Positions 1-64,000 of a DNA stretch of 64,000 bases are shown here, piece after piece. Within the stretch, counting starts at the first letter, position 1; the number at the start of each line of letters is the position of its first letter. Source of the DNA: Patescibacteria group bacterium (lineage in GTDB: Bacteria > Patescibacteriota > Doudnabacteria > UBA920). The position numbers and the translations under genes are program-made. The stretch is taken from the NCBI GenBank assembly GCA_013387205.1, contig WARV01000001.1, positions 86 to 64,085 on the forward strand, given 5' to 3'. Below the pieces are notes generated by a model. That model ran no database searches. It saw only the letters and a program-made list of their open reading frames with translations, and was not told where the DNA came from.

Positions 1-64
1 CGGCGGCGAGGTCGGCGGCGAGGTCGGCGGAGTCGGCGGAGTCGGCGGCGAGGTCGGCGGCGGC
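1..64. repeat. GC-rich tandem repeat of 9/12-bp units, (CGGCGG[CG]AGGT)n
   Basis: Direct reading: cggcggcgaggt units repeated about 5 times, in strong contrast to the AT-rich remainder of the window. Frame 2 encodes (GGEV/GGV)n and terminates at TAA 65-67. Confidence 0.8.
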
Positions 65-67
65 TAA
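2..67 (+). CDS. C-terminal fragment of a Gly-rich repeat protein (GGEVGGEVGGVGGVGGEVGGG*), truncated by the window edge
   Basis: Open frame from the window start through the repeat to TAA at 65-67. The frame upstream is unknown. Confidence 0.3.
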   Translation, partial: GGEVGGEVGGVGGVGGEVGGG

Positions 68-425
68 AAAACAAATACTACAAGACTGCCATAACTGGAT
101 AGTTAAAAGAACTAAGCAGTTAGAGGAAATTAATTAATCCAGGTGTTTGAAGGAAAGACCGCCTGGAGCCTAAAAACTAATAAACGTAACAACTATGGAA
201 CAAAATATAATTTTCTATTTAAACTTTCAGATAACCAACGATATTTACAAAGAATTGAATGGCCGTGATGTTGTTCCTGAATTAAGACGTACTGTAATGA
301 ATAGGTTTGCCGAAATACTACTTGAAGAAACTAGTAAGACCCCAGGGAAACATAAGGAATAAATTAGAATCATAATATTAACTCCGAGTTCCCCGCGCAA
401 CTCGTTAAAGAGCGTGAAAAACATT

Positions 426-905
426 ATGGAAATAAAAGAATTAGATGTGTATACATTTAGCTATAACCCAGAAGAATATAAAAAGCGTTTTATGCCAAAC
501 CATTGCTTTGATGGGCAACTAATTGCCTGTAAACACGGTGACGGCTTGCGCTTGGAAGATACCTACTGGAACAGTGGTGACAACAGAGTATTTACATTAG
601 AAGAAGCGTTAAGGTTAGGAACGCTGGAGTTTGTTTGCAATCTAAACGACGTGGAGAAAAGCCACAAATCGGATTTAAAATATTACGACAACAAAGACAT
701 TTTTGATTTGAGCTATCAGCACCACTGTTATGAGTCCTACTATCGGAGAAAAGGCGCGAAGCGCAGCAAAACTAAGATGCTGGAAACGGTAAATAAGAAA
801 CTAGTAGAAGCGCAAAGAGAAGCTGAATACCAGATGAGAAAAATCGAGCAACTATCAGCTACTCGAACCAAGATAGAGCTGGATGACTTAACTGTTTATA
901 TTTAA
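426..905 (+). CDS. Hypothetical phage early protein. The track begins at GTG 414; the ATG at 426 is more likely the start.
   Basis: ORF track entry. Preceded by conserved upstream motif copy 1 (391-416). Confidence 0.45.
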   Translation: MEIKELDVYTFSYNPEEYKKRFMPNHCFDGQLIACKHGDGLRLEDTYWNSGDNRVFTLEEALRLGTLEFVCNLNDVEKSHKSDLKYYDNKDIFDLSYQHHCYESYYRRKGAKRSKTKMLETVNKKLVEAQREAEYQMRKIEQLSATRTKIELDDLTVYI

Positions 906-955
906 ACCCTTAACCACCCCCACGCTCCGAACTAATAAAGAGCGTGGAAGAATGT

Positions 956-1117
956 ATGAAGAAATCTATTGTAATAGTCCTACTAAGTATATTTATTACT
1001 TGGACGTGGATTATACCAACACTGCGTAATATTATTGGCATTATTTCCAATCCGCACTTTCCGGCGCTTGTGTCTATCCCGATGGCTCAGTTTGGAGTAA
1101 TGGTAGTAAACAATTAG
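956..1117 (+). CDS. Small membrane protein (53 aa, one TM helix)
   Basis: Hand translation gives MKKSIVIVLLSIFITWTWIIPTLRNIIG... Preceded by upstream motif copy 2 with a GGAAG SD. Confidence 0.35.
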   Translation: MKKSIVIVLLSIFITWTWIIPTLRNIIGIISNPHFPALVSIPMAQFGVMVVNN

Positions 1118-1214
1118 GCTTTGACTGGCGAGATGGTTCTGTTAGTTACTTAACCAAATGCCCTATTAATCATCCTTAACCCACCCCACGCTCCGGGATT
1201 AGAGAGCGACAATA

Positions 1215-1385
1215 ATGAAAGATTACATTAACGACACTAGCATAACAACTACGAGTTCAACAGGTGTAGACTGCCCTCATCATACAGGCTGGTTCTTTAC
1301 GGTAGAGTTTTGGATATTCTACAAGCGGATGTTTTGGTGCGAGCTGTGCCATTCCGCTTTACCTGCAAGCAATATTAAATCTTAA
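1215..1385 (+). CDS. Small Cys/His-rich protein (56 aa; CPHH...CELCH)
   Basis: Hand translation. Preceded by upstream motif copy 3. Confidence 0.3.
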   Translation: MKDYINDTSITTTSSTGVDCPHHTGWFFTVEFWIFYKRMFWCELCHSALPASNIKS

Positions 1386-1463
1386 CCTAAGCTCTACCAG
1401 CAAGGCTTTAAGTTGCTGGGAAACTTATTATCTAAACGGCTTGCCGTCCTACCGGCGAAACAA

Positions 1464-1583
1464 TGGCAAAATATGGACATTGTGAAGATTGCGGAACCAC
1501 ATTAGAAACAGCAGGCTGTCCTAACTGTCAGGAACTTCTAGTAATACAATCTCAAAGCGAATACCCCTCTCTCGCCGACTAGC
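1464..1583 (+). CDS. Zinc-ribbon mini-protein (39 aa; CEDCG...CPNC)
   Basis: Hand translation gives MAKYGHCEDCGTTLETAGCPNCQELLVIQSQSEYPSLAD. Confidence 0.3.
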
Positions 1584-1715
1584 TTCGGCGGCTGGGGCGG
1601 GCAATAGATATGGGGCTTAACCCTATGCCGGAAAACGGCCTAAAGGTAGCGCTTGAAACATGATTCGCCTATGGTCTATTGTCCACCTTAGCCTTAATTA
1701 ACCATAAACAACAAT

Positions 1716-2288
1716 ATGAAATTAGAGAAACAAGTGGTCAGCCTAGAGCTGGCTAGAAGGCTTAAGGAACCCCTAGGTGCATCTAGTACCTGGGTAGATG
1801 TTAAGGGCTACAAGGGACTTTATCAAGTTAATGGATGTGGTTTCGTGCGCTCATTGAAACGCAGTAACGGGTACGGAAGTAGGCGGGCAAACCGCTTGTT
1901 GAGTTTGTACCTAAAGAAGGGTTATAAAGTCGTTGCATTAAGCAAACATAGGAAAACTAAATACTATACAGTCCATCAGCTTGTAGCTCGTGCCTTCCTA
2001 AAGAAGCCAGTCGGAACGGTTGAAGTGAACCACAAAGACGGCAACAAACTGAATTGTGGTTGGAGCAATCTTGAATGGTGTACGAAATCCTATAATCAGC
2101 AACACGCGAGACGTTTAGGCTTGCAAGGCGGTGAACATTCCAATACAGCAAAACTTACTATTAAGCAGGTACGGCAGATAAGGCGGCTTTACCCGAAAAT
2201 TAAGGCTTTGGCCCTCTCCAAGATGTTTGGCATACGAGAGAGTAGTATATACAAAATCCTTAAACGCCAAACTTGGAGGTATGTATGA
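1716..2288 (+). CDS. HNH homing endonuclease (NUMOD4-like N-terminus, HNH core, C-terminal HTH)
   Basis: Motifs KGYKGLYQVNGCGFVRS (NUMOD4-like) and VNHKDGNKLNCGWSNLEWCTKSYNQQHA (HNH_3). C-terminal LSKMFGIRESSIYKILKRQTW resembles an HTH. Confidence 0.8.
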   Translation: MKLEKQVVSLELARRLKEPLGASSTWVDVKGYKGLYQVNGCGFVRSLKRSNGYGSRRANRLLSLYLKKGYKVVALSKHRKTKYYTVHQLVARAFLKKPVGTVEVNHKDGNKLNCGWSNLEWCTKSYNQQHARRLGLQGGEHSNTAKLTIKQVRQIRRLYPKIKALALSKMFGIRESSIYKILKRQTWRYV

Positions 2289-2650
2289 AGCTGGAAGACC
2301 AAGTAGTTTCATTAGAACTTGCGAAGAAGCTAAAAGCCTTAAATGTGAAGCAGGAGAGCCTATGGTTTTGGGGAAGACGCGGCAATGCTCCGGCGCGTAT
2401 CTATTCTGAGCCAATGTATGAGACTGAACCTGGTGAATGGCACGAATACCAAGATGTCTGTTCCGCCTTCACCGTTGCCGAGCTGGGAGAAATGTGGATA
2501 GAGTTAGAAATCGATGAACCGTTACCGCATATTGGTGTTGATGGGTGGTATTGGTATAAAGGCGAACGTGAGATGAAAGCAAGAACCGAAGCCGACGCTA
2601 GAGGTGCAATGTTAGTATATCTTTTAGAAAATAAACTTATAACTTTATGA
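2285..2650 (+). CDS. Hypothetical protein. Its N-terminus (MKLEDQVVSLELAKKLKA) is paralogous to the N-terminus of the upstream HNH ORF.
   Basis: ORF track entry. The start overlaps the stop of the HNH gene. Confidence 0.5.
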   Translation: MKLEDQVVSLELAKKLKALNVKQESLWFWGRRGNAPARIYSEPMYETEPGEWHEYQDVCSAFTVAELGEMWIELEIDEPLPHIGVDGWYWYKGEREMKARTEADARGAMLVYLLENKLITL

Positions 2651-3027
2651 TACCCGAACAATGCATAAAAATAGCGATTGAGAATGGATATGACTTTTGG
2701 GGTTACAAAGACTTCAAAATGGATGATGAAAGAGTTGTCCTAATTTACAATGGCGACTGTATGGACGAAAGGCCGCTTTCTGATATAGCCCAAGACCCTG
2801 CTTTCTGGCAAGCCTTAGGCAAGGGGTTTGGGTGGGACGAAAAAGCATTTTGCAATCACTGTTACATTGACAAGCAAAGTTGGGAGGAGAAGCCGAGAAA
2901 GTGTGCAGGTGACTGGCTTAAACACGAATTTAATGACTGGCTCTACCACGCTCTCCGTTACTTTGAAACCCTCTTAACCGGCGGCAACCTGGAGCAGTTC
3001 TGGAAAAAATTATTACCAAAGGAGTAA
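2647..3027 (+). CDS. Hypothetical phage protein
   Basis: ORF track entry. Overlapping start/stop with its neighbours. Confidence 0.5.
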   Translation: MIPEQCIKIAIENGYDFWGYKDFKMDDERVVLIYNGDCMDERPLSDIAQDPAFWQALGKGFGWDEKAFCNHCYIDKQSWEEKPRKCAGDWLKHEFNDWLYHALRYFETLLTGGNLEQFWKKLLPKE

Positions 3028-3029
3028 AT

Positions 3030-3467
3030 ATGGAAAACTATGAACAGCTAAAGCAAGTCATCCAGGCAGCTAACCCCGGCATAGTAGATACAGCCAAACT
3101 AGAGAAACAGGTTCGCACCATAATAGCCACTCCTTGGCTTAACTATGCTAAACGAATTAAGGCTGATGACGCAGAGCTTGAAGTAATGCAAAAAATGATT
3201 GATATAAATACCATCCAGTTAATGGAAACCCTCGGTCGCCCCATCAGGCTTGCGGATGTGCTGGTGGCAATACAAAATACTGGCGTCGCTTGTGCTTTTT
3301 ATGGCGATAACAAACTTTGGTTGGTAGAGCCTGATTTGAAAGAGAACTTGCAGGGAAGAAAGAATTGTACTTGGAACCTCCTCCACGATTCCCTTGACTG
3401 GCACTACCACAACCAACCGGAGACGGTAAAGTTCCTTATAGAAGCATTAGTCCCTAAGAAAGGATAG
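3030..3467 (+). CDS. Hypothetical phage protein
   Basis: ORF track entry. Tightly packed with its neighbours. Confidence 0.5.
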   Translation: MENYEQLKQVIQAANPGIVDTAKLEKQVRTIIATPWLNYAKRIKADDAELEVMQKMIDINTIQLMETLGRPIRLADVLVAIQNTGVACAFYGDNKLWLVEPDLKENLQGRKNCTWNLLHDSLDWHYHNQPETVKFLIEALVPKKG

Positions 3468-3470
3468 GCT

Positions 3471-3728
3471 ATGGAAAACAACATTGAGAAAAAAGAATGG
3501 CAAAAAGTGTTTTTAGAAGCAGGAACGAAAGAAGTCGGACTTGATTTGTCGATTATGATACCAGTAGTGTCCTCCCTCCTCACCGAAGCCCGTCAGCAAG
3601 TGATTACAGGGATAAGGGAGATGGTAACCGAACGGTTGCGGAACTTTGCCAATACTCCAATATTAGACCGGAAAAATGGTTACGAGGAACTAGCCGATTT
3701 CCTTAAAGCCTTAAACAAACTTAGCTAA
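3471..3728 (+). CDS. Hypothetical phage protein
   Basis: ORF track entry. Confidence 0.45.
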   Translation: MENNIEKKEWQKVFLEAGTKEVGLDLSIMIPVVSSLLTEARQQVITGIREMVTERLRNFANTPILDRKNGYEELADFLKALNKLS

Positions 3729-3881
3729 AAACAATTATGACTAATCACCAACTTTATTTATTAATATCAAACTTATTCTTAATAGCCTCTTTCATATCTA
3801 ACAAGAATGATGGAATATTACTAGTTATTAGTTTTATTTGGTTAATGTTATCAATATTATCTTTAATCTTTAAATAATAAT

Positions 3882-4142
3882 ATGAAAGAAATCGAACTAA
3901 ATCCAGACGGCACATTTCCACGGAAGTATGCAAAGGCACAATATGTGACTTATACAGCCACTACCAGTTTTAACCCTGACTGGAAACCCGAACCGAAAAA
4001 GCCAAAGACGTGGAAAGGGCGACGGAAAGAAGTTAAGGATTTCATTGTTTACTTGTGGATTATGTGGTGCTTGGTTAGTGGAAGTCTATTGTTACTCTGG
4101 CAAGTAATACGGGTAATAGTTTGGATAATTAAGAAATTTTAA
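3882..4142 (+). CDS. Hypothetical protein with C-terminal TM helix
   Basis: ORF track entry. C-terminal hydrophobic stretch LWIMWCLVSGSLLLLWQVIRVIVWII. Confidence 0.4.
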   Translation: MKEIELNPDGTFPRKYAKAQYVTYTATTSFNPDWKPEPKKPKTWKGRRKEVKDFIVYLWIMWCLVSGSLLLLWQVIRVIVWIIKKF

Positions 4143-4146
4143 CCCT

Positions 4147-4347
4147 ATGGAAATTAATCTTTGCTGTGACGACTGCGGTATTGAAGCCAACAGGCTGACA
4201 TGCCTTAAAAAATATGGACATGAGCCGCTTAAAAAGAAGTTTGACTGCTCGACCTACCACTTAGGGCAGTGCGACAAATGCAAGCAGGAAAAGTGGATTA
4301 CGGAGGTTAGGGATTTTTACCATCCTGATTTTGACCTTATAAGCTAA
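4147..4347 (+). CDS. Small Cys-rich (Zn-ribbon-like) protein
   Basis: Cys pairs CCDDCG...C...CDKCKQ. Confidence 0.4.
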   Translation: MEINLCCDDCGIEANRLTCLKKYGHEPLKKKFDCSTYHLGQCDKCKQEKWITEVRDFYHPDFDLIS

Positions 4348-4364
4348 AACTAAAATTAATTATA

Positions 4365-4676
4365 ATGAAAAATAACCAGGAAAATTCACCATACTATCAC
4401 AGTGAACTAAAAGGATGCAAGTTAATAAAGCGTAAGATTTGGCCAAGTAAATCCTCTTCTGCAACGGATAAATACCGTTGGCTGGATGGAAGATACTGCC
4501 TTACCCACAAAACGGTTTGTTGCAGATGTGGTTGGCAGTTTGGTTATCATAACGGAGATTCCAGTGCGTGGTTGAATAAGATGTTTGCTAATTCTAAAAG
4601 AGATTATACAGTAACCCCGGAAATGAGAATAAAGCTTTTAAATAACTTAAGTAAAACTCCTAGTTGGCAAAAATGA
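4365..4676 (+). CDS. Hypothetical Cys-rich protein
   Basis: ORF track entry. Contains CLTHKTVCCRCGWQFGYH. Confidence 0.4.
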   Translation: MKNNQENSPYYHSELKGCKLIKRKIWPSKSSSATDKYRWLDGRYCLTHKTVCCRCGWQFGYHNGDSSAWLNKMFANSKRDYTVTPEMRIKLLNNLSKTPSWQK

Positions 4677-4915
4677 AGATTTCATGTCCACATTGCAAAA
4701 GAATAGTTATGGAAACAGATGGAAAGGTCATGACCATACTTTTAAAACGTAACAAAGATTTTATTACCATACCATTCTCCAGTGGTCCATTTTACCATAG
4801 TTTATGCGGAAATTCCTTTGCAATGCCCTTGTCAGAAATCACAATTAGGAGTATAATCATAACAGACACAATCAAAGAGGCTGCTTGCGAAACATCAAGC
4901 GTAAACCAAAGATAA
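4664..4915 (+). CDS. Small Zn-ribbon-like protein (SCPHCKR...)
   Basis: ORF track entry. Start overlaps the upstream stop. Confidence 0.35.
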   Translation: MAKMKISCPHCKRIVMETDGKVMTILLKRNKDFITIPFSSGPFYHSLCGNSFAMPLSEITIRSIIITDTIKEAACETSSVNQR

Positions 4916-5155
4916 CCTCATAATCCGGCCAAAAGCCGCCAGAATGACTGGAAAAGTTTCTCTTACTTTGCTTAAGGGAAGTTTTTACAGTTTTTATTAT
5001 GATACTAAACCGACATAACTGCTCTAACCCCGCATTTTATGGTAAAGAACTAAGGTTTGTGATAGACGGGCAATTAATTAATGATCCAGAGCTAAGAATA
5101 GAAGTTCCGGCTGAATTTGATTTTATACAGGGCTTATTTCCTAAGGATTACAAAA

Positions 5156-5329
5156 ATGCCAAAGATTACTTTAAGATGCGCTAAATGCTTTAATGAGATA
5201 AAGGAAAAACCGGTAATCGTGAATGCAGTAAAAGCATTCCATCCCGATTGTTATTACAAGAACATTGATGAAGTTGGACTAACTCCGGCACAAGTAAAGA
5301 AACTAAACAAAAAATGTGCAACAAGGTAG
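5156..5329 (+). CDS. Small Zn-ribbon-like protein (LRCAKCFNEI...HPDCY)
   Basis: Internal ATG with an AGGA SD. The track ORF 5117..5329 overlaps the 4999..5184 ORF. Confidence 0.3.
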   Translation: MPKITLRCAKCFNEIKEKPVIVNAVKAFHPDCYYKNIDEVGLTPAQVKKLNKKCATR

Positions 5330-5550
5330 GGTTTGGGAAAAATAGGATAGGTAAGACATTACGGACTTTTAGTAAGTTTAAAGAAATGCGAGCATATAAA
5401 TGCGATAGATGTGGAAAGTATCATTTAACAAGCCAAACAAGATTTAATCCAGTATATAATAGGTGATTTATGTGGTATAAGATTTTGATTCCCATACTAG
5501 CAGTAATAATCGGATGGATATTAGGAAAATTAAGTTTAAAAAATTAGTTT

Positions 5551-5964
5551 ATGGCATATAGGAAGATAAAAAAGAACGGGGAAGCTGCAAAGCCAACTTT
5601 AGGGAAAGGAAAACAACCTAAAGTTTCTTTGGATGTATTTACTAAGGTTACGAACGAATATTTGGAATACTGCGAAAAGAATAAACAAATACCCCTTATT
5701 AAGAAATTGGCGGTTTTATTGGGAATTGACACGGATACGCTTGTGAATTATCGCAAAAAGCCGCATTATTCGGCGATTTTAAAAAGAATTGATGATTTGA
5801 CTGAAATTGCTCTTTTGGAGAAGGGAATTAATGAAAATAAGCCTGTATTTCCTATGTTTTTGTTGAAATCAAAGTTTGGCTACGTTGAACAGCAGTATGT
5901 TAAGGCTGATGTAAGTTTATCCGGTTCGTTAGGTTTTAGCCCTTTACCAAGTAAGAAACGCTAG
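5551..5964 (+). CDS. terS: Phage terminase small subunit
   Basis: HTH-like segment IPLIKKLAVLLGIDTDTLVNYRKK and the FLLKSKFGY motif typical of small terminase subunits. Lies upstream of terL. Confidence 0.7.
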   Translation: MAYRKIKKNGEAAKPTLGKGKQPKVSLDVFTKVTNEYLEYCEKNKQIPLIKKLAVLLGIDTDTLVNYRKKPHYSAILKRIDDLTEIALLEKGINENKPVFPMFLLKSKFGYVEQQYVKADVSLSGSLGFSPLPSKKR

Positions 5965-6251
5965 TATTTACAGGGGTTTTATATACGCGTCGCATAAGGT
6001 GTCTTGGGCGACGCGGGATAATTTGCCCTAGGACAAGAGTAAATACCTGAAACGGCTAATGCATCAGCTTTAGGATAAACGCTTAACCTGGGGGCAAATA
6101 ACAACAATAGGGGGGTATACAAACGTTCACCGGGTGGGGGAACCCCGAATGTCCTTATAGGGACTCCAGTATATAAGTATCTGTCCCCAAATCTAATTTA
6201 ACCCCTAAAAGATTGTAACGCAAGCGTAACAATGTAACGATTCCGTAACAT

Positions 6252-6464
6252 ATGGCGAATATCGATTGTGATAATTGTGGTAAGAAGCTAATTAAGACTG
6301 TATTTTGTTGCGATAAATGCCGAGTTTATTATTTCCGTAAAAACCATAGTTCCATTGTTGTAACAAAACGTAACGTTACAGAAGTAACTGATTCATTCAA
6401 AGAGCGTAAACCATTGAAGGCTTGTAGTAAGCATGGAGGTTCATTCACCTGTGGCTGTTCCTGA
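6252..6464 (+). CDS. Small Cys-rich protein (CDNCGKK...CDKCR)
   Basis: ORF track entry. Preceded by a GTAAC(G/A) repeat cluster. Confidence 0.35.
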   Translation: MANIDCDNCGKKLIKTVFCCDKCRVYYFRKNHSSIVVTKRNVTEVTDSFKERKPLKACSKHGGSFTCGCS

Positions 6465-6590
6465 ATTTTTTTAAAAGCATAAAAAGGCTTTAACAATCTA
6501 ATCACCACATCAATTGGCAACCGTGTACACGTTGCGAATGTTGTGGTGACGTTCGCAGCATATACACCGTTATCAAGCGGTGTATTTTTT

Positions 6591-8012
6591 ATGGCTAAAC
6601 GGAAGAAAATAGCAATTTGGGAACCCCAGCCAAGACAAGAAGCTGCTTTAGTAAGGGATGAATACGAAATTTTATATGGTGGCGCAAGAGGAGGGGGTAA
6701 GACAGACGCTGGAATTCACTGGCTCCGCTATCCATTAGAAAGCTTTGTTGAATCCTGGAAGAAGCGTTCCCCGCTAGTTAGCTCTTTGGCAAGATACAAG
6801 GCATTAGTTATTAGAAGGAATGTTAATGATTTAAGCGATTGGTTGGATAGGGCGGAGTATTGGTATAAGAAAATTTACGGGAATTTTGTTACTTTTACCG
6901 GCAAACCCGTAGAAATAAAGTTTTTTGAAGGAGTAGATCCTGCAGCTTGTCCGACAATAAAAACCGGACACTTAAAAGACGAAGACGCTTACCAGAAATA
7001 TCAGGGACACGAATACCAAAGGCAGGTTATCGAAGAATTGACGCAGATAGCGGATATTAGGAATTACGAAAACTTAATAATGTCCTGCCGTTCCACTATT
7101 CCAGAAATCCAGCCCCAAGTTTTTTCCACGACAAACCCCGATGGCCCAGGATTCTACTGGGTGAAAAAAAGATTTTCTATCCCCGATTATCCTGGTAACA
7201 ATCCGATTGAAACGGTTGAAGACGTAAAAATGCCCGATGGGTCAGTAAAACAAATAAGAAGGGTGTTTGTAAAGTCTTTACTTTCCGATAACCGCAAACT
7301 TGACGAAGCTAATCCGAGTTACCGGGTGAACCTGGCTTCCATGTCTGACGAAGCCAAAAAAAGAGCCTGGTTAGAAGGTTACTGGGGCGAACCGATTATC
7401 GAGGGAGTAATTTACGAGAAAGAAATGAAGCAAGCCAGGTTTGACGGACGAATAGGAGAAGTTCCCTGGGACACCACAAAACCTGTTTACACCTATTGGG
7501 ATATTGGACGTGATGCGACCCCGATTTGGTTTGTGCAGTTTGTAGGTCACGCCATCCATTTTATAGATTTTTACGAGGCCAGTAATCAGGATTTAGCACA
7601 TTTTGCACAAGTTTTAAGAAGCAAGCCTTACTGGTATGGCGGACATTTTGGGCCTCATGACCTTTCGCACAAGAACATGGCTGGGGCGTCAACCTGGAGT
7701 TTAGCCCAAGATTTTGGGATAGTTTTTCAAACCCCTTTAGGTAAGGATTCAATCTCCGACGGGATTGAGATGGTTAAGTCCAAGTTTTCTAGATTCAAAT
7801 TTGACGCTAATAAATGCGTTGAGGGGATTAAGCGATTAAGTGCTTACCGCCGGGAACACGACGACGAAAAGAATGTTTTTAAGGACATTCCCGTACACGA
7901 TTGGGCTTCTCACGCATCCGACGCTTTGAGGTATATGGCAATGGCTCCCGAACCATTGGAACCAGGAGCATTAGACCAAAATTTTAATTTATACACAACT
8001 AAGTATAACTAA
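6591..8012 (+). CDS. terL: Phage terminase large subunit
   Basis: Walker A motif YGGARGGGKT and a C-terminal nuclease-like region. The track starts at 6543; the internal MAKRKK at 6591 is the likelier start. Confidence 0.85.
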   Translation: MAKRKKIAIWEPQPRQEAALVRDEYEILYGGARGGGKTDAGIHWLRYPLESFVESWKKRSPLVSSLARYKALVIRRNVNDLSDWLDRAEYWYKKIYGNFVTFTGKPVEIKFFEGVDPAACPTIKTGHLKDEDAYQKYQGHEYQRQVIEELTQIADIRNYENLIMSCRSTIPEIQPQVFSTTNPDGPGFYWVKKRFSIPDYPGNNPIETVEDVKMPDGSVKQIRRVFVKSLLSDNRKLDEANPSYRVNLASMSDEAKKRAWLEGYWGEPIIEGVIYEKEMKQARFDGRIGEVPWDTTKPVYTYWDIGRDATPIWFVQFVGHAIHFIDFYEASNQDLAHFAQVLRSKPYWYGGHFGPHDLSHKNMAGASTWSLAQDFGIVFQTPLGKDSISDGIEMVKSKFSRFKFDANKCVEGIKRLSAYRREHDDEKNVFKDIPVHDWASHASDALRYMAMAPEPLEPGALDQNFNLYTTKYN

Positions 8013-8013
8013 T

Positions 8014-9858
8014 ATGGCAGATTCAATGCCCGCTTGGAAAGCAAAAGCAATAGATATTGTCAGAAAAGAAGTTTTAGCTTGGGAACAGCCGATTTTTTGG
8101 ATTGTCCCCAAGGTGGCTTTTAACATGAGGCTGTTGATTGAACAGTTAATTAAAAATTACTGGGGCGTATTTGATGAACCCGTTGACCCGACTTCGGGAA
8201 AAGAAAAAATTTGGATGCACTTAACTAGGACGATGGTAGAATCCCAGGTTGAGGACACCATTATAAAATCTAAGGATGTTAATTTTAGGGCTAAAACTGA
8301 TATCGCAATCCCCTATAAGCCTTTAGTAAAGAACATTGTCAAAAACCACTTAGATAAAATTTATTTTGGCGATAAATTAAGGGATTTGGTTAGGGATATG
8401 GGCATGACCGGAACAGCAGTCTGGAAAATGCATCCTGACTTCGGCGACAAGCTTTTAAGAAGAGTGAGTGTCTTAAATTGTTACATTGACCCCTCAGTTG
8501 ATTCTATACAAGACGCCGAAAGGTTTACGGAACGCGCGGTGCAGACAATTGATGAAATAAAGGGGATGAAATCCTGGGAAGACACTGGTAAGTTAGCAGG
8601 CTCTAACCAAGTTCATAGGCAGGATTCTGTTGTATCAGGTGCTAACACTTCTCCTGAAGGATTGAAATTCGCAGAAGTCTTTGAAACCTGGGGAAAAATT
8701 CCGAAATGGGTTTTGAACAAGGAAGATAAGGGGGATGATTATGATATGGAAGAGGGACAGATTGTTTGTTCTAGGGATAACGGAACTTGGAATTTCCACT
8801 TTCTAAAAAAGAATACAACTAAAGATTCTACCGGGAGAATTATCAAGCCTTACGAAGAAGCGTGGTTTTCCAAGATTCCGGGCAGGTGGCATGGCGTTGG
8901 CCCTCCTGAAACTCTTTTACACCTACAGATTTGGTCAAATATTTCAGCAAACATTTACGTCAATCGGGAATTTATTTCTTCTCTTGGCTTGTTTCAGATT
9001 AGAAAAGGTTCAGGCATAACCCCGCAGATGATATCTAAGCTCGCCGCAAACGGAGCTATTCAGGTTAGTCAAATCGACCAGGACATTAAGCAGATACAAA
9101 TGGACGAACCTGGTCCGGCATTTTACAACAACCAGCAGTTTATTTACGAACAGGCGCAGAAGTGGACAAGGACATTTGAGATTGCCGGAGCTGACGATAT
9201 GCCAGCTTCCACTCCCGCAACCATAGGGGTAATCAAAAACCAATCCGCGCAAACCGCTTCTTCTCTTGTAAAAGAGGGGACTGGGATTTTCCTGCAACGC
9301 TGCCTTGGTCGCCATCTGATGCCAAATATTTTCAAGGATATAAAAATTGGAGATATCATCCACGCAACTGGGGACACATCCATGCTCCAGGCTTTGGACG
9401 ATGCGATCGTCTTTGACCTGTTAGCAAAACAACTGGATGAAATGGAAGCAAAGGGTGTAATAGTGACTCCGGAAAAGGTAGAACTTGAAGAACAAAGAAT
9501 TAGGCAGTTCTACCAAAAACAAGGTAATCAGAGGATTATTAAATATCTCAAAAACTTGGATTGGGCGGAATACGACGTAGAGCCATTTATTACCAACGAA
9601 GACTTTGACAAGGGAACAATGACGCAAAATCTCTTAACTGCCTTACAGATTGCCCCTGAATACAAAGACCAGATACTTAAAGAGTTGTTTGACTTAATGA
9701 ACCTTCCGCCATTGAAAGCCCCAACTCAAATGCAAGGGACGATGGCTGCACCGCAGCAGCAACCGATGATGAATCCAACTGAAAGGATGGCGCAGAACAA
9801 CACAATGGAACAGGGTGCGGCAGTTGGCAGGCCTATTGGGGGTGTAAATGTTAGATAA
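8014..9858 (+). CDS. Putative portal protein
   Basis: A 614-aa ORF immediately downstream of terL, in the canonical position. No diagnostic motif was verified. Confidence 0.55.
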   Translation: MADSMPAWKAKAIDIVRKEVLAWEQPIFWIVPKVAFNMRLLIEQLIKNYWGVFDEPVDPTSGKEKIWMHLTRTMVESQVEDTIIKSKDVNFRAKTDIAIPYKPLVKNIVKNHLDKIYFGDKLRDLVRDMGMTGTAVWKMHPDFGDKLLRRVSVLNCYIDPSVDSIQDAERFTERAVQTIDEIKGMKSWEDTGKLAGSNQVHRQDSVVSGANTSPEGLKFAEVFETWGKIPKWVLNKEDKGDDYDMEEGQIVCSRDNGTWNFHFLKKNTTKDSTGRIIKPYEEAWFSKIPGRWHGVGPPETLLHLQIWSNISANIYVNREFISSLGLFQIRKGSGITPQMISKLAANGAIQVSQIDQDIKQIQMDEPGPAFYNNQQFIYEQAQKWTRTFEIAGADDMPASTPATIGVIKNQSAQTASSLVKEGTGIFLQRCLGRHLMPNIFKDIKIGDIIHATGDTSMLQALDDAIVFDLLAKQLDEMEAKGVIVTPEKVELEEQRIRQFYQKQGNQRIIKYLKNLDWAEYDVEPFITNEDFDKGTMTQNLLTALQIAPEYKDQILKELFDLMNLPPLKAPTQMQGTMAAPQQQPMMNPTERMAQNNTMEQGAAVGRPIGGVNVR

Positions 9859-10156
9859 CGAAACCAAACAGACAATCGCCGATACGTCACTTTTGGCAAC
9901 CTTGAAAGATAACGACGCATGGAATTTGGCTAAAGAAAAACTTTTAGAGAAACTGTCTTTGCTTAATTCTGTTCAGTCTATACCAGTAGCCAATCGGACT
10001 TTTGAAGCTATCGGACAAGACACGGCAAATCGCACCCATGTCATCTCTGTCGTATTGGAATGGCTGGATGAAGTTGAGAGTTCGCCTGAAGTAGCTAAGG
10101 CCAACCGTGACGCCATTACCCCAAAGGATTCATTAAAATTTGTGATTCGAACTTAG
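9848..10156 (+). CDS. Hypothetical head-module protein
   Basis: ORF track entry. Overlaps the portal stop. Confidence 0.4.
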   Translation: MLDNETKQTIADTSLLATLKDNDAWNLAKEKLLEKLSLLNSVQSIPVANRTFEAIGQDTANRTHVISVVLEWLDEVESSPEVAKANRDAITPKDSLKFVIRT

Positions 10157-10249
10157 GAATTTTGGACTAACCCCTCTAACTGGGGGGTTTCCCCAAACTT
10201 CTTATGTAAAAGTCGAAAGAAGTTCTTAGCAAACGTAATCTAATTTCAC

Positions 10250-10807
10250 ATGGAAGAAGAAAACACACAAACCCCAGCGGCCAACCCTGGCGAAGAAGCT
10301 CCGACCAACGTTGCTTCACCAGAAGGCGCGCAGAATGGTGGTTCCAATCCAACTACCACCCCTGCCTTGAGTTTAGAGGAAATCAATTCTTTGACGGGTC
10401 ACAAGTATTCAAACCTTGATGACGCCAAAAAGGGATTGGTCAATCTGAAGTCTGCCGTTGGGAAAAAGGAAATACCAGTGGACAATCCTGCTTTGGTTAA
10501 GCAGGTCAAAACCCTGGAATTTTTCCTTGAGCATCCCGAATACAAGGATGCAAAATCTTTGATAACCAAATTCGGGGACGACCCGAACGAGGTGATTAAA
10601 GACCCGGTTTTCCAACAGGCTTATAAAGGCATACAGGCTGTGGTAGAAACTGAAAAACAGAAAACGACCATAACGTCCACCTCCCGTGTTGCCACTCCGC
10701 CGTCCGACGAAGCCCAAAAAGCTTTTAAGGCCGCGCAGGATTCAGGCCTCCCCGAAGATTGGGGAAGCGTGATTATGCAAAGATCGGGACTGGACATTAA
10801 GGAATAG
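10250..10807 (+). CDS. Acidic low-complexity protein, possibly scaffolding-like
   Basis: Position between portal and capsid. Acidic and Pro/Ala-rich. Inference only. Confidence 0.35.
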   Translation: MEEENTQTPAANPGEEAPTNVASPEGAQNGGSNPTTTPALSLEEINSLTGHKYSNLDDAKKGLVNLKSAVGKKEIPVDNPALVKQVKTLEFFLEHPEYKDAKSLITKFGDDPNEVIKDPVFQQAYKGIQAVVETEKQKTTITSTSRVATPPSDEAQKAFKAAQDSGLPEDWGSVIMQRSGLDIKE

Positions 10808-10890
10808 CAATGGCAATAGGTTTAGGTTAAATTAGACCTATTAAAATCGAGCCATATGCTGGAAAACCCTTAGAATCTTTAACCCTAACT

Positions 10891-11427
10891 ATGGAACAGT
10901 TTAAAGAATTGGGCAATCAGCAGGAAAGGCTTTCTCTTGTCTCTTATCTCTTTGGAATTATAGACGGCGAAGGTAGTTATCAGCTAGCTTCTGACATAAA
11001 TAAACATGGCCGTAGATATTTTTCCCCACAACTTAATATAAGCAACGCAAATCCAGGAATAATTGATTATTGCATAAAGGCTTTCAAACGTTTAGACGTA
11101 GCATATTATGTCTGGACGCCAAAAAAACACGGCAAAGAAAAATGCGTTTTATATCGATTGTGCGTAAAGGGAATAAAGAGAATGGCAAAATTTTTAGCGG
11201 TTGCGGCTTATTTCCCTCACGCTAAAATACGCCAAGCAAAGTTGTTAAAGAATTTTTGTGACTTGCGATTATCAATTGACCCAAAGAAAAAAGCCAGTGG
11301 TCACGAAATCACATACACAAATGCAGAAGTCGGATTCAAGAATGAACTTGGCCGACTAAACAAGGAATACAACACAAGAGGAAGAATCCTCAGAGACTAT
11401 ACGCTCGACTCTCTAAAAGAGAGATGA
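10891..11427 (+). CDS. LAGLIDADG-family homing endonuclease
   Basis: Motif YLFGIIDGEGSY (LAGLIDADG) with a single-motif size of 178 aa. Confidence 0.7.
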   Translation: MEQFKELGNQQERLSLVSYLFGIIDGEGSYQLASDINKHGRRYFSPQLNISNANPGIIDYCIKAFKRLDVAYYVWTPKKHGKEKCVLYRLCVKGIKRMAKFLAVAAYFPHAKIRQAKLLKNFCDLRLSIDPKKKASGHEITYTNAEVGFKNELGRLNKEYNTRGRILRDYTLDSLKER

Positions 11428-11503
11428 TATAGTCCGACCTTCCACGAAATTGGAAGATTAACAAAACGTAATTACCTACCAAGACCCTACCCGCCGGGAA
11501 GAT

Positions 11504-12346
11504 TTGATTGATGTGGTAACCAACGTGTCCGTCCAGGATACTCCACTCTTGTCAAACTTGCCGATGGGAACTGCCGCTAAGTCAACTTTGCACGAATATG
11601 CTACCGACAGCTTCGCCGATTATACCGATTCAGCCACCGCTGAAGGTTCCGGTGCTTCCGTTGTCGATTTGACTGCTCCGACACGCTCTAACAATGTAAA
11701 CCAAATTTTCAAGGATGACGTCAATGTCTCCAATACGGAAATTGCGGTTAATGGAGTGGTTGAGCCGTTCAAATACCAGCTCGGCAAAGTCATGGTGCAA
11801 CAGGCGAAAAATATTGAATTGGCTTTCATGGCCGGTTCAAGAAACTCCGGTAACTCCGGTGTCGCCCGCCGCCTCCAGGGTGTCATTAACGCAATTACCA
11901 CCAACGCTACTACCAGAGCTTCTGGAACTAGCTTGGGTGAAGTTGCTTTAAACGACATCTTGCAGATGATTTGGACTGGCACAGGTAAAGTCGCTACTAA
12001 CATTTATGTCGGTGCGACCTTGAAGAGAGATATCACCTCTCTGTCCACCACTGTTACCCGTTTCCAAGACGCTGCTTCAAAGCGTTTAACCAAACCGGTT
12101 TCAGTGTACGAATCAGATTTCGGTGTCCATGAAATCTACCTCCACAGGAACGTGCCGACTGGCGCGAACAACCTGACGTTGGTAGCTATCAACCCCGAAT
12201 TCCACCGCAAGTCCTACTTGCGCCCGACCCAGACCGTGCAGTTGCCGCCTGATGGCGATAGAACTCGCGCGATGATTGTTACCGAAGTCACCCTTGAACA
12301 CAAGGGAGAAAAGACTGGTGCAGTAGTCGGTGGATTCACCTCTTAA
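11504..12346 (+). CDS. Putative major capsid protein
   Basis: Position after the scaffold-like gene. Followed by a hairpin at 12367-12395. 280 aa. Assignment by synteny only. Confidence 0.45.
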   Translation: MIDVVTNVSVQDTPLLSNLPMGTAAKSTLHEYATDSFADYTDSATAEGSGASVVDLTAPTRSNNVNQIFKDDVNVSNTEIAVNGVVEPFKYQLGKVMVQQAKNIELAFMAGSRNSGNSGVARRLQGVINAITTNATTRASGTSLGEVALNDILQMIWTGTGKVATNIYVGATLKRDITSLSTTVTRFQDAASKRLTKPVSVYESDFGVHEIYLHRNVPTGANNLTLVAINPEFHRKSYLRPTQTVQLPPDGDRTRAMIVTEVTLEHKGEKTGAVVGGFTS

Positions 12347-12410
12347 TAACTTAGTTGTTATTTGTTCGCCCCCCTTATCCCAATTGAGGGGGACGACAAT
12401 TGGGAAACAA

Positions 12411-12782
12411 ATGAAAGAACAAGTGATAGGGAAAGAGCATTGGAACGTTGATAACGGGGATTTTAAGGGATTATGGGCTATCAATCCGGAAATGGCTCAA
12501 GGTGCTGACATTTGGCAGAAGATTGATGAGATTGTGATTGCCTACTCAAAATTAAATCCTGGCGAAGTTTTCTTGACCATACTGGAGAATAAAGCAGAAT
12601 CCGCAAGGCTCATGCACGAAACAGGGAAAACCAAGGGCGGAACGATGAGGTACGGTGCAGCATGGCCTCTGGGATTGTGGGTAAAGATAAAGCAACTCGC
12701 GCCGGACTTGTTTTTAAACAAGAAAAACTTCCATAAACTCTTAAGGAAATATCCAGGATTTACTATCGCAAAAAAAATATGA
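12411..12782 (+). CDS. Hypothetical protein
   Basis: Internal ATG at 12411 after the capsid terminator hairpin. Track ORF 12330..12782. Confidence 0.4.
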   Translation: MKEQVIGKEHWNVDNGDFKGLWAINPEMAQGADIWQKIDEIVIAYSKLNPGEVFLTILENKAESARLMHETGKTKGGTMRYGAAWPLGLWVKIKQLAPDLFLNKKNFHKLLRKYPGFTIAKKI

Positions 12783-15109
12783 AAACACTCTCTCTTTGTT
12801 TAATAGTTACCGCTGAAGATTTTAAAAAAGCCCTACCTGCCATAGAACAAATTAAGCCATTTGTAAATGAAGTTTGCATTACGGTCACGGACAGGACGGA
12901 AGGGTACGAAGATGGTGATAAATTAAAATTTTCTTACTTCAAATGGATTAATGATTTTGCCGCCGCTAGAAATTATAATTTTTCCCAAAGTTCTTGTGAC
13001 TGGATATTGTGGCTTGACGCTGATGACACTTTGGCTAATCCCGAAAAACTAAAAGGGTTAGTCCAATATGCGGAAGATAATCGGGTAGAAGGATATTACT
13101 TTTTATACAAATACGATTTTGACGCAAGCGGAAAATGCATAAACGAACACTGGAAAGCGCAGCTTCTTAAAAACAACGGGCATTTTAAATGGAAAGGCGC
13201 GATACACGAAGACCCTATCCAGGAACGCCCTGCAAGATGGGCGAAAGCTTACGATTGTGTTCGTATTCACCACTCCGACCACAAAAGGGGGAAGGAATCA
13301 AGCGAGCGCAATATGCGGATTCTGCTAAAGGAAAGAGAACGCGACCCCAAAGAGCCGAGAACCCTATTTTATCTAGGACGTGGATATATTGAATTGGAAG
13401 AATACCAAAAAGCCATTGACTGTTTAACTGAATACTTAGCCTTATCGGGATGGGATGACGAAAGGTATGAGGCAAGGCTGTTGATTGGAAGCTGTTTCAT
13501 GAGGACAAAACAGCATGAAGAAGCCTTGGGTTGGTATAACTCGGCTATTTTGGAGAAGGAAGAGTATCCAGACGCCTATATCCAAAAGGGCATGGCCTAT
13601 TTAAAGCTTGAAAAATGGGGACAAGCGCTTTCAAATTTTAAAACTGCCTTGGGTATGAACATCCCGGACGCTTCCACTTATTTCAACCCCATGCTTTACA
13701 AACGTGACTTATTCCTTGGAATCGCTTTTGCGTATTTGCAGATTGCCGAACTCGACCAGGCTTTGCCAGCAGTGCTGCAAGCTGAAAAAGCTGACCCAAA
13801 ATACCAAGAAACTTTGGATTTAAAAAAGATAATAGTTGAATTGAAATTTAAACACGATACTTCTAACCATTACGCCCGGTTAGCAAAATATTTAAAAGAC
13901 AAGAACCAGGAAGACAAGATTTTACCCTTATTATCTTCTGCACCGAAAGAACTGTTAGACGACCCTATTCTTCTTTCCTTGAAGTTCGCTTACCAGAAAC
14001 AATACACTTGGCCGGAGAAGTCAATTGCCGTTTATTGCGGTCCAACGGCTGAAAGCTGGACACCGGATTCACAGAATAACGGAGGGATAGGCGGAAGCGA
14101 AACCGCAGTAATCGAACTGACGAACAGATTGGCGGAAGATGGCTGGAATATCACAGTTTATAACCAATGCGACGCCCCGCCGGAAGGAAAGAGATACAGC
14201 AAGGTTTTATATAAAAATTACTGGACGTTTAACGTAGATGATGAATTTGATGTTTTGTGGGTTTGGAGATTGCCAGAACTTTTTGACTACGACTTGAATG
14301 CCAGACTGAAAATCTTAGATTTACATGATACCATGTCACCGGCAGATTTTACGCCTGAACGGGTGGCGAAAATGGACAAGATTTTTGTTAAGACAAATTT
14401 TCACCGTTCACTATATCCGAAAATCGCTGATGACAAATTCGTAATTGTCGGAAACGGGATTGATTTGAAGAGGTTTGAAGGAAAAGCAGAAAAAGACCCG
14501 CACCGATTCATGTATTCTTCCACACCAAACAGGGGGCTTGATACTCTGTTAAAGATGTGGCCGAAGATTAAAGAAAAAATCCCCGAAGCGACCCTGCATG
14601 TTTACTACGGTTGGAACACCTTTTACAAACTGGAGAAAAATAACCCAGAACGGATGATGTGGATGAAAAAAGTGCAGGAAATGATGAAACAGGACGGGGT
14701 AGTAGATCACGGGCGAGTTGGACAAAAAGAACTTGCCCAGGATATGTTAAAAACTTCCTTTTGGCTCTACCCCACTGACTTTCCGGAAATTGACTGCATT
14801 ACGGCCAAGGAAATGCAGGCAGCGGGAGTATATCCCATAACTTCTGGTTACGCAGCATTAGAAGAAAGCCAGATAAGTGGCATGAAGGTCAGGGGCGACA
14901 CTTACGACCCTGAGTGGCAAAAAGAATACATCAAGGAAGTGGTTAGTTATAAGGATGCAGAAATTAACCACGAGCATATTAAAACATTAAGTAAACAATT
15001 TTCTTGGGACAATGTAGCCCAAGTATGGAAGGAGCAATTAAATGGCGAAAGTTACAATAAAGAACTTGGGCGAGATTCAGCAAGCACCGAAGGAGAAATT
15101 TCAAATTAA
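12779..15109 (+). CDS. Multidomain glycosyltransferase: N-terminal GT2 (GT-A, WLDADD DxD motif), central TPR repeats, C-terminal GT1/GT4-like (GT-B)
   Basis: N-terminal LIVTAED...WILWLDADDTL, TPR-like repeats around residues 200-330, and a C-terminal region resembling group-1 glycosyltransferases. Confidence 0.7.
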   Translation: MKTLSLCLIVTAEDFKKALPAIEQIKPFVNEVCITVTDRTEGYEDGDKLKFSYFKWINDFAAARNYNFSQSSCDWILWLDADDTLANPEKLKGLVQYAEDNRVEGYYFLYKYDFDASGKCINEHWKAQLLKNNGHFKWKGAIHEDPIQERPARWAKAYDCVRIHHSDHKRGKESSERNMRILLKERERDPKEPRTLFYLGRGYIELEEYQKAIDCLTEYLALSGWDDERYEARLLIGSCFMRTKQHEEALGWYNSAILEKEEYPDAYIQKGMAYLKLEKWGQALSNFKTALGMNIPDASTYFNPMLYKRDLFLGIAFAYLQIAELDQALPAVLQAEKADPKYQETLDLKKIIVELKFKHDTSNHYARLAKYLKDKNQEDKILPLLSSAPKELLDDPILLSLKFAYQKQYTWPEKSIAVYCGPTAESWTPDSQNNGGIGGSETAVIELTNRLAEDGWNITVYNQCDAPPEGKRYSKVLYKNYWTFNVDDEFDVLWVWRLPELFDYDLNARLKILDLHDTMSPADFTPERVAKMDKIFVKTNFHRSLYPKIADDKFVIVGNGIDLKRFEGKAEKDPHRFMYSSTPNRGLDTLLKMWPKIKEKIPEATLHVYYGWNTFYKLEKNNPERMMWMKKVQEMMKQDGVVDHGRVGQKELAQDMLKTSFWLYPTDFPEIDCITAKEMQAAGVYPITSGYAALEESQISGMKVRGDTYDPEWQKEYIKEVVSYKDAEINHEHIKTLSKQFSWDNVAQVWKEQLNGESYNKELGRDSASTEGEISN

Positions 15110-15174
15110 ATATCATAGCGGAATTACAACCTTAGAAGATGTGATCAACCAGCTAAACGAACATTTTAAGGAAA

Positions 15175-16059
15175 ATGCCTAAGCTAAAGATTTCTTTTTT
15201 GTGGGATGGAGTGCGACTGCATTACGGCCAGAGATTTAAAGACGGGCTGTTTATGGCTCTTCAACACCTTAAGGAAAAGCATGAAGTTCGGATGTTTGAA
15301 CCTGACGAGATTGATAAAATAAATGGCTTTCGACCTGACGTGTTGCTGTATTGGGGTGCGTTGTGTGAGAATTCTAAACCCCTAGTTGCCTCTTACCCTT
15401 ATAAAAAAGCGATTTGTTTTGCCGGTGGACCGATTGAGCCAGGTAATGTGGACGGATTTGACCTTTACTTTACCGAATCAGAACAAAATGAATGGGAGTT
15501 TAAGGCTCTGAATAAACCATACATGAGGGCGTTTGGGGTAAATGAGGAACTGTATAAACCTTTACCATTAGAGAAAAAATATGACGCAATTTTCTTCGGC
15601 ACTCATGCGCTTTGGAAAAGGAATGACTTGTTTGCTAAAGCGGTTAAAGACAAAGGCGTGTCGATTGGCATTTTCCAAGACCACGAAAAAGAATGTTACC
15701 AAATCCCGCAAGCCGAGGGTTGTGAAGTCCATGACGAATTACCGAGGGAAGAAGTCGTTACGTTCATCAATCAAAGTCATATTGCCTTAAATACTGCTAA
15801 TTTCTGGGATGGGGGACAAAGGATGACCCTTGAGGCTATGGCTTGCGACGTTCCGCCGATAGTGATGAGCGATTCACCAAAAAACATGGAATATGTGGAT
15901 GAATCAGGGGTGGGGTTAGTAGTTGAACCAAACATAGAAGCGATAAGGGAAGCCATCGGAAGATTAAAAGGAACACAGGCGGGAAGAAAATACATTTTAT
16001 CAAAATGGACATCTAAACATTACGCTCAAAATTTAGAAAAAGGGCTATTACAATTATGA
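15175..16059 (+). CDS. Glycosyltransferase group 1-like (GT-B C-terminal-domain-like) protein
   Basis: Weak GT1-like C-terminal signature (...TLEAMACDVPPIV...). Embedded between the other glycosylation genes. Confidence 0.4.
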   Translation: MPKLKISFLWDGVRLHYGQRFKDGLFMALQHLKEKHEVRMFEPDEIDKINGFRPDVLLYWGALCENSKPLVASYPYKKAICFAGGPIEPGNVDGFDLYFTESEQNEWEFKALNKPYMRAFGVNEELYKPLPLEKKYDAIFFGTHALWKRNDLFAKAVKDKGVSIGIFQDHEKECYQIPQAEGCEVHDELPREEVVTFINQSHIALNTANFWDGGQRMTLEAMACDVPPIVMSDSPKNMEYVDESGVGLVVEPNIEAIREAIGRLKGTQAGRKYILSKWTSKHYAQNLEKGLLQL

Positions 16060-17126
16060 TTCCTATTTCCAAACCATCAGCCGACGACCAGACCAAACAA
16101 GATTTATTGGAAGTTTTAGATTCGGGCTGGTGGGGCAAGGGGCCAAAAGTTGAAGAATTTGAAAAAAAGTTTGCCGAATATGTTGGACAGCAATATGCCG
16201 TTGCTGTTAACTCCGCCACTTCTGCCCTGGATTTATGTTTAAAAGCTGCTGATATTTCCGGCGGCGAACTTTACACCACTCCATTGACTTTTGTTTCTGA
16301 CGCCATTGTGGGGGAGTGGAATAACATGACCGTGACGTTTGGAGATATCGACCCGGAAACACTCTGTTTAGACCCTAAAAGTTTTTATCCATCTAAAAAC
16401 ACTAAGGCGGTAATTGCAGTGGATTCTCATGGAAGGTTGGCTGACATTGATGGTTTTAGGAAAAAGTTTAACGGGTTGATTATTGAAGACGCCGCCCATG
16501 CCATGTACACCCCAGGAGCAGGAAAAGGTGATATGACCGTTTGGTCTTTCCAGGCAGTAAAGACTTTGCCTTGCGGTGACGGCGGCATGATTACCACTAA
16601 CAATAAGAAATATTACGACAAGTTAAAATCCTTAACTTGGTTAGGAATTGAAAAGCCAACATTCTCCCGTGTTTCAGACAAAGGCTACCAATGGGATTAC
16701 GATATTTTCCAATCAGGCATAAAAGCCTATATGAATGATTTAACGGCGGTAATTGGCCTTGGACAACTTAGAAGACTTGATGAAATGAACGCCTGGCGCA
16801 GGGGCATACAAGACCAATATAACGAAGCGTTTAAAAACCATCCACATATCAAGATTCCTGCTTATTCCCATACAGTTCAATATTATACGCCAAGATTTAA
16901 AGACCGTGACGAGCTATGCCAATACTTAGCTAGTAAAGGGATATGCAGCTCTGTCCATTTTAAACCTTTAACAGAGATGGATTACTGGCGCAAGCATTCC
17001 CGATCTGCTCCCATTCCTAATGTCTATCGAATTTGGCCTGAATTATTATCCCTGCCTGTGTATTACGGTTTAACTGGAGATGAAGTTAATCACATTATTA
17101 AAACAGTTCTTGATTTCTATGGCTAA
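16056..17126 (+). CDS. DegT/DnrJ/EryC1/StrS-family PLP-dependent sugar aminotransferase
   Basis: LDSGWWGKGPKVEEFEKKFAEYVG, IIEDAAHA, SFQAVKTL (PLP Lys) and GDGGMITTN. 4-nt overlap with the upstream gene. Confidence 0.85.
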   Translation: MIPISKPSADDQTKQDLLEVLDSGWWGKGPKVEEFEKKFAEYVGQQYAVAVNSATSALDLCLKAADISGGELYTTPLTFVSDAIVGEWNNMTVTFGDIDPETLCLDPKSFYPSKNTKAVIAVDSHGRLADIDGFRKKFNGLIIEDAAHAMYTPGAGKGDMTVWSFQAVKTLPCGDGGMITTNNKKYYDKLKSLTWLGIEKPTFSRVSDKGYQWDYDIFQSGIKAYMNDLTAVIGLGQLRRLDEMNAWRRGIQDQYNEAFKNHPHIKIPAYSHTVQYYTPRFKDRDELCQYLASKGICSSVHFKPLTEMDYWRKHSRSAPIPNVYRIWPELLSLPVYYGLTGDEVNHIIKTVLDFYG

Positions 17127-17700
17127 ACTGTCGGTCATTATTCCTCATTACCCATACGGTGACGAAATTAATAATAAGTTGGATGAATGTAGGAGCAAAC
17201 TGGAAAATTACGACGAACTTGTATTAGTTGTTAATCAGGGAATTGGTTTTGCAAAAGCAGTGAATTTGGGTTTTAAGATGGCAAAAGGTGATTTTCTGCT
17301 TTTAGTGAGTAATGACGTAATTTATACGGGCGGTGATATTCGGGATTTATGTGACCCAGAAGCAGTGACTTGTCCAGTAGTGAACGGAAGAAGGCAGGAA
17401 TTTTACGGATGCACCTTTTGCTTGCCGAGATGGGTATATGAAAAGATATGTGCCTTAAGAGGTGGAAAACAATTTTTAGATGAACAATTTGATATTGGTT
17501 TTTTTGAAGATGACAATCTAATTATGGAACTTCGCCAACTAAATATTCCTATGCGCTCAGTTAAAACAGTTTCCGCCGTAACCCAAGGCAGCCAGACTAT
17601 GAAGATTTTTGGTTCCGCTGACCCTTATAACAACAACCGCGCGAGATTTATTAAGAAATGGGGTGTAAGCAGTTCTAACCCGATTAAATATGAAGATTAG
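17119..17700 (+). CDS. Family 2 glycosyltransferase (GT-A)
   Basis: LSVIIPHYP, AKAVNLGFKMAKGDFLLLVSNDV and FFEDDNL. Start ATGGCTAA overlaps the DegT stop by 8 nt. Confidence 0.75.
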   Translation: MAKLSVIIPHYPYGDEINNKLDECRSKLENYDELVLVVNQGIGFAKAVNLGFKMAKGDFLLLVSNDVIYTGGDIRDLCDPEAVTCPVVNGRRQEFYGCTFCLPRWVYEKICALRGGKQFLDEQFDIGFFEDDNLIMELRQLNIPMRSVKTVSAVTQGSQTMKIFGSADPYNNNRARFIKKWGVSSSNPIKYED

Positions 17701-18349
17701 CGTAATTTGTGTTACCAACCGTAAAGGCGCAATAGCTTTCTTAAAGAAGCAGTTAGATAAACAGACCTTCAAAGACTTTGATGTTATCGTAGCAGATGAT
17801 AGTGGTGACGAAGATTTTTTCGAGCAGTTCAAGCCACGCCAAAAAAACGAAGGCGATGTTTGGAACTTAAACAAGGCATATAACGACTGCTTGAGCAAAG
17901 TAACTGGGGAACTAATTGTTTTTTTACAAGATTTTATTGAAATTCCCGCTAACGGATTAGAAAGATTTTGGGAACTTTATCAACTTTACCCAAATGATTT
18001 AATTACAGGTTGCGGACATAAATACGAAAACGGCAGGATTGCAGAAACGGACAGTAGGTGCTTTGGCGACAGAAAACTTGTTTCTTCTGACTGGACTTTT
18101 TATGAACTAAATTGGGCTTCTTGTCCCGCAAAAATTGCGCCAAGGTTTGAAGAAGATATGGACAAATTCTACGGTGGGGAAAATATCGTGTTTGCTTTAA
18201 AAGCCCATTTAAAAGGTTCGGAAATCTGGCTAGACCGGATAAACGAATGCAAGGGGCTTGCCCATAACGACAGGCCAAGTGACTGGGAAGATTTACACCA
18301 TAATAAGAATAATCGTTTAAATGACAAAATTAAGAGTTTAATTATATGA
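17690..18349 (+). CDS. Family 2 glycosyltransferase-like protein
   Basis: MKISVICVTNRKGAIAFLKKQLDKQTFKDFDVIVADDSGDEDF (GT-A N-terminus). Overlaps the upstream stop. Confidence 0.6.
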   Translation: MKISVICVTNRKGAIAFLKKQLDKQTFKDFDVIVADDSGDEDFFEQFKPRQKNEGDVWNLNKAYNDCLSKVTGELIVFLQDFIEIPANGLERFWELYQLYPNDLITGCGHKYENGRIAETDSRCFGDRKLVSSDWTFYELNWASCPAKIAPRFEEDMDKFYGGENIVFALKAHLKGSEIWLDRINECKGLAHNDRPSDWEDLHHNKNNRLNDKIKSLII

Positions 18350-19077
18350 ATTTTTCAGACATCCTCAATGAAATAACGTTTTTTACAGGAGCAGACAAGG
18401 GAAACAACACCCCTGCTAGTTTTGTTGATTACCCGATCACTGACCGGACGGCGCATGTTAACAATGCTTTAGAGGAAACTGTCACTGAAATACTGGACTC
18501 CCAGGATGGATGGGATTGGGATGACACAAACAACACCGATTATCCGATTGCGACCACCAATTTAGTTGCCAATCAACAAGATTATTCTTTCCCGGCTTCA
18601 CTGAAGATTTTAAAAATTAAGAGGGTGGAAGTCTGTTTTGATGGGGTGAATTGGAAAGTTGCTCAGCCGTTCGATATCAGCCAAAGACAGCTAGCGACAG
18701 ATACCACTTCCATATCTAATGATTTTTCCACGTTATCGCCCTTTTACGACCCACAGGCTAACTCAGTCTTTCTTTACCCGATTCCGGCCACTAACGTAAC
18801 GGGCGGGTTAAAGGTCTGGTTTTCCCGTGAACCTAGTTTATTTATTACCACCGACACCACCAAAATTCCTGGAATTGATACTCCTTGGCACTCCCGTTTA
18901 TCAATGAAGGCATCTTTGAAATACGCAGTAGCTAAAAACCTACCCCACTTAATAAATACTTTAAAACCACTTTTGGACGAGCAGGAAATGAAGATGAGGG
19001 TTTACTATGGTTCAAAAGAAAAAGACAGAAAATATCAATTTACTTCAGCTTATAACAATAATACTTATGGAAGATAA
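18346..19077 (+). CDS. Hypothetical virion structural protein
   Basis: ORF track entry. Overlaps both neighbours within the late operon. Confidence 0.45.
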   Translation: MNFSDILNEITFFTGADKGNNTPASFVDYPITDRTAHVNNALEETVTEILDSQDGWDWDDTNNTDYPIATTNLVANQQDYSFPASLKILKIKRVEVCFDGVNWKVAQPFDISQRQLATDTTSISNDFSTLSPFYDPQANSVFLYPIPATNVTGGLKVWFSREPSLFITTDTTKIPGIDTPWHSRLSMKASLKYAVAKNLPHLINTLKPLLDEQEMKMRVYYGSKEKDRKYQFTSAYNNNTYGR

Positions 19078-20828
19078 TGGCTAAAACTGACTTAACAATT
19101 CATAACTGGCAACTTGGCATCAGCGAATCGCCGCATACGGGATTTACTGACATGAGAAACGTGGATGTGATTACCCGTCCTGGCTCAGTGCGGCTCCAAC
19201 CAAAACTTCACCGAGTTATTCCAAATCCGACTACGAGTACTTTTACCGCCGACGCTTCTACTGATATTTTGACTGGAACAAATTTATCTACAACAATTAA
19301 CGGAGTTGGGTATTTTGGTGTTAGGGCTGTTACCTTTTCTTCTACCGGCACGTTACCGGCTGGTTTGTCACCAGCAACCCCGTACCACCTGACAATTGCA
19401 GGAGATGTAACGCATTACAAGGTTTCTACCACACTAGCTAACGCTAATTCCGGGGTTTATGTAAACATAACTGACGCGGGAACAGGAACGCATACCTTAA
19501 CTACGATTGACCCTGGCACAATGCAGTACATTAAGGATGACGGCACTGGCAATAACGTTTATGCGGTAGATAATAATTGTCGGGTATGGCAAAAAAACTC
19601 TGATTTATGGTATCTGGTGTCTGGTAATACGTTGACCTTAGGTTCTGGAAACGGGTTGGCTGTTTATAAAGGTTATTTATTAGTATTTCGCAATAACGCG
19701 ATTGACGCGTTAAATTTGTCTACCTTAGCTTGGACTAACTCAGGAACAGGCACTTGGAACAATCCTTTAAACGGCGGAACAGGAATACACCGAACTTGCG
19801 TTGGTCAGGACGATATCCTGTATTGGGGGGATGCTGACAGTTCTAGTAATCCATATATCGGAAGTTTGCAGCAAAACTCCGGAAAGGTTTTCGACCCAAC
19901 TGACGCAACCACTTACACCATAACCGCCAAGGCATTGTATCTGCCAATATACAAAACCGTAAACTGGCTGGCAGAACTTGGGACAAATTTAATGATAGCA
20001 ACGGCAGGAAAAGAAATTTATCCTTGGGACAGGCACTCGGCTACTTTTGGACTGCCAATTCTTTGCGCTGAACAAAACATATCCACCATAACCAATATTA
20101 ATAATGAGTTATACGTCACCGCTGGGAACAGGGGAAATGTTTATAAATACAACGGTTATTTATTGCAACCATTTAAAATTTTTCCAAAACATCTTTTAGC
20201 GACTGATTCAAGTACGGTTTCTGTTGGTGCTGCCGTGTCCCATAACCGAGAACTGCTATTTACTATACAAGCTGTTGGGGTTTCAGGGGTGTGTAGTCTA
20301 GACACCATAACAGGGGCGTTGGTCATAAAAAATTCTATTTCCACTAATTCGTACGGAACACTTAACGCCATAACACTTCCCGCTCTTTATTCAGATGGAG
20401 TGACTTATTTGGTTAGTTCTTGGGATAGGGATGTCTCAACTCCTAATGATCGGGGGCTTGATTCTTCCACGGCTGGCTCATCATATATTTTCCCTTCCGG
20501 ATATATTGGTTACGTTATTGGGCCATTAATTGACGTAGGTAATGCAAAACAGAAACGGACTTTTACAGAAACAGAGGTCATGTTCGACAAATTCTTGGCA
20601 ATGGGCGAGGGAGCCAAGGTATATCACCGCACTAATTCTACAACAACTTGGAATTTGCTTGGCACGTTTGATTACTCAACCTACGGGGCTGATGATTCTA
20701 TGAACTTGGTTAAAAACGCTTCCAATTGTGATTCCATCCAGAACAAAATCGAGTTGACTGCTAATTCCAATCAATCAACGCCTAACGTGAAATCTGTAAC
20801 CTTACGAGGAGGAGCTGTCGATGCCTAA
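19077..20828 (+). CDS. Putative tail protein (Thr/Gly/Asn-rich, possibly repeat/beta-propeller-like)
   Basis: Size, composition and position in the late operon. Confidence 0.4.
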   Translation: MAKTDLTIHNWQLGISESPHTGFTDMRNVDVITRPGSVRLQPKLHRVIPNPTTSTFTADASTDILTGTNLSTTINGVGYFGVRAVTFSSTGTLPAGLSPATPYHLTIAGDVTHYKVSTTLANANSGVYVNITDAGTGTHTLTTIDPGTMQYIKDDGTGNNVYAVDNNCRVWQKNSDLWYLVSGNTLTLGSGNGLAVYKGYLLVFRNNAIDALNLSTLAWTNSGTGTWNNPLNGGTGIHRTCVGQDDILYWGDADSSSNPYIGSLQQNSGKVFDPTDATTYTITAKALYLPIYKTVNWLAELGTNLMIATAGKEIYPWDRHSATFGLPILCAEQNISTITNINNELYVTAGNRGNVYKYNGYLLQPFKIFPKHLLATDSSTVSVGAAVSHNRELLFTIQAVGVSGVCSLDTITGALVIKNSISTNSYGTLNAITLPALYSDGVTYLVSSWDRDVSTPNDRGLDSSTAGSSYIFPSGYIGYVIGPLIDVGNAKQKRTFTETEVMFDKFLAMGEGAKVYHRTNSTTTWNLLGTFDYSTYGADDSMNLVKNASNCDSIQNKIELTANSNQSTPNVKSVTLRGGAVDA

Positions 20829-21072
20829 TATGATACCTGACAATCCCCTTAATAATCCACCGCAACCACGTTCCGACATAATGCCTTTACATAATCACGA
20901 CGGACAGACTTCGCCACGCATTAGTCCTGAAAATTTATTGGGCTTTCCTCTTATGACAGCCGTACCAACCGACAACGCACCAGACAATATTATTCGCTTA
21001 GCATACATTTCTGGCACTTATTATTTATACGCAAGAATTAATAAAACCTGGAAACGGGTAACATTAACTTAA
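20821..21072 (+). CDS. Hypothetical small late protein
   Basis: ORF track entry. Overlaps the upstream stop. Confidence 0.35.
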   Translation: MPNMIPDNPLNNPPQPRSDIMPLHNHDGQTSPRISPENLLGFPLMTAVPTDNAPDNIIRLAYISGTYYLYARINKTWKRVTLT

Positions 21073-21077
21073 ATTTT

Positions 21078-23279
21078 ATGGCCAATCGGTTTACAAACTT
21101 TTTTACTCAAACCATTCCTAGCATTGGCAAGGCCATTAGTACTGCTTGGAATGCCCCCAGCAATATCGGAAGTACTATAGGTGCTACGGCTAAAGATTAT
21201 TTCTTTAACCCATCACAGCCATCACTAGGGCAATCTTACCAGCAAGCGACAGCTAAGCCAATGTCTTTTCCAGTTACTCTCAATCAACAAGGGGGTTTTG
21301 TAAGCCCAAACCAACAGCCTACTGGTGGTGTTTCTGGCCCGCCAAGGTTATATTCCACGATTAACGGCCAAAATTTTGACCAATACGGTGAACCTTTTAA
21401 TAATGGCAATACTGGGAATATACAAACCGCTTCCCAAAATACGCAAACTGCTAATTTAGGAAGTAACGCCGGACAATCTATTAACTTTAACGGCCAAACA
21501 GTCGGGGGGTATGATTCTTCCGGTTCTCCTTTTGTGTTCGGTGGAGTACAACAAACAAGTCCTGCCACAAATTTTGGAGGAACTCCGTTAAACAGCACAA
21601 TTGATTCAACATCACTAGGCAATTCCACTACTAGGGCAGATATTAACTCCAGGATAAGTAAAAACCTAAATTCTTTAGATACGATGTTTTCCAGCCTTTC
21701 ATCCTTGGGTACGGTTCCCCAAGCAGAATTGGATATGCAACAGAAAGCCGCCCAATCAGCAGCAGCGGTTACTGGATTAAACGCCCAGGCCGCAGGGCTT
21801 TACAATCCTGATAATCAGGCAATTGCCTTACCTTTTCTACAGGGGCAAGCCCAAAGTAAATTAGTATCAGCACAATTACAAAACCAAATTAATCAAGCCC
21901 AACTTGCTTATATGCAAGGGAATAGGCAGTTTGCTTTTAACTCTGCTTCTACAATTTACAATGCGGCAAGGCAGAACCTGATGGACACTTTACAGATTTA
22001 CACTCAAACCGCACCACAGAATTTAGCTACAAATTACAACCCGACTACTGGTGCTTTAAACGCAGTGATGCGTAATCCTTTAACCGGCGAGCAATATACT
22101 GCTAATTTAGGAAATATTGGCGCACAAAGGACATTTACATCTACCAATATCGCAACTGACACTTACACTGGCGCATTGACTTTTGTTGGCACAATGTCAG
22201 ATGGAACGGTTGTTCAGCAACCCATTGGCGGCGGTGCTTCGTCTTTCCAGGGTGGTTCTTACAATATGGGTCAATCTATGCAGGGTGGATTTGGTAATAA
22301 TATAACGGGACTGACTACTCCGGCTGCCGTAAATAATAACCCTGGTAATTTGCGCGACCCACAAACTGGAGCATGGCAGGTCTTTAGTTCACCGCAAGAG
22401 GGATTCCAGGCTTTAATGAGTGACATCCAAGGCAAGCAAACAGGAAACACCAGGACTGGTTTAAATGGAAATTCCACCTTAGCACAGTTTACTTCGGTTT
22501 ACGCACCTGCTTCTGACGGCAATAATCCTGCTGGTTACGCACAGTCTATCGCCAAACAATTAGGAGTTTCGGTTAATACTCCAATAGGGCAAATCCCATC
22601 TGCTTCTTTGGCTGCTGCCGTAGCACAGCATGAGGACGGAAGATACTGGAACGCTATTACATCCGGCGTATCTAATGTTTCAGCTAACGTTCCTCCGGTA
22701 GTGCAGAAATATTTGGAAACTTTAAATAATATTCCTAATAGTGAATATATAAATTCCAATCGCGTCCCGGATAATTTGAAAAATGCAATTAAGAATATGG
22801 CTGGCGGTGTTGTTCCAGTTTTAACCGATGCGGAAGTATCTTCAGTTAAGAGTATAGCCACTACTGCCACGAACCTGGAAACCATGAGGGATTTGTCCAA
22901 CAAAGTTCTGGGTTCTGGTGCTTTGGGCAGGGTAGGGTCTTCATTTACTAATTGGTTTGATAAAACTTTCCAACCCAATACTCCCGATTCTCAGACAGTA
23001 GCAAGATTCAGGTCGTTTAGGGAAACCGCCGTAAAAAACATTCAGGCTTTAGCTGCTGGTGGGTCTGGGTTAAGAATAAACCAGGCTGAAATTGATACTG
23101 CCACAGCCAATCTTCCTACAATTTACGATAGTAAGGAAGTAGCTAATGCAAAAATAGACCAAGTGTTGTCATTCTTGCAAAATACCTTACAGCAAGTTTT
23201 ACCACATGCGGCCTTGGCAAGTAACCAAACACAAAACTCTACTCAAATTTTAGACGCCATCTTATCTCAATATAAATAA
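21078..23279 (+). CDS. Large Gln/Asn/Gly/Thr-rich virion protein (tail or internal protein)
   Basis: 733 aa, low complexity, in the late operon. Confidence 0.4.
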   Translation: MANRFTNFFTQTIPSIGKAISTAWNAPSNIGSTIGATAKDYFFNPSQPSLGQSYQQATAKPMSFPVTLNQQGGFVSPNQQPTGGVSGPPRLYSTINGQNFDQYGEPFNNGNTGNIQTASQNTQTANLGSNAGQSINFNGQTVGGYDSSGSPFVFGGVQQTSPATNFGGTPLNSTIDSTSLGNSTTRADINSRISKNLNSLDTMFSSLSSLGTVPQAELDMQQKAAQSAAAVTGLNAQAAGLYNPDNQAIALPFLQGQAQSKLVSAQLQNQINQAQLAYMQGNRQFAFNSASTIYNAARQNLMDTLQIYTQTAPQNLATNYNPTTGALNAVMRNPLTGEQYTANLGNIGAQRTFTSTNIATDTYTGALTFVGTMSDGTVVQQPIGGGASSFQGGSYNMGQSMQGGFGNNITGLTTPAAVNNNPGNLRDPQTGAWQVFSSPQEGFQALMSDIQGKQTGNTRTGLNGNSTLAQFTSVYAPASDGNNPAGYAQSIAKQLGVSVNTPIGQIPSASLAAAVAQHEDGRYWNAITSGVSNVSANVPPVVQKYLETLNNIPNSEYINSNRVPDNLKNAIKNMAGGVVPVLTDAEVSSVKSIATTATNLETMRDLSNKVLGSGALGRVGSSFTNWFDKTFQPNTPDSQTVARFRSFRETAVKNIQALAAGGSGLRINQAEIDTATANLPTIYDSKEVANAKIDQVLSFLQNTLQQVLPHAALASNQTQNSTQILDAILSQYK

Positions 23280-23280
23280 T

Positions 23281-24981
23281 ATGCCTTATTCAGAAGTACA
23301 ACAAAATACACAAATCCCAACCAGTTTTAATACTGCCCAGTTTATCCAGCAAGCCAGGCAATCGGGAGTTTCCGATGACCAGACTTTACAATATTTACAG
23401 AGCAAAGGCCTAGTTCCGGCTTCTACTAACGTGCAAAACAACGTAGAAGGCGCACAATTACACGATACAGGTTCATTTGCAGGGAACGTGGTCAATAGCG
23501 CAGGAAACTTGCTTAGTGGCGTTGGCCAAGCGATTGTTCATCCGATTGACACTGTTACTAATATCGGTAAGGGGATTATCGGCACAGGGGAATATTTAGG
23601 CGCAGCCGTTACGGGTGGACCAAAACCAACTGGTGAAGCCGCGGATGTTGCTGCTAATATTGGAAACTTTATTAAGCAAAGGTATGGTTCTTTAGAAGCA
23701 GCTAAGACTACTGCTTATCAAGACCCAATCGGGTTTTTAGCCGACGCTTCTTTGGTGTTAGGTGGTGCTGGCGGTGCAATAGGGAGAGCTGGAGAAGTTT
23801 CAAAAGTCGGAGAGATTGCTAAAGCTGGGGAAATGATTGGCAGAGCAGGGGATGTAGCTAATCCGTTTACAATCGCTGGAAAAGTTTCCACACCTATCTT
23901 GCGACCAGTCGGTGAGTTCTTGGGTAATCAAGTCGCTAATATGCTAGGAACAACTACGGGAGTTGGTGGTAGTTCCATTCGTGGTGTATTTAATGCAGCC
24001 AAAGAAGGCAATCCAGAAGCTATGCAAGCGGTCAGGGGTAGTGTCGGTGCTGACCAAATTATTGAAGATGCCCAAAATGCTTTCAATAAGTTAAAGCAGA
24101 ATAAAAATATAACCTACCAGCAGCAGTTGCAAAAAGTTAAAAGTGTTGCCGGTGAAGTTGATTACCAACCAGCAGTAGAAGAATTTAGAAAGCAACTTAC
24201 AAATAACGGAATTACGGTAAAATCTGGAGAATTACAGTTTGAAAACGCTCGCGGTTTTCAGTCGTCGGGCGAACAAGCTATTTTGCAGAATGTTTACGAT
24301 AAAATGGAACGTTGGGGCGATATGCCTTCTAATACTACTCTTTATGGATTAGATACCTTAAAGCAACAACTGGGGGAATTTGTGGAAATGTCAAATGGCA
24401 AGTCTAAAGCTTTGATAGCTTCCACGAAAACCGCATTGTCCGATATTTTAAAACAAAGTGATGAATACAAGAACCTTGTCGAACCTTACGAATCCACCAG
24501 TAGACTAATTGATGAGATTAGAACTGATTTAATGAGTAAAAATCCCGAAACGGCATTAAAAAAACTCACTCAAGCAGTTAAGCAAGATAATGAGTATAGG
24601 CAATCGTTAATCGAGGAACTAAATAAGGTTTCTCAACAGGATATTATGGCAGAGTTGTCAGGTTTGAATATGTCTAAACTGGTGAATACAGGAAAGTTGT
24701 CTACTTTTTTAGAAATGGGAACAGCATTTTTACATCCTCATTTGTGGCCTATTCTATTAGCTTCGTCCCCAAGGATAGTAGCAGAATTTATGAATACATT
24801 AGGTTATTCTGCAAAACAAATTGACGCAGGGTTATCGGTTATCAAAACGATGAAGCTCGCTCAAGTAGCAACTGGTGCAAGCAGGATTACCTCTTCCCAA
24901 CAAAATACTGCCAAAAAGAAACAGGGGTCTTCGTCCGAGCCTGGTATTTTGAATAATCGTGTTCAACCGCAAAAGCAATGA
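23281..24981 (+). CDS. Putative tail/internal virion protein with coiled-coil and Gly-rich repeats
   Basis: Repeats AGGAIGRAGEVSKVGEIAKAGEMIGRAGDVA. Position in the late operon. Confidence 0.4.
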   Translation: MPYSEVQQNTQIPTSFNTAQFIQQARQSGVSDDQTLQYLQSKGLVPASTNVQNNVEGAQLHDTGSFAGNVVNSAGNLLSGVGQAIVHPIDTVTNIGKGIIGTGEYLGAAVTGGPKPTGEAADVAANIGNFIKQRYGSLEAAKTTAYQDPIGFLADASLVLGGAGGAIGRAGEVSKVGEIAKAGEMIGRAGDVANPFTIAGKVSTPILRPVGEFLGNQVANMLGTTTGVGGSSIRGVFNAAKEGNPEAMQAVRGSVGADQIIEDAQNAFNKLKQNKNITYQQQLQKVKSVAGEVDYQPAVEEFRKQLTNNGITVKSGELQFENARGFQSSGEQAILQNVYDKMERWGDMPSNTTLYGLDTLKQQLGEFVEMSNGKSKALIASTKTALSDILKQSDEYKNLVEPYESTSRLIDEIRTDLMSKNPETALKKLTQAVKQDNEYRQSLIEELNKVSQQDIMAELSGLNMSKLVNTGKLSTFLEMGTAFLHPHLWPILLASSPRIVAEFMNTLGYSAKQIDAGLSVIKTMKLAQVATGASRITSSQQNTAKKKQGSSSEPGILNNRVQPQKQ

Positions 24982-25032
24982 TTATTAAGATAACTAATGA
25001 AGCTAGTGGCATAAATTTAGTTACTAAATACC

Positions 25033-25752
25033 TTAATTATTAACTGGTATTACTTGGTTAGTGATAGTATTGATGAACTTAAAATTTCTCAAGATAATTT
25101 GTGCGTCGGTAATTCCCGTGTAGTTTGGTATCATTGGCAATCTGACTTCACCAGAAAGCTTGTCAGTAGTAACGACAACCTTTTGATTTAAATTGTTTAC
25201 TGGTGCGATATCAATATTTGCTTGAATGAAATTATTATTCTGTATTCCATTAACCAGTACATACGGATTAGGCAAAATACCGGGTTTTAAACTAACCAAT
25301 GCATCAAAAGTTAAAGTGTTGTAACCCTCGGTATTTTCTTTGTTACTGGAGCAAGTATAAGTTCCGCCAACATTAAAATATGTAGTCTGACAATGGAATA
25401 CTAAAGGAGTAGTGACTGGCGTGGTGGTCTGGTTGGATGACGGAGTTTCAACTGTACCTGCCGGTTGAGGAACATACACAGGGACATAAACAGTTTCGGG
25501 TGTTGATTGCGGAACAGGAGATTGTCCAGAAGTTTGAGGTAGAGAACCTAAGCCTAAAGCTTGCCTAGTAGTAACTGTACCATCTTTCTTTAAGCACTCG
25601 CTATTCATAAAACAGATATATTGCGGTTCGGTAATTGAAACAGTAGTGTCAAAGATATTTCCGTCCAAAAATCCCATTAAAGCAGCTTTCGCAGGAGTAT
25701 ATATAGTGAAACCTAAAATAGCAAAAACCGCATAAAACAATGTTTTTTTCAT
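25033..25752 (-). CDS. Secreted protein with signal peptide and Thr/Pro-rich linker (moron on the opposite strand)
   Basis: N-terminal MKKTLFYAVFAILGFTIYTPAKA signal-like segment. It is the only minus-strand gene within the phage late region. Confidence 0.55.
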   Translation of the reverse strand: MKKTLFYAVFAILGFTIYTPAKAALMGFLDGNIFDTTVSITEPQYICFMNSECLKKDGTVTTRQALGLGSLPQTSGQSPVPQSTPETVYVPVYVPQPAGTVETPSSNQTTTPVTTPLVFHCQTTYFNVGGTYTCSSNKENTEGYNTLTFDALVSLKPGILPNPYVLVNGIQNNNFIQANIDIAPVNNLNQKVVVTTDKLSGEVRLPMIPNYTGITDAQIILRNFKFINTITNQVIPVNN

Positions 25753-25917
25753 AAATTTGTTTTAGTTAATTGACAATTTAGTTATAGACCCAATTAATTA
25801 TTTTGTCAAATTTAAAAGGGGCCTCTCGCTGAGTAAGCAGCGATTAGCCCATAAGACTAACCCATCTGCTTACTCAGACGTTACCCATAACTTATACCTA
25901 ATTAAATTTCTTGTCAA

Positions 25918-26178
25918 ATGGCAAACTTTACCACCCAAACTAAATCCGCATCTGTTTTTACAGGACAAGCCAAATCTTCTGCTCCGACTTTTGCCAATGC
26001 CACCAAAAATTCGGCATCGTTTTCCATAGTTGACAAATTGGTTTTGCTACTTCAGGAAATGGGCGATTTTCTTTTAATGGAAAATGGGGATTTTATTCTA
26101 GTTCGTGGTGTTAGCGATTACGGTTTTGCAAATCCTTCTAAAAACAACAGTTCATTTACCAATTTAACTAAAAACTAA
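25918..26178 (+). CDS. Hypothetical small protein
   Basis: ORF track entry. Precedes the fibre gene. Confidence 0.35.
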   Translation: MANFTTQTKSASVFTGQAKSSAPTFANATKNSASFSIVDKLVLLLQEMGDFLLMENGDFILVRGVSDYGFANPSKNNSSFTNLTKN

Positions 26179-27203
26179 TGGCAAATAAGAAAATATCAGA
26201 ATTAACAACTGGAACACCCCAAAATACTGATTGGGTTCCTTTTGTTGACATAGCAGCCGGAGAAACAAAAAAAGCCACCAAGTCTGATTTGAAAGGTGAT
26301 AAGGGTGACACCGGAAACGCCGCCACTGTAAATGTCGGCTCAACCACTACAGGGGCAGCAGGCACTTCGGCTTCCGTTACCAATTCCGGCACGACTTCTG
26401 CCGCTATCCTAAACTTTACTATTCCAAGGGGAGATACAGGGGCAACCGGAGCGACAGGGGCAACTGGCCCACAAGGGGCAAAAGGAGACACTGGAAATAC
26501 AGGTGCAACAGGGCCACAGGGTATCCAAGGCATTAAAGGTGATAAGGGCGTAAACTGGAAAGGCGCATATAGCGGTTCAACTGCCTATATTATCGACGAC
26601 GCTGTTTCTTACAATGGCAGTTCTTATGTTTGTATATTAGCTTCCACCGGAAACTTACCTACCAATACGACTTATTGGAATTTGATGGCGCAAAAGGGTG
26701 CGGATGGCTCAGGTTCCGGTTCCGGCGACGTTACCGGCCCCGCTTCCTCCACAGATAACGGCATAGTTAGATTTGACGGCTTGACAGGCAAGATAATCCA
26801 AAACTCTACTAACGTTGTGATTGATGATTCAGGCAACGTCGGGATTGGGACGACGAATCCGAGCGAAAAATTAGATGTAAATGGCAACATCACGAATGAA
26901 TATTTGACTTTAGCGGGAAACCAATTCAATGCGGTGGGAACTTCCAATGAAATCGCCGTAAATTATGCTAATAAAACAAAAGATTTGCATGTTTATACAA
27001 ATGTGGGAAACGGATTTTTGGTACAAGGAAGCAGCGGCAACGTCGGCATTGGGACGACTACACCAACAGCCTACCTCCATTTAAAGGCCGGTACAGCCAC
27101 GGCAAACACCGCTCCGATTAAATTAACCGCAGGTGTTGTGAATACTACCCCAGAAACAGGAACTATTGAATTTGATGGGACAGATTTCTATTTAAACATT
27201 TAA
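26178..27203 (+). CDS. Tail fibre protein with collagen-like Gly-X-Y repeats
   Basis: GDKGDTGNAAT...GDTGATGATGATGPQGAKGDTGNTGATGPQGIQGIKGDKG, with two GIGTT(N/T)P repeats at the C-terminus. Confidence 0.7.
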   Translation: MANKKISELTTGTPQNTDWVPFVDIAAGETKKATKSDLKGDKGDTGNAATVNVGSTTTGAAGTSASVTNSGTTSAAILNFTIPRGDTGATGATGATGPQGAKGDTGNTGATGPQGIQGIKGDKGVNWKGAYSGSTAYIIDDAVSYNGSSYVCILASTGNLPTNTTYWNLMAQKGADGSGSGSGDVTGPASSTDNGIVRFDGLTGKIIQNSTNVVIDDSGNVGIGTTNPSEKLDVNGNITNEYLTLAGNQFNAVGTSNEIAVNYANKTKDLHVYTNVGNGFLVQGSSGNVGIGTTTPTAYLHLKAGTATANTAPIKLTAGVVNTTPETGTIEFDGTDFYLNI

Positions 27204-27221
27204 TAAACTAACTAAACTAAT

Positions 27222-27491
27222 ATGGAATATATCAAGCAGGACGACAACACTTTAAAAGTTGTCACCCAGGTAGAAGTGCCTCAGACAGAAGAAAAGACTT
27301 ACGACTATGATTTTTTAAAGTCGCAAGAAGTTAGCATCTTAAAAAGCAAGAATGACTTTATCCAGGCCAGGGACAAGGAACTCGATGAAGTAAGGGGACT
27401 TTTAGCCCAGTGTGAGGCTTTGGGGATTAAGAGCAAGGTAGAAAGCGAATTGGCAGAGCAACAGGCGATTGAGCAACAATTAACAAAATAA
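27222..27491 (+). CDS. Small acidic coiled-coil protein, possibly a fibre assembly factor
   Basis: ORF track entry. Position between fibre genes. Confidence 0.35.
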   Translation: MEYIKQDDNTLKVVTQVEVPQTEEKTYDYDFLKSQEVSILKSKNDFIQARDKELDEVRGLLAQCEALGIKSKVESELAEQQAIEQQLTK

Positions 27492-27620
27492 CTATGACTT
27501 TAAACGACTTAAAAGCCAGGGCTTATGACCTATTAGCGGCCATGCAGTCTATCCAAAACCAGCTTAATGAAGTCAACGGCCAGATAGCTAACTTTAAAGA
27601 AGAAGTAAAGGAGAATAACG

Positions 27621-28163
27621 ATGGCGACAAGATACAAAATTAGAACCAGCAGGGATATTACCGATGCGGCTTTGACTGTGTTGGGGAACACTTCAGGGAC
27701 AAATACCGGCGACCAGACCATTACCCTAACCGGCGACGTGACCGGTTCGGGGACAGGTTCGTTTATCACGACCTTAACTGGCAAGCCTACTGGTGCGATT
27801 GTCGGCACGTCCGACACTCAAATATTGACCAATAAACGCTTCACTGCCCGCATCGGCACGGAAACCTCTTCTGCCACTTCTACCCCCACTGCCGATACGG
27901 TTGACCAGTGGAACGTTACGGCCTTGGCAGCGGCTGATACCGTGGCTGCGCCGAGTGGCACTCCCACGGACGGGCAGATGCTGATCTTGCGGATAAAGGA
28001 CAACGGAACAGCGAGAACTTTAACATGGAACGCTATCTATCGAGCTTCTAGTGATTTAGCTTTACCCACTACTACCGTGATTTCCAAGACTATGTATCTT
28101 GGGTTTGTATACAATGTGGCTGACAGCAAATGGGACTTTTTAGCATTTTTAAATAACTTCTAA
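27621..28163 (+). CDS. Putative tail fibre protein (Thr/Gly-rich)
   Basis: TGDQTITLTGDVTGSGTGSFITTLTG repeats. Confidence 0.45.
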   Translation: MATRYKIRTSRDITDAALTVLGNTSGTNTGDQTITLTGDVTGSGTGSFITTLTGKPTGAIVGTSDTQILTNKRFTARIGTETSSATSTPTADTVDQWNVTALAAADTVAAPSGTPTDGQMLILRIKDNGTARTLTWNAIYRASSDLALPTTTVISKTMYLGFVYNVADSKWDFLAFLNNF

Positions 28164-28165
28164 TT

Positions 28166-29620
28166 ATGGCAAATCTCTATGTTCGCAAAGCAGGGTCTGA
28201 TTCCAATAACGGGTCTACTGCTGCTTTGGCAAAACTGACGATTGGCTCAGCAGTCACAGCGGCTTCCGCTGGTGACAATGTTTATGTTGGCGCGGGTGTC
28301 TACAAGGAAGCCATCTCCGCCGCCGCCAAGCAGATAAACATCATTGGGGACATAACCGGAGCCAGCACGGGCGACGCTGGGGAGGTTATCCTCTCTGGAC
28401 TTAATGCTACGGATGACGGTTTTGGTGCGAATTTCACGCATGACTTAAGCTCTGGCGGTTCTCTGCAAAATCTGATTTTTTCTGATTGGTATACCAATAC
28501 AGGCACTTCTCTCATTTACTGCAATACACCGTCTAATGCCTTTTCGGTCACTGACTGCAAGTTTGTTAACATCATGTTTGGTACGGGCTTACAAGTTTTT
28601 GTCTTTAACTGGAATAGTGGCACGGGAGCCTTAACCCTCAAGCGGTGCGGTTTTTACAACTGCTGGCAGTATGGTAATAACAACTTTGCTGTAGTGCGGA
28701 TTTGGGACGGAGCGTCAGCTACCAAGCCGGTTATCGAAAACGTTGAGGTGGCTTTCTGTGGTGTTGCTCAAAATAATACCTCTGCCACAGTTTTCGGGTT
28801 TCGGCTGCTTACAGGGTCGGCTGGAACCTGGTCTATAAAAAACTGTTCTGTTCATGACTGTTCCTGGTTTGATTACGCCAGCAACGGCTCTGCGACTATT
28901 GCCTTTTCTATTGAAGGCTCTTTCATGCCCAGCGCCTATAACTGCTCGGTTTACAATATCCTATCCTATAATTTTGCTACTAATTACGGGTTTAAAGCTG
29001 ATAACAGCTGCACGGCCTATAACTGCAACGTGTTTAATACGAAGAGTGCTGGTAGTGGAACAAACACTGCGTATTCGACTATAACTAACAGTGGTGGAGT
29101 AGCTAAAAGTCCTTATCCCCTGCCGCCAGTCGCCTTGTTCTCTCGTTTTTCACCTTTGGCAGGCGCGGGTAACGCCACGGGCGCATCAGATGACATCTTT
29201 GGTAATCCTCGCCCTGCCTACGGCAACACCAATGGCAGTATTGGCACGGTTGAAGCAACCTTTAACAACGTCCAAAGAGACACCGTCGCTCCTGATGCGG
29301 GAACTTATGACTTAAGGGTTAACCCTCCCCAATACTTCAAGCGGACATTCCAAATACCGGTGACAGCTTCCACCGCGCGCACTGTGACAGTAAAAATCCG
29401 GATTGATGGCACTTGGCCTGCGGGAAGTCGCCCTAAAGTAACTCTTTCTGGGCAGGGGATGACTCTTTCAATCGCAACCAAAAACTCCACGACTGGGAGT
29501 TATGAACAATTGAGCGTATCAGGAACACCGTCCACAACCGGTCTGGCAACTTTAACTATCGAAGCGCACGCTACCAACACTGACGCTGATATGCACGTTG
29601 ATACAATAGCGTTATCTTAA
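28166..29620 (+). CDS. Putative tailspike/fibre with parallel beta-helix-like repeats
   Basis: Repetitive N/G/S/T-rich segments with periodic hydrophobics (e.g. NIMFGTGLQVFVFNWNSGTG...). Inference. Confidence 0.45.
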   Translation: MANLYVRKAGSDSNNGSTAALAKLTIGSAVTAASAGDNVYVGAGVYKEAISAAAKQINIIGDITGASTGDAGEVILSGLNATDDGFGANFTHDLSSGGSLQNLIFSDWYTNTGTSLIYCNTPSNAFSVTDCKFVNIMFGTGLQVFVFNWNSGTGALTLKRCGFYNCWQYGNNNFAVVRIWDGASATKPVIENVEVAFCGVAQNNTSATVFGFRLLTGSAGTWSIKNCSVHDCSWFDYASNGSATIAFSIEGSFMPSAYNCSVYNILSYNFATNYGFKADNSCTAYNCNVFNTKSAGSGTNTAYSTITNSGGVAKSPYPLPPVALFSRFSPLAGAGNATGASDDIFGNPRPAYGNTNGSIGTVEATFNNVQRDTVAPDAGTYDLRVNPPQYFKRTFQIPVTASTARTVTVKIRIDGTWPAGSRPKVTLSGQGMTLSIATKNSTTGSYEQLSVSGTPSTTGLATLTIEAHATNTDADMHVDTIALS

Positions 29621-29622
29621 CT

Positions 29623-29805
29623 ATGGCTTATACTGACTTAGGCACATTTGAAAATTGGCAGGACGCATCTACTCCCCCAAGTGGTTTTGTTTCGAATGAC
29701 TTCAACACATTTGAGCTTTGGCAGAACGCATCTACTCCCCCTCTAGTCTTTAACGAAGTAGGCACATCTCCGCGCAACTCCAACTTCTTCCTCTTTTTTA
29801 AGTAA
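29623..29805 (+). CDS. Small protein containing an internal 12-aa repeat (TFENWQDASTPP / TFELWQNASTPP)
   Basis: ~36-bp imperfect direct DNA repeat at 29641-29690 and 29703-29752. Confidence 0.3.
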   Translation: MAYTDLGTFENWQDASTPPSGFVSNDFNTFELWQNASTPPLVFNEVGTSPRNSNFFLFFK

Positions 29806-29880
29806 AACCCCCGTCCTCTGCCTGGTAAGAGGCAGGAACGAGGGTAAAACAATCTTAACACTTACCGGGAATTAAGCAAT

Positions 29881-30111
29881 ATGCAAGAAGAATCATTGGA
29901 GGTAAAACTCGCAAGATTAGACGAAAAATTAGATTTTGTCCTTAGAGATATAAAGGAATTAAAAGACGATACAAAATTGCGGGTAGATAAGCTTGAAACA
30001 CGGGTGGATAGGTTGGAAAAATCAGCCGGATTGTTTAAGGTTGTGGCCTGGGGCTATTACGTTATTGGTGCCGGTGTTATTGGTTTGCTCATTTATCATA
30101 TAGCGAAATAA
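29881..30111 (+). CDS. Coiled-coil protein with C-terminal TM helix (holin/spanin-like candidate)
   Basis: Heptad-like N-terminus and a C-terminal VVAWGYYVIGAGVIGLLIYHIA. Immediately upstream of the peptidase genes. Confidence 0.4.
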   Translation: MQEESLEVKLARLDEKLDFVLRDIKELKDDTKLRVDKLETRVDRLEKSAGLFKVVAWGYYVIGAGVIGLLIYHIAK

Positions 30112-30113
30112 TT

Positions 30114-30983
30114 ATGATTACAGGATGTTTACCAGATGAATTTGATAGTCGAGATTTTAAAGCCGAACCGCTTTTAGGCGCTTCTCCGGCTGTTGATTTT
30201 GAAAATAACCCATTATTTTTACCTAAGCCTCCGCTTTGGAATCAACAATCTTCCGATTCTTGCGTGGCTGCGGCTTGGAGTTATTACAAGTGGCAGTTAA
30301 GGAATAAAAGTTATTGCCGCAAGTCTATTTTTGCTTACATCGCGCAACAGTACGGGGCTTACATTCGGGACGGGGGACTAAGGGTAGTTAAATATGGAGT
30401 AGAAACCACGGACGAAACTCCAGACCCGGAGATTAGGACACCGGAAACAATGAGGGACAAGACTGGGCTTAATGAAAAGGACGCCTTAGACGACAGGGAA
30501 TTAGATAGTAAGATTGTCCCTAATAATATTGACGACACGGCTAAGGCTATTAGGGATTATAAAGGTGTTGTATTCGGAGTTACCGGACACAATGAGGGGT
30601 GGATAGATAAATCTAATCCTACGCCCCCGCCGCCGACCACGATGTCTGATAAGTTATGGGGACACGCTTTGTATTTATATGGCTACCACCTCCACGACGG
30701 GCAGAAGTGCGTTTTAGCCCGTTCTTCCTGGGACGAGTTAGACCATCACATTAAAGAGGAATATTTTTCCAGCGGAAATACTTTTTCGCCTTGGACACTT
30801 ATTCCGAGAAAGGACAACATGATAAAAAAGTTTATAGTGCAGGACGGTTCAAAATTAGGAGTGATGCTATTAGAGGGTGAAACCGGCATAGTGCAGTTTG
30901 CGCCGGATATGGATTCCTTTAAGAAACTTAGCGAAGTCGCTAAACTAGACACCCAAACTAAGACCATCGCCATACCGGAGTAG
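30114..30983 (+). CDS. Papain-like (C1-like) cysteine peptidase, putative lysis/cell-wall peptidase
   Basis: QQSSDSCVAAAWSYY matches the Q...C...W active-site region. LWGHALYLYGYH matches the His motif HAVxxVGY. SSWDE is a near-match to the NSWG box. Confidence 0.5.
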   Translation: MITGCLPDEFDSRDFKAEPLLGASPAVDFENNPLFLPKPPLWNQQSSDSCVAAAWSYYKWQLRNKSYCRKSIFAYIAQQYGAYIRDGGLRVVKYGVETTDETPDPEIRTPETMRDKTGLNEKDALDDRELDSKIVPNNIDDTAKAIRDYKGVVFGVTGHNEGWIDKSNPTPPPPTTMSDKLWGHALYLYGYHLHDGQKCVLARSSWDELDHHIKEEYFSSGNTFSPWTLIPRKDNMIKKFIVQDGSKLGVMLLEGETGIVQFAPDMDSFKKLSEVAKLDTQTKTIAIPE

Positions 30984-31013
30984 AATGCGAAATTTTTAAA
31001 AGGCTGTCTGCTT

Positions 31014-31436
31014 TTGGGATTCGGGATTAGCTTGCTAGTCGTGTTTCCAGAAAAAGCCGTTAGCCTGACAACGCCTCCGCCTGAATTTCCAGTATTAGTC
31101 GCTGATCCAAATATAACCGATAGGTTATATGACGAATGGCGGATGGTAAGAAAAAAGGTTAATAGTGATTACTGTTCCTGTGTCGATACCGCCCGTGCCT
31201 TGTCGGGAATAAATGTCGGACCAATAGGGTATGCTAAAAATCATCCTATTAATTCCAATACCCCAAATGTAGGAGCGATAATCGTAACAAGCGAAAGTTA
31301 TTACGGACACCTAGGAGTGGTGATTGCTATAAACGGTGATACTCTCACAATTCAAGAAGGAAATTATTTCAAATGCCAATTATCCAGCCGAAAAATAAGC
31401 ACAAACTACGACAAGATTATTGGCTATTACCATTAA
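31014..31436 (+). CDS. CHAP-domain peptidoglycan peptidase/amidase (endolysin-like)
   Basis: Cys in DYCSCVDTARAL and His in YGHLGVVIAINGDTLTIQEGN, at CHAP spacing. Confidence 0.55.
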   Translation: MGFGISLLVVFPEKAVSLTTPPPEFPVLVADPNITDRLYDEWRMVRKKVNSDYCSCVDTARALSGINVGPIGYAKNHPINSNTPNVGAIIVTSESYYGHLGVVIAINGDTLTIQEGNYFKCQLSSRKISTNYDKIIGYYH

Positions 31437-31488
31437 TTTATTTAGCAACATTAATCTATTGGCTGTTTATTTATACAGCCCTAAACCA

Positions 31489-31656
31489 ATGAACACTAAA
31501 CTCAAATTAGCCTTTCACTTATTGGCTCAAATCTTAGTGCAGGGAGCCGTGGCCGCTTTAGTTCCGCAAGGCGGGGAAAAGTATTATGCCGCAGTAGTTG
31601 CCATTGTCGGAGTCGTCGTTGCTTTCTACGACAACCAAACTGCCCAACAGCCGTAG
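31489..31656 (+). CDS. Small membrane protein (holin/antiholin-like candidate)
   Basis: Hydrophobic segments LAFHLLAQILVQGAVAALV and AAVVAIVGVVVAFY. The track ORF begins at a TTG at 31420; ATG 31489 is preferred. Confidence 0.35.
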   Translation: MNTKLKLAFHLLAQILVQGAVAALVPQGGEKYYAAVVAIVGVVVAFYDNQTAQQP

Positions 31657-31777
31657 CTTTTAGCTACGGTTTTTTGGCGGAAGGCGGAACCATTGGCGTC
31701 GCAATTCTTTCAAAGCCAGTAAGTCCTTTGGTCAATCCGCTTTCCACCTAAGAATTAATTGGTAAGAATTAATTTCA

Positions 31778-32536
31778 ATGAAGTATTTAGAAAGTGCCAT
31801 TGACCAACCAGAGGCGTATATTATCCCAATAGGGGACTGCCATATTGGAGATAGGGCTTTTGGGAAAAGAGGATTAAAACTATTACAGGGGTATCTTGAT
31901 TGGGTTAAGGAACATAAAAACGCCAGGATATTCTTAAACGGAGATATTTTTAATTGCGCTTCCAGGAATTCCAAGACTTCACCTTTTGAAACTGATAGTG
32001 ACGAATACCAAAGAGCCATAGATATATTTAAGCCTTACGCTTCGCAGATTATTGGGGCAAATGACGGAAACCATGAAGCCCGGATGTTCGACGAGTTCGG
32101 CGTTTCCCCTTTAGCATTTTTCTGCCGGGAGCTATCCATACCTTATTGCAAATATTCAGCGGTAGTTAGGTTGATGGTTGGAAAGCGTAACACGCAAGGA
32201 TATAGGGAAGATTACTATTTATATTTTCACCACACGACAGGGGGCGGTGGTAGCCTTGGCAGTAAACTCAATAGGGTCGTTAAATTGAGGGATATTGTCG
32301 AGGGGATAGATGTTTATGTCGGCTCGCATAACCACACTTTAATTACTGCACCACAAGAAGTATATTATCCAACGCAACACGGGGTTCAGAAAAGGCAAAT
32401 TTGGCACGTTGACGCCGGTTCATTTTTGGAATACGAAGACACTTATGCGGAAAAGGGGATGTTGCCGCCATCAAAATTAGGAAGTCCCCGCTTAAGGTTT
32501 GATAGCAAAAAGCATGACGTTCACGTTTCAATATAA
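31778..32536 (+). CDS. Calcineurin-like metallophosphoesterase (phage Ser/Thr phosphatase-like)
   Basis: Motifs IGDCHIGD, NGDIFN and GNHE. Histidines present downstream. Confidence 0.75.
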   Translation: MKYLESAIDQPEAYIIPIGDCHIGDRAFGKRGLKLLQGYLDWVKEHKNARIFLNGDIFNCASRNSKTSPFETDSDEYQRAIDIFKPYASQIIGANDGNHEARMFDEFGVSPLAFFCRELSIPYCKYSAVVRLMVGKRNTQGYREDYYLYFHHTTGGGGSLGSKLNRVVKLRDIVEGIDVYVGSHNHTLITAPQEVYYPTQHGVQKRQIWHVDAGSFLEYEDTYAEKGMLPPSKLGSPRLRFDSKKHDVHVSI

Positions 32537-32631
32537 ATTTATGGAAGATTCACCACTACATTTTAAACTTACAGACCACGACCCGATTACGGAAGAAGAT
32601 TTAAAATTTGAACCATTAAACGAAGGAGAGG

Positions 32632-33120
32632 ATGATTAATATGGAAGAAAAATTTTTACATTCCAAAGCTCTTTCACCCAATCCCAAAGACTTGCTTGGC
32701 ATGAAAAAGGTATCTATTACCAAAGTTCCAGCTACCGCACTTGCTCATTGCGCTCATGCCATGATGAATGGGGCTGATAAGTACGGAGCGTATAATTGGC
32801 GTGACAAAGCTGTATATGCTTCTATTTACGTTGACGCCTGTTTCCGTCACCTAACGGCCTGGTTTGAAGGTGAAGAAATTGCAACTGATTCCAAAGTTCA
32901 CCATTTAGGACACGCTATGGCTTGTCTGGCAATTATTCTTGACGCCAAAGAAACTGGCAACTTAATTGACGACAGGCCGGTAAACGACCAATCGCGCGGC
33001 GCATATACCAAGGTTTTAGCTGGAATGAATGAAAAGTTTACAGCTAACAAGGACTTAAAAGAGCAAATTATGGAAGAATGGGCTGACAGTGAAGCCTGCC
33101 AAAAACTAGCGGATAAATAA
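32632..33120 (+). CDS. Hypothetical phage protein. Weak resemblance to the phage dATP/dGTP pyrophosphohydrolase N-terminal-type domain (KYGAYNWRD).
   Basis: ORF track entry. Motif recalled from memory and not verified. Confidence 0.3.
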   Translation: MINMEEKFLHSKALSPNPKDLLGMKKVSITKVPATALAHCAHAMMNGADKYGAYNWRDKAVYASIYVDACFRHLTAWFEGEEIATDSKVHHLGHAMACLAIILDAKETGNLIDDRPVNDQSRGAYTKVLAGMNEKFTANKDLKEQIMEEWADSEACQKLADK

Positions 33121-33465
33121 ATGCCGGAAAACGACATCTGGAATGGTTCGTTTTCTCTTTTTGCCACTGTAATAGGGGATGATTGGGACGACGAAGATGA
33201 AGAATGACTACCACGATTGTGGTGAATTCTCACTACGATTCCTTTTTAGCCAGCAGGCGTGGGGTTGCCATCCCATACAAAACGATTGCGGCTTATGGAT
33301 AAGAGGCAACTGATTCCATAACCCAACAAATTTCAAGCAGACGAGGTGTCGTTTCCTTTTCTGCCGCCTGCTGGTTGAAAGGGAAATATAACCTATAGAG
33401 AATATTCTTTTTTTAAGCGGTCATACAAGCCCTAGGAAATTGCATGACCACTTTAAGGAGGAGCT

Positions 33466-33651
33466 ATGGAGCTGGCAGTCGGACTTCAAGTATTTAAAAA
33501 TGGCGTCCCTGTCCGGCTTCTATACAGGGTTGCCCAACTGGAGGGAAAAGAAATTTGGCACACAAAACCACTTTTTGTAAAGCAACCTGAAAGGGATGAA
33601 GTATTTGAGCCACACGACAGGATAACAAAACTACACACCCAAAAGGAGTGA
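33466..33651 (+). CDS. Hypothetical small protein
   Basis: ORF track entry, with an AGGAGG SD upstream (ttaaggaggagctATG). Confidence 0.4.
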   Translation: MELAVGLQVFKNGVPVRLLYRVAQLEGKEIWHTKPLFVKQPERDEVFEPHDRITKLHTQKE

Positions 33652-33711
33652 TTATGATACGTTACAACCGTAAACGTTGCAAAAGGAAGAAATGGCCAAA
33701 ACACAAATAAC

Positions 33712-33746
33712 CATGCCCGCCGGAGCTATAATCCGGCTTTTTTACT
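33712..33746 (+). terminator. Intrinsic terminator (GCCGGAgctataaTCCGGC followed by TTTTTT)
   Basis: Hairpin plus T-run downstream of the 33466..33651 ORF. Confidence 0.5.
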
Positions 33747-34020
33747 GAAACATAAAAGTTTTTTTGACGTTTTAATATACGATTTGACAGCTTTTTAAAA
33801 TAGGCGTATACCTAAGACATAATAAACTAAATAACCACTTATAACCTGTTAAATCGGGTTGCCCCAAATAAAGGGGGCTTGCGGATAAGTGATCAGACTA
33901 AAGGCCATTATTTGTGATACAATAAGAGCCTAGCCCTAAGTTTGGAAACAAAAATAGTGGCCAAAATTCTGTCTGTCACCATAAAGCCCGCAAGCTGAGT
34001 GGTTGGCAGGCAGTTTTTTT

Positions 34021-34890
34021 ATGAACAACGCGATTGTTACTTATTTGGAGTGGAAGGGGATAGCCCATGAGAGAGCATCTAAAGCCTATATAAAACCATT
34101 ACACAGGCTGGCTGAATATTTAAACAAAAAAGTTAGTGAACTTACTACGGATGATGTAAAAAAGTTCCTCAAATATTTAAAAGAGGAGCTTCCCAAGCTG
34201 TCTACAAGGGGGGATTGGCGCACAAACTTTTATTTCCATACGAATGTCATCCGTGATTTTATTAAACATTGGAATGATGAGGGGGTGTGTAATGTAAGGC
34301 CAGGAATTATCGAGGTTCCCAAGTACAGTTTCAACCCTTACCCATCGGTTACTATTGAAGAATTTGAGATGATGGATGATTATCTAGCCACCGAGCCAGA
34401 CAATTTTGCCAATCTTCAGAAACGGATGATTATACACTTTTTATGGTGGACGGGCGTTAGGGTATCAGAGCTTACCGATTTAAGATGGACTATTATTAAC
34501 CAATCCGAGCAGGGATTACCAATAAAAAATAAAAAGAACGGTGATATCAGATATATATTTTGGCCACCCCAAACCCACTTACTGCTTTTAAGATTTATCA
34601 GGGAAAGAAAACAGTTTACTGGGAATAGCCTATTAGTGACTTACCTGGGGAAAATGCACCCTCGCTGTGTCCAAAGGTTTTTAGAAAATTTAGGGAAAAA
34701 ACTGGGGATAACTTACCACCTATCACCACACTGTTTTCGTCAGGGTTGGGCAAAATATAGGTTGGAAAAGGGGGCGGATCTAAAACTAATAAAAGACGGA
34801 TTAGGCCACACTTCTTACGATTCTACGGACAGATACTTAATACTAAATTATAAACTGCAAAGGGAAAGAGCGGTGAAATATTTGACATAA
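34021..34890 (+). CDS. int: Tyrosine site-specific recombinase (phage integrase)
   Basis: Catalytic residues in context: TGVRVSEL (Arg), HCFRQGWA (His-x-x-Arg), LGHTSYDSTDRYL (His, Tyr). The track starts at 34003; ATG 34021 is preferred. Confidence 0.85.
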   Translation: MNNAIVTYLEWKGIAHERASKAYIKPLHRLAEYLNKKVSELTTDDVKKFLKYLKEELPKLSTRGDWRTNFYFHTNVIRDFIKHWNDEGVCNVRPGIIEVPKYSFNPYPSVTIEEFEMMDDYLATEPDNFANLQKRMIIHFLWWTGVRVSELTDLRWTIINQSEQGLPIKNKKNGDIRYIFWPPQTHLLLLRFIRERKQFTGNSLLVTYLGKMHPRCVQRFLENLGKKLGITYHLSPHCFRQGWAKYRLEKGADLKLIKDGLGHTSYDSTDRYLILNYKLQRERAVKYLT

Positions 34891-34919
34891 GGTGTTAGTG
34901 GTATTATGATTAGGTTAAT

Positions 34920-35075
34920 ATGGCTTATCCAAAAAACGAAGAACGAAATAAAGACTTGGTGAAGAAGCGTAAAAAAGACCCTAAGAAATGGACGTGGGGA
35001 GCTTTAGCTAAACATTTCCGAGTGGCTCGCCCTACCGCTGTTCAAATTTATAAGCGATGGGAGCATATTTATTAA
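34920..35075 (+). CDS. Small basic HTH-like protein (51 aa; Xis/regulator candidate)
   Basis: Hand translation gives MAYPKNEERNKDLVKKRKKDPKKWTWGALAKHFRVARPTAVQIYKRWEHIY. Sits immediately after int. Confidence 0.35.
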   Translation: MAYPKNEERNKDLVKKRKKDPKKWTWGALAKHFRVARPTAVQIYKRWEHIY

Positions 35076-35100
35076 TTGTTAGTGCTTGTGGATAACTTTC

Positions 35101-35129
35101 TTGACAAGTGTTAGTGCTTGGTATATAAT
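35101..35129 (+). promoter_or_regulatory. Perfect consensus sigma70 promoter, TTGACA-17 nt-TATAAT
   Basis: TTGACA at 35101-35106 and TATAAT at 35124-35129 with an exact 17-nt spacer. The spacer contains one copy of the 12-bp direct repeat TGTTAGTGCTTG (35078-35089 and 35110-35121). Confidence 0.55.
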
Positions 35130-35312
35130 ATAAATACCACTGAAAAAAATCCCTCGAACCTTGAAAATCCCATATCAATAAACAGTCTGGTTGGTTTAAC
35201 CCCTAGAACCTTGTTTATTGCTTAAAAACGCCTTACCCCGCCCCTTTTGTGGCGGGGAATGAGAATAATATCGCGTCGGACAATGTATGTTGCGCGACAT
35301 GGAAGATAAATA

Positions 35313-35345
35313 AAGCGCACGGGGAGTGCGCTTTTAATTTTTTTG
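35313..35345 (+). terminator. Intrinsic terminator (AGCGCAC-GGGGA-GTGCGCT followed by TTTAATTTTTTT)
   Basis: 7-bp GC stem plus a T-run, ~190 nt downstream of the consensus promoter. Confidence 0.55.
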
Positions 35346-35567
35346 ATATCCGATACTTTTTGATTAATTGATTAAATGATTATCTGATTTGCTGATTATT
35401 ATTTTCTACTGATCTTAAATGTCATTGTTAACCACTATTCTCTTTAATTATGTATGGTTAAATATGCTAATACTGTTAATTACAGCAATACGCCATAAAT
35501 AAAGAGTATTTGTCAAATGTGTATAGCCTCTCCCCTATATTCAATGTAAAAATATATAAATAAAAAT

Positions 35568-35593
35568 CCTGCGTTACCATTTGGTAACGCAGG
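35568..35593. repeat. 26-bp perfect palindrome CCTGCGTTACCA-TT-TGGTAACGCAGG (bidirectional terminator-like)
   Basis: Exact reverse-complement arms of 12 bp, flanked by A/T runs. Confidence 0.7.
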
Positions 35594-35625
35594 GTTGATT
35601 TAAGACTGGCATTTGGTTCATGGTA

Positions 35626-35820
35626 TTACAAACCAATTCTTAAAAATTCTCCCTGAACTTTGGAAACCGAAACCTGGTTCCATTCGCCGGGTTGATTCCG
35701 CTGGGAAATTTCCATTCCCGAATCAGGCAGAAAGCGCTCCAGCCTGAACACTCCGACGGTGGTCCGAAAGACTGTACCCGGGTTGAATACCCTGATAATG
35801 TTGTAAAGCTTTGGGTCCAT
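35626..35820 (-). CDS. Hypothetical small protein (64 aa)
   Basis: Strong SD (AGGAGGAAAA) immediately before the ATG on the minus strand. Confidence 0.4.
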   Translation of the reverse strand: MDPKLYNIIRVFNPGTVFRTTVGVFRLERFLPDSGMEISQRNQPGEWNQVSVSKVQGEFLRIGL

Positions 35821-35932
35821 TTTTCCTCCTACTGGTAGATGAACGACAGATTAAGACTATCAAAATATGTATATGCTGTAAAGAAGCTTGTGCAAATAAA
35901 AAACTCCCCAGATGGGGAGTTTTTTATTTGAT

Positions 35933-37123
35933 TTAATTTCCACCATTTTGTTTATAGCATCCTAAAATTTTAGGCGCATAGTTTCTTGTTTCGTTATAGC
36001 CAGTATTACACGTAGCAGTGGATCCTTGTGGGCCATTATAGAGACATTCCCATTTCTTTGTCGGCTGTCCTGCGCAGTCGTTTTGCCCTGCGCAAGTGAC
36101 GCTGTTTTGGCAGGCCATGCTGCCTCCGTTGTATCCAGCGGCGATATTTCTAACGTCGTTGCCGCAGCCATTGCGGCTAAGCAACTCTAAATATTTTGCT
36201 CCGATGCAAATGCTCTTGGTCGCGTTATTTGGGTTATTAAGCCATGCGCATGTTATGTTATCTGTCACTCCGCATGATGATTTTAAGTTGTTTGCCGTCT
36301 GGGGCAAAAGCTGCATAAGTCCGCACGAACCTGCATTAGATGTTGAATTTATATTACAACTCGATTCATTAACCATAATGGATTTAATTAGCGCTTCAGT
36401 ATTAATTCCTGGGATGCTGATTGCCGCAGCTGCATCCTTTATTGCAGTCCCATAATTGTTGCAATTGCTGTTCCAGCAAGTTACGTTTGCTGCTTGGCAC
36501 AAGTTGGCTGCTGTCATACTACTTACATTGGAACATGACCCATTGACTGAATTAACGCCAGCCTGATCGCGGGCAACGCCCTGGTATAAATTGGCAGTCG
36601 GAGCTTCCATTAACTCCAATCTTACACTCTGCGGCTGGATATTTTGGAATTTGACCAGGTCAGGATTAATAGCTCTTAGGAAGATAAAGCCAATGAATAA
36701 AATGATTAAGGATGTTACGGTACTGACTAATATGTTTTTCGCTTTGTCTACCGATTCCTGGCTGCCATCTGCAGACATATAAATATATCCGGCTATAACA
36801 ATAAAAAATACGCCGATTATGGAAGCTAAGATTATGGAAAAGCGATAAAGCCTGTTGATGCAGGTGTAAAGGTCGTTTTGGGCAGCATTATTTGCACCTA
36901 CTTGGCTGTCTGACCCGGTACCGAAAAAACTGCCGTTTTGGCTCCAATATTTTCCTTGGTTATTTTCAGTCGGCGCGCACAAATATTGTTTAATTTGGTC
37001 AGACACATGGTACTGGGTGTAATTTGGCGAGCTGCTAGTTTGTGCAAAAGCTAAATTTGCATAAGACAAAATAACTTGGACAAGAAGAAATGCCAAAAGA
37101 TATGTTTTTAATTTATTGGTCAT
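35933..37123 (-). CDS. Secreted/membrane-anchored lytic transglycosylase (SLT domain)-like protein with Cys-rich C-terminus
   Basis: N-terminal hydrophobic signal, an internal TM helix, and the SLT-like motif VNESSCN...AGSCGLMQLLPQTA. Confidence 0.55.
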   Translation of the reverse strand: MTNKLKTYLLAFLLVQVILSYANLAFAQTSSSPNYTQYHVSDQIKQYLCAPTENNQGKYWSQNGSFFGTGSDSQVGANNAAQNDLYTCINRLYRFSIILASIIGVFFIVIAGYIYMSADGSQESVDKAKNILVSTVTSLIILFIGFIFLRAINPDLVKFQNIQPQSVRLELMEAPTANLYQGVARDQAGVNSVNGSCSNVSSMTAANLCQAANVTCWNSNCNNYGTAIKDAAAAISIPGINTEALIKSIMVNESSCNINSTSNAGSCGLMQLLPQTANNLKSSCGVTDNITCAWLNNPNNATKSICIGAKYLELLSRNGCGNDVRNIAAGYNGGSMACQNSVTCAGQNDCAGQPTKKWECLYNGPQGSTATCNTGYNETRNYAPKILGCYKQNGGN

Positions 37124-37164
37124 TTTATTTAAAACGATCTTTTAATTTTTATTTCAAAAAAATA

Positions 37165-38460
37165 TTATTGTAGGAAATCTAAAGGATTATAAGTGTAGCC
37201 ATACGGGATCTTGTAAGGCCCGTAAATTCTGCCGTAGGCACCGTCGGATACCCCGAAGCCTTCTGCGTCGTAAACGCCAAAATGGATGTGGTAGCCTCTC
37301 TCCGGACCGTAAAGCTTTTTGGTTGTATTGCCGGTATTGCCTTCGTAACCGATCAAATCTCCTTGCTGCACTTTTTGCCCTGGTTTTACAATAAAGCTCC
37401 TGAAATGAGCGTATAATGTAATAATTTCTCTTGTACCGGTTTTTGTCGAAATGGAATGCTTAATTGCCACCCAGTTGCCGTAAGAAGCATCGGACCTGTC
37501 AGTATACAAAACCGTGCCGTCAGCTGCCGCATAAATCGGCTGGGCAGCCGGAGCCGCCACGTCAATACCGTTGTGGAAGTTGTATCCTAAGGCGGTAAAG
37601 CCCGTATTGCCGTATTTTTGCGTCAAAACGCCATCCATAGGCCAGGCAATAACGCCTTTTGACGGATTAATAGACCTGTTGCCGAGCTTGGTTCTGATTT
37701 TGCTATCCAAGTCTTCTATCTCTTTTTGCAAATTTTGTTCTTCTGTTTTACTGACAGATAGAAGTTTTTGGTAATTGCTTTCCAAACCGCGTGTCTGGTT
37801 TAAAAGCGTTTGCTTTTGGCCGCGCTGCTGGTTTAAGGAATCTTGGGTGATTTGCAGCTGGTTTTTCAGCTCCATCATTTTATCCATGTTAACCTGTAAT
37901 TCGTGCTGCTGCTGTTCCATCTTGGCTTTTAAATCTTTGATCTTTTGGGTCAGTTGGAAAATTTTATCCTGATAGCTTTGCGTGTATTGGACCTGGTCCA
38001 AAAATTGCGATAGGTTTTCGCTGCCAACTGTCGTCCTTAAAGCGTATTCGCCGTCAAATTCGTTTAATTCCTTAATCAGCTGGGCTAGGATTTTTTTATT
38101 TTCCTGAATGTCCGCAGCTTTTTGCTCAATCATTTTTTGCAGCTCGCTGATTTGCAACTTGGTATCTTCAATCTGGGTTTCTTTGGCTTGGATTTGCAGC
38201 TCAGTTGCGGCTATTTGATTATCGTAAATGGCTATTTCATTTTTTAAAGTGTTCGATTTTTTCCTGGTTTCGTCAATCTGCTGGGTGTATTGTTTAATCT
38301 GCTTGTTCAAACTGTCCAATTTCTTTTGCGTTTCGGATTTTTGTGCGTTAAGCTGGTCAACTGTGGAATCTGCCAGGGCATTATAAAAACCCAAGCTGCC
38401 AATTAAAAGTACAGCCAATAAACTCAAGGCTTTTGTTTTTATTTCTTTTCGGTATTTCAT
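37165..38460 (-). CDS. M23-family peptidoglycan metalloendopeptidase with long N-terminal coiled-coil (EnvC/LytM-like)
   Basis: HNGIDVAAPAAQPIYAAADGTV, GNWVAIKH and HIHFGVY motifs. N-terminal TM plus coiled-coil. Track start at 38514; the internal MKYRKE at 38460 is the likelier start. Confidence 0.8.
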   Translation of the reverse strand: MKYRKEIKTKALSLLAVLLIGSLGFYNALADSTVDQLNAQKSETQKKLDSLNKQIKQYTQQIDETRKKSNTLKNEIAIYDNQIAATELQIQAKETQIEDTKLQISELQKMIEQKAADIQENKKILAQLIKELNEFDGEYALRTTVGSENLSQFLDQVQYTQSYQDKIFQLTQKIKDLKAKMEQQQHELQVNMDKMMELKNQLQITQDSLNQQRGQKQTLLNQTRGLESNYQKLLSVSKTEEQNLQKEIEDLDSKIRTKLGNRSINPSKGVIAWPMDGVLTQKYGNTGFTALGYNFHNGIDVAAPAAQPIYAAADGTVLYTDRSDASYGNWVAIKHSISTKTGTREIITLYAHFRSFIVKPGQKVQQGDLIGYEGNTGNTTKKLYGPERGYHIHFGVYDAEGFGVSDGAYGRIYGPYKIPYGYTYNPLDFLQ

Positions 38461-38539
38461 TGCTATTATTATACCACAAATTGCTGTTTTTTCGTAGATA
38501 ATGCGCAAAATCAAAATAGTATGCGAATTATGCGAAAAA

Positions 38540-38562
38540 CCCCGCCTCTTAAAGAGGCGGGG
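38540..38562 (-). terminator. Intrinsic terminator hairpin CCCCGCCTCTT...AAGAGGCGGGG, copy 1 of a recurrent motif
   Basis: Immediately after the gltX stop, with a T-run on the minus strand. Confidence 0.6.
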
Positions 38563-38573
38563 TAAAATATTTA

Positions 38574-40088
38574 TTATAATTTATCCATCCCTGTCTGTAG
38601 CCGCTTTATCACTTCGTCTTTACCGTATCCCAAAGCCAGGACGGCTGCCACGTCAAACGGGGGCGGGCTGGCCTGCATGCCGGTTAGAGCCGCGCGCATT
38701 GGCCAAAGAACCGATCCGTTATCAAAATTATTATTTGCAATGAAATCTTTAATTTCTTTTTCCAATTCAGCTTTTATAAATTTATTTTCAGAAAAGCCTG
38801 ACAATAAGTCTGTAAGCATTGATAATTTATTTTTAGCATCTGTTGCATCAGCTTTTTTCCAAACCAGCAGGGAAGCGTCGTATTCCGGAAGTGCAAAAAA
38901 ATATTTCGTCCTCTCCCCTATCTCAGAAAGTTTTTTTAGCCTCTCTTTTTCCAGGACAGTAATCGCTTCCAAAAACCCGCGTTTAAATTTTTGCGTGTCA
39001 ACTCCACTCTTTTGCCAGTATGGAATGAGTAAATCCGTAAGCTCCCTATCCGTTCTGCTGCGGATATACAAGCCGTTCATCCAATCCAGTTTGTTAGTAT
39101 CGAAAATCGCGGCGGCTTTGTTGATTTTTGCCAAATCGAACTGGGAAATTAAATCCTGCATGGAGAAAATTTCCTGCTCAGTCTTTGGGTTCCATCCCAA
39201 AAACGCGACAAAGTTAACGAGTGCTTCCTTCAGGTAGCCTTTATTCAAAAAGTCTTCCACCGCCACGTCGCCCTGGCGCTTGGATAATTTAGTTTTGTCA
39301 GGATTAACAATAAGCGGGATGTGCGCCATTAGCGGAATTTGCCAGTTGAATGCCTGGTAAAGCAAAACATGCTTTGGCGTAGACGGCATCCATTCCTCGC
39401 CGCGGATTATGTGGGAGATTTGCATGAAGTGGTCGTCGATCACTACTGCCAAATGGTAGGTCGGAAAACCGTCGGACTTCAACAGAACATGGTCGTCCAA
39501 TATTTTGTTTTCGTAGGTAATGTCGCCGTAAATTAAATCGTGGATGACTGTTTGCCCTTCCAGTGGTATAGCGAATCGAACAACAGGGTTTCGTCCTTGC
39601 TCGCGGATTTTCGCCATTTCTTCTTCAATTTGCTCTTTGGTCAAATTGCGGCATTTTCTGTCATACATCGGCGGTTTTTTAAGCGCTACCTGCTCTTTGC
39701 GCACTTCTTCGAGCCGCTCTTCGCTACAAAAACAATAGTAGGCATGGCCTTTGCTGATAAGCTCTAACGCATGCTTCTGGTAGAGAGGCAAGCGCTGCGA
39801 TTGCAGGTATGGGGCAAGCTCCCCTCTTTCTTTAACCTGATTGTTTTCGTCTAAATAAAATCCTTCATCGAATTCAATCCCGAGCTGCTTCATAACCTTC
39901 AAAAGATTGTCTACCGCGCCTTCCACGAGCCTTGTCCTGTCCGTATCCTCAATGCGCAAAACCAGCTTGCCGTTATTTTTCCTGGCAAACAAAAATTCAA
40001 ACAGCGCTGTCCGCAAAGATCCAATGTGGACATACCCTGTCGGGCTCGGCGCAAAACGCACGCGGATTTGTGAGGTCGTATCAGTCAT
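38574..40088 (-). CDS. gltX: Glutamyl-tRNA synthetase
   Basis: PSPTGYVHIGSLRTA (HIGH), KLSKRQG (KMSKS) and class I GluRS architecture. Confidence 0.9.
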   Translation of the reverse strand: MTDTTSQIRVRFAPSPTGYVHIGSLRTALFEFLFARKNNGKLVLRIEDTDRTRLVEGAVDNLLKVMKQLGIEFDEGFYLDENNQVKERGELAPYLQSQRLPLYQKHALELISKGHAYYCFCSEERLEEVRKEQVALKKPPMYDRKCRNLTKEQIEEEMAKIREQGRNPVVRFAIPLEGQTVIHDLIYGDITYENKILDDHVLLKSDGFPTYHLAVVIDDHFMQISHIIRGEEWMPSTPKHVLLYQAFNWQIPLMAHIPLIVNPDKTKLSKRQGDVAVEDFLNKGYLKEALVNFVAFLGWNPKTEQEIFSMQDLISQFDLAKINKAAAIFDTNKLDWMNGLYIRSRTDRELTDLLIPYWQKSGVDTQKFKRGFLEAITVLEKERLKKLSEIGERTKYFFALPEYDASLLVWKKADATDAKNKLSMLTDLLSGFSENKFIKAELEKEIKDFIANNNFDNGSVLWPMRAALTGMQASPPPFDVAAVLALGYGKDEVIKRLQTGMDKL

Positions 40089-40120
40089 AAATTTGGGGTT
40101 AACTTTATAATTTTACCATT

Positions 40121-41473
40121 TCATGCGGTTTTTATCAATTCGGGCATCTGGGACAAATCGCTTAAAACCAATTTAATAAGTTCAGATTTTTGTTCGGTTA
40201 TGCTCTCTTTTAAATTCTGCCAGGGAACCCATTTGTATTCCACAAACTCATCCCAATCCAAGACGACTTCTTTTTCCTGCCCGAAAAATTTAAAATATGC
40301 AATTTTTTGTTCTTGGCCTTTGTAGTGATATCTCTTCCCAATGAACAGCGGCCTTTTGCCCATATCCTTCCAAAGGTACGCATGGGAATGGTTGGATATT
40401 TTAATCAAGTTGACGCTTCTCATTGCCGTTTCTTCCCAAAGCTCACGCTTTGCTCCTTCTGCAACATCTTCCCCAGGCTCAATCCCGCCCTGCGGCAACT
40501 GCCAATAATTTTCAAAATAATTTTTTGGATAGCCTAAAACATTAATCACTCCTTTTTCAGGATTGAACTTGCCAATAAAAATTTCGTTTTTGTCGTTCAG
40601 TACAACACTTACTACATTGGGCCTATAGGGCAGGCTTAAAAATACTTTGGTTTTGATTAATGCCCAAATTAGGCCAAAGGTGGCATTAAAGATGCGTTTA
40701 ATTCTGTAAGGCTGGGTAAATAGCCTAAATAGCCATTCTAGGCCCATTTTACGCATAAATTTGGGCGGATTTAGGCGTTTTCCTGCCAGATAATCAAAGG
40801 TACCGCCTAGGCCGATAATCATTTTTACAGGCAAATTTTCAAGGTTGGCCGCTATCCAGCGCTCCTGCTTAATTGGCCCGTATGCGACAAATAACAGGTC
40901 GGGTCGGGCTTTTTTTATGTCCTCGATTATACTGGGATCGTCTGGATTTTTGCCTGAAAAAAACAAGGACTGATTTTGACGGCCGTTTAAATTGGTCATA
41001 TGCGAAGAGAGTTTGTTTGCGGCCAGTTTTGCCGTATCGCCAAAACCTCCAAGCAAATAAATTGACCAGTTATTTTTGGCAGCCATCTTTGCCAAATCCA
41101 AAACCAGAGACGAGCCGGGAATGGTTTCTTTGATTTCAGATTTCACCCAGGAAGGCTTGAACAAAATTGCAGCCACACTGTATTTGGCTTGCCAGATCGC
41201 CTGGATAATTTTTGTGTAATATTTTTTCGCGGTAAGCGGGATAGTCACGTACTTGGCAGCCCAGATAATTCCCATGCCATCAGCAACCGCTATGTCTGCT
41301 TTGTTGAGCATGTCCAAAATTTTGCGGTCATTTAAAGCCGCCAGCAGAAATTCGGAATATAAAGTTGTCATCCAGGTTTTTTGGTTTTGCCTGATGCGAT
41401 TTTCTAAATTTTCAAGCAGTTCATTTTTACTAAGCTCGTCTACCTTTAACCCGGCAATATCTATCTTATTCAT
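40121..41473 (-). CDS. Fusion protein: WecB/TagA/CpsF-family glycosyltransferase N-terminal domain with a C-terminal NUDIX hydrolase domain
   Basis: TagA-like core (ADIAVADGMGIIWAAKY...GPIKQERW). C-terminal Nudix box GGIEPGEDVAEGAKRELWEETAM. Track start at 41716; ATG 41473 (MNKIDIAGL) is preferred. Confidence 0.7.
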   Translation of the reverse strand: MNKIDIAGLKVDELSKNELLENLENRIRQNQKTWMTTLYSEFLLAALNDRKILDMLNKADIAVADGMGIIWAAKYVTIPLTAKKYYTKIIQAIWQAKYSVAAILFKPSWVKSEIKETIPGSSLVLDLAKMAAKNNWSIYLLGGFGDTAKLAANKLSSHMTNLNGRQNQSLFFSGKNPDDPSIIEDIKKARPDLLFVAYGPIKQERWIAANLENLPVKMIIGLGGTFDYLAGKRLNPPKFMRKMGLEWLFRLFTQPYRIKRIFNATFGLIWALIKTKVFLSLPYRPNVVSVVLNDKNEIFIGKFNPEKGVINVLGYPKNYFENYWQLPQGGIEPGEDVAEGAKRELWEETAMRSVNLIKISNHSHAYLWKDMGKRPLFIGKRYHYKGQEQKIAYFKFFGQEKEVVLDWDEFVEYKWVPWQNLKESITEQKSELIKLVLSDLSQMPELIKTA

Positions 41474-41542
41474 ATATAATAGTATAACTGATTTTAACAT
41501 TTTTAGGTATCCAAAATTAAAAAAATAAGTTATAATGTACAC

Positions 41543-41833
41543 ATGGAAAGTATAGGAAAAATTGTTAAAATTAAGGGCAAATCGGAAAGGCAAAAGGTTA
41601 AAGTTAACCCTTACCTTCACTCCCCTGCCCACCTTTTGGCCGACGAGTTGTGCCTGAAATTTAATGATAAAAAGCACTTCGGGTTTTACTTGAAAATGGC
41701 CACTCTGTATGACCATAATTTTTTAAGGAATTTGGCCGGGCAAGTGTTGGAAGGCAAAAACGTCAAAACCCCGGGGAAGCTGTTCGCATATTTGATTAAG
41801 AAAAACAATCAGGAGAAGAAAATTTTTAATTGA
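41543..41833 (+). CDS. Hypothetical small basic protein
   Basis: ORF track entry. Confidence 0.35.
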   Translation: MESIGKIVKIKGKSERQKVKVNPYLHSPAHLLADELCLKFNDKKHFGFYLKMATLYDHNFLRNLAGQVLEGKNVKTPGKLFAYLIKKNNQEKKIFN

Positions 41834-41987
41834 CCTAATTATTCTAAAGAGTTTTGTCAATATAAATCCTAATGGCTAATGTCAAATTTTTAGAAATTGT
41901 GGTTTGGGATTTGTTTAGAGCCTGTCCCGTGCCTGACACGGGGTCAATTAGAAATTAGAGTAATTAGAATAATTTGATCGCTAAACT

Positions 41988-42491
41988 ATGGTTTTACCTA
42001 TTGTAACCTATCCGAATAAGATTCTTAGACAGCCGACTGAGCCGGTGACTTTTCCATTGTCCAAGGAAATGAAAAAACTGACTTTGGATATGATCGATAC
42101 TGTCAGGAAAGCTGATGGTATTGGCTTGGCCGCTCCCCAGGTCGGCAAATCGGTAAAATTAATTGTCATAAATTTGGAAAAAGAAGGCGTGAATATTTTT
42201 CCGCTTTATAACCCTAAAATAAAATCCAAGTCATTAAAAAAGATTGAAGTTGAAGAGGGGTGCCTTTCTGTTCCCCATGTTTTTGGGATGGTAAAGCGGC
42301 CGAAAAAAGTGACTGTTCAGGCGCAAAATTTTAACGGCGAGATTGTTGAAATTACCGACGACGGCTGGATAGCCAGGATTGCCCAGCACGAGATAGACCA
42401 CATTAACGGCAAGCTGATTATCGATCTGGCAAAAAAATACACCCAGGGAGAAGAAATTGTTAAAGAGTGGAAGAAGAAAAAGTACATATAA
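41988..42491 (+). CDS. def: Peptide deformylase
   Basis: GIGLAAPQVG, EGCLSVP and HEIDHING motifs. Confidence 0.9.
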   Translation: MVLPIVTYPNKILRQPTEPVTFPLSKEMKKLTLDMIDTVRKADGIGLAAPQVGKSVKLIVINLEKEGVNIFPLYNPKIKSKSLKKIEVEEGCLSVPHVFGMVKRPKKVTVQAQNFNGEIVEITDDGWIARIAQHEIDHINGKLIIDLAKKYTQGEEIVKEWKKKKYI

Positions 42492-42578
42492 TTCGAATTA
42501 CCCGAATCTTATCCAAATGACCCGAAAGGGAATTGTTTGGGGTATTCGGATGGTAATTCGGGGCATTAGGATTATAGA

Positions 42579-43115
42579 ATGAAGTTCATCAAAGACCTTT
42601 TATTTTTTGAAATAGAAACCACGGGGCACGATTCGGACAAAGACAATATTATCCAATTGTCTGCTGTACTGCTCGATAAAGACAATTTGCTGGAAAAAAA
42701 CAATTTTAACACATATGTCAGGGTCAGCTATTTGGACAGCGTGATTTTACAGCACTCTAAGCTGCTGCATACCGATTACGAAACGATAAAGAAAAGCCCG
42801 AAAGTTTATGACGCAATAAAAAAATTCAAGGACAAGTTCGGCAAAGATTTGCTGCTTGCCACCCACAGTGTGGGTAATATTTTGTTTTTGAAAAATGCGT
42901 TTAAAAAAGCTGTGGTTCCTTTTGAATACGACATGCACGTGATTGATTTGTGGACTTTGGGTTATATTTATACTTTGAACTACGGGCTGAAAAAGATGCC
43001 GACTTTCAACACTTTTGTAGATTATTTTAAGTTAAAACAAAAATATCCGCAGAATGCTATGGAGAAAGTCCGGCTCGAAGCGGAGATTTTTAGAAAGATA
43101 ATTAAAGAAGCATAA
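42579..43115 (+). CDS. DnaQ-like (DEDD) 3'-5' exonuclease domain protein, paralog A. The Exo III H...D residues appear to be absent.
   Basis: Exo I motif FEIETTG. The C-terminal region has QNAMEKVRLEAEIF where HDALAD would be expected. Confidence 0.55.
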   Translation: MKFIKDLLFFEIETTGHDSDKDNIIQLSAVLLDKDNLLEKNNFNTYVRVSYLDSVILQHSKLLHTDYETIKKSPKVYDAIKKFKDKFGKDLLLATHSVGNILFLKNAFKKAVVPFEYDMHVIDLWTLGYIYTLNYGLKKMPTFNTFVDYFKLKQKYPQNAMEKVRLEAEIFRKIIKEA

Positions 43116-43233
43116 AACCGCGGAACAAACGCGGATAGCGACGCAGATAACACGCGGAATGCGGTTATCAGCGAGAAATCCGCCACAAAGTGGCCCCTTT
43201 GGGGCGTAATAATCCGCGAGTAATCAGCGATGT

Positions 43234-43800
43234 ATGGATTTTAAAAAAGACCTTTTGGTTATAGACACGGAATTTTCCGGGTTCGACTTGAAAAAACACG
43301 ATTTGCTGCAGTTGGCAGCCGTGTTGCTCGACAGAAAAACTTTAAAGGAAAAAGCGCATTTTAACAGCTACATAAAACCAAAGCATTGGAGAACCAGGGA
43401 TAAGGCATCTATGGCCGTAAACAAGATTTCTTGGCAGCAGGTAAAGGATGCGCCTTCTTTGGAAAAAGTCATAAAGGAATTTGACCAGGCGTTTGATGCC
43501 GATAAGGTTATGCTTACTTCTTATGTCGGTTTTGCGGACAAGCGCTACCTGCTACATGCTTTCAGCGAGGCTGGGGTAAAATTTAAGTTCGATTACCATT
43601 ATTTCGACATCTGGTCTTTTTGCTACGCACATTTAGCCAGGCAAGGGAAACTTATAACCAAAAAAGATTTTGCCGGTTTTGGCATAGAAAGCATGCTAAA
43701 GATGTTTAAGATCAAGTCGACGGGAAAAATGCACGACGCATTAGCTGACTGCCGCATTGAAGCTGAGATATTAAGAAGAGTAATTAAAATTTATAACTAA
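43234..43800 (+). CDS. DnaQ-like (DEDDh) 3'-5' exonuclease domain protein, paralog B
   Basis: Exo I motif IDTEFSG and Exo III motif GKMHDALADCRIEAEIL. Roughly 30% identical to paralog A. Confidence 0.65.
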   Translation: MDFKKDLLVIDTEFSGFDLKKHDLLQLAAVLLDRKTLKEKAHFNSYIKPKHWRTRDKASMAVNKISWQQVKDAPSLEKVIKEFDQAFDADKVMLTSYVGFADKRYLLHAFSEAGVKFKFDYHYFDIWSFCYAHLARQGKLITKKDFAGFGIESMLKMFKIKSTGKMHDALADCRIEAEILRRVIKIYN

Positions 43801-43913
43801 TCTACAAATTTAACGAATAAAACGAATGACAACTAATGCGTACTAAGAAAGAATTAGTTGTCATTAGTTATTATTAGTATGTATTCGTTGATTAGTTAAT
43901 TATATTCGTAATT

Positions 43914-44837
43914 ATGAAGATTGTTTTTTTTGGGACATCGAATTTCGCCTTACCTATTTTGGAAGCTTTGGTTTCAAAGCATGATGTTGCGGCGGTGGTG
44001 ACATCTCCTGACGCGCCGGTTGGACGCAAGCGGGAATTTTCGGAAAGCCCGGTTTCGGCACTTGCTACGGATTTGAAACTAAAAACATTAAAGCCGGCCA
44101 GCCTTAAAGGCAATGACCTATTTCGTTTAGAGCTCGCAGATTTGAAAGCCGACATGTTTGTTGTGGCTGCTTACGGCCGGATTATCCCAAAAGATATTAT
44201 CGAACTGCCGCCGCATAAAACTTTGAATGTCCACCCGTCTAAGCTTCCCAAATACAGAGGTGCTTCCCCTATCCAATACGCGCTCTTAAATGGCGATACT
44301 GAAACCGGCATCAGTATAATGCAGATAGATGAAGAAATGGACCATGGCCCAATTTTGACAATGGAAAAAGCTGCCATAGACAGTGATGATAATTTTATCA
44401 CGTTGTCTGACAGATTGGCGCGAGCTTCGGCCAAATTGCTTTTGGCGGTTTTAGATGAATACGCAAATGGCAGGCTTACCCTTAAGGAGCAGGACCATAA
44501 AAGCGCAAGTTTTACAAAAATTATTACCAAACAGGATGGAAAAGTCGATTGGAATAAAACCGGCCAGGAAATTTTCAACCAGTTCCGCGCCTTTTACCCT
44601 TGGCCGGGATTATGGACGACATGGAACGGCAAAAAGATAAAAATCACCGGCTGTTCGCTGTCGGATTTGAATTTTCCAGACCAGCAGCCCGGTACGGTAA
44701 ATGCTAACGGAGTTGTTGTTTGCGGCAAGGATACGGCTGTTGAAATTTCCAGGCTGCAGATGGAAGGAAAAAACGAGGCTGGAATTTTAGATTTTTTGAA
44801 CGGTTATCCGCAGATTATAGGCAGTAAGTTGGAATAA
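43914..44837 (+). CDS. fmt: Methionyl-tRNA formyltransferase
   Basis: MKIVFFGTSNFALPILEAL N-terminus, HPSKLPKYRGASPIQ, and C-terminal domain. Confidence 0.9.
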   Translation: MKIVFFGTSNFALPILEALVSKHDVAAVVTSPDAPVGRKREFSESPVSALATDLKLKTLKPASLKGNDLFRLELADLKADMFVVAAYGRIIPKDIIELPPHKTLNVHPSKLPKYRGASPIQYALLNGDTETGISIMQIDEEMDHGPILTMEKAAIDSDDNFITLSDRLARASAKLLLAVLDEYANGRLTLKEQDHKSASFTKIITKQDGKVDWNKTGQEIFNQFRAFYPWPGLWTTWNGKKIKITGCSLSDLNFPDQQPGTVNANGVVVCGKDTAVEISRLQMEGKNEAGILDFLNGYPQIIGSKLE

Positions 44838-44847
44838 TAAACGCTCA

Positions 44848-44880
44848 AAAAACAACCCTGGACAAACCTAGGGTTGTTTT
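44848..44880 (+). terminator. Intrinsic terminator after fmt (AACAACCCTgg...ctAGGGTTGTT followed by TTTGTT)
   Basis: 9-bp stem plus a T-run. Confidence 0.55.
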
Positions 44881-44921
44881 GTTAAAATTATAAGCCAATA
44901 CGGAAAGAGGAGGAAGTTTAA

Positions 44922-45236
44922 ATGATTATAGAGTCTGTGATGCGTTTTGAGCAGTCTGGGAGAGTCGAGGTTTTTTTAGGGAAACCGGGTTGTGTGCGTT
45001 GGGTGCTTCTTGCTTATATCGAGAAACAATCTCGGGATAAGTATAAGTATAAATATGTAGAAATTACTGTCGTGGAATCGACCTTTGTTAAGGGGGATCG
45101 CCGGATCACTTTCAAACACGCAAGAGGCCGATCAATGGCCATTAAATGTTACAAAATCGTATCGATCCAAAAGGTGTCGGGTGCGTTGGTGACGATGAAA
45201 TTTCCACCTTTAGTTTCAGATGCAAAGCAAGACTAG
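44922..45236 (+). CDS. Hypothetical protein (104 aa)
   Basis: Strong SD GAGGAGG 7 nt upstream of the ATG. Confidence 0.45.
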   Translation: MIIESVMRFEQSGRVEVFLGKPGCVRWVLLAYIEKQSRDKYKYKYVEITVVESTFVKGDRRITFKHARGRSMAIKCYKIVSIQKVSGALVTMKFPPLVSDAKQD

Positions 45237-45291
45237 CAAGCGCCGTATCCTACAACAATTTTGGGATACGGTGTGCTTTTTAACATCTAGC

Positions 45292-45320
45292 GAATACCTC
45301 AACCGTCGGTTGAGGTATTC
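45292..45320. repeat. 29-bp perfect palindrome GAATACCTCAACCG-T-CGGTTGAGGTATTC
   Basis: Exact reverse-complement arms of 14 bp. Checked base by base. Confidence 0.8.
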
Positions 45321-45347
45321 ATACGCCTATAAACATTGGTTAAATTT

Positions 45348-45387
45348 AATTCCCGGAAAACGAGCGATCGCTCGTTTTCCGGGAATT
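45348..45387. repeat. 40-bp perfect palindrome AATTCCCGGAAAACGAGCGA|TCGCTCGTTTTCCGGGAATT
   Basis: Exact 20+20 reverse complement. Checked base by base. Confidence 0.8.
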
Positions 45388-45415
45388 GTGCTATCTGCTA
45401 ATCGCTATGAAAGGA

Positions 45416-47632
45416 TTACGGAATATAGATGTCTATTGGCGTTTGCCCAAGAAGGTTGCCGCTGAAATCTTTGGCGAGGAAATTTAAGTGATATGGGCCG
45501 CTGCTGTTCCAATTCCAGCTTGCCAAATCGACCCAGGCTTCCTTGTGTGGCGCGTCCTGCTGGCTGTCGCCCATCTGGTTCAACTGGTCGCCATCAACTT
45601 GCCAATACATGTTATAAGCGTTCAAATCCGTATCGCTTAGCACTGCCTTGAATGGCTGGGCGCCTGATACATGAGATCCGAAAGTCGGCCACCATATGCT
45701 TACTGTTTTGTTAGCCGGAGGATTAACCTGCAGCGTGGTTCCCCCGCCTTGCCGGCTCCAGCTTACTTTAGCCACCGCATTTACGGTGTGTTCGTAATAC
45801 TCTATCTTGACCAGGTGAGTTCCAGCCGTAAGATTTTTTGTCGCGTTATAAGTAGTCGCCGGCTGGTCAAAGAATTTGTCTATGACTGGAGTACCATCCA
45901 CCAAAACCCTTATGCCGTCATCGGCGGTAGCTGCAAAATTATAGTTATCTGCACTGAACTGGAAATTGCCTTGCCAGACCGCGGAGAAATTGTCAGACGG
46001 CACCTTAGGGTCGGGCGAACCCGCGCCCCAATCAAAATTAATCGAAGGGTCATTCCTGCTTAAGATGAAATTGTCAAAATTTCTGCCTGAATAATAGCAT
46101 CCGGTAAAGCTGTTGTTTGACGCAGTCGGGCAAGAGCCCTGTGACGGATTAATGCTACCGTTTTGGGCCCAGGACAACTTAGCAACCGCGCCGCCAGTGT
46201 GCTCATAATATTCCATTTTGACTAAATGCGTACCCGCAGCTAAAGTTATCGTGCCTGTGTAAGTTGTCGGGGGTTGGTCGATAAATTTATCGATTACCGG
46301 GATGCCGTCTACGAACACCCTGACTCCGTCATCAGCTGTCGCGGTAAAAGTGTAGTTGCCGGCGTTGAAACTGAAGTTCCCTTGCCAAACAGCCGAAAAA
46401 TTATCAGATGGCATTTTAGGGTCTGGAGATCCTGTTCCCCAATCGAAATTCATTGTCGGATCTATCCTTGTCATTACGAGGTTGGTAAAATTTTTGTCTG
46501 CGTAGTAGCATCCGGTAAAGGCATTGGTGGCAGGACCAGGACAGACAATCGTTGAAGTCAGGTGTGCCGAAGATTCACCTTCGGAAAACCAGTTTGTCAT
46601 TATCTGCTGGGCTTTCTTATTTTGGGGTGTGTATCCTGTATCCCCTTGTCCGCCTGCGTTTGGATCACTGCTCCAATCCCACAGCATCACGCCGTTTATG
46701 AAGCTTTGGCTGTTCCAGTATGAGAACAAGGCTTCGTAAGCATTGGCTTGCGTGGTTTCATCAAACCCTCCGCCCATGTTGTAATCCCACGGATGGTTAA
46801 ATGAATTCGGCACGCTTTTATAACCAATTTCCGTAAACATAATCGGCTTGTTCCATTTCTGGGCCAAGGGCTGAATGTCTGACATGTTATAGTTGTTCCA
46901 GGCGTTGGTCAGGCTCTGCGCTGAATTGTCCGTAAACATGTCATAATAAGCCGATATGCCTATAAAATCCAAAGCGTCCCAAAATTGTATATTGTTTTTT
47001 TCATCGACCATGCCGTTGTTCGGCGGCCCCCAGTTGGCACTGTAGGTCAGCTTGCCTGAATACAGTTTCCTGACGTTGCTGATCATGTTTCTCCACTGCT
47101 GGGTGTTGTCGTAGTTTTGGTCCGCGCCTGCCATGGAAGCCAGCTCTGCGCCGACACAATAAGATTCCGCCCCGTTCTGCTGGGCAATGGTCGCGTAGTG
47201 GGCAAGCATGCTATTGTAATTCGCAAACCAAGTTTGGCGGTCGGACGGGCGGATATTAGCCCTCCATTCCCCGGTGTAGCTTTGCAGGTGAGGCTTGACC
47301 ATAACCTTTAATCCCAATGAGTGGGCATATTTTATCGCTGCTACCAGCGAATCATCTGTTGGCGTGTTCCAGCCTTTTTGGATGTCAGTGGAATACAGGT
47401 TGGACTGGTAATAAGGTATTATCAGCGCCACGTAATTGGCTTTGGCCGCCGCTAAATTTTTTAAGGACTGCTGGAAAGTCTGGCTAGAAAAATCCGTATC
47501 CCAGCGCGGTTCAATAGAAGCGCCCTTTTGCCAATTTGAAACCGCAGCGGATGCGGTTTTAATTCCAATAAATGAAACAAACAGCCCCAAAAACGCCCCA
47601 ATTACGGTTAGTGTTAGGATTTTTTTTCTCAT
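45416..47632 (-). CDS. Secreted clan GH-A (GH5/26/113-like) glycoside hydrolase with two C-terminal PA14 domains
   Basis: Signal peptide. Acid/base region CVGAELAS and nucleophile-like IMFTEIGY. Two repeats of GCYY..NF...DP..NFDWG.GSPDPK.PSDNFSAVWQGNF (PA14). Confidence 0.7.
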   Translation of the reverse strand: MRKKILTLTVIGAFLGLFVSFIGIKTASAAVSNWQKGASIEPRWDTDFSSQTFQQSLKNLAAAKANYVALIIPYYQSNLYSTDIQKGWNTPTDDSLVAAIKYAHSLGLKVMVKPHLQSYTGEWRANIRPSDRQTWFANYNSMLAHYATIAQQNGAESYCVGAELASMAGADQNYDNTQQWRNMISNVRKLYSGKLTYSANWGPPNNGMVDEKNNIQFWDALDFIGISAYYDMFTDNSAQSLTNAWNNYNMSDIQPLAQKWNKPIMFTEIGYKSVPNSFNHPWDYNMGGGFDETTQANAYEALFSYWNSQSFINGVMLWDWSSDPNAGGQGDTGYTPQNKKAQQIMTNWFSEGESSAHLTSTIVCPGPATNAFTGCYYADKNFTNLVMTRIDPTMNFDWGTGSPDPKMPSDNFSAVWQGNFSFNAGNYTFTATADDGVRVFVDGIPVIDKFIDQPPTTYTGTITLAAGTHLVKMEYYEHTGGAVAKLSWAQNGSINPSQGSCPTASNNSFTGCYYSGRNFDNFILSRNDPSINFDWGAGSPDPKVPSDNFSAVWQGNFQFSADNYNFAATADDGIRVLVDGTPVIDKFFDQPATTYNATKNLTAGTHLVKIEYYEHTVNAVAKVSWSRQGGGTTLQVNPPANKTVSIWWPTFGSHVSGAQPFKAVLSDTDLNAYNMYWQVDGDQLNQMGDSQQDAPHKEAWVDLASWNWNSSGPYHLNFLAKDFSGNLLGQTPIDIYIP

Positions 47633-47719
47633 ATATTTACAATATTATTGTTAAGGCAGTTGACTGCCAATGGTTCGTTGGTTTTTCATTATTGTTAGTT
47701 TGGTTTGATTTGATATCTC

Positions 47720-47995
47720 CTATTTAATGTCGTGAGTGCCGCCGCGGATTGCCCGGCTTATCCAAATTAAAATAATGGCTCCTAAAATCGCCACTAAGAT
47801 GCTAGGCAGGTTAAAACCGGTGATCCCCCTCCCTCCAAGAAGGGACACCACCCATCCGCCTAAAAGACCTCCAAGGATGCCGAGAATAATATCTCCCAAA
47901 AGGCCCCTTGAATTTCCAGTGGCCAAAGAGGCAACCCATCCGGCTATGCCCCCGAGAATTATCCATAGAAAAATATTCATAATATTTTTGTCCAA
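47720..47995 (-). CDS. GlsB/YeaQ/YmgE-family transglycosylase-associated membrane protein
   Basis: Gly-rich TM repeats WIILGGIAGWVA...GILGGLLGGWVVSLLGG. Confidence 0.75.
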   Translation of the reverse strand: MDKNIMNIFLWIILGGIAGWVASLATGNSRGLLGDIILGILGGLLGGWVVSLLGGRGITGFNLPSILVAILGAIILIWISRAIRGGTHDIK

Positions 47996-48089
47996 TTTTA
48001 TGCATTTATAGGGACGATTCCTATTGTTTTAACTTACGACAATAAAAAAGCCGCCCTTTTGCGCATGTTTGCGGGCGGCTGACAACCTG

Positions 48090-48968
48090 TTATTTTAGGT
48101 ATTTATTTTTATTTTTAACATGTTCTTCAAAGGTTTTGCTGTATACCGGCTCCCCTGACGGCTGTTTATGGAGAAAATAAAAATAGTCGGTGCTGGCAGG
48201 TTCAAGAGCTGCCTGGATTGATGACAGCGAAGGGTTACAGATTGGACCCGGAGGCAGGCCTTTGTATTTATAAGTGTTGTAAGGCGAATCAATCTGCAAA
48301 TCGTCAGCTGAAGCGGTCGGGGTGTTTTTTTTGGTGATGTAATTTATAGTTGCGTCGCTTTGCAGCGGCTGGCCGGTATTTAGGCGGTTGTAAAAAATTC
48401 CGGCAATTATCTTCCTTTCATCAGCCAGCTGCTGTTTTGCTTCAAGAGTTGCCGCGTTCCTGCCGGTTTCTCTTTCTATAATGGATGCCAAGGTGAGAAT
48501 TTCGTAAACCGACATATGCCTTTTTCCAGCCTGGCCCTGCATCTCTTCCGTGAATTTTTGGGAAAAATTTTCCAGCATTTTTTTGATGATCAAAGAACTT
48601 TCCGCAACGTTGGATTCTTTGCTGGAGCCTGAATTTTTCGGGACACGGTATGTGTCAGGAAATAAGAAACCTTCAAGACTGGCTCCCGAAGGCTTGGAGC
48701 CAAGGAAAGGATATTTATCCGCCCTAAAATCCTTTTGCGCGGATATGAAGCTTTTTGCGTCAGTCAGGCCCTTTTTTTGCAAATAGCCGGCTATATCGTC
48801 CGTGGTCCAGCCTTCTATTATCGTAATGGTATCTTCCGGAGCCTTGGCTAACTGTTTTTGCAATCTTTCCAATTTTTTTTGCTGAGTAAATTTAAAAACG
48901 GCAAAGGAACCCAATGCCAAAAACACGATGAAGGAAACCAATAGCCAGATTGTAAATTTTTTTATCAT
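48090..48968 (-). CDS. mltG: Endolytic murein transglycosylase MltG (YceG family)
   Basis: N-terminal TM, FPDTYRVPK, ASIIERETG and GIFYNRL motifs. Confidence 0.8.
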   Translation of the reverse strand: MIKKFTIWLLVSFIVFLALGSFAVFKFTQQKKLERLQKQLAKAPEDTITIIEGWTTDDIAGYLQKKGLTDAKSFISAQKDFRADKYPFLGSKPSGASLEGFLFPDTYRVPKNSGSSKESNVAESSLIIKKMLENFSQKFTEEMQGQAGKRHMSVYEILTLASIIERETGRNAATLEAKQQLADERKIIAGIFYNRLNTGQPLQSDATINYITKKNTPTASADDLQIDSPYNTYKYKGLPPGPICNPSLSSIQAALEPASTDYFYFLHKQPSGEPVYSKTFEEHVKNKNKYLK

Positions 48969-49039
48969 TGTAGGATAGGCAAGCCAAAATCACTTGGAAA
49001 TTTTTAAGGCAGCCAATGAGTTGCTTTGAAAATAAAATT

Positions 49040-49480
49040 TTACTCGCCGATAATTTTTACCCAAATTTCCCTGTTTCGGCCTCCGTCGAATTCCAAGAAA
49101 AACAAGCTTTGCTTTCCGCCTAAAAGCATGTTTCCCTGCTCAATTATCACTTCCTGGGACGATCCCATGAGGAATGTTTTTATATGGGCGTGGCCGTTAG
49201 ACCTTTCGTTAGGGGCAACCTGTTGCCTGACTTCAAATAAATCATGGCTGTAGCTGATATCAATGGGAACCAAACGGTACATGGTTTTCATTAGGTCCTG
49301 GATTAGCAAAGGTTCGTTATGGTTCAGGCGGATGGCTGCTGTGGTGTGCGGAGAATAGACGACCGCAATGCCGCTTTTTACCATGGATTCGGAAACCGCG
49401 TGTCTGACCTGTTCTGTAACGTCTAAAATTTCAAATTGTTTTTTTGATTCAAGGCTGATTTTTTTAAAAAAAGTTTTCAT
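49040..49480 (-). CDS. yjbQ: YjbQ/UPF0047-family protein (secondary thiamine-phosphate synthase-like)
   Basis: VVYSPHTTAAIRLNHNEPLLIQDL and GHAHIKTFLMGSS motifs. Start at MKTFF (49480). Confidence 0.75.
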   Translation of the reverse strand: MKTFFKKISLESKKQFEILDVTEQVRHAVSESMVKSGIAVVYSPHTTAAIRLNHNEPLLIQDLMKTMYRLVPIDISYSHDLFEVRQQVAPNERSNGHAHIKTFLMGSSQEVIIEQGNMLLGGKQSLFFLEFDGGRNREIWVKIIGE

Positions 49481-49665
49481 TTTACATCTCAACTTTTTGT
49501 TCCAAAAAATTTTAATAATTTTGGAAGTATAATAATTTTTATTTTAAATTTTTATATTGCAGATTAAACAATTGATTTTCTGGTTGCACTTGCGAAATTC
49601 GTATAAAACTTTACGCACCTGTGTAATCTGTGAACAATATAATTATACTACAAATATCGCAAAAC

Positions 49666-49706
49666 AAAAACCCGCTTCCGGACATGCCGGATTAGCGGGT
49701 TTTTTG
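49666..49706 (-). terminator. Intrinsic terminator (AACCCGCT...AGCGGGTT with flanking A/T runs), likely bidirectional
   Basis: 8-bp GC stem. T-run on both strands. Confidence 0.55.
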
Positions 49707-49868
49707 AAGTAGTCTCAAAACCTCATTTTGGCTGCAATCCCAGAATTTTAGCTGCAAACTTTTCATCGAAACTCACCGTAGCCTTAAGGCTACGCCATCG
49801 TTTCTCTTCAAAGTTTTCGCTTAAAAATTCTGGGATTTCGCCACAAAAGCACGTTTTGAGACTACTTC
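49706..49868. repeat. 163-bp nested imperfect palindrome. Outer arms of 16 bp, GAAGTAGTCTCAAAAC / GTTTTGAGACTACTTC. Inner arms AATCCCAGAATTTT / AAAATTCTGGGATT. Central hairpin CGTAGCCTTAAGGCTACG.
   Basis: Exact complementarity of the outer 16-bp arms and the inner 14-bp arms. Located immediately 3' of hup. Confidence 0.7.
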
Positions 49869-49877
49869 TGACTTCAA

Positions 49878-50150
49878 TTACAGGATGGCGTCTTTTGCCT
49901 GTTTGGCTACGCGGAATTTTATAACGGTCTTGGCCGGGATTTGGATTTGTTCGCCGGTGGCCGGGTTCCTGCCCATTCTGGCATCGCGATGCTTTTTAAC
50001 CAACTTGCCCAATCCAGGAATGGTGAATTCGCCGTTCTTTTTGGTTTCGTTATAAGCTAATTCCACAACGGCTTCGAGCATTTCGCTTACTTCTTTGCGA
50101 GTCTTTCCCAGCTTGTCGGCCAGGGCTTGCAAAAGTTCTGACTTGGTCAT
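49878..50150 (-). CDS. hup: HU-family DNA-binding protein
   Basis: 90 aa with GFGKF-like core ...PGLGKLVKKHRDARMGRNPATGEQIQIPAKTVIKFR. Confidence 0.85.
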   Translation of the reverse strand: MTKSELLQALADKLGKTRKEVSEMLEAVVELAYNETKKNGEFTIPGLGKLVKKHRDARMGRNPATGEQIQIPAKTVIKFRVAKQAKDAIL

Positions 50151-50629
50151 ACTTTTTTTGTCTCCCTTTTCCTTTTCCCTCCCCTCTTTGGGAGGGTAAG
50201 GATAAGTACTTGCTTAAGTTAATTTCATAATAAATATAGCAAAAACCCTAATAAAATCAAGGGTTTTTAAAATAATGTCAAGGGTTAAGCATCGTTTATA
50301 ACCTTTAATTTTTAAAGAAAAATTTAATAAATGGCTTAATTAAGCGAAAAATAATAATTTTTTACAATTTTACCTTAAAAATAAATATCCACAAGCAAAT
50401 CAAAAACACATAGTTTTTATTTATCCTATGACGTTTTTATACTGATTTTAAGCAATGAAACTAACCCCTCTGCTAGCAGAGGGGTATCGGGGTAGTTTCC
50501 TTATCAAAGTGGAAGCTCAAAAGCTATGTATTGGGCAAAGCCCAAGACAAGCTAGTTCCGCTTCCTCACTTAATTCGGCCTCATCCCCGCAGCAAGCTGC
50601 GAAGGATTCGGCCTTCCATAAATAAATCT

Positions 50630-51664
50630 TTATAATATCACCATTCCGTCGCCGAATGAAAATAGCCGGAATTTTTTATCAATTGCCTGTTTGTATAATC
50701 TTAAAATGTTATTCCTGCCGGCAAAAGCAGACACGAGCATGAGCAGGCTGGATTTTGGCACATGAAAATTAGTGATAATGCCATCGACAAAATTAAATTC
50801 GTACCCTTCTTTAATAAACAAATCAGTGTTTCCAGAAAGCATTCTGATTTTGCTGTTTTTGCAGGAAGATTCCAAAGTTCTCACTGCGGTGGTGCCTACG
50901 GCTATAATAGGCCGGCCTTGCGCTTTGGCTTGGTTTAAAAAAACGGCTGTTTTTTTATCAATCTCAAAAAATTCTTCGTGCAATCTGGATTTTTCCAAAT
51001 TTTCTTGTTTTAAAGGAGCAAAGGTTCCAAGCCCTACATTTAAATTAATAAAGCAGCTGTCAAATCCCAGTTTTTTTAAATTTTGTAAAAGGGTTTTGGT
51101 AAAATGCAGGCTCGCAGTAGGCGCGGCAACGGAAAGGCCGGTCTTGGCAAAAACTGTTTGGTATTGTTTGCGCAATTCTTTTTCAGATAAAGGAGAGTGC
51201 TTGATATAAGGTGGGAGCGGTGTTATTCCGCGCTGCTTTAAGACTTTGGTTATTTGCGAAGAGATAAATAAAGGCTTTAAAATATAAAAATTATTTTTTT
51301 GGGAACTAACTTTGAATTTGATTTTTTTTGACAAGGTTAGCTCGTCCCCGATTTTTAATTTTCTATCAGAAAGTACGGTTATTAAATCATTTTTGTGGTT
51401 TATATACAATAATCTTGCCAAGCCGCCGGAAGGTTTTGTTATAACTAGCCTGGCCGGCACAACGGTAGTGTGGTTAAAAACCAGCACTGCGTCTTTTGGA
51501 AGATAAGCCCCGAGGTTTTTGAAAGTATCAAGAAAAGTTTTTTTGGTTTTTTTATTGAAAACCAAAAGCCTGGCGCCATCTCTCGGAGAAACCGGTTTTT
51601 GGGCAATGAGTTCTTTGGGAAAGCTGTAATCGTATTTTTTCAGAGTTTGTTCAAGATTTTCCAT
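50630..51664 (-). CDS. queA: S-adenosylmethionine:tRNA ribosyltransferase-isomerase
   Basis: FNHTTVVPARL, AVGTTAVRTLES and FSFGDGM motifs. Start MENLEQ at 51664. Confidence 0.85.
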   Translation of the reverse strand: MENLEQTLKKYDYSFPKELIAQKPVSPRDGARLLVFNKKTKKTFLDTFKNLGAYLPKDAVLVFNHTTVVPARLVITKPSGGLARLLYINHKNDLITVLSDRKLKIGDELTLSKKIKFKVSSQKNNFYILKPLFISSQITKVLKQRGITPLPPYIKHSPLSEKELRKQYQTVFAKTGLSVAAPTASLHFTKTLLQNLKKLGFDSCFINLNVGLGTFAPLKQENLEKSRLHEEFFEIDKKTAVFLNQAKAQGRPIIAVGTTAVRTLESSCKNSKIRMLSGNTDLFIKEGYEFNFVDGIITNFHVPKSSLLMLVSAFAGRNNILRLYKQAIDKKFRLFSFGDGMVIL

Positions 51665-51695
51665 GGAAAGATTATAGCAGGTTTTAAAGCTTATA

Positions 51696-51729
51696 AACAA
51701 GGATGCCCCTTGCAAGGGGCATCCTTGTT
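51696..51729. repeat. 34-bp near-perfect palindrome AACAAGGATGCCCCTTGCAAGGGGCATCCTTGTT, ~30 nt upstream of the queA start
   Basis: Arms exactly complementary over 15 bp. Confidence 0.7.
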
Positions 51730-51754
51730 CTGTTTATAAAAACCTTGGATTAAA

Positions 51755-51782
51755 AAGGACACCCCGATGAATCGGGGTGTCC
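51755..51782 (-). terminator. Hairpin GGACACCCCGAT-gaa-TCGGGGTGTCC with a T-run on the minus strand (terminator of the small peptide gene)
   Basis: 12-bp perfect stem followed, on the minus strand, by TTTTTAATCC. Confidence 0.6.
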
Positions 51783-51795
51783 TTTGAGATTTTTT

Positions 51796-51897
51796 CTAAT
51801 CGCTGTCAGCGTCATCCATTCCGCCCATGCCTTTGTCCATTCCTCCCTTGCGGCGGTCCATGCCTTCACCGGTGTCTTGCATGATGAATTTTTCCAT
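51796..51897 (-). CDS. 33-aa Gly/Met/Asp-repeat peptide MEKFIMQDTGEGMDRRKGGMDKGMGGMDDADSD
   Basis: Hand translation. Strong SD GGGAGGTG 6 nt upstream. Followed by the terminator hairpin. Confidence 0.45.
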   Translation of the reverse strand: MEKFIMQDTGEGMDRRKGGMDKGMGGMDDADSD

Positions 51898-52098
51898 AAT
51901 TAGCACCTCCCTTCGACTGGGGTTAAATTATCTCCCCTCCATAATTATCGTCTTAATGCTCAAACTTGGAGTAAGAGACGGCAGATTCTTAGTCAACTTA
52001 CCCAATGCTGCTTCGGGTATTCTTTTTTCGGGATAACCAAAACCAACTATCAAAATTCGCATGATAGTATGCCGAAAGTTTCCTCTTCTTTTATAAGC

Positions 52099-52968
52099 CT
52101 AAAAAAAATAATGCAAAAAGATTTTTACAACTTCCACCAGCCCCCAAATTCCTAAGCCAATGAATGCCAGTGTGCCGAAAAAAGATACCCATTGGTTCCT
52201 AACCCATTCCACGGTTTTATTTGGGTTTAAAAACAAAGCGATATTTAATATCATATGCCCGCCCAAAACCCCTAAACTGAATCCGAAAACATTGACGATG
52301 CTGAACAGAGGTACGTATCCGGCAAAATCATCCAGGCCCAAAATAAAAGGGACGGTGAGGGAGAAAAATAAAAGGCTTTTCCAGGGCAGGCTGTCCCTCC
52401 CCCGCATTTTCGAGCCGAGGTCGGGTAAAATTTTTGACAAAATCGGCCGGATGAATTTTAGCGTAGCGCTTAAAAATTTATCAAGTCCCAGGTAAAAATA
52501 TTTTTTGGCGCTCTTTTCGCCTTCCCAGTTTTCAAAATGCTCCAACCCGGAAAAAGCCAGTTCAAACAATACGAGCGATGCGATTAAAATCATTAGCCCC
52601 AGTAAGATATCCAATTCCTTAAAAAAGCTCCATAATACCAGAATTGCCATTGTACCGAGCCCGTTGCCCACGGCTGTACCGACTTCAATCGCTATCCGGT
52701 TTTTCCAGCCTGGATTTCCGCTCATCAGCCTGCCCATGAAAATAGCAAAATCAACGGAAGTCTTTAAATAAATAGTCAGTCCGATTATTATATCGACCCA
52801 TCGCAACCGCATGCTTATCTGTTCCATGTTCGGAAGTAAATTCAACAGGCGAATTATGTAATAGACAATAACGCCCAGGACGAAAAAAACTACCATTGTC
52901 AGTGCCAGTGGAATTAGTTGTTCATAAATTAATCCTTTTTTGTTTTGTGCGGTTGAACTGGTTTCCAT
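52099..52968 (-). CDS. Multi-pass integral membrane protein, family not recognised
   Basis: About 8 hydrophobic helices. Confidence 0.5.
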   Translation of the reverse strand: METSSTAQNKKGLIYEQLIPLALTMVVFFVLGVIVYYIIRLLNLLPNMEQISMRLRWVDIIIGLTIYLKTSVDFAIFMGRLMSGNPGWKNRIAIEVGTAVGNGLGTMAILVLWSFFKELDILLGLMILIASLVLFELAFSGLEHFENWEGEKSAKKYFYLGLDKFLSATLKFIRPILSKILPDLGSKMRGRDSLPWKSLLFFSLTVPFILGLDDFAGYVPLFSIVNVFGFSLGVLGGHMILNIALFLNPNKTVEWVRNQWVSFFGTLAFIGLGIWGLVEVVKIFLHYFF

Positions 52969-52979
52969 GGTTCAATATT

Positions 52980-53513
52980 TTAATTAAATATTTCAGAGGA
53001 CAATTGTTTATAAATATTATAATCCCCACTGCTAAAACAGACAAAAATAATTTCAGTGATATTTGTCAAAGGGCGTGCTTTTATATATTCTTGGGTTGTC
53101 TCTAGGGCAATTGGCGCGGCTTCTTCTATAGGATAACCGTACGCGCCGGTTGAGATGGAAGGAAAAGCAATGCTTGTAATTTTATGCTTATCGGCAAGCT
53201 CCAGGCTATTTTTATAGCAATCTTCCAAATATGAAGCCGCGTAATCGCCCTGCTCTTTATATACCGGCCCGACAGTGTGGATGACAAACTTGGCAGGCAA
53301 ATTGTAACCCATGGTGATTTTTGCTTCGCCGGTTTTGCAGCCGCCTAAAGCCATACAGGACCTAAGCAGATCCGGCCCGGCAGCTTTGTGGATAGCTCCG
53401 TCTACTCCCCCGCCGCCCATAAGCTTGTTGTTAGCCGCATTTACTATCGCATCAACAGCAAGTTTGGTTATGTCGCCTTGGATAATTTTTATTTCTGTTT
53501 CATTTACTTTCAT
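52980..53513 (-). CDS. Macro-domain protein (O-acetyl-ADP-ribose deacetylase / YmdB-like)
   Basis: IIQGDITKLAVDAIVNAANNKLMGGGGVDGAIHKAAG and GxG motifs. Confidence 0.85.
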   Translation of the reverse strand: MKVNETEIKIIQGDITKLAVDAIVNAANNKLMGGGGVDGAIHKAAGPDLLRSCMALGGCKTGEAKITMGYNLPAKFVIHTVGPVYKEQGDYAASYLEDCYKNSLELADKHKITSIAFPSISTGAYGYPIEEAAPIALETTQEYIKARPLTNITEIIFVCFSSGDYNIYKQLSSEIFN

Positions 53514-54142
53514 GGAAAAATTTATTTATTGCCGGAATGATTTTGCTTCGGTCTTTAATTATTATTGCCGGTTTGCCTTTTTGCAGAATGGATTTTGGAT
53601 GAAAGCCGTCAATTACCGCCAAGGATTTTACCCTGCATTTTTCCGCCTCGATAATGTCACCTAAAGTATCAGTGATAAACAGGCAGTTTTTAGGACCAGC
53701 CTTGTATTTTTTTATAATCTTTCTTATTTTTTCTATTTTGCTGGTATGAGAGTCATATCCTAAAATATCATTAAAATATTTTATAACCTTATGCTTTTTA
53801 AGAAATTTCTTGATTGTTTTGTCTTTGGCGGACGAAATTATTGTTAAATGATATTTTGCGGCAAGTCTTCTTACTATTTCCGGCATGCCGGAAATTATTG
53901 GAAGTTCGTGCAGCCTTGGCTCATAAAGTTTCCAGTATTTTTTTTTGGTCTGCCATGCAAAATTTCGGAGTGAGCTTTAAAAATTCATAAATGTTCCCCA
54001 TAAACATTTTTTGGAACGTCTTTTTGCTTATTTTAAACCCTTGTATTTGCTCGTTGCATTGGTGGACGATTTTTGTCGAATCAACCAGGACTCCGTCAAA
54101 ATCAAACATCAGGATTTTATTGGACAAGGTTTTCTTTTTCAT
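53500..54142 (-). pseudogene. HAD-superfamily hydrolase split into two ORFs (53921..54142 N-terminal part, 53500..53886 C-terminal part) by a frameshift in an A9 homopolymer
   Basis: Motif I FDFDGVLVDS in the upstream ORF and motif IV ITDTLGDI in the downstream ORF. A T9 run on the + strand at 53938-53946. Removing one A fuses the two frames (...DQKKYWKLYEPRLHELPIISGMPEIVRRLAA...). Confidence 0.6.
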
Positions 54143-54150
54143 TTAACCGA

Positions 54151-55287
54151 TTATTCTCTTTTTAAATATTTTTTTCCTTTAATTTTTTCCGGTAAGTAGC
54201 TTTCTTTGTCGTATTTTTCGTAACCCGTGCCGTAGCCCAATTCGTCCATGAGTTTCGTAGGCGCGTTGCGGATCTTAAGCGGTATGGGCAGGTTGCCGAA
54301 TTTTTTTACGTCTTCAAGCGCTTTAAAATACGCATAGTACGCGCTTCTGTCTTTTTTACACAAGCAAAGATAGGTTACTCCGTGTGCCAGGTTAATTTGG
54401 CATTCGGGCAGGCCAATTGTTTCGCAGGCGCGGAAAACTTCGTTGGCTACCACTAAAGCCGTGGGCTGGGCCAGGCCGATGTCCTCGCTGGCAAAAATCA
54501 CCATCCTGCGGGCAATGAATTTCGGGTCCTCGCCCGAGTCTATCATTCTTGCCAGATAATACAGGGCAGCATCAGGCTGGCTGGCGCGCATGGATTTGAT
54601 GAACGCGGAAATGGTATTATAATGTTCCTCGCCCTGCTTGTCGTATCTTAAAAATTTTGACTGCAGCGTATCTTTTAGCGTTTCTACCGTAACTTTGCTG
54701 TAAAGTTTGATTGTGTTTTCAATCATGGTAATGGCTTGACGCGCGTCGCCGTTGGCCATATTGGCCAGCCACTCCTTGGCGTCTTTTTTCATCTTGATGC
54801 CGGTTTGTTGGATAATTTTTTCCATGTCCTGCGTCGGTAATTCGTTTAAAGTAAAAACCCGGCAGCGCGATAGCAGCGCCGGGATAACTTCAAAGGAAGG
54901 ATTTTCCGTGGTCGCGCCGATTAAGGTCAATCGGCCCGATTCCACGAAAGGCAGTAAAAAATCCTGCTGTGCTTTGTTAAAGCGGTGGATTTCATCCAAA
55001 AACAAAACTTTAGGCCGCAAAGTGGGCTGCCTATCCTCTACAATTTTCCTAATATCGTCTTTCCCCGCCGAAACCGCGGACAGTTCATACATCTCCGCAT
55101 TTAACGCATTAGCGTAAATCCTAGCCAGAGTGGTTTTGCCGACGCCTGGCGGCCCCCATAGTATAAAAGAGAACAGGTGTTTCTGTTCTATGGCAACCTT
55201 TAAGGGTTTGTATTCCCCTACCAAATGCCCCTGCCCCACAAAACTTTCCAGGTTTTTGGGTCGAATTTTATTAGCTAGCGGTTCCAT
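54151..55287 (-). CDS. rarA: Replication-associated recombination protein A (AAA+ ATPase)
   Basis: GPPGVGKTTLARIYA Walker A, LFLDEIHRFNKAQQD, and MgsA C-terminal region. Confidence 0.9.
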   Translation of the reverse strand: MEPLANKIRPKNLESFVGQGHLVGEYKPLKVAIEQKHLFSFILWGPPGVGKTTLARIYANALNAEMYELSAVSAGKDDIRKIVEDRQPTLRPKVLFLDEIHRFNKAQQDFLLPFVESGRLTLIGATTENPSFEVIPALLSRCRVFTLNELPTQDMEKIIQQTGIKMKKDAKEWLANMANGDARQAITMIENTIKLYSKVTVETLKDTLQSKFLRYDKQGEEHYNTISAFIKSMRASQPDAALYYLARMIDSGEDPKFIARRMVIFASEDIGLAQPTALVVANEVFRACETIGLPECQINLAHGVTYLCLCKKDRSAYYAYFKALEDVKKFGNLPIPLKIRNAPTKLMDELGYGTGYEKYDKESYLPEKIKGKKYLKRE

Positions 55288-55421
55288 ATGATAAGTGTAA
55301 CAAGCCCAAAATCCGCTGGCAAGATGAAAGTATGGATAGCTACTGTAATTTCTGCGTAGGTAGAAATTAATATTTTGATTATTATCAATGTTCTGGATCC
55401 CAGACTCTATCTGGGATGGAA

Positions 55422-55495
55422 CAAAATGAATGGCTCAACTTAACCCCGTCAAATTGTATTCTTATTTGACTGGGGCGGTTGAGCCATTCATTTTG
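55422..55495. repeat. 74-nt long hairpin. 18-bp perfect outer stem CAAAATGAATGGCTCAAC / GTTGAGCCATTCATTTTG plus an imperfect inner stem.
   Basis: Base-by-base check. Lies in the rarA/yeaD divergent intergenic region. Confidence 0.7.
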
Positions 55496-55506
55496 CCTAA
55501 TTTGGG

Positions 55507-55534
55507 CACTTCGATACATCGATGTATCGAAGTG
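55507..55534. repeat. 28-bp perfect palindrome CACTTCGATACATC|GATGTATCGAAGTG
   Basis: Exact 14+14 reverse complement, ~70 nt upstream of the yeaD-like start. Confidence 0.8.
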
Positions 55535-55607
55535 GGGCTGGCTTGACTTTAGGAGATAATAACCATAAAATGAGATGAAACTGTTGTACCCGAGAAAAGG
55601 AGGGATA

Positions 55608-56468
55608 ATGATAGAGTATGGACTAGGAAATGGCGGATTGAAGCATTTGCTGATAAATAGCAAGTCGGCAACAGCTGAAATTTATTGCCAAGGAGCCCAC
55701 CTTATCCGCTGGCAGCCAAAGAGCTGTCCGCATCCGGTTTTTTGGATTAGCAAGAAGAGTTTGTTTGAACCAGGGAAGCCTATTCGCGGCGGCAGTCCAA
55801 TTTGTTTTCCCAAAGTCGGGCTAGCCCAGGGCAATGCCAAGTATCCCATGCACGGGCCTGTGAGGTTTGAAGAGTGGAATTCGGTACCCCCTGCCCCGCA
55901 GAATGACGACACGGTCCAAGTCGGCTTTAAGCTGGCAAGTAACCAGCGCACTCTTGCTGTCTGGTCGCACAAGTTTGAGCTGGAGACGTGTTTTGTCATC
56001 AATCCCGAGCTTAAACGCGTTGTTACCATCCGAAATACGGGCGACGCGCCGTTTTCTTGCGAAATTCTTCTTCACGACTATTTCGCGATTGGCAATCTCA
56101 GGAGAGCGCGAATTTTCGGGCTGAAAGACTCTTTGTATTTCAACAAGCCGACTGGAGAAATCTTCAGTGAGGGAAACGAGTGGGTTTCAATTGCCGGTGA
56201 GACCGACCGGGTTTACTCAAGCGATGGTCCGGTGATTTTGGATGACCCTGGTTTTCGGCGGAGAATCAACATCGAAAAAACCAACTCTAAGTCAACAGCA
56301 GTCTGGAACCCATGGGTCGAGAAGTCCAAAGCCATGCCTGATTTCGGCGACGATGAATACCTGGAAATGATTTGCGTTGAGTCCGGCAACGCCCTTAATG
56401 GCGCAATAACCGTGGAACCCGGCAAGGAGTTTACCATGAGTGTTGTTGTCAGGGTCGAGATGTACTGA
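55608..56468 (+). CDS. D-hexose-6-phosphate mutarotase (glucose-6-phosphate 1-epimerase, YeaD-like aldose-epimerase family)
   Basis: Motifs including GGSPICFP, HGPVRFEEW and the HDYFA region. Start at ATG 55608 with an AAGGAGGG SD. Track start 55575. Confidence 0.7.
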   Translation: MIEYGLGNGGLKHLLINSKSATAEIYCQGAHLIRWQPKSCPHPVFWISKKSLFEPGKPIRGGSPICFPKVGLAQGNAKYPMHGPVRFEEWNSVPPAPQNDDTVQVGFKLASNQRTLAVWSHKFELETCFVINPELKRVVTIRNTGDAPFSCEILLHDYFAIGNLRRARIFGLKDSLYFNKPTGEIFSEGNEWVSIAGETDRVYSSDGPVILDDPGFRRRINIEKTNSKSTAVWNPWVEKSKAMPDFGDDEYLEMICVESGNALNGAITVEPGKEFTMSVVVRVEMY

Positions 56469-56538
56469 GGCGCAAAATGCGCGCTACAAAACACCTCAGG
56501 CGGCAGTAATGTTGCTTGAGGTGTTTTTTATTGCTAAA

Positions 56539-57489
56539 TTATTTCAAATTTTTATCCGTATAAACCAAAGCTGGTTCAATGGTTCTTCCCCACTCGCTCC
56601 AGGTGTGGCTGCCTTTGCCTATCACGAATTCATGACTAATATTTTTTTGTGTAAGCAAACTGTCGAACTTTTTGTTTTCATCTTTCAGGCTTGGCAAGTC
56701 AATTTTACCGACTGATAAAAATATATGGGTATTAGGGTCAAGCTTTAAGTTATTTATATACTGAACTGGCATGTTTTCGTTTAAAGCCTGCTGGTTTTTG
56801 TCCAATGTTTTGTTTAGAATTCCTTTCCAGTTATCGAAATACCCGCCGAATGACAAAATAATACTGAACAAATCGTTGTGCCTTAATCCCAAATTCATCG
56901 CCGCGTATGCCCCGGAAGATATACCGCCAATGCCGCGGCTGCTGCGGTCATTTTTAGTTCGGTATCTTTTTTCTGCTTCGCTTATCGTGTCTTTTATAAT
57001 GTAATCTTCCATTTTCTGGTCAACGGTTGTCGCGTTGACATACATAGACGCTTTGATTTTCGGCCCGTTGCCGTCGGGAAAGACAACCAGCATCGGCTTG
57101 ATTTGTTTTTCCGATATCATTTTATCCAGCTTTGCCTGGATGTCGGTGTTTATTATCCAATCCAAATCATTGCCCGGGTCGCCATGAAGCAAATATAATA
57201 CGGGAAATTTTTCGTTAGGATTTTCATCATAAGCTTTTGGGACGTAAACCCTGAATTCCTTGGGTGCTTCTTTAAGCGAGGGGCTGTTAAAATACACCAC
57301 ATCGATCCTGCTTTCAAACGAAGCAGGAGTTTTTTTGGTGATTTTGTAATAGTTTTTGTAAACCCATTGTTGGCTTGGTACAAAGATATCCAAAATCTGC
57401 TGCCAAAACACGGCAATAATTACCCCAGCTAAAGCGGTAATTATCAAGATTTTTAAAATAGTAGGCATAGATTTAATTTTATTTATCAT
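56539..57489 (-). CDS. Membrane-anchored alpha/beta-hydrolase esterase (esterase D / putative esterase family)
   Basis: N-terminal TM. PVLYLLHGDPGNDLDWI and GISSGAYAAMNLG (GxSxG) motifs. Start uncertain (57489 or 57468). Confidence 0.65.
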   Translation of the reverse strand: MINKIKSMPTILKILIITALAGVIIAVFWQQILDIFVPSQQWVYKNYYKITKKTPASFESRIDVVYFNSPSLKEAPKEFRVYVPKAYDENPNEKFPVLYLLHGDPGNDLDWIINTDIQAKLDKMISEKQIKPMLVVFPDGNGPKIKASMYVNATTVDQKMEDYIIKDTISEAEKRYRTKNDRSSRGIGGISSGAYAAMNLGLRHNDLFSIILSFGGYFDNWKGILNKTLDKNQQALNENMPVQYINNLKLDPNTHIFLSVGKIDLPSLKDENKKFDSLLTQKNISHEFVIGKGSHTWSEWGRTIEPALVYTDKNLK

Positions 57490-59137
57490 ATTTAATTTCT
57501 TCGCCTGTGTGAACTTGGGCGAGGGCCAGTGCAATTTTCGGCAGGTCGGCATCGCTTTGGTAAGCCAAATACCTGGGCTGCCATGAAGGGTTGAATTTAA
57601 TTTTAAAGGCAGCCAGCGACTGGTAGTTGTAAAAGCTATTTATGTTTTTGTAAATAAAGTCCAAAGCTTTTTGCGCCATTGGCGAATCGGAAATATAATT
57701 TTCGGAAATCGATGCCGTTGCCAAACCTAAACTGGCTTGGGTTAGTCCTTCTGATTTAAATTTCAGCAAGGCTTCGGTTAAACACGTGTCAACCAGGCCG
57801 CTTGGCGCGTTTTGCGACCTTAACATTAAATCCAGCGTGCGGCCTCTGCCTTGGTTAAACGGAAAGAACGAAAAGCATCCAACCAGGTTATTATTTTCAT
57901 CTTGCGCTGTTAATATTAATCCTTCCTTGTCGGGAGGAAACGGGAAAAAATCCATGGAAAAAGTCATGGGCGCGGATTTGCGGGTTTTAAGCCAGCTTTC
58001 GTAAAGTTTCTGGATTTTTACCAATTCTTTCCAGGGCAATTCTTCCATGTTATGCCAAATATACCTGATATTTTTTTTCTTTATGTGATTGTAGCTGTTG
58101 CGGACATTTTTCATTTCCGGAGTGTTTAAATCGAATTTCGACAAGTCTATAATCGCGTCCTCCCCCACCCTGATCATCTTTAGCCCCATTTTTTTATAGA
58201 TATCCTTAGAGCCATCAGTCGTCTGGTAAAACACCGTAGTCATTCCGTGCTTTTGGATTTTTTCAAAGAATTCTTTGGAAAAATTTTCCAGTTCTTCCTT
58301 TGGCCCCATTGGGTCGCCGAGTACCGTAACTATCCCGGTTTTAATTTTATACGCTATTAAGCAATTGCCGGATTCTGAAATAAAATATCTTTTGTCATCC
58401 ATCAGGCTTAAGTAAGAAACAGGATGGGCGCCGAAATTCCCCACAATGTCTTTTGCTTTTTCCAAAGATTCTTCCGTAGGCTGGTCTTTGAAAATTTCCG
58501 GGGCGAACAAAACAACAAGCACTGAAATTAACGCTGCCGCACCGACCGTGGATATGGAATCTTCAAACCACCTGGCTCTCCTTGTTGTCGAAATAAGCGT
58601 GTTCTGCCCGATGCCGAATATCGAGTATTCGTAATCTTTATAAACATTAGGCCAGGTGACTTGCCTGGTGAACTGCCTTGGCAGCAAAAAGAACCCTATG
58701 GTGGAATAAGCCAAAAGCAGCAGCAAGACAGCCGCCGCTAGCGCCATTCTTTTATATAACCTAAGCGTGGCACTCCTTACAGAAAATTCCGCCTTGAAAA
58801 TTATCAGTAAGATTAGCGGTATTAGCAACACCACGACTGCATCCAAATCGAAATTTTTTGTGACATTAAAAAAAACGGCAAAGGATAACACCAAACAAGA
58901 AATCCACCACGCGCGGTATTTGCGGTTTTTTAGTCCCCAGGCCAAAAAGATCAAGCCAAAGCCGGCCAAAATCGCTCCAGTTCTGGAGATGTGCCTTATG
59001 CCTAACGGCAACAGCTCTTCCAAAATAAGCATTCTTCCCGGATGTATGCGGAAAAAAGCGGAATAGATGGTAAGTATTCCGGAAAGGAAAACTATTATAG
59101 CAACAACTGCCGCGGCATTAATCTTAAGTTTTTTCAT
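57479..59137 (-). CDS. MprF-like membrane protein: N-terminal TM domain plus C-terminal aminoacyl-phosphatidylglycerol synthase-like (DUF2156) domain
   Basis: About 6 N-terminal TM helices. The cytoplasmic C-terminal domain resembles the lysyl-PG synthase domain of MprF. Recalled from memory. Confidence 0.5.
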   Translation of the reverse strand: MKKLKINAAAVVAIIVFLSGILTIYSAFFRIHPGRMLILEELLPLGIRHISRTGAILAGFGLIFLAWGLKNRKYRAWWISCLVLSFAVFFNVTKNFDLDAVVVLLIPLILLIIFKAEFSVRSATLRLYKRMALAAAVLLLLLAYSTIGFFLLPRQFTRQVTWPNVYKDYEYSIFGIGQNTLISTTRRARWFEDSISTVGAAALISVLVVLFAPEIFKDQPTEESLEKAKDIVGNFGAHPVSYLSLMDDKRYFISESGNCLIAYKIKTGIVTVLGDPMGPKEELENFSKEFFEKIQKHGMTTVFYQTTDGSKDIYKKMGLKMIRVGEDAIIDLSKFDLNTPEMKNVRNSYNHIKKKNIRYIWHNMEELPWKELVKIQKLYESWLKTRKSAPMTFSMDFFPFPPDKEGLILTAQDENNNLVGCFSFFPFNQGRGRTLDLMLRSQNAPSGLVDTCLTEALLKFKSEGLTQASLGLATASISENYISDSPMAQKALDFIYKNINSFYNYQSLAAFKIKFNPSWQPRYLAYQSDADLPKIALALAQVHTGEEIKYDK

Positions 59138-59323
59138 GGCAGAAAAGCTAAAATTTATATTTCTAACCTAATAATGAAATTATATCATTCTTAAACAAAA
59201 AAGCGCCAGGTATAGCGATTTGCGCTAAGTATTTGCCTCTATATGAACTTCGGTGCAGGGTTTGTTTTTCTTCCGTTTGATAGTTGTCCAAGGATCTAAT
59301 GATTATATTTAACATTTAAAGCA

Positions 59324-59941
59324 CTAGTATGTGATCGTGGGGGTCTTGTGCAGGTAGGTGTCATCGGTCAGTGCTTTAAGCATGAAATCTGCCGTGTCGG
59401 CACGGGAAATGGTCGGCCAAAAACCGGTTTTGATATTTTCTCCGGCGCGATATCTTCCCGTTTTTGATTTATTGGTAAGCGCGACAGGCCTGACAATTAC
59501 CCAGTCAATCTTACTGCTTGCTACTATCATTTCCATTCTTTCTTTGTCTTGCATATTGCTTTTAACAACCCACCAAAGGGTCTTGCTATAAAATTTTTGC
59601 CTGGTGTCATAAACCCCATAAGCTGATTCCACTACAAATTTTTTAATTCGATGCCTTTCCATGGCATTGATAATATTTTCCGCACCTTCAGAGCAAATAG
59701 TTTTATTCTTTGAGCCGGCAGAATTACCTAAAGCAGAAAGCACTGCTTCGTGGCCTTTGACCGCCAAATTGACCTGGGCAGGGTTCAGTACGTTACCCTG
59801 GTACAGCTGCAAATTTTTATGCTTAAAAGGAGATCTTAGAACGTCACGCACAAATGCCGTCACGTTATGGCCTTGTTCCAGGGCCTGTTTGACCAGTTCT
59901 TTTCCTGTTCTGCCCGTCGCTCCAAAAACGATAATATCCAT
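59324..59941 (-). CDS. NAD(P)H-binding Rossmann protein (NmrA/atypical SDR-like)
   Basis: IIVFGATGRTGKELVKQALEQGHNVTAFVR (GxxGxxG). Confidence 0.7.
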   Translation of the reverse strand: MDIIVFGATGRTGKELVKQALEQGHNVTAFVRDVLRSPFKHKNLQLYQGNVLNPAQVNLAVKGHEAVLSALGNSAGSKNKTICSEGAENIINAMERHRIKKFVVESAYGVYDTRQKFYSKTLWWVVKSNMQDKERMEMIVASSKIDWVIVRPVALTNKSKTGRYRAGENIKTGFWPTISRADTADFMLKALTDDTYLHKTPTITY

Positions 59942-59953
59942 AACTAATAAATA

Positions 59954-60709
59954 CTATTTTACTTTTGGAAATTTTTGGTGATAATGCCTAATCCTAATTG
60001 ATGACGTTTGCAGATACCTTTTCCTTGTAGTTTCGGGAAATCTTTCTATGGCGTAGCGGAGCATGGTGCGCGGCATGGTTTTGCAGTGTTTTTGCAAAAA
60101 CTTTTCTTCGATTTCCTGGCTGCACCTTTTGCCCACTTCCCTGAGCATCCAGCCAACGGCTTTGTGGATAAGATCGTGCTTATCTTTTACAAGCTTCTCC
60201 GAAATTTTTATGGCCCATTCCGGCCGGCCGTAATAAGTGAAATAAAGCGTGGCAAGAATGGCAATGCGCTTCTCCCACAAACTTTTGGATTTAGCAAGTT
60301 TAATAAGAACGCTTTTATCCTTTTCAAATAAATATCCGCCAATAATATGCGGCGCGGTCAAATCCACCAAATCCCAGTTGTTGATATATTTAGTGTTCTT
60401 TAAATACAACCTGTAGATTTTTTCCTGCAAATCTTCGAATTTTTTAAATTTCAAAACCAGGATAATCAAGGCAATTAACCTTTCTTCGTGGAATTTGCCG
60501 TGCAATAACTTTTCAGTGTCAGATAGCGTTATATCGTTGAAATATTTTTTTGCCAATATCCGCTGCTTGGGTACGACTATTCCTAAAAATAAATCCCCTT
60601 CCCCATATTGTCCTTTGCCGGTTTTAAAGAAACGCTGTAAGACTATGGCTTTTTGCGGGTCAGCGAGTTTTTTTAGGTCTGTCTGCAAACTTTTCAAATT
60701 GTTTTGCAT
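59954..60709 (-). CDS. DNA alkylation repair enzyme (AlkC/AlkD HEAT-like repeat family)
   Basis: LKKLADPQKAIVLQRFFKTGKGQYGEGDLFLGIVVPKQR matches the family N-terminus. Start at MQNNLK (60709). Track start 60775. Confidence 0.7.
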   Translation of the reverse strand: MQNNLKSLQTDLKKLADPQKAIVLQRFFKTGKGQYGEGDLFLGIVVPKQRILAKKYFNDITLSDTEKLLHGKFHEERLIALIILVLKFKKFEDLQEKIYRLYLKNTKYINNWDLVDLTAPHIIGGYLFEKDKSVLIKLAKSKSLWEKRIAILATLYFTYYGRPEWAIKISEKLVKDKHDLIHKAVGWMLREVGKRCSQEIEEKFLQKHCKTMPRTMLRYAIERFPETTRKRYLQTSSIRIRHYHQKFPKVK

Positions 60710-60824
60710 TATATTGAAATTTTCTTTTGGAGGCGTTGAGACAGCCGGCAGGCTGTTTTGTCCAGGCAGGTTCATTCAACTGGCTTTAAGTTTAATGTGC
60801 ATTAATTATAGCATTTCTGGGTTG

Positions 60825-62510
60825 CTATTGTTCAAATGATTGAACGCGTTTTGGAAAGGTTTCGGTGGATGGGGTAGTCATAACATTAATTTTTGGACTG
60901 CCTAAAATTGAAACGTTGCTGGAAGAATTTTTTTGGTAAGTGACTGAACCTGTGGCAAACACCTTGGCCCTGGAAGCGCCGCTGGCATTGATATTGGCGT
61001 CTTTAGCCGCTAATTCGCTTGCGTCAAGCTGTGATACTCCGGCAAGCTCAGCTTTTATGGAATCGGCAGTTCCTGTTAGGCTTAACCTGCTGACGCCATC
61101 TATTTGGACAGTGATATTTTTGCTTTCCATATTTACATTACCTTCGCTGGCTCCGCTTAAAGAAATTTCGGTTGATGTCGAAATTATTTTATCCGAAAAG
61201 ACATTGGAAATGCCGGATGCCGTAATTTTGGAAAATTCCGGCGCTGTAATTTCAAAGTCGATTTTCCTGCTTACGCAGAAAAGGCAGATTTTTTTTGTTG
61301 TTTTTTTGCCTACAGTCAAAGTATTATTTTTGCTTTCAACCAAAGCCCTGTCCAAGTCCCTCATTCTACCGGTAGCCCTTATTGAATAAGTATTTCCCTG
61401 GACAAGTTTGTAATTATTCATTCCTGCTAAATCCAGATTGCTGAAATTTCCAATGCCGGAAAATTCCCTGGTGGTAATTTGGTTGTCCGGGGCGGAATGG
61501 ATTTTATTTACGAAATCCGGCACGGATTGGATGGCAAGCACACCTCCGGCAATTAATGTCGCCAGCCATACGCCGAGCAGGCTTAAGCCCAGTCCCGAAG
61601 AAACTGTTTTGCGTTTGTTTAATACGGCCATTCCCAGAAGGAATAAAAACAATACTGGTATAAATACTGCCACATATATTGCTATCACCAAAGCGTAGTA
61701 AGCCGGGCTGCTGGCTAAGATGGCAAATGAGGGGTTCAGGTAAGGCGAATGGATATTGAATATGCTTGATGCGGCCACGAATGTCAGCCCGCTTAAAAAC
61801 AAGATTGAAATAATGACAACAACCAATCCGGCCAGCCTGCCGATTGTGCCAAAAAGTATTTTGGCCGCCTTGCCTAAGCCAGCCGCCATATGGCTAACAA
61901 ACGGTTTCATTTTTTTTGTCGAATCTTTTGCTTCCAAAGCCTTTTCTTTTATAGTCTGGCTAATGGAATTTATATTCAAGGACTGTCCCTTCATTTGCAT
62001 TTTTTCCGTGGGGGTTTTTGCTTCCGGGATGATTATCCATAAAACAATGTAAATCGGGATTATTGTCCCCCAAGCAAAAAGCAAAATTAAAAACGCCAGC
62101 CTGACCAAAGTCGAGTCTATATCAAAATACGCGGCAATTCCAGAACAGACGCCGGCGATTATTTTATCGTCCGAATTCCTGTAAAATCTTTTGCCGGCCA
62201 GTTCTTCTCTTTGCGTATTTCCGTTGTTGTTTTTTTCCAGGTTCCCTTCGGATAAATCTTCAATGGTGCCTAATTCCTTAATGATGTTGTCTACATTCTG
62301 CTTGGTTATTACGGTTTGAGTATCCCCTTTGGAGTTTTCTATGAATTTTTCGGCAATCCTTGCTTCCATGTCGGAAATTATTTCCGCACTGCCGGGGTAC
62401 TCAGCAAAGTGGGCTTTAATGGCGCTCAAATAGGCGTATAGTTTTTCGAAAGCCGGTTCTTCCACAAAAAAGTTCCTGCCGCCTATGTTTATGCTAATTG
62501 TTTTATTCAT
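60825..62510 (-). CDS. PspC-domain membrane protein with large extracytoplasmic C-terminal domain (DUF2807/DUF4097-like beta-rich putative adhesin domain)
   Basis: PspC motif KRFYRNSDDKIIAGVCSGIAAYFDIDSTLVRLAFLILLF, multiple TM helices, and C-terminal repeats (...LSGASEGNVNMES..., ...LTGTADSIKAELAGVSQLDASEL...). Confidence 0.65.
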   Translation of the reverse strand: MNKTISINIGGRNFFVEEPAFEKLYAYLSAIKAHFAEYPGSAEIISDMEARIAEKFIENSKGDTQTVITKQNVDNIIKELGTIEDLSEGNLEKNNNGNTQREELAGKRFYRNSDDKIIAGVCSGIAAYFDIDSTLVRLAFLILLFAWGTIIPIYIVLWIIIPEAKTPTEKMQMKGQSLNINSISQTIKEKALEAKDSTKKMKPFVSHMAAGLGKAAKILFGTIGRLAGLVVVIISILFLSGLTFVAASSIFNIHSPYLNPSFAILASSPAYYALVIAIYVAVFIPVLFLFLLGMAVLNKRKTVSSGLGLSLLGVWLATLIAGGVLAIQSVPDFVNKIHSAPDNQITTREFSGIGNFSNLDLAGMNNYKLVQGNTYSIRATGRMRDLDRALVESKNNTLTVGKKTTKKICLFCVSRKIDFEITAPEFSKITASGISNVFSDKIISTSTEISLSGASEGNVNMESKNITVQIDGVSRLSLTGTADSIKAELAGVSQLDASELAAKDANINASGASRAKVFATGSVTYQKNSSSNVSILGSPKINVMTTPSTETFPKRVQSFEQ

Positions 62511-62847
62511 GTTTTTTTATTAAAGAGTTAATTGAGTTTGATAAGTTCGACCAGCTTTTTTCATGGCTTTTCAGGCTTTCTTTGCCTTTGCTTGTTAGGC
62601 GGTAATATTTTCTGGGAGGGCCGGATTTAGATTCTATCCAGGTGTATTCCAGCACTTGCAAACTTTTGAGCCTGGATAGCAGCGGGTACAAAGTCCCCTC
62701 GACAATTATCAGGTTGTTCTCCTTTAGTTCTTTAATGATGTCCGAAGGATAAATTTCGCCTTTGGAAATTATAAGCAATACGCAGAATTCCAATACTCCC
62801 TTGCGCATTTGGACAGTCGCGTTTTCCGCATTGGTTTCTTGTGGCAT
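62503..62847 (-). CDS. PadR-family transcriptional regulator
   Basis: GVLEFCVLLIISKGEIYPSDIIKEL...GTLYPLLSRLKSLQVLEYTW (winged HTH). Overlaps the start of the PspC gene. Confidence 0.8.
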   Translation of the reverse strand: MPQETNAENATVQMRKGVLEFCVLLIISKGEIYPSDIIKELKENNLIIVEGTLYPLLSRLKSLQVLEYTWIESKSGPPRKYYRLTSKGKESLKSHEKSWSNLSNSINSLIKKHE

Positions 62848-63000
62848 AGGTATAGGTTAAGTGTCTTAGGTATATTATATACTATACTACCTTGTATAGC
62901 AAGGTATTAGGCTGTGGATAATTTCCAGCCAAAAAAAAGACGGTATGATGCAAAACTTTCTAAGTTTAAGCGAATCATGGTCCGTCTTAAGATTGTCGGG

Positions 63001-63408
63001 CTAAGGTGTGCTGTTTGTATTGTCTTGTTCCAGTAAACCCATAATCACCTGTTTGACTTCTATCATGAAATCGGGTTCTTTAAATACAAAAGCATGGCAC
63101 ATGGCCTCAAATTCATGGATTACAGAAGTGGCGTAGCCGATTATTTTTATGGCCTGGTCTATTTCCCTGATTTTATTGGCTAACAGAATTCCTTCAACGC
63201 TCCCAATCATCCCCTTACTGAGATTGCCGTCTATCAACGCAATCCTTATTCCCAATTTTGGCAGATTGGGAACCGCTTCGTAAGCTTCTGAAAGACTAGA
63301 AGCCATGAGGGGGACTTCAAAGCCCCACTTTTCCAGAAAATTTTTGGCGTATAACCTGATTGAGTCAGTGTCTTCCGCCAAAAAAACCTTAATGCCCTTT
63401 TGCAGCAC
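63001..63408 (-). CDS. Stand-alone response-regulator receiver (REC) domain protein
   Basis: KVFLAEDTDSIRLYAKNFLEKWGFEV...IALIDGNLSKGMIGSVEGI...KIIGYAT (phospho-acceptor Asp context). Confidence 0.65.
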   Translation of the reverse strand: MLQKGIKVFLAEDTDSIRLYAKNFLEKWGFEVPLMASSLSEAYEAVPNLPKLGIRIALIDGNLSKGMIGSVEGILLANKIREIDQAIKIIGYATSVIHEFEAMCHAFVFKEPDFMIEVKQVIMGLLEQDNTNSTP

Positions 63409-63495
63409 CTTGTTATTTCCTCCTTTAAGATGTTTTGTGTTGCATTATATTATACGACGAATTGGCCTTTTAATATTAACTAGCTATTTAAAAAA

Positions 63496-63518
63496 CCCCG
63501 CCTCTTAAAAAGGCGGGG
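63496..63518 (-). terminator. Intrinsic terminator hairpin CCCCGCCT-cttaaaaa-AGGCGGGG, copy 2 of the recurrent motif
   Basis: Near-identical to the 38540-38562 hairpin. T-run on the minus strand after the 63530..63907 gene. Confidence 0.6.
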
Positions 63519-63529
63519 TTGTTGTGCCG

Positions 63530-63907
63530 TTATTGCCGGTTTTCTGGTTCAGCCTGGTTGACTTTTTTAAACTTTACGCTGAAGATGGGTTCGTATTGGT
63601 TTCTGTCTTCGTCTTCCACTTTTACCGTCTCCCCTTTCATCAGCGTGGATATGGCCAGGTCCGCCAAAAGTTCCTTATCCAGTTCCAAATCTTTTTTTAA
63701 GGCTTCTATTTTTTCCTGGGTTTGCCCGAGTTCGGCTTTGGTTTCATTTTCTATCTGCAGTTTTCTCAATTTATATCCGCGCAGTTTTTCCATTGTCTCT
63801 TTGTATTCTTTGGATACAGACAAGGCATCTTTGTATTGCTGCTGGATATTTTTTCTTTCTTTTTTTGTGCTTCGCACGCGGTTGAAAACGTCCTGTATGT
63901 TTTGCAT
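63530..63907 (-). CDS. Hypothetical coiled-coil protein
   Basis: ORF track entry. Charged heptad-rich sequence. Confidence 0.4.
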   Translation of the reverse strand: MQNIQDVFNRVRSTKKERKNIQQQYKDALSVSKEYKETMEKLRGYKLRKLQIENETKAELGQTQEKIEALKKDLELDKELLADLAISTLMKGETVKVEDEDRNQYEPIFSVKFKKVNQAEPENRQ

Positions 63908-64000
63908 TTATATTTTTAGGGTTGGTTAAATATTTAACAAGCAGGCCGGAAAACATTTTCCGGCCTGCTTTAAAATGGCAAACCGGTTATTCCTGCTTTT

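Follow-up and report, generated by a model that had tools for sequence, protein, structure and literature searches.

The question raised by this locus is what a 163-bp palindrome adjacent to hup, the gene of the HU protein, represents. An earlier note, made from the letters of the window (the whole 64-kb stretch of DNA analysed here), named three candidates: a miniature inverted-repeat element (MITE), a structured RNA in the hup 3' UTR, and a cruciform or bent-DNA binding site for HU. The geometry of the palindrome, the hup loci of relatives and homologous hairpins elsewhere are considered below, and a MITE-like mobile element is the reading that they favour.

Palindrome in the hup Transcription Unit

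The palindrome is nested and imperfect, with 12 positions left without pairing, and it is the longest among the inverted repeats of the window (Table 1). The outer arms (16 bp) and the inner arms (14 bp) are exact, as the earlier note stated, and the outer pair is 88% complementary when extended to 25 nt. The centre, described there as a hairpin with an 8-bp stem, is a perfect 18-nt palindrome (9 + 9), which in the predicted fold forms a 7-bp stem with a 4-nt loop. The whole 163 nt are predicted to form one rod, with RNA fold energies of -68.9 kcal/mol (plus strand) and -79.9 kcal/mol (minus strand) and DNA fold energies of -43.4 and -50.0 kcal/mol, respectively. The fold z scores range from -10.7 to -13.4 for plus-strand RNA and for the DNA of both strands; a 221-nt stretch of minus-strand RNA, with the terminator included, gives -11.8. 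No shuffled sequence folded as well as the native one in any of these tests. With the sequence as described and z near -12 for both strands, the claim of a 163-bp nested palindrome is confirmed. The element contains no ORF of 40 aa or more. Searches of the window with the 16-mer arm, allowing up to 3 mismatches, and with the 11-mer core, allowing up to 1, revealed no second copy; the 14-mer inner arm, with up to 2 mismatches, gave one extra match, which is at chance level.

A chance palindrome or an assembly foldback artefact could be suggested by four metagenome matches of the search described below (L006, L021, L023 and L024), which are perfect palindromes running into their flanks, look like assembly foldbacks and were set aside. 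The window palindrome, in contrast, is imperfect, has ordinary flanks without mutual complementarity and folds with a z of about -12. Its homologues in independent assemblies effectively refute this explanation.

Table 1. Features of the hup locus, in coordinates of the window.
Feature	Coordinates	Strand	Remarks
yceG	48090-48968	-	Gene order
yjbQ/UPF0047, downstream gene	49040-49480	-	hup-yjbQ-yceG synteny common to relatives without the element
Intrinsic terminator, bidirectional (AAAAACCCGCT...AGCGGGTTTTT)	49666-49704		Ends the hup transcript beyond the element; equivalent hairpin right after hup in relatives
Foldback element, MITE-like, 163 bp	49706-49868	-	Minus strand folds better and is homologous to the G.U-rich strand of relatives
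Terminal inverted repeat arm GAAGTAGTCTCAAAAC	49706-49721		11-bp core AGTCTCAAAAC at 49711-49721, invariant family-wide
Inner arm AATCCCAGAATTTT	49736-49749		Partner 49824-49837; CCC/GGG replaced by UUU/AAA in L004
Apical perfect palindrome CGTAGCCTTAAGGCTACG, hairpin tip	49777-49794		Sequence and fold
Inner arm AAAATTCTGGGATT	49824-49837		Partner 49736-49749
Terminal inverted repeat arm GTTTTGAGACTACTTC	49853-49868		Core GTTTTGAGACT at 49853-49863
hup (HU, 90 aa; Pfam Bac_DNA_binding)	49878-50150	-	Stop codon 9 nt ahead of the element
Promoter-like site for hup, TTGATT-16-TATATT with TG extension	50233-50260	-	Consensus match only
queA	50630-51664	-	Gene order

On the hup strand, the stop codon TAA is followed by TTGAAGTCA (9 nt), by the element and then by AAAAAACCCGC...GCGGGTTTTT, i.e., the terminator read from 49704 to 49666. 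The palindrome thus belongs to the 3' UTR of the hup transcription unit, ahead of the terminator. The earlier note correctly placed it immediately downstream of hup; the terminator, which was said to sit just upstream, lies downstream of the palindrome, because hup is encoded on the minus strand. The element is not itself an intrinsic terminator, since no U-run follows it on the hup strand; AAAAAA is found there, and the terminator is a separate hairpin. An independent sRNA gene was not adopted as an explanation, as no promoter-like site is present upstream and the element is embedded in the hup unit.

Other structures are observed in the window. An AT-rich leader of about 160 nt (49481-49641) separates the yjbQ start from a promoter-like TAGTATAAT (49642-49650, minus strand); its equivalent in relatives is about 20-45 nt long or includes an extra DUF5654 gene. 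Another nested hairpin occupies 55422-55534, with exact 18-nt arms (55422-55439 and 55478-55495) and inner pairing of CCCCGTCAAAT...ATTTGACTGGGG; its arms (55422-55495) are followed by a perfect 28-bp palindrome (55507-55534). Paired perfect palindromes lacking loops are located at gene ends at 45292-45387 and 51696-51785 (14 + 14 and 20 + 20; 17 + 17 and 15 + 15, respectively) and are probably terminators without strong T-runs.

hup Loci of Related Genomes

Among the HU proteins of the public collection, those closest to HU of the window are 84-90% identical to it. The hup loci of relatives (L025-L031 and L078-L081, at least five different assemblies) were compared with that of the window. 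The gene order queA-hup-yjbQ(-MscS)-yceG is kept in several of them. In the loci read at sequence level, a plain terminator hairpin is located 6-25 nt past the hup stop codon, and the spacer between hup and the next gene is 44-122 bp in all relatives vs. about 385 bp in the window. In 65 kb of the relatives' loci, the covariance model built for the element detected no family copy. The window thus represents a filled site and the relatives represent empty ones, containing the terminator alone or a spacer too short for the element.

Given the simple terminator and the short spacer of relatives, the simplest explanation is that the window lineage gained about 163 bp. The flanks are too diverged for the exact empty site to be defined. 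The window element looks like a lineage-specific insertion.

In one close relative (L028, 3294-3325), the stem of the hup terminator (ACTACCTCT/AGAGGTAGT) is the same 9-mer that forms the tip of the L004 and L018 elements described below, in inside-out order. The chance probability of this match, estimated from the background rate in the fetched loci, is roughly 0.01; it could reflect target preference, a footprint or coincidence. Another relative (L080, 9341-9434) carries an unrelated intergenic nested hairpin of 94 nt (AAAAGGCCCCTGTCAAAC...GTTTGACAGGGGGCTGTT).

Homologous Hairpins with Common Termini

Homologues were searched for in GTDB species genomes and JGI metagenomes with two 11-mers, AGTCTCAAAAC...GTTTTGAGACT, at hairpin spacing. 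Four loci were matched in the first collection and 20 in the second, against a chance expectation roughly estimated at about 2 per collection; in the GTDB scan one match was found in each of three genomes. Two groups were left once chance matches and assembly foldbacks had been removed. The members are non-coding, 140-165 bp in length, and the whole interior is self-complementary too. Each end consists of a variable tip of 5-6 bp and an 11-bp core (AGTCTCAAAAC/GTTTTGAGACT), the core being invariant and the tips similar in L001, L002, L004, L009, L018, L016 and six copies of a sister subfamily.

Group 1 has the termini (A)GARGT-AGTCTCAAAACC...GGTTTTGAGACT-ACYTC(T). Besides the copy of the window, which is Patescibacteria-like, it comprises a copy of a Saccharibacteria MAG which follows the terminator of rpsT and precedes the next gene (L004); a copy in a divergent intergenic region (L018); a copy which, like that of the window, abuts a terminator T-run (L009); a copy upstream of murA in a Patescibacteria MAG (L001 = L012); and a copy between unrelated genes in a Planctomycetaceae MAG with 61% GC (L002). 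The elements of the window, L004 and L018 can be aligned end to end with 60-81% identity, and 15-16 of the 16 arm positions are identical. L001, L002 and L009 have the termini alone in common; their interiors are unrelated in sequence, yet again form complete hairpins. The interior of L002 is GC-rich like its host, with unchanged termini.

No target-site duplication is found at the window copy (flanks AAGTCA vs. AAAAAA) or at the other members with the GARGT tip, save an ambiguous TA in L004 and L009. A degenerate 6-bp duplication around the GARGT-tip copies was rejected, the 14 matches at 36 positions not being regarded as above expectation. The copies of the window (flank 49869-49877) and of L009 (2385-2397) both abut a terminator T/A-run on one side and have an AATTGAA(G/C)T-like stretch on the other, although their interiors are unrelated. 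These shared flanks possibly reflect an insertion-site preference.

Several further matches were set aside. L003 (Bizionia), L005, L007, L010, L014, L020 and L017 have only the 11-mers in common or lie on other, ORF-poor contigs, and a second L015 candidate (4656-4786) failed to fold (z = 0.16). Three of these loci, all from metagenome Ga0209679 (L005 2717-2859, L007 1126-1265 and L010 2476-2635), have AGTCTCAAAACTCAC... arms in common and fold weakly; their ORF-poor contigs are possibly eukaryotic, and the flanks contain a AGTCTCGGAAC-like tandem of the core.

Sister Subfamily and Its Mobility

Group 2, the sister subfamily, has the termini A-ACCTG-AGTCTCAAAACCC...GGGGTTTTGAGACT-CAGGT and the same 11-bp core as Group 1. 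It is represented by six copies with 93-99% identity, each on a contig of its own in metagenome Ga0136558 (contig GC 42-44%); the copies may not all come from one genome. Their boundaries are sharp. Four of the six copies are flanked by perfect 6-bp direct repeats, all of them different (CATACA, TTAATA, TAAAGA and TATTTA); of the remaining two, one has a 7-bp repeat, AAATATA, and one has none. Different perfect 6-bp duplications are a signature of recent transposition, and the sister subfamily is therefore mobile. No transposase was found among ten proteins of these contigs by Pfam. A copy related to Group 2 (L016) occupies the rplJ-rplL spacer.

Homologue Inside a tmRNA Gene

A full-length diverged homologue was identified by profile search of the fetched loci in L019 (3669-3830; nhmmer E = 7e-8, covariance model 123 bits). 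It is located within a tmRNA gene (3607-4161, plus strand; Rfam RF00023, 51.6 bits), which was missed by ARAGORN. This gene carries a 174-nt insertion at pseudoknot 1, and the insertion holds the 162-nt hairpin homologue. The fold energy of the homologue is -72.7 kcal/mol on the tmRNA strand vs. -41.4 kcal/mol on the other strand. Covarying and G.U changes have moved its arms away from the canonical termini, as would be expected for an old copy kept only as an RNA structure. L019 contains three long hairpins inside 2 kb: the tmRNA-embedded one, a Group 2 copy (4668-4829) and a different hairpin of about 150-190 nt at 2770-2922 (minus strand; -70 vs. -52.6 kcal/mol), with a weak model match of 28 bits.

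The distribution of the family bears on the proposal that the palindrome is a cruciform or bent-DNA binding site of the adjacent HU, serving autoregulation or nucleoid organisation. HU prefers distorted DNA, and cruciform extrusion is possible in principle, given -43 and -50 kcal/mol for the single strands. The site, however, is downstream of hup and not at its promoter, the element is absent from every related hup locus examined, and homologues are found near rpsT, murA and rplJ-rplL and inside the tmRNA gene, i.e., at loci unrelated to hup. Moreover, HU binding cannot explain the invariant core, because the binding of HU to cruciforms is not sequence-specific. Past the adjacency to hup this candidate finds no support, and we regard it as scarcely credible.

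Strand-Specific Signals

Double compensatory changes are observed at 19 of the 65 predicted pairs among the window, L004 and L018 elements, and at 27 of 59 when L019 is added. Counts of G.U vs. A.C, obtained from each element aligned to its own reverse complement, amount to 34:9 on the strand homologous to the minus strand of the window (hup-sense); individual ratios are 2:1 for the window, 6:0 for L018 and about 7:1 for Group 2. A non-palindromic bulged-A motif (GCGA...GCAGC), read from the alignments, recurs on the G.U-rich strand. Compensatory changes, G.U bias and the bulged-A motif therefore indicate a constraint or a bias on one single strand. Possible sources of the asymmetry are selection on RNA, a single-stranded transposition intermediate or transcription-linked C-to-T mutation, and the compensation itself could be mimicked by concerted evolution of the two arms.

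One explanation of these signals is a functional structured RNA, a long 3'-UTR hairpin which controls the fate of the hup mRNA as a barrier to exonucleases, a target of RNase III or a protein-binding rod; mobility would then be past or incidental, and the element exapted. The position between the stop codon and the terminator implies transcription with hup, and the hup-sense strand folds better (-79.9 vs. -68.9 kcal/mol). Pairs are kept through compensatory changes, the G.U bias of L004, L018, the sister subfamily and the tmRNA-embedded copy concerns one and the same homologous strand, and the conserved bulged-A motif is non-palindromic. The arms are still perfect though no flanking duplication survives, and a homologue functions within a tmRNA.

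On the other hand, relatives of this HU manage without the element, and the family members are tied neither to hup nor to any gene class. L004 follows a terminator and precedes the next promoter, and L018 also lies ahead of a promoter; both may therefore be untranscribed. Within the wider family, the elements point both ways with respect to the neighbouring genes. In the window copy itself just 2 G.U stand against 1 A.C, and the G.U bias could be produced by transcription-linked C-to-T mutation. Strict conservation of the 11-bp core across phyla would not be expected from selection on structure alone. The candidate of the earlier note is consequently borne out in its position, and the compensatory changes and G.U bias fit a single-stranded form; the family, however, is not tied to this gene. 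A functional structured RNA is considered rather unlikely.

Single-stranded DNA could be the recognised form as well, i.e., the palindrome could be a folded recombination substrate read as one strand, like integron attC or the hairpins of HUH/Y1 transposases. attC sites are imperfect palindromes of 57-141 nt which resemble the family in conserved ends, a variable hairpin interior, extrahelical bases and strand selectivity; here the length is 130-165 nt, an extrahelical base is conserved, the strands are asymmetric, and members with the GARGT tip lack target-site duplications. The end boxes R''/R' of attC have the consensus RYYYAAC...GTTRRRY. The corresponding TCAAAAC/GTTTTGA, 10 bp inside the ends, fits just the AAC/GTT part of it, and about 10 bp more of stem lies outside AAC/GTT. 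No integrase, cassette or array is found nearby; the neighbours of the window element are hup, yjbQ and queA. Fixed 6-bp duplications occur in the sister subfamily, whereas HUH and integron recombination make none, and no conserved target tetranucleotide is evident. Such a substrate is thus very improbable.

Most Probable Origin of the Palindrome

The palindrome is best explained as a copy of an undescribed family of non-autonomous, MITE-like, hairpin-forming mobile elements, with a rough probability of 0.6. Like MITEs, which span about 50-500 bp, it is short (163 bp) and non-coding, its terminal inverted repeats are common to the members, and filled and empty sites are distinguished. This reading rests on the evidence of the family, not on copies in the window. 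Among the three candidates of the earlier note, the MITE is the best supported, albeit in part: the shared termini, the mobile sister subfamily and the empty sites speak for it, while the window holds one copy in its 64 kb, without a recognisable duplication.

In the window lineage, a copy would have entered the short stretch that separates the stop codon of hup from its terminator. The mobilising enzyme could be a transposase binding the 11-bp core, presumably acting in trans or now lost. After insertion the element would be co-transcribed with hup, its rod of about -80 kcal/mol directly preceding the terminator hairpin. By analogy with the Correia and ERIC elements discussed below, the effect would most likely be neutral, or a mild change in the stability of the mRNA 3' end or in RNase III processing. 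The palindrome is probably a passenger in the hup transcript, and the idea of an HU-specific site is removed.

The weak points of the MITE-like reading are the window copy without duplication, the low copy number and the missing autonomous partner: neither an autonomous element with the same ends nor an extra arm was found in the window or the fetched loci. Furthermore, an invariant subterminal core combined with tips that differ between the subfamilies is unusual for the ends of DDE transposons, and a plain DNA transposon needs neither compensatory changes nor a G.U strand bias. A more novel reading is that the family is no ordinary remnant of a DNA transposon but a cross-phylum, strand-specific hairpin element; some protein would recognise its invariant 11-bp helix (AGUCUCAAAAC/GUUUUGAGACU) and the bulged-A motifs in the form of folded RNA or single-stranded DNA. 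This is distinctly unlikely; if true, it would mean a new route of mobilisation or a host-recruited RNA module colonising mRNAs and even tmRNA.

A MITE-like family would be of interest in several respects. Patescibacteria (CPR), with their small genomes, are considered poor in mobile elements. Horizontal exchange between Patescibacteria, Saccharibacteria, a Planctomycetaceae MAG and a lineage with 42-44% GC would be marked by the invariant core that they have in common. The family would also supply long RNA structures in 3' UTRs and inside genes, the tmRNA case included.

Comparison with Known Systems

Rfam gave no matches in the whole window at the gathering score, and at E up to 10 the locus yielded only chance-level matches far below threshold, most of them mainly on the terminator and its flank. 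A blastn comparison with plasmids and phages gave no real match. Viral contigs had no match with both arms; 46 single-arm matches, all without the partner arm, were attributed to chance. A literature search with the arm sequences returned only sgRNA cloning oligonucleotides and aptamers, none of relevant context, and no paper describing MITEs in Patescibacteria was found. REP/RAYT elements were not adopted, as a GTAG head is present in some members only. Nor were Tn3-family ends, as only L001 has GGGG...GTCTCA, which we take to resemble them.

The Correia/NEMIS elements (CREE) of Neisseria are small (100-155 bp) and co-transcribed with their neighbours, and their hairpin transcripts are cleaved or bound by RNase III (PMC10969869, PMC2649163). 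The present family is similar to them as a small non-coding intergenic element with terminal inverted repeats. The Correia elements, however, are unrelated in sequence, reach hundreds of copies per genome and possess a TA duplication, an IHF site and outward promoters, whereas this family is low-copy, occurs in several phyla and is self-complementary over its full length, a 6-bp duplication being produced by the sister subfamily.

ERIC sequences, about 127 bp long, are imperfect palindromes located in intergenic regions that are transcribed, and copies at gene 3' ends alter mRNA levels (PMC10969869). An imperfect palindrome in a transcribed intergenic region is found here as well. ERIC sequences differ in having no sequence similarity to the family, in their restriction to Enterobacteriaceae and Vibrionaceae and in their tens to hundreds of copies. 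Precedents also exist for MITEs in 3' UTRs which alter transcripts (PMC10969869).

Rickettsia palindromic elements are selfish elements of 100-150 bp, the mechanism of their mobilisation being unknown. They are typically in frame in protein-coding genes, while no frame is open across all members of the present family, and the host range is other; compared by description, the two are called unrelated in sequence. They share the presence inside a functional RNA gene: one Rickettsia palindromic element is located in the tmRNA gene of R. bellii (PMC1458961), as the homologue of L019 is in its own tmRNA gene.

Follow-up and report, generated by a model that had tools for sequence, protein, structure and literature searches.

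The spacer between the divergent genes rarA and yeaD in a 64-kb stretch of DNA from a Patescibacteria (CPR) bacterium (64,000 nt in all, hereafter the window) probably holds two unrelated kinds of element: a site for a YerC-like regulator, and single-copy hairpins that resemble terminators. We give this reading a probability of about 0.6. The putative site is a 28-bp perfect palindrome, pal3. By sequence comparison, a small CPR regulator resembling the Trp repressor most likely docks there, since the same motif brackets the regulator's own gene in four other genomes. The two hairpins next to it, hp1 and hp2, are probably ordinary.

Layout of the rarA-yeaD spacer

On the left of the spacer, rarA (54151-55287, − strand) encodes an MgsA-type AAA+ ATPase with profile matches to MgsA_C and AAA. 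The protein is ~80% identical to RarA in many Patescibacteria, and on this basis the organism belongs to them. On the right, the + strand carries a yeaD-like gene for a hexose-6-phosphate mutarotase (Aldose_epim match), so that the flanking genes are divergent, as a previous sequence-only reading of this DNA had stated. We revised the yeaD coordinates to 55608-56468. The ATG at 55608, with an AAGGAGG ribosome-binding site in front of it, is probably the true start, and the 286-aa product that begins there is the protein version on record; with this start, the intergenic region is ~320 bp. A promoter scan found a promoter-like site for yeaD, TTGACT-17-TAAAAT (55543-55571, + strand, 10/12 matches), which starts 8 bp past the end of pal3 and stops 36 nt before the ATG. 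Another for rarA, TTGCCA-17-(TG)TACACT (55294-55322, − strand, 9/12 matches), finishes immediately upstream of the rarA ATG at 55287. No small ORF in the spacer has a ribosome-binding site or a family match (a 92-aa ORF there gave no Pfam match), a search of the window found no tRNA or tmRNA, and on inspection of the sequence no LexA/SOS box (GAAC-N4-GTTC) precedes rarA. At its right edge the yeaD segment is closed by a bidirectional terminator-like hairpin (56485-56530, unstranded) between the converging 3' ends of yeaD and an esterase gene.

All three structures that the sequence-only reading had placed in the spacer are present, and they exceed chance by far. The smallest, hp1 (55390-55422, unstranded), had been described as a 7-bp hairpin at 55397-55419; the hairpin exists, but its stem has 8 bp (ATCCCAGA/TCTGGGAT at 55397-55404/55410-55417, with a 5-nt loop) and ends at 55417. 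The predicted fold adds outer GUUC/GAAC pairs, and no T-run follows. The 74-nt hairpin hp2 (55422-55495, unstranded) has the perfect 18-bp stem ascribed to it. Its 18-nt arms, CAAAATGAATGGCTCAAC/GTTGAGCCATTCATTTTG at 55422-55439/55478-55495, pair perfectly into a lower stem (CAAAATGAAT|GGCTCAAC), separated by an internal loop (ttaa/cg) from an 11-bp upper stem with one bulged T (55444-55454/55464-55474) that is capped by a 9-nt loop. By our own arithmetic, a perfect 18-bp inverted repeat within 150 nt is expected ~1e-4 times per 64 kb. RNA folding of 55390-55545 gave −77.9 kcal/mol on the + strand (z −9.75) and −74.5 kcal/mol on the − strand (z −12.6), and 0 of 200 shuffles folded as stably. 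Finally, pal3 (CACTTCGATACATCGATGTATCGAAGTG, halves CACTTCGATACATC|GATGTATCGAAGTG, unstranded) is indeed perfectly palindromic over 28 bp at 55507-55534, for which we calculate a chance expectation of ~2e-4 per 64 kb. An independent Logan assembly (SRR19769811, contig L001) is identical over pal3 and the right half of hp2, so an assembly artefact is unlikely for those parts; this contig ends within the hp2 loop, and its coverage leaves out hp1 and the left arm of hp2.

Perfect hairpins are frequent in the 35-64 kb half of the window (~15 loci have stems of 10 bp or more, vs. ~1 in shuffles), and most of them are located at gene 3' ends. The excess over chance alone thus does not make this region special; its unusual feature is the placement between two gene starts. 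The window holds a further long rod-like hairpin at 49706-49868, for which an assignment as 6S RNA found no Rfam support.

A motif that brackets a YerC-like regulator gene

The core of pal3, ACTTCGATACA-TCGA-TGTATCGAAGT at 55508-55533, belongs to a conserved motif, ACTYYRRTACA-KCGM-TGTAYYRRAGT, which can be searched for in the form ACTNNNNTACANCGNTGTANNNNAGT; our scans used a pattern of 16 specified bases. Within the window pal3 is the sole match, even with three mismatches permitted. Elsewhere, the 20-nt core of pal3 is present in eight metagenome contigs, and two of these, L034 (copy B) and L036, share the full 26-nt core with pal3, in flanks unrelated to those in the window.

A gene for a YerC/YecD protein (TrpR family, HisR-like) lies between two copies of the motif in each of four independent CPR loci, with site A 9-27 nt before the regulator's ATG and site B 10-18 nt after its stop codon. 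At L034, the gene between the two copies encodes a Trp_repressor-family protein (PF01371 at E 1e-13; TIGR02531 YerC/YecD at 53 bits vs. a cutoff of 42.2; PDB sequence matches 3KOR, 3FRW and 3G1C). The three remaining loci, L040, L041 and L042, were chosen through this protein (64%, 66% and 49% identity, respectively) without reference to the motif, and each homolog again lies between two copies. Since the neighbouring genes at L042 differ from those of the other loci, the sites travel with the regulator gene. The YerC-like proteins are ~139 aa long and share a conserved C-terminal PPxxGKGRW tail. When two mismatches were allowed across the 45 loci scanned, the motif hit no sites other than those in L001 (which is the window's own sequence) and L036 and the pairs that flank YerC-like genes; we calculate a chance expectation of ~1e-5 for these exact matches. 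A tblastn search found no YerC-like gene in the 64-kb window, and we assume that the regulator gene lies elsewhere in the genome. Viral contigs gave only chance or non-palindromic matches to the motif, plus one unrelated phage terminator-like palindrome, and no relatives of the YerC-like protein.

Copies away from regulator genes occupy varied positions. The one at L036 is solitary, beside murD and between converging genes, and another, at L037, lies 86 nt after a sortase gene. At L033 the elements come in the same order as in the window: terminator, palindrome, −35-like box, ribosome-binding site and ATG. In the window pal3 is clear of the predicted −35 and −10 boxes, at a distance from the −35 box ~6 bp off that in L033. 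A TATACT box accompanies the A sites, and the promoter scan makes no call there.

Within the motif, a triplet varies between genomes (TGA, CGA, TAA, CAG, CAA), and it changes symmetrically, as would be expected if a homodimer co-evolves with its sites. At three of the four regulator loci, copies A and B agree in their triplets, either in full or in one half-site. The centre always keeps CG and is not always symmetric (TCGC, GCGA). A check proposed in the sequence-only reading, for conservation of the palindrome upstream of yeaD orthologs, came out negative: homologs of yeaD are at most 45% identical, belong to other phyla, have other neighbours and carry no related palindrome, and one PVC-group genome has an unrelated GC-rich 70-nt hairpin upstream of its homolog. 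As judged from these sequences, pal3 is conserved with the regulator gene and not with yeaD.

Comparison with HisR, TrpR and REP elements

Our literature search found no description of this CPR motif, and the only relevant paper concerned HisR (PMC9413887). The YerC protein of B. subtilis is HisR, a histidine repressor of the TrpR family that occurs in Firmicutes, Actinobacteria and Synergistetes; its motif is a 20-bp palindrome, cacTTTAnnnnnnTAAAgtg (cacTTTA-N6-TAAAgtg), which often precedes hisR itself, and in vitro binding was validated for R. gnavus HisR (PMC9413887). The CPR proteins are of the same family (PF01371/TIGR02531 YerC-YecD), and their predicted sites are likewise palindromic with nearly the same outer half-sites: CACTTTA...TAAAGTG in copy B of L040, and the similar CACTTCG...CGAAGTG in the window. 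In both systems a site stands before the regulator's own gene, implying autoregulation, and the consensus drifts between lineages. There are also differences. The CPR spacing is N14 rather than N6, 8 bp longer, which gives sites of 26-28 bp instead of 20 bp, and at the centre of the CPR sites lies a further conserved palindrome, TACA-NCGN-TGTA; a second site always comes after the CPR regulator gene; the proteins have ~139 aa compared with fewer than 100 aa for HisR; and the neighbours or targets (ruvA, a femAB-like gene, yeaD, the positions beside murD and a sortase gene) are not histidine genes. We therefore treat the CPR motif as a variant of the HisR motif, and not as the same motif.

The E. 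coli TrpR system also shares the protein family and a palindromic site. TrpR operators in E. coli contain CTAG units 8 bp apart and are bound by dimers in tandem. In pal3, TCGA occurs three times with an 8-bp period (CACT TCGA TACA TCGA TGTA TCGA AGTG), and the 8 bp that pal3 has in excess of HisR sites equal the tandem-binding step of TrpR. The TrpR sequence itself is different (TGTAcTnGTnnACnAgTACA), and the 8-bp period is lost in the L041 sites. The TrpR half-site is GNACT, with an 8-bp spacer (PMC9413887). Tandem binding at this family of palindromes is only a suggestion.

As with REP elements and their RAYT genes, a gene is bracketed by short palindrome copies while other copies are intergenic, often after stop codons. 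However, the bracketed CPR gene encodes a 139-aa helix-turn-helix protein and not an HUH (Y1) transposase, the density here is one copy per 64 kb vs. hundreds per genome for REPs, and each CPR site is a full palindrome instead of an inverted pair of imperfect REPs.

Terminator-like hairpins at the yeaD junction

In anatomy hp2 resembles a bidirectional terminator: on either strand, its 5' arm is A-rich, its stem contains GC and its 3' arm is T-rich. The same layout is seen in the window hairpins at 35892-35930, 51753-51785 and 56485-56530, and the window's other perfect hairpins lie at gene 3' ends and have A/T-rich outer arms. On both strands, the hp2 core (GGCTCAAC...GTTGAGCC) is followed by a T-tract, ATTCATTTTG, which is weak. 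Unlike those hairpins, hp2 lies between two gene starts and not after a gene, and its stem is unusually long (74 nt) and interrupted. The terminator scan called neither hp1 nor hp2, in the case of hp2 because of its 9-nt loop and interrupted stem. Neither is downstream of a transcription unit, as both flanking genes point away from the hairpins; any transcripts that end there would have to come from read-through of the esterase gene, from antisense transcription or from an upstream gene since lost. The earlier proposal that these structures are not simple terminators thus agrees with their position and conflicts with the anatomy of hp2.

The history of the junction may account for this placement. 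In a relative (L029), an LPG-synthase gene, the esterase gene, three further genes, rarA and, further on, queA all lie on one strand. A canonical terminator, GCATGTATC...GATACATGC followed by TTTTTTATT, is found there 110-155 nt upstream of rarA, at the same distance as the hairpins in the window. The upstream regions of the two rarA genes were too diverged to align, and only coding regions did so (rarA at 75%). Within the window, yeaD is located at a break in gene order. Its GC content (0.503) is the highest of 18 genes measured, compared with ~0.42 for its neighbours, and its nearest homologs are PVC-group proteins of at most 45% identity and not CPR proteins; on this evidence, it was probably acquired horizontally. 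On insertion, the gene would have landed inverted, with the esterase gene on one side and rarA on the other. The hairpins would be terminators stranded at the junction, either from an old upstream gene or brought with the yeaD segment, and their present role may be to shield both rarA and yeaD against transcription that reads through or runs antisense. Given the acquisition and the break in gene order, we infer that they are probably orphaned or insulating terminators.

Neither hairpin recurs in what we searched. The hp2 arm has no further copy in the 64-kb window beyond its own pair, and no copy of hp1 or hp2 was found in the window, in 185,579 species genomes (GTDB representatives) or in IMG/VR. 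The 18-nt arm matched 20 times in the species genomes and twice in IMG/VR, each time as a single arm with flanks at background identity, and this number fits a chance expectation of ~17. With no second copy of the arms in any of these collections, the suggestion that hp2 is an inserted palindromic element did not hold up. Over the whole window there were 0 Rfam matches at the gathering score; at a permissive E-value over the region, the best was a generic hairpin (miRNA-type) model with 25.3 bits vs. a cutoff of 53.1.

Discussion

The idea that these structures are operators for a dimeric regulator, raised from the sequence at the outset, fits pal3, whose motif flanks a YerC/YecD gene in four CPR loci, and does not extend to hp1 or hp2. 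We infer that a YerC-like protein, a distant relative of HisR, binds the motif in the form of one or more dimers and thereby regulates its own gene together with a small number of further targets. One of those targets here would be pal3, which ends 8 bp upstream of the yeaD −35 box. A protein bound there would alter how strongly yeaD is transcribed, the simplest mechanisms being repression and a block to passing polymerases, and could also affect rarA, 220 bp away.

Several observations speak against an operator: pal3 is clear of the predicted promoter boxes, and the scan calls no promoter at the A sites; the half-sites are 21 bp apart, too far for a compact TrpR-type dimer; several copies stand directly after stop codons, and the one at L036 has no promoter to regulate; and palindromy often reaches 2-6 bp past the conserved motif in sequence that is not conserved. 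A rather unlikely alternative is that the palindromes act folded, as RNA 3'-end stem-loops or as single-stranded or cruciform DNA, and not as duplex operators. The family would then be a REP-like or terminator-like element that follows genes, with pal3 a stranded copy and recognition by a YerC-like protein optional. For most copies a stop codon does precede at 8-34 nt (that of ruvA or an acetyltransferase gene for A sites, that of the YerC-like gene for B sites, and that of murD for L036). CPR intergenic regions are very short, however, so that operators would necessarily be near a preceding stop codon as well. The palindromy beyond the motif is site-specific in sequence (38 nt at L041 A, 36 at L040 B and L041 B, 34 at L036), and two mismatches at L042 B could form G-U pairs on the coding (mRNA) strand, whereas L042 A has a C-A mismatch on that strand. 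A simple scan finds the B sites of L034 and L040 terminator-like on the − strand, and the palindromes of the window, L033 and L036 lie 8-14 nt from a terminator-like hairpin; yet none of the palindromes has a T-run behind it on the coding strand, and between genomes whose proteins share only 49-66% identity, the sequence of an ordinary terminator is not conserved. The centre, moreover, keeps its CG but is sometimes asymmetric, as in operator spacers, and the outer half-sites match the duplex motif validated for the homologous HisR (PMC9413887). It is distinctly unlikely that the YerC-like protein and a hairpin-acting palindrome together form an unrecognised CPR system, either a RAYT/REP-like element or a device for protein-dependent termination or roadblock. 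If the latter were true, transcription units in these genomes, with their very short intergenic regions, would end where a TrpR-fold protein sits on palindromes behind stop codons.

Three other readings take in the hairpins, and the last of them pal3 too. A first, in which hp1 and hp2 (55390-55495) encode a small structured non-coding RNA or serve as a cis-acting leader for rarA or yeaD, is very unlikely: the region is non-coding, lies between two gene starts and folds very stably (z −9.8 and −12.6), and the window has another long rod-like hairpin (49706-49868), but equal stability on two strands is typical of a DNA palindrome and not of an oriented RNA gene. No promoter-like site precedes the hairpins on either strand, both predicted promoters being outside and pointing away; no Rfam family reaches threshold, the sub-threshold models being generic hairpins; and there is no homolog in anything searched, hence no covariation to support a structure. 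We regard it as highly improbable that hp2 arose by insertion of a miniature mobile element or a repeated palindrome of the MITE, REP or BIME type. Such an origin would suit a long non-coding hairpin with perfect 18-nt terminal inverted repeats adjoining a horizontally acquired gene, and the independent Logan contig breaks within its loop. Against this, it has no second copy in 64 kb and only single-arm chance matches elsewhere, no target-site duplication surrounds the arms, and no transposase is among the annotated ORFs nearby. Site-specific recombination, with pal3 as a dif- or lox-like 11-6-11 site and hp2 as an attC-like site, is barely conceivable. In geometry the sites fit: hp2 contains GCTCAAC/GTTGAGC, which agrees with RYYYAAC/GTTRRRY, as well as an unpaired spacer and a single bulged base. 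However, a RYYYAAC match within the arm has a ~2% chance by our own estimate, the core sequences are internal to the stem with 11 further bp paired outside, and there is no cassette array; hp2 is also shorter than known attC sites. The window does have a gene for an Xer-like tyrosine recombinase (34003-34890), as well as a switch of both gene strand and AT skew near 35.9 kb. This recombinase, the window's only one of its type, is nevertheless 20 kb away, scores 41.8 bits vs. a 265-bit integron-integrase cutoff and falls far below the Xer cutoffs as well. The palindrome pal3 is perfectly symmetric including its centre and so directionless, and its family co-occurs with a helix-turn-helix regulator gene and not with a recombinase.

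The reading we prefer, a regulator site beside stranded terminator-like hairpins, bears on a group of bacteria that are uncultivated, have reduced genomes and few transcription factors, and whose gene regulation is little known. A conserved cis-element linked to a specific small regulator gives a predicted regulator-operator pair, and the 16-position motif lends itself to scans of CPR genomes that would define a regulon. The first hints of a regulon are cell-envelope genes (a femAB-like gene, and the positions beside murD and a sortase gene) together with the recently acquired sugar-phosphate gene yeaD. If true, a horizontally acquired gene would have come under the site of a native regulator. 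The hairpins hp1 and hp2 illustrate how terminator-like structures may be stranded between divergent genes by rearrangement. The comparison with HisR suggests that the spacing widened by 8 bp without loss of a TrpR/HisR-type recognition code (cACTTyr half-sites), and such evolution of half-sites and spacing bears on how the TrpR/HisR family binds DNA.

Structures between rarA and yeaD

The three structures that the sequence-only reading had recognized between the divergent genes rarA (54151-55287, - strand) and yeaD (Aldose_epim, hexose-6-P mutarotase; 55608-56468) are all real and lie essentially where it had placed them. The first, hp1, described as a 7-bp hairpin, is present with an 8-bp stem (arms ATCCCAGA/TCTGGGAT, 55397-55404/55410-55417). 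The long hairpin hp2, 74 nt in total, has the perfect 18-nt arms claimed for it (55422-55439/55478-55495), together with an inner 11-bp stem, one bulge and a 9-nt loop. The third, pal3, is a perfect 28-bp palindrome at 55507-55534, as proposed. RNA folding of 55390-55545 gave z = -9.75 (+ strand) and z = -12.6 (- strand), and 0 of 200 shuffles folded as well. An independent Logan assembly of run SRR19769811 contains pal3 and the right half of hp2 without a single difference, so an assembly artefact is unlikely for these parts.

Between 35 and 64 kb the window has ~15 loci with perfect hairpin stems of at least 10 bp, compared with ~1 in shuffles, nearly all at gene 3' ends by our reading of the ORF map. 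What is unusual about the rarA/yeaD region is its location between two gene starts, and the structures there are a real but composite finding with one interesting element, the palindrome. The true yeaD start is probably the revised ATG at 55608, preceded by an AAGGAGG ribosome-binding site. Promoter-like sites for yeaD (55543-55571, TTGACT-17-TAAAAT, 10/12 matches) and rarA (55322-55294, TTGCCA-17-TACACT) both lie outside the hairpins and are directed outward; 8 bp separate the end of pal3 from the -35 box of the former.

A conserved palindrome bracketing a TrpR-family gene

The 20-nt core of pal3, TCGATACATCGATGTATCGA, is present in eight JGI/ENA metagenome contigs, two of which are low-complexity chance matches. 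Two others, L034 (Hainich groundwater) and L036 (beside murD), have the window's full 26-nt core ACTTCGATACATCGATGTATCGAAGT amid unrelated flanking sequence. The L034 palindrome lies after a 139-aa gene that has another copy, ACTTTGATACATCGATGTATCAAAGT, in front of it. The product of this gene matches PF01371 (Trp_repressor family, E 1e-13), TIGR02531 YerC/YecD (53 bits; cutoff 42.2) and the PDB sequences 3KOR, 3FRW and 3G1C.

As an independent test, homologs of this protein were chosen without reference to the motif, and at all three loci the regulator gene is bracketed by two motif copies, site A before and site B after it. These are ACTTTAATACATCGCTGTATTAAAGT and CACTTTAATACAGCGATGTATTAAAGTG in L040 (64% identity to the L034 protein), TATACTTCAGTACATCGCTGTACTGAAGTATA and CACTTCAGTACATCGCTGTACTGAAGTG in L041 (66%), and ACTCCAATACATCGATGTATTAGAGT and ACTTCGATACAGCGATGTATTGGAGT in L042, a Sungiibacteriota locus with different neighbours (49%). 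The pattern ACTNNNNTACANCGNTGTANNNNAGT, with 16 fixed positions, was searched in 45 loci at up to two mismatches and matched only the window's own sequence (L001), L036 and, at each YerC-like locus, two sites; within the window it has a single match even at three mismatches. The variable triplets vary symmetrically between genomes, the pattern predicted when a homodimer co-evolves with the sites it binds, and at three of the four YerC-like loci copies A and B agree in their triplets in at least one half-site. We consider it quite probable that the palindrome and the YerC-like protein are linked. No YerC-like regulator gene was found within the 64-kb window.

In three CPR genomes (L034, L040, L041) the regulator lies in a conserved ruvA/regulator/FemAB-family arrangement, and the femAB-like start codon follows site B by just 11-21 nt. 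A solitary site adjoins murD in L036, and L037 has one with only the core next to a sortase gene; together with the FemAB-family arrangement, this hints at a cell-envelope regulon. The inner core without the outer ACT...AGT ends, found at L033 1259-1278, L037 11497-11516 and L039 1091-1110, may represent variant sites, perhaps of a related protein.

The hairpins and the history of the locus

The hp2 arm has no further copy within the window at up to three mismatches, and its 20 single-arm matches in 185,579 species genomes and two in IMG/VR (~17 expected by chance) have flanks of background-level identity. The suggestion that the long hairpin is an inserted palindromic element thus finds no support. 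Nothing similar to 55288-55506 was found among the other loci compared; the hairpin region has no Rfam match, and the small RNA also offered by the sequence-only reading is unsupported and appears unlikely. The anatomy of hp2 (CAAAATGAAT, GGCTCAAC ... GTTGAGCC, ATTCATTTTG) places a GC-containing core between an A-rich and a T-rich arm, reading identically on both strands, and the same layout occurs in the window hairpins 35892-35930, 51753-51785 and 56485-56530. Since hp2 is a singleton with the layout of these other window hairpins, we infer that it is a terminator-type structure stranded by rearrangement, and more tentatively the same for hp1. Against this, no gene ends there at present, the hp2 T-tract is weak, and neither hairpin was called by a consensus terminator scan. 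Both are probably ordinary, terminator-resembling hairpins, which may still insulate the yeaD and rarA promoters.

In a relative, L029 (GCA_964532425.1), the order LPG-synthase, esterase, three small genes, rarA ... queA runs on a single strand, and rarA is preceded at 110-155 nt by a canonical terminator. The window has an inverted mutarotase gene and the hairpin region in place of the three small genes, making yeaD a lineage-specific insertion, probably acquired horizontally. The hairpins sit where this insertion meets rarA. The GC content of yeaD is 0.503 versus ~0.42, the highest among 18 genes measured in its window half. No close relative of the mutarotase was found, the best matches (at most 45% identity) being from Verrucomicrobia and Phycisphaerae (PVC-group) MAGs. 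The window RarA is ~80% identical to that of many Patescibacteria/Paceibacterota MAGs. Across a very broad range of Patescibacteria, RarA identity is ~77-83%, while other syntenic proteins common to the window and L029 are only 42-65% identical; RarA conservation is unusually strong for the lineage.

In a PVC-group genome (L027 3816-3885, L028 3173-3242) a long hairpin also lies in the divergent upstream region of a yeaD homolog. It has 23-nt arms (96% complementary) and a 24-nt loop, is GC-rich and unrelated in sequence to the window hairpins, and is probably a repeat of that genome.

Other features of the window

Directly downstream of a putative HU/IHF-like gene (~50150-49885, - strand, recognized by reading the sequence), a 163-nt rod-like imperfect hairpin at 49706-49868 (- strand RNA fold -81.4 kcal/mol, z -12.4) is followed by a classic terminator at ~49664-49705. 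This hairpin may represent a non-coding RNA or else a 3'-UTR structure; Rfam has no match for it, 6S RNA included. Perfect palindromes of 29-40 bp (0-2 nt spacer) are unusually frequent (45348-45387, 51696-51729, 51754-51785, 35893-35930, 63939-63970, 45292-45320). Those that could be located on the ORF map are found at the 3' ends of genes, and none is in the first 35 kb; their frequency suggests either that long terminators are strongly selected for or that some process perfects palindromes in this genome. Terminator-like hairpins at 38538-38563 and 63493-63520 have nearly the same sequence (AACCCCGCCTCTTAA..GGCGGGGTT) and may form a small repeat family. A HAD-family hydrolase ORF (53500-53886), its start overlapped by a 10+10 palindrome (53875-53895), spans only the C-terminal domain part (profile positions 86-178) and could represent a gene that has been split or has decayed.

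Within the first 35 kb the + strand carries every large ORF except one, and most lack a Pfam match. The block 1-35900, which holds glycosyltransferases, a collagen-repeat protein and a dGTP diphosphohydrolase-like protein, is closed by a 295-aa Xer-like tyrosine recombinase (34003-34890); at ~35.9 kb both the coding strand and the AT skew flip. The block may represent either a genomic island or a replication terminus.

Discussion

Judged from sequence comparison, the most likely role of pal3 is as an operator-type site for a YerC-like regulator, and we put the probability that it acts as a duplex operator at about 0.5-0.55. For the palindrome, the motif copies bracketing a TrpR-family gene and the symmetric co-variation of the triplets support the proposal of an operator for a dimeric regulator. 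The order at L033 (terminator, palindrome, -35-like box, ribosome-binding site, ATG) is that found at pal3. The motif might instead work as a folded hairpin, given that most sites lie 8-34 nt past a stop codon, that the L036 site lies between converging genes, that palindromy often runs past the conserved motif into site-specific sequence, and that the two mismatches of L042 site B would be G-U pairs in mRNA. We regard this as less likely; a pure terminator role is at odds with conservation of the motif sequence among distant genomes, with a coding strand that has no T-run after the motif, and with half-sites close to those of a validated duplex motif.

That motif belongs to HisR, the TrpR-family histidine repressor known in B. 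subtilis as YerC (PMC9413887). Its lineage-specific motifs have a common 20-bp palindrome, cacTTTAnnnnnnTAAAgtg, the site precedes hisR itself in roughly half of the genomes examined, and binding of R. gnavus HisR was validated in vitro (PMC9413887). The outer half-sites of the CPR sites are nearly the same (CACTTTA...TAAAGTG in L040 site B, CACTTCG...CGAAGTG in the window). However, their spacing is N14 rather than N6, they contain an extra conserved inner palindrome, TACA-NCGN-TGTA, and the CPR proteins are longer (139 aa), with a conserved C-terminal PPxxGKGRW tail. TrpR binds as tandem dimers, and the extra 8 bp of the CPR sites equal the step of this binding; pal3 has TCGA three times with an 8-bp period. 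The GNACT half-sites of TrpR have 8-bp spacing (PMC9413887). The palindrome thus appears to be a new spacing variant of the TrpR/HisR-type operator, one that would define a regulator-motif pair in CPR bacteria.
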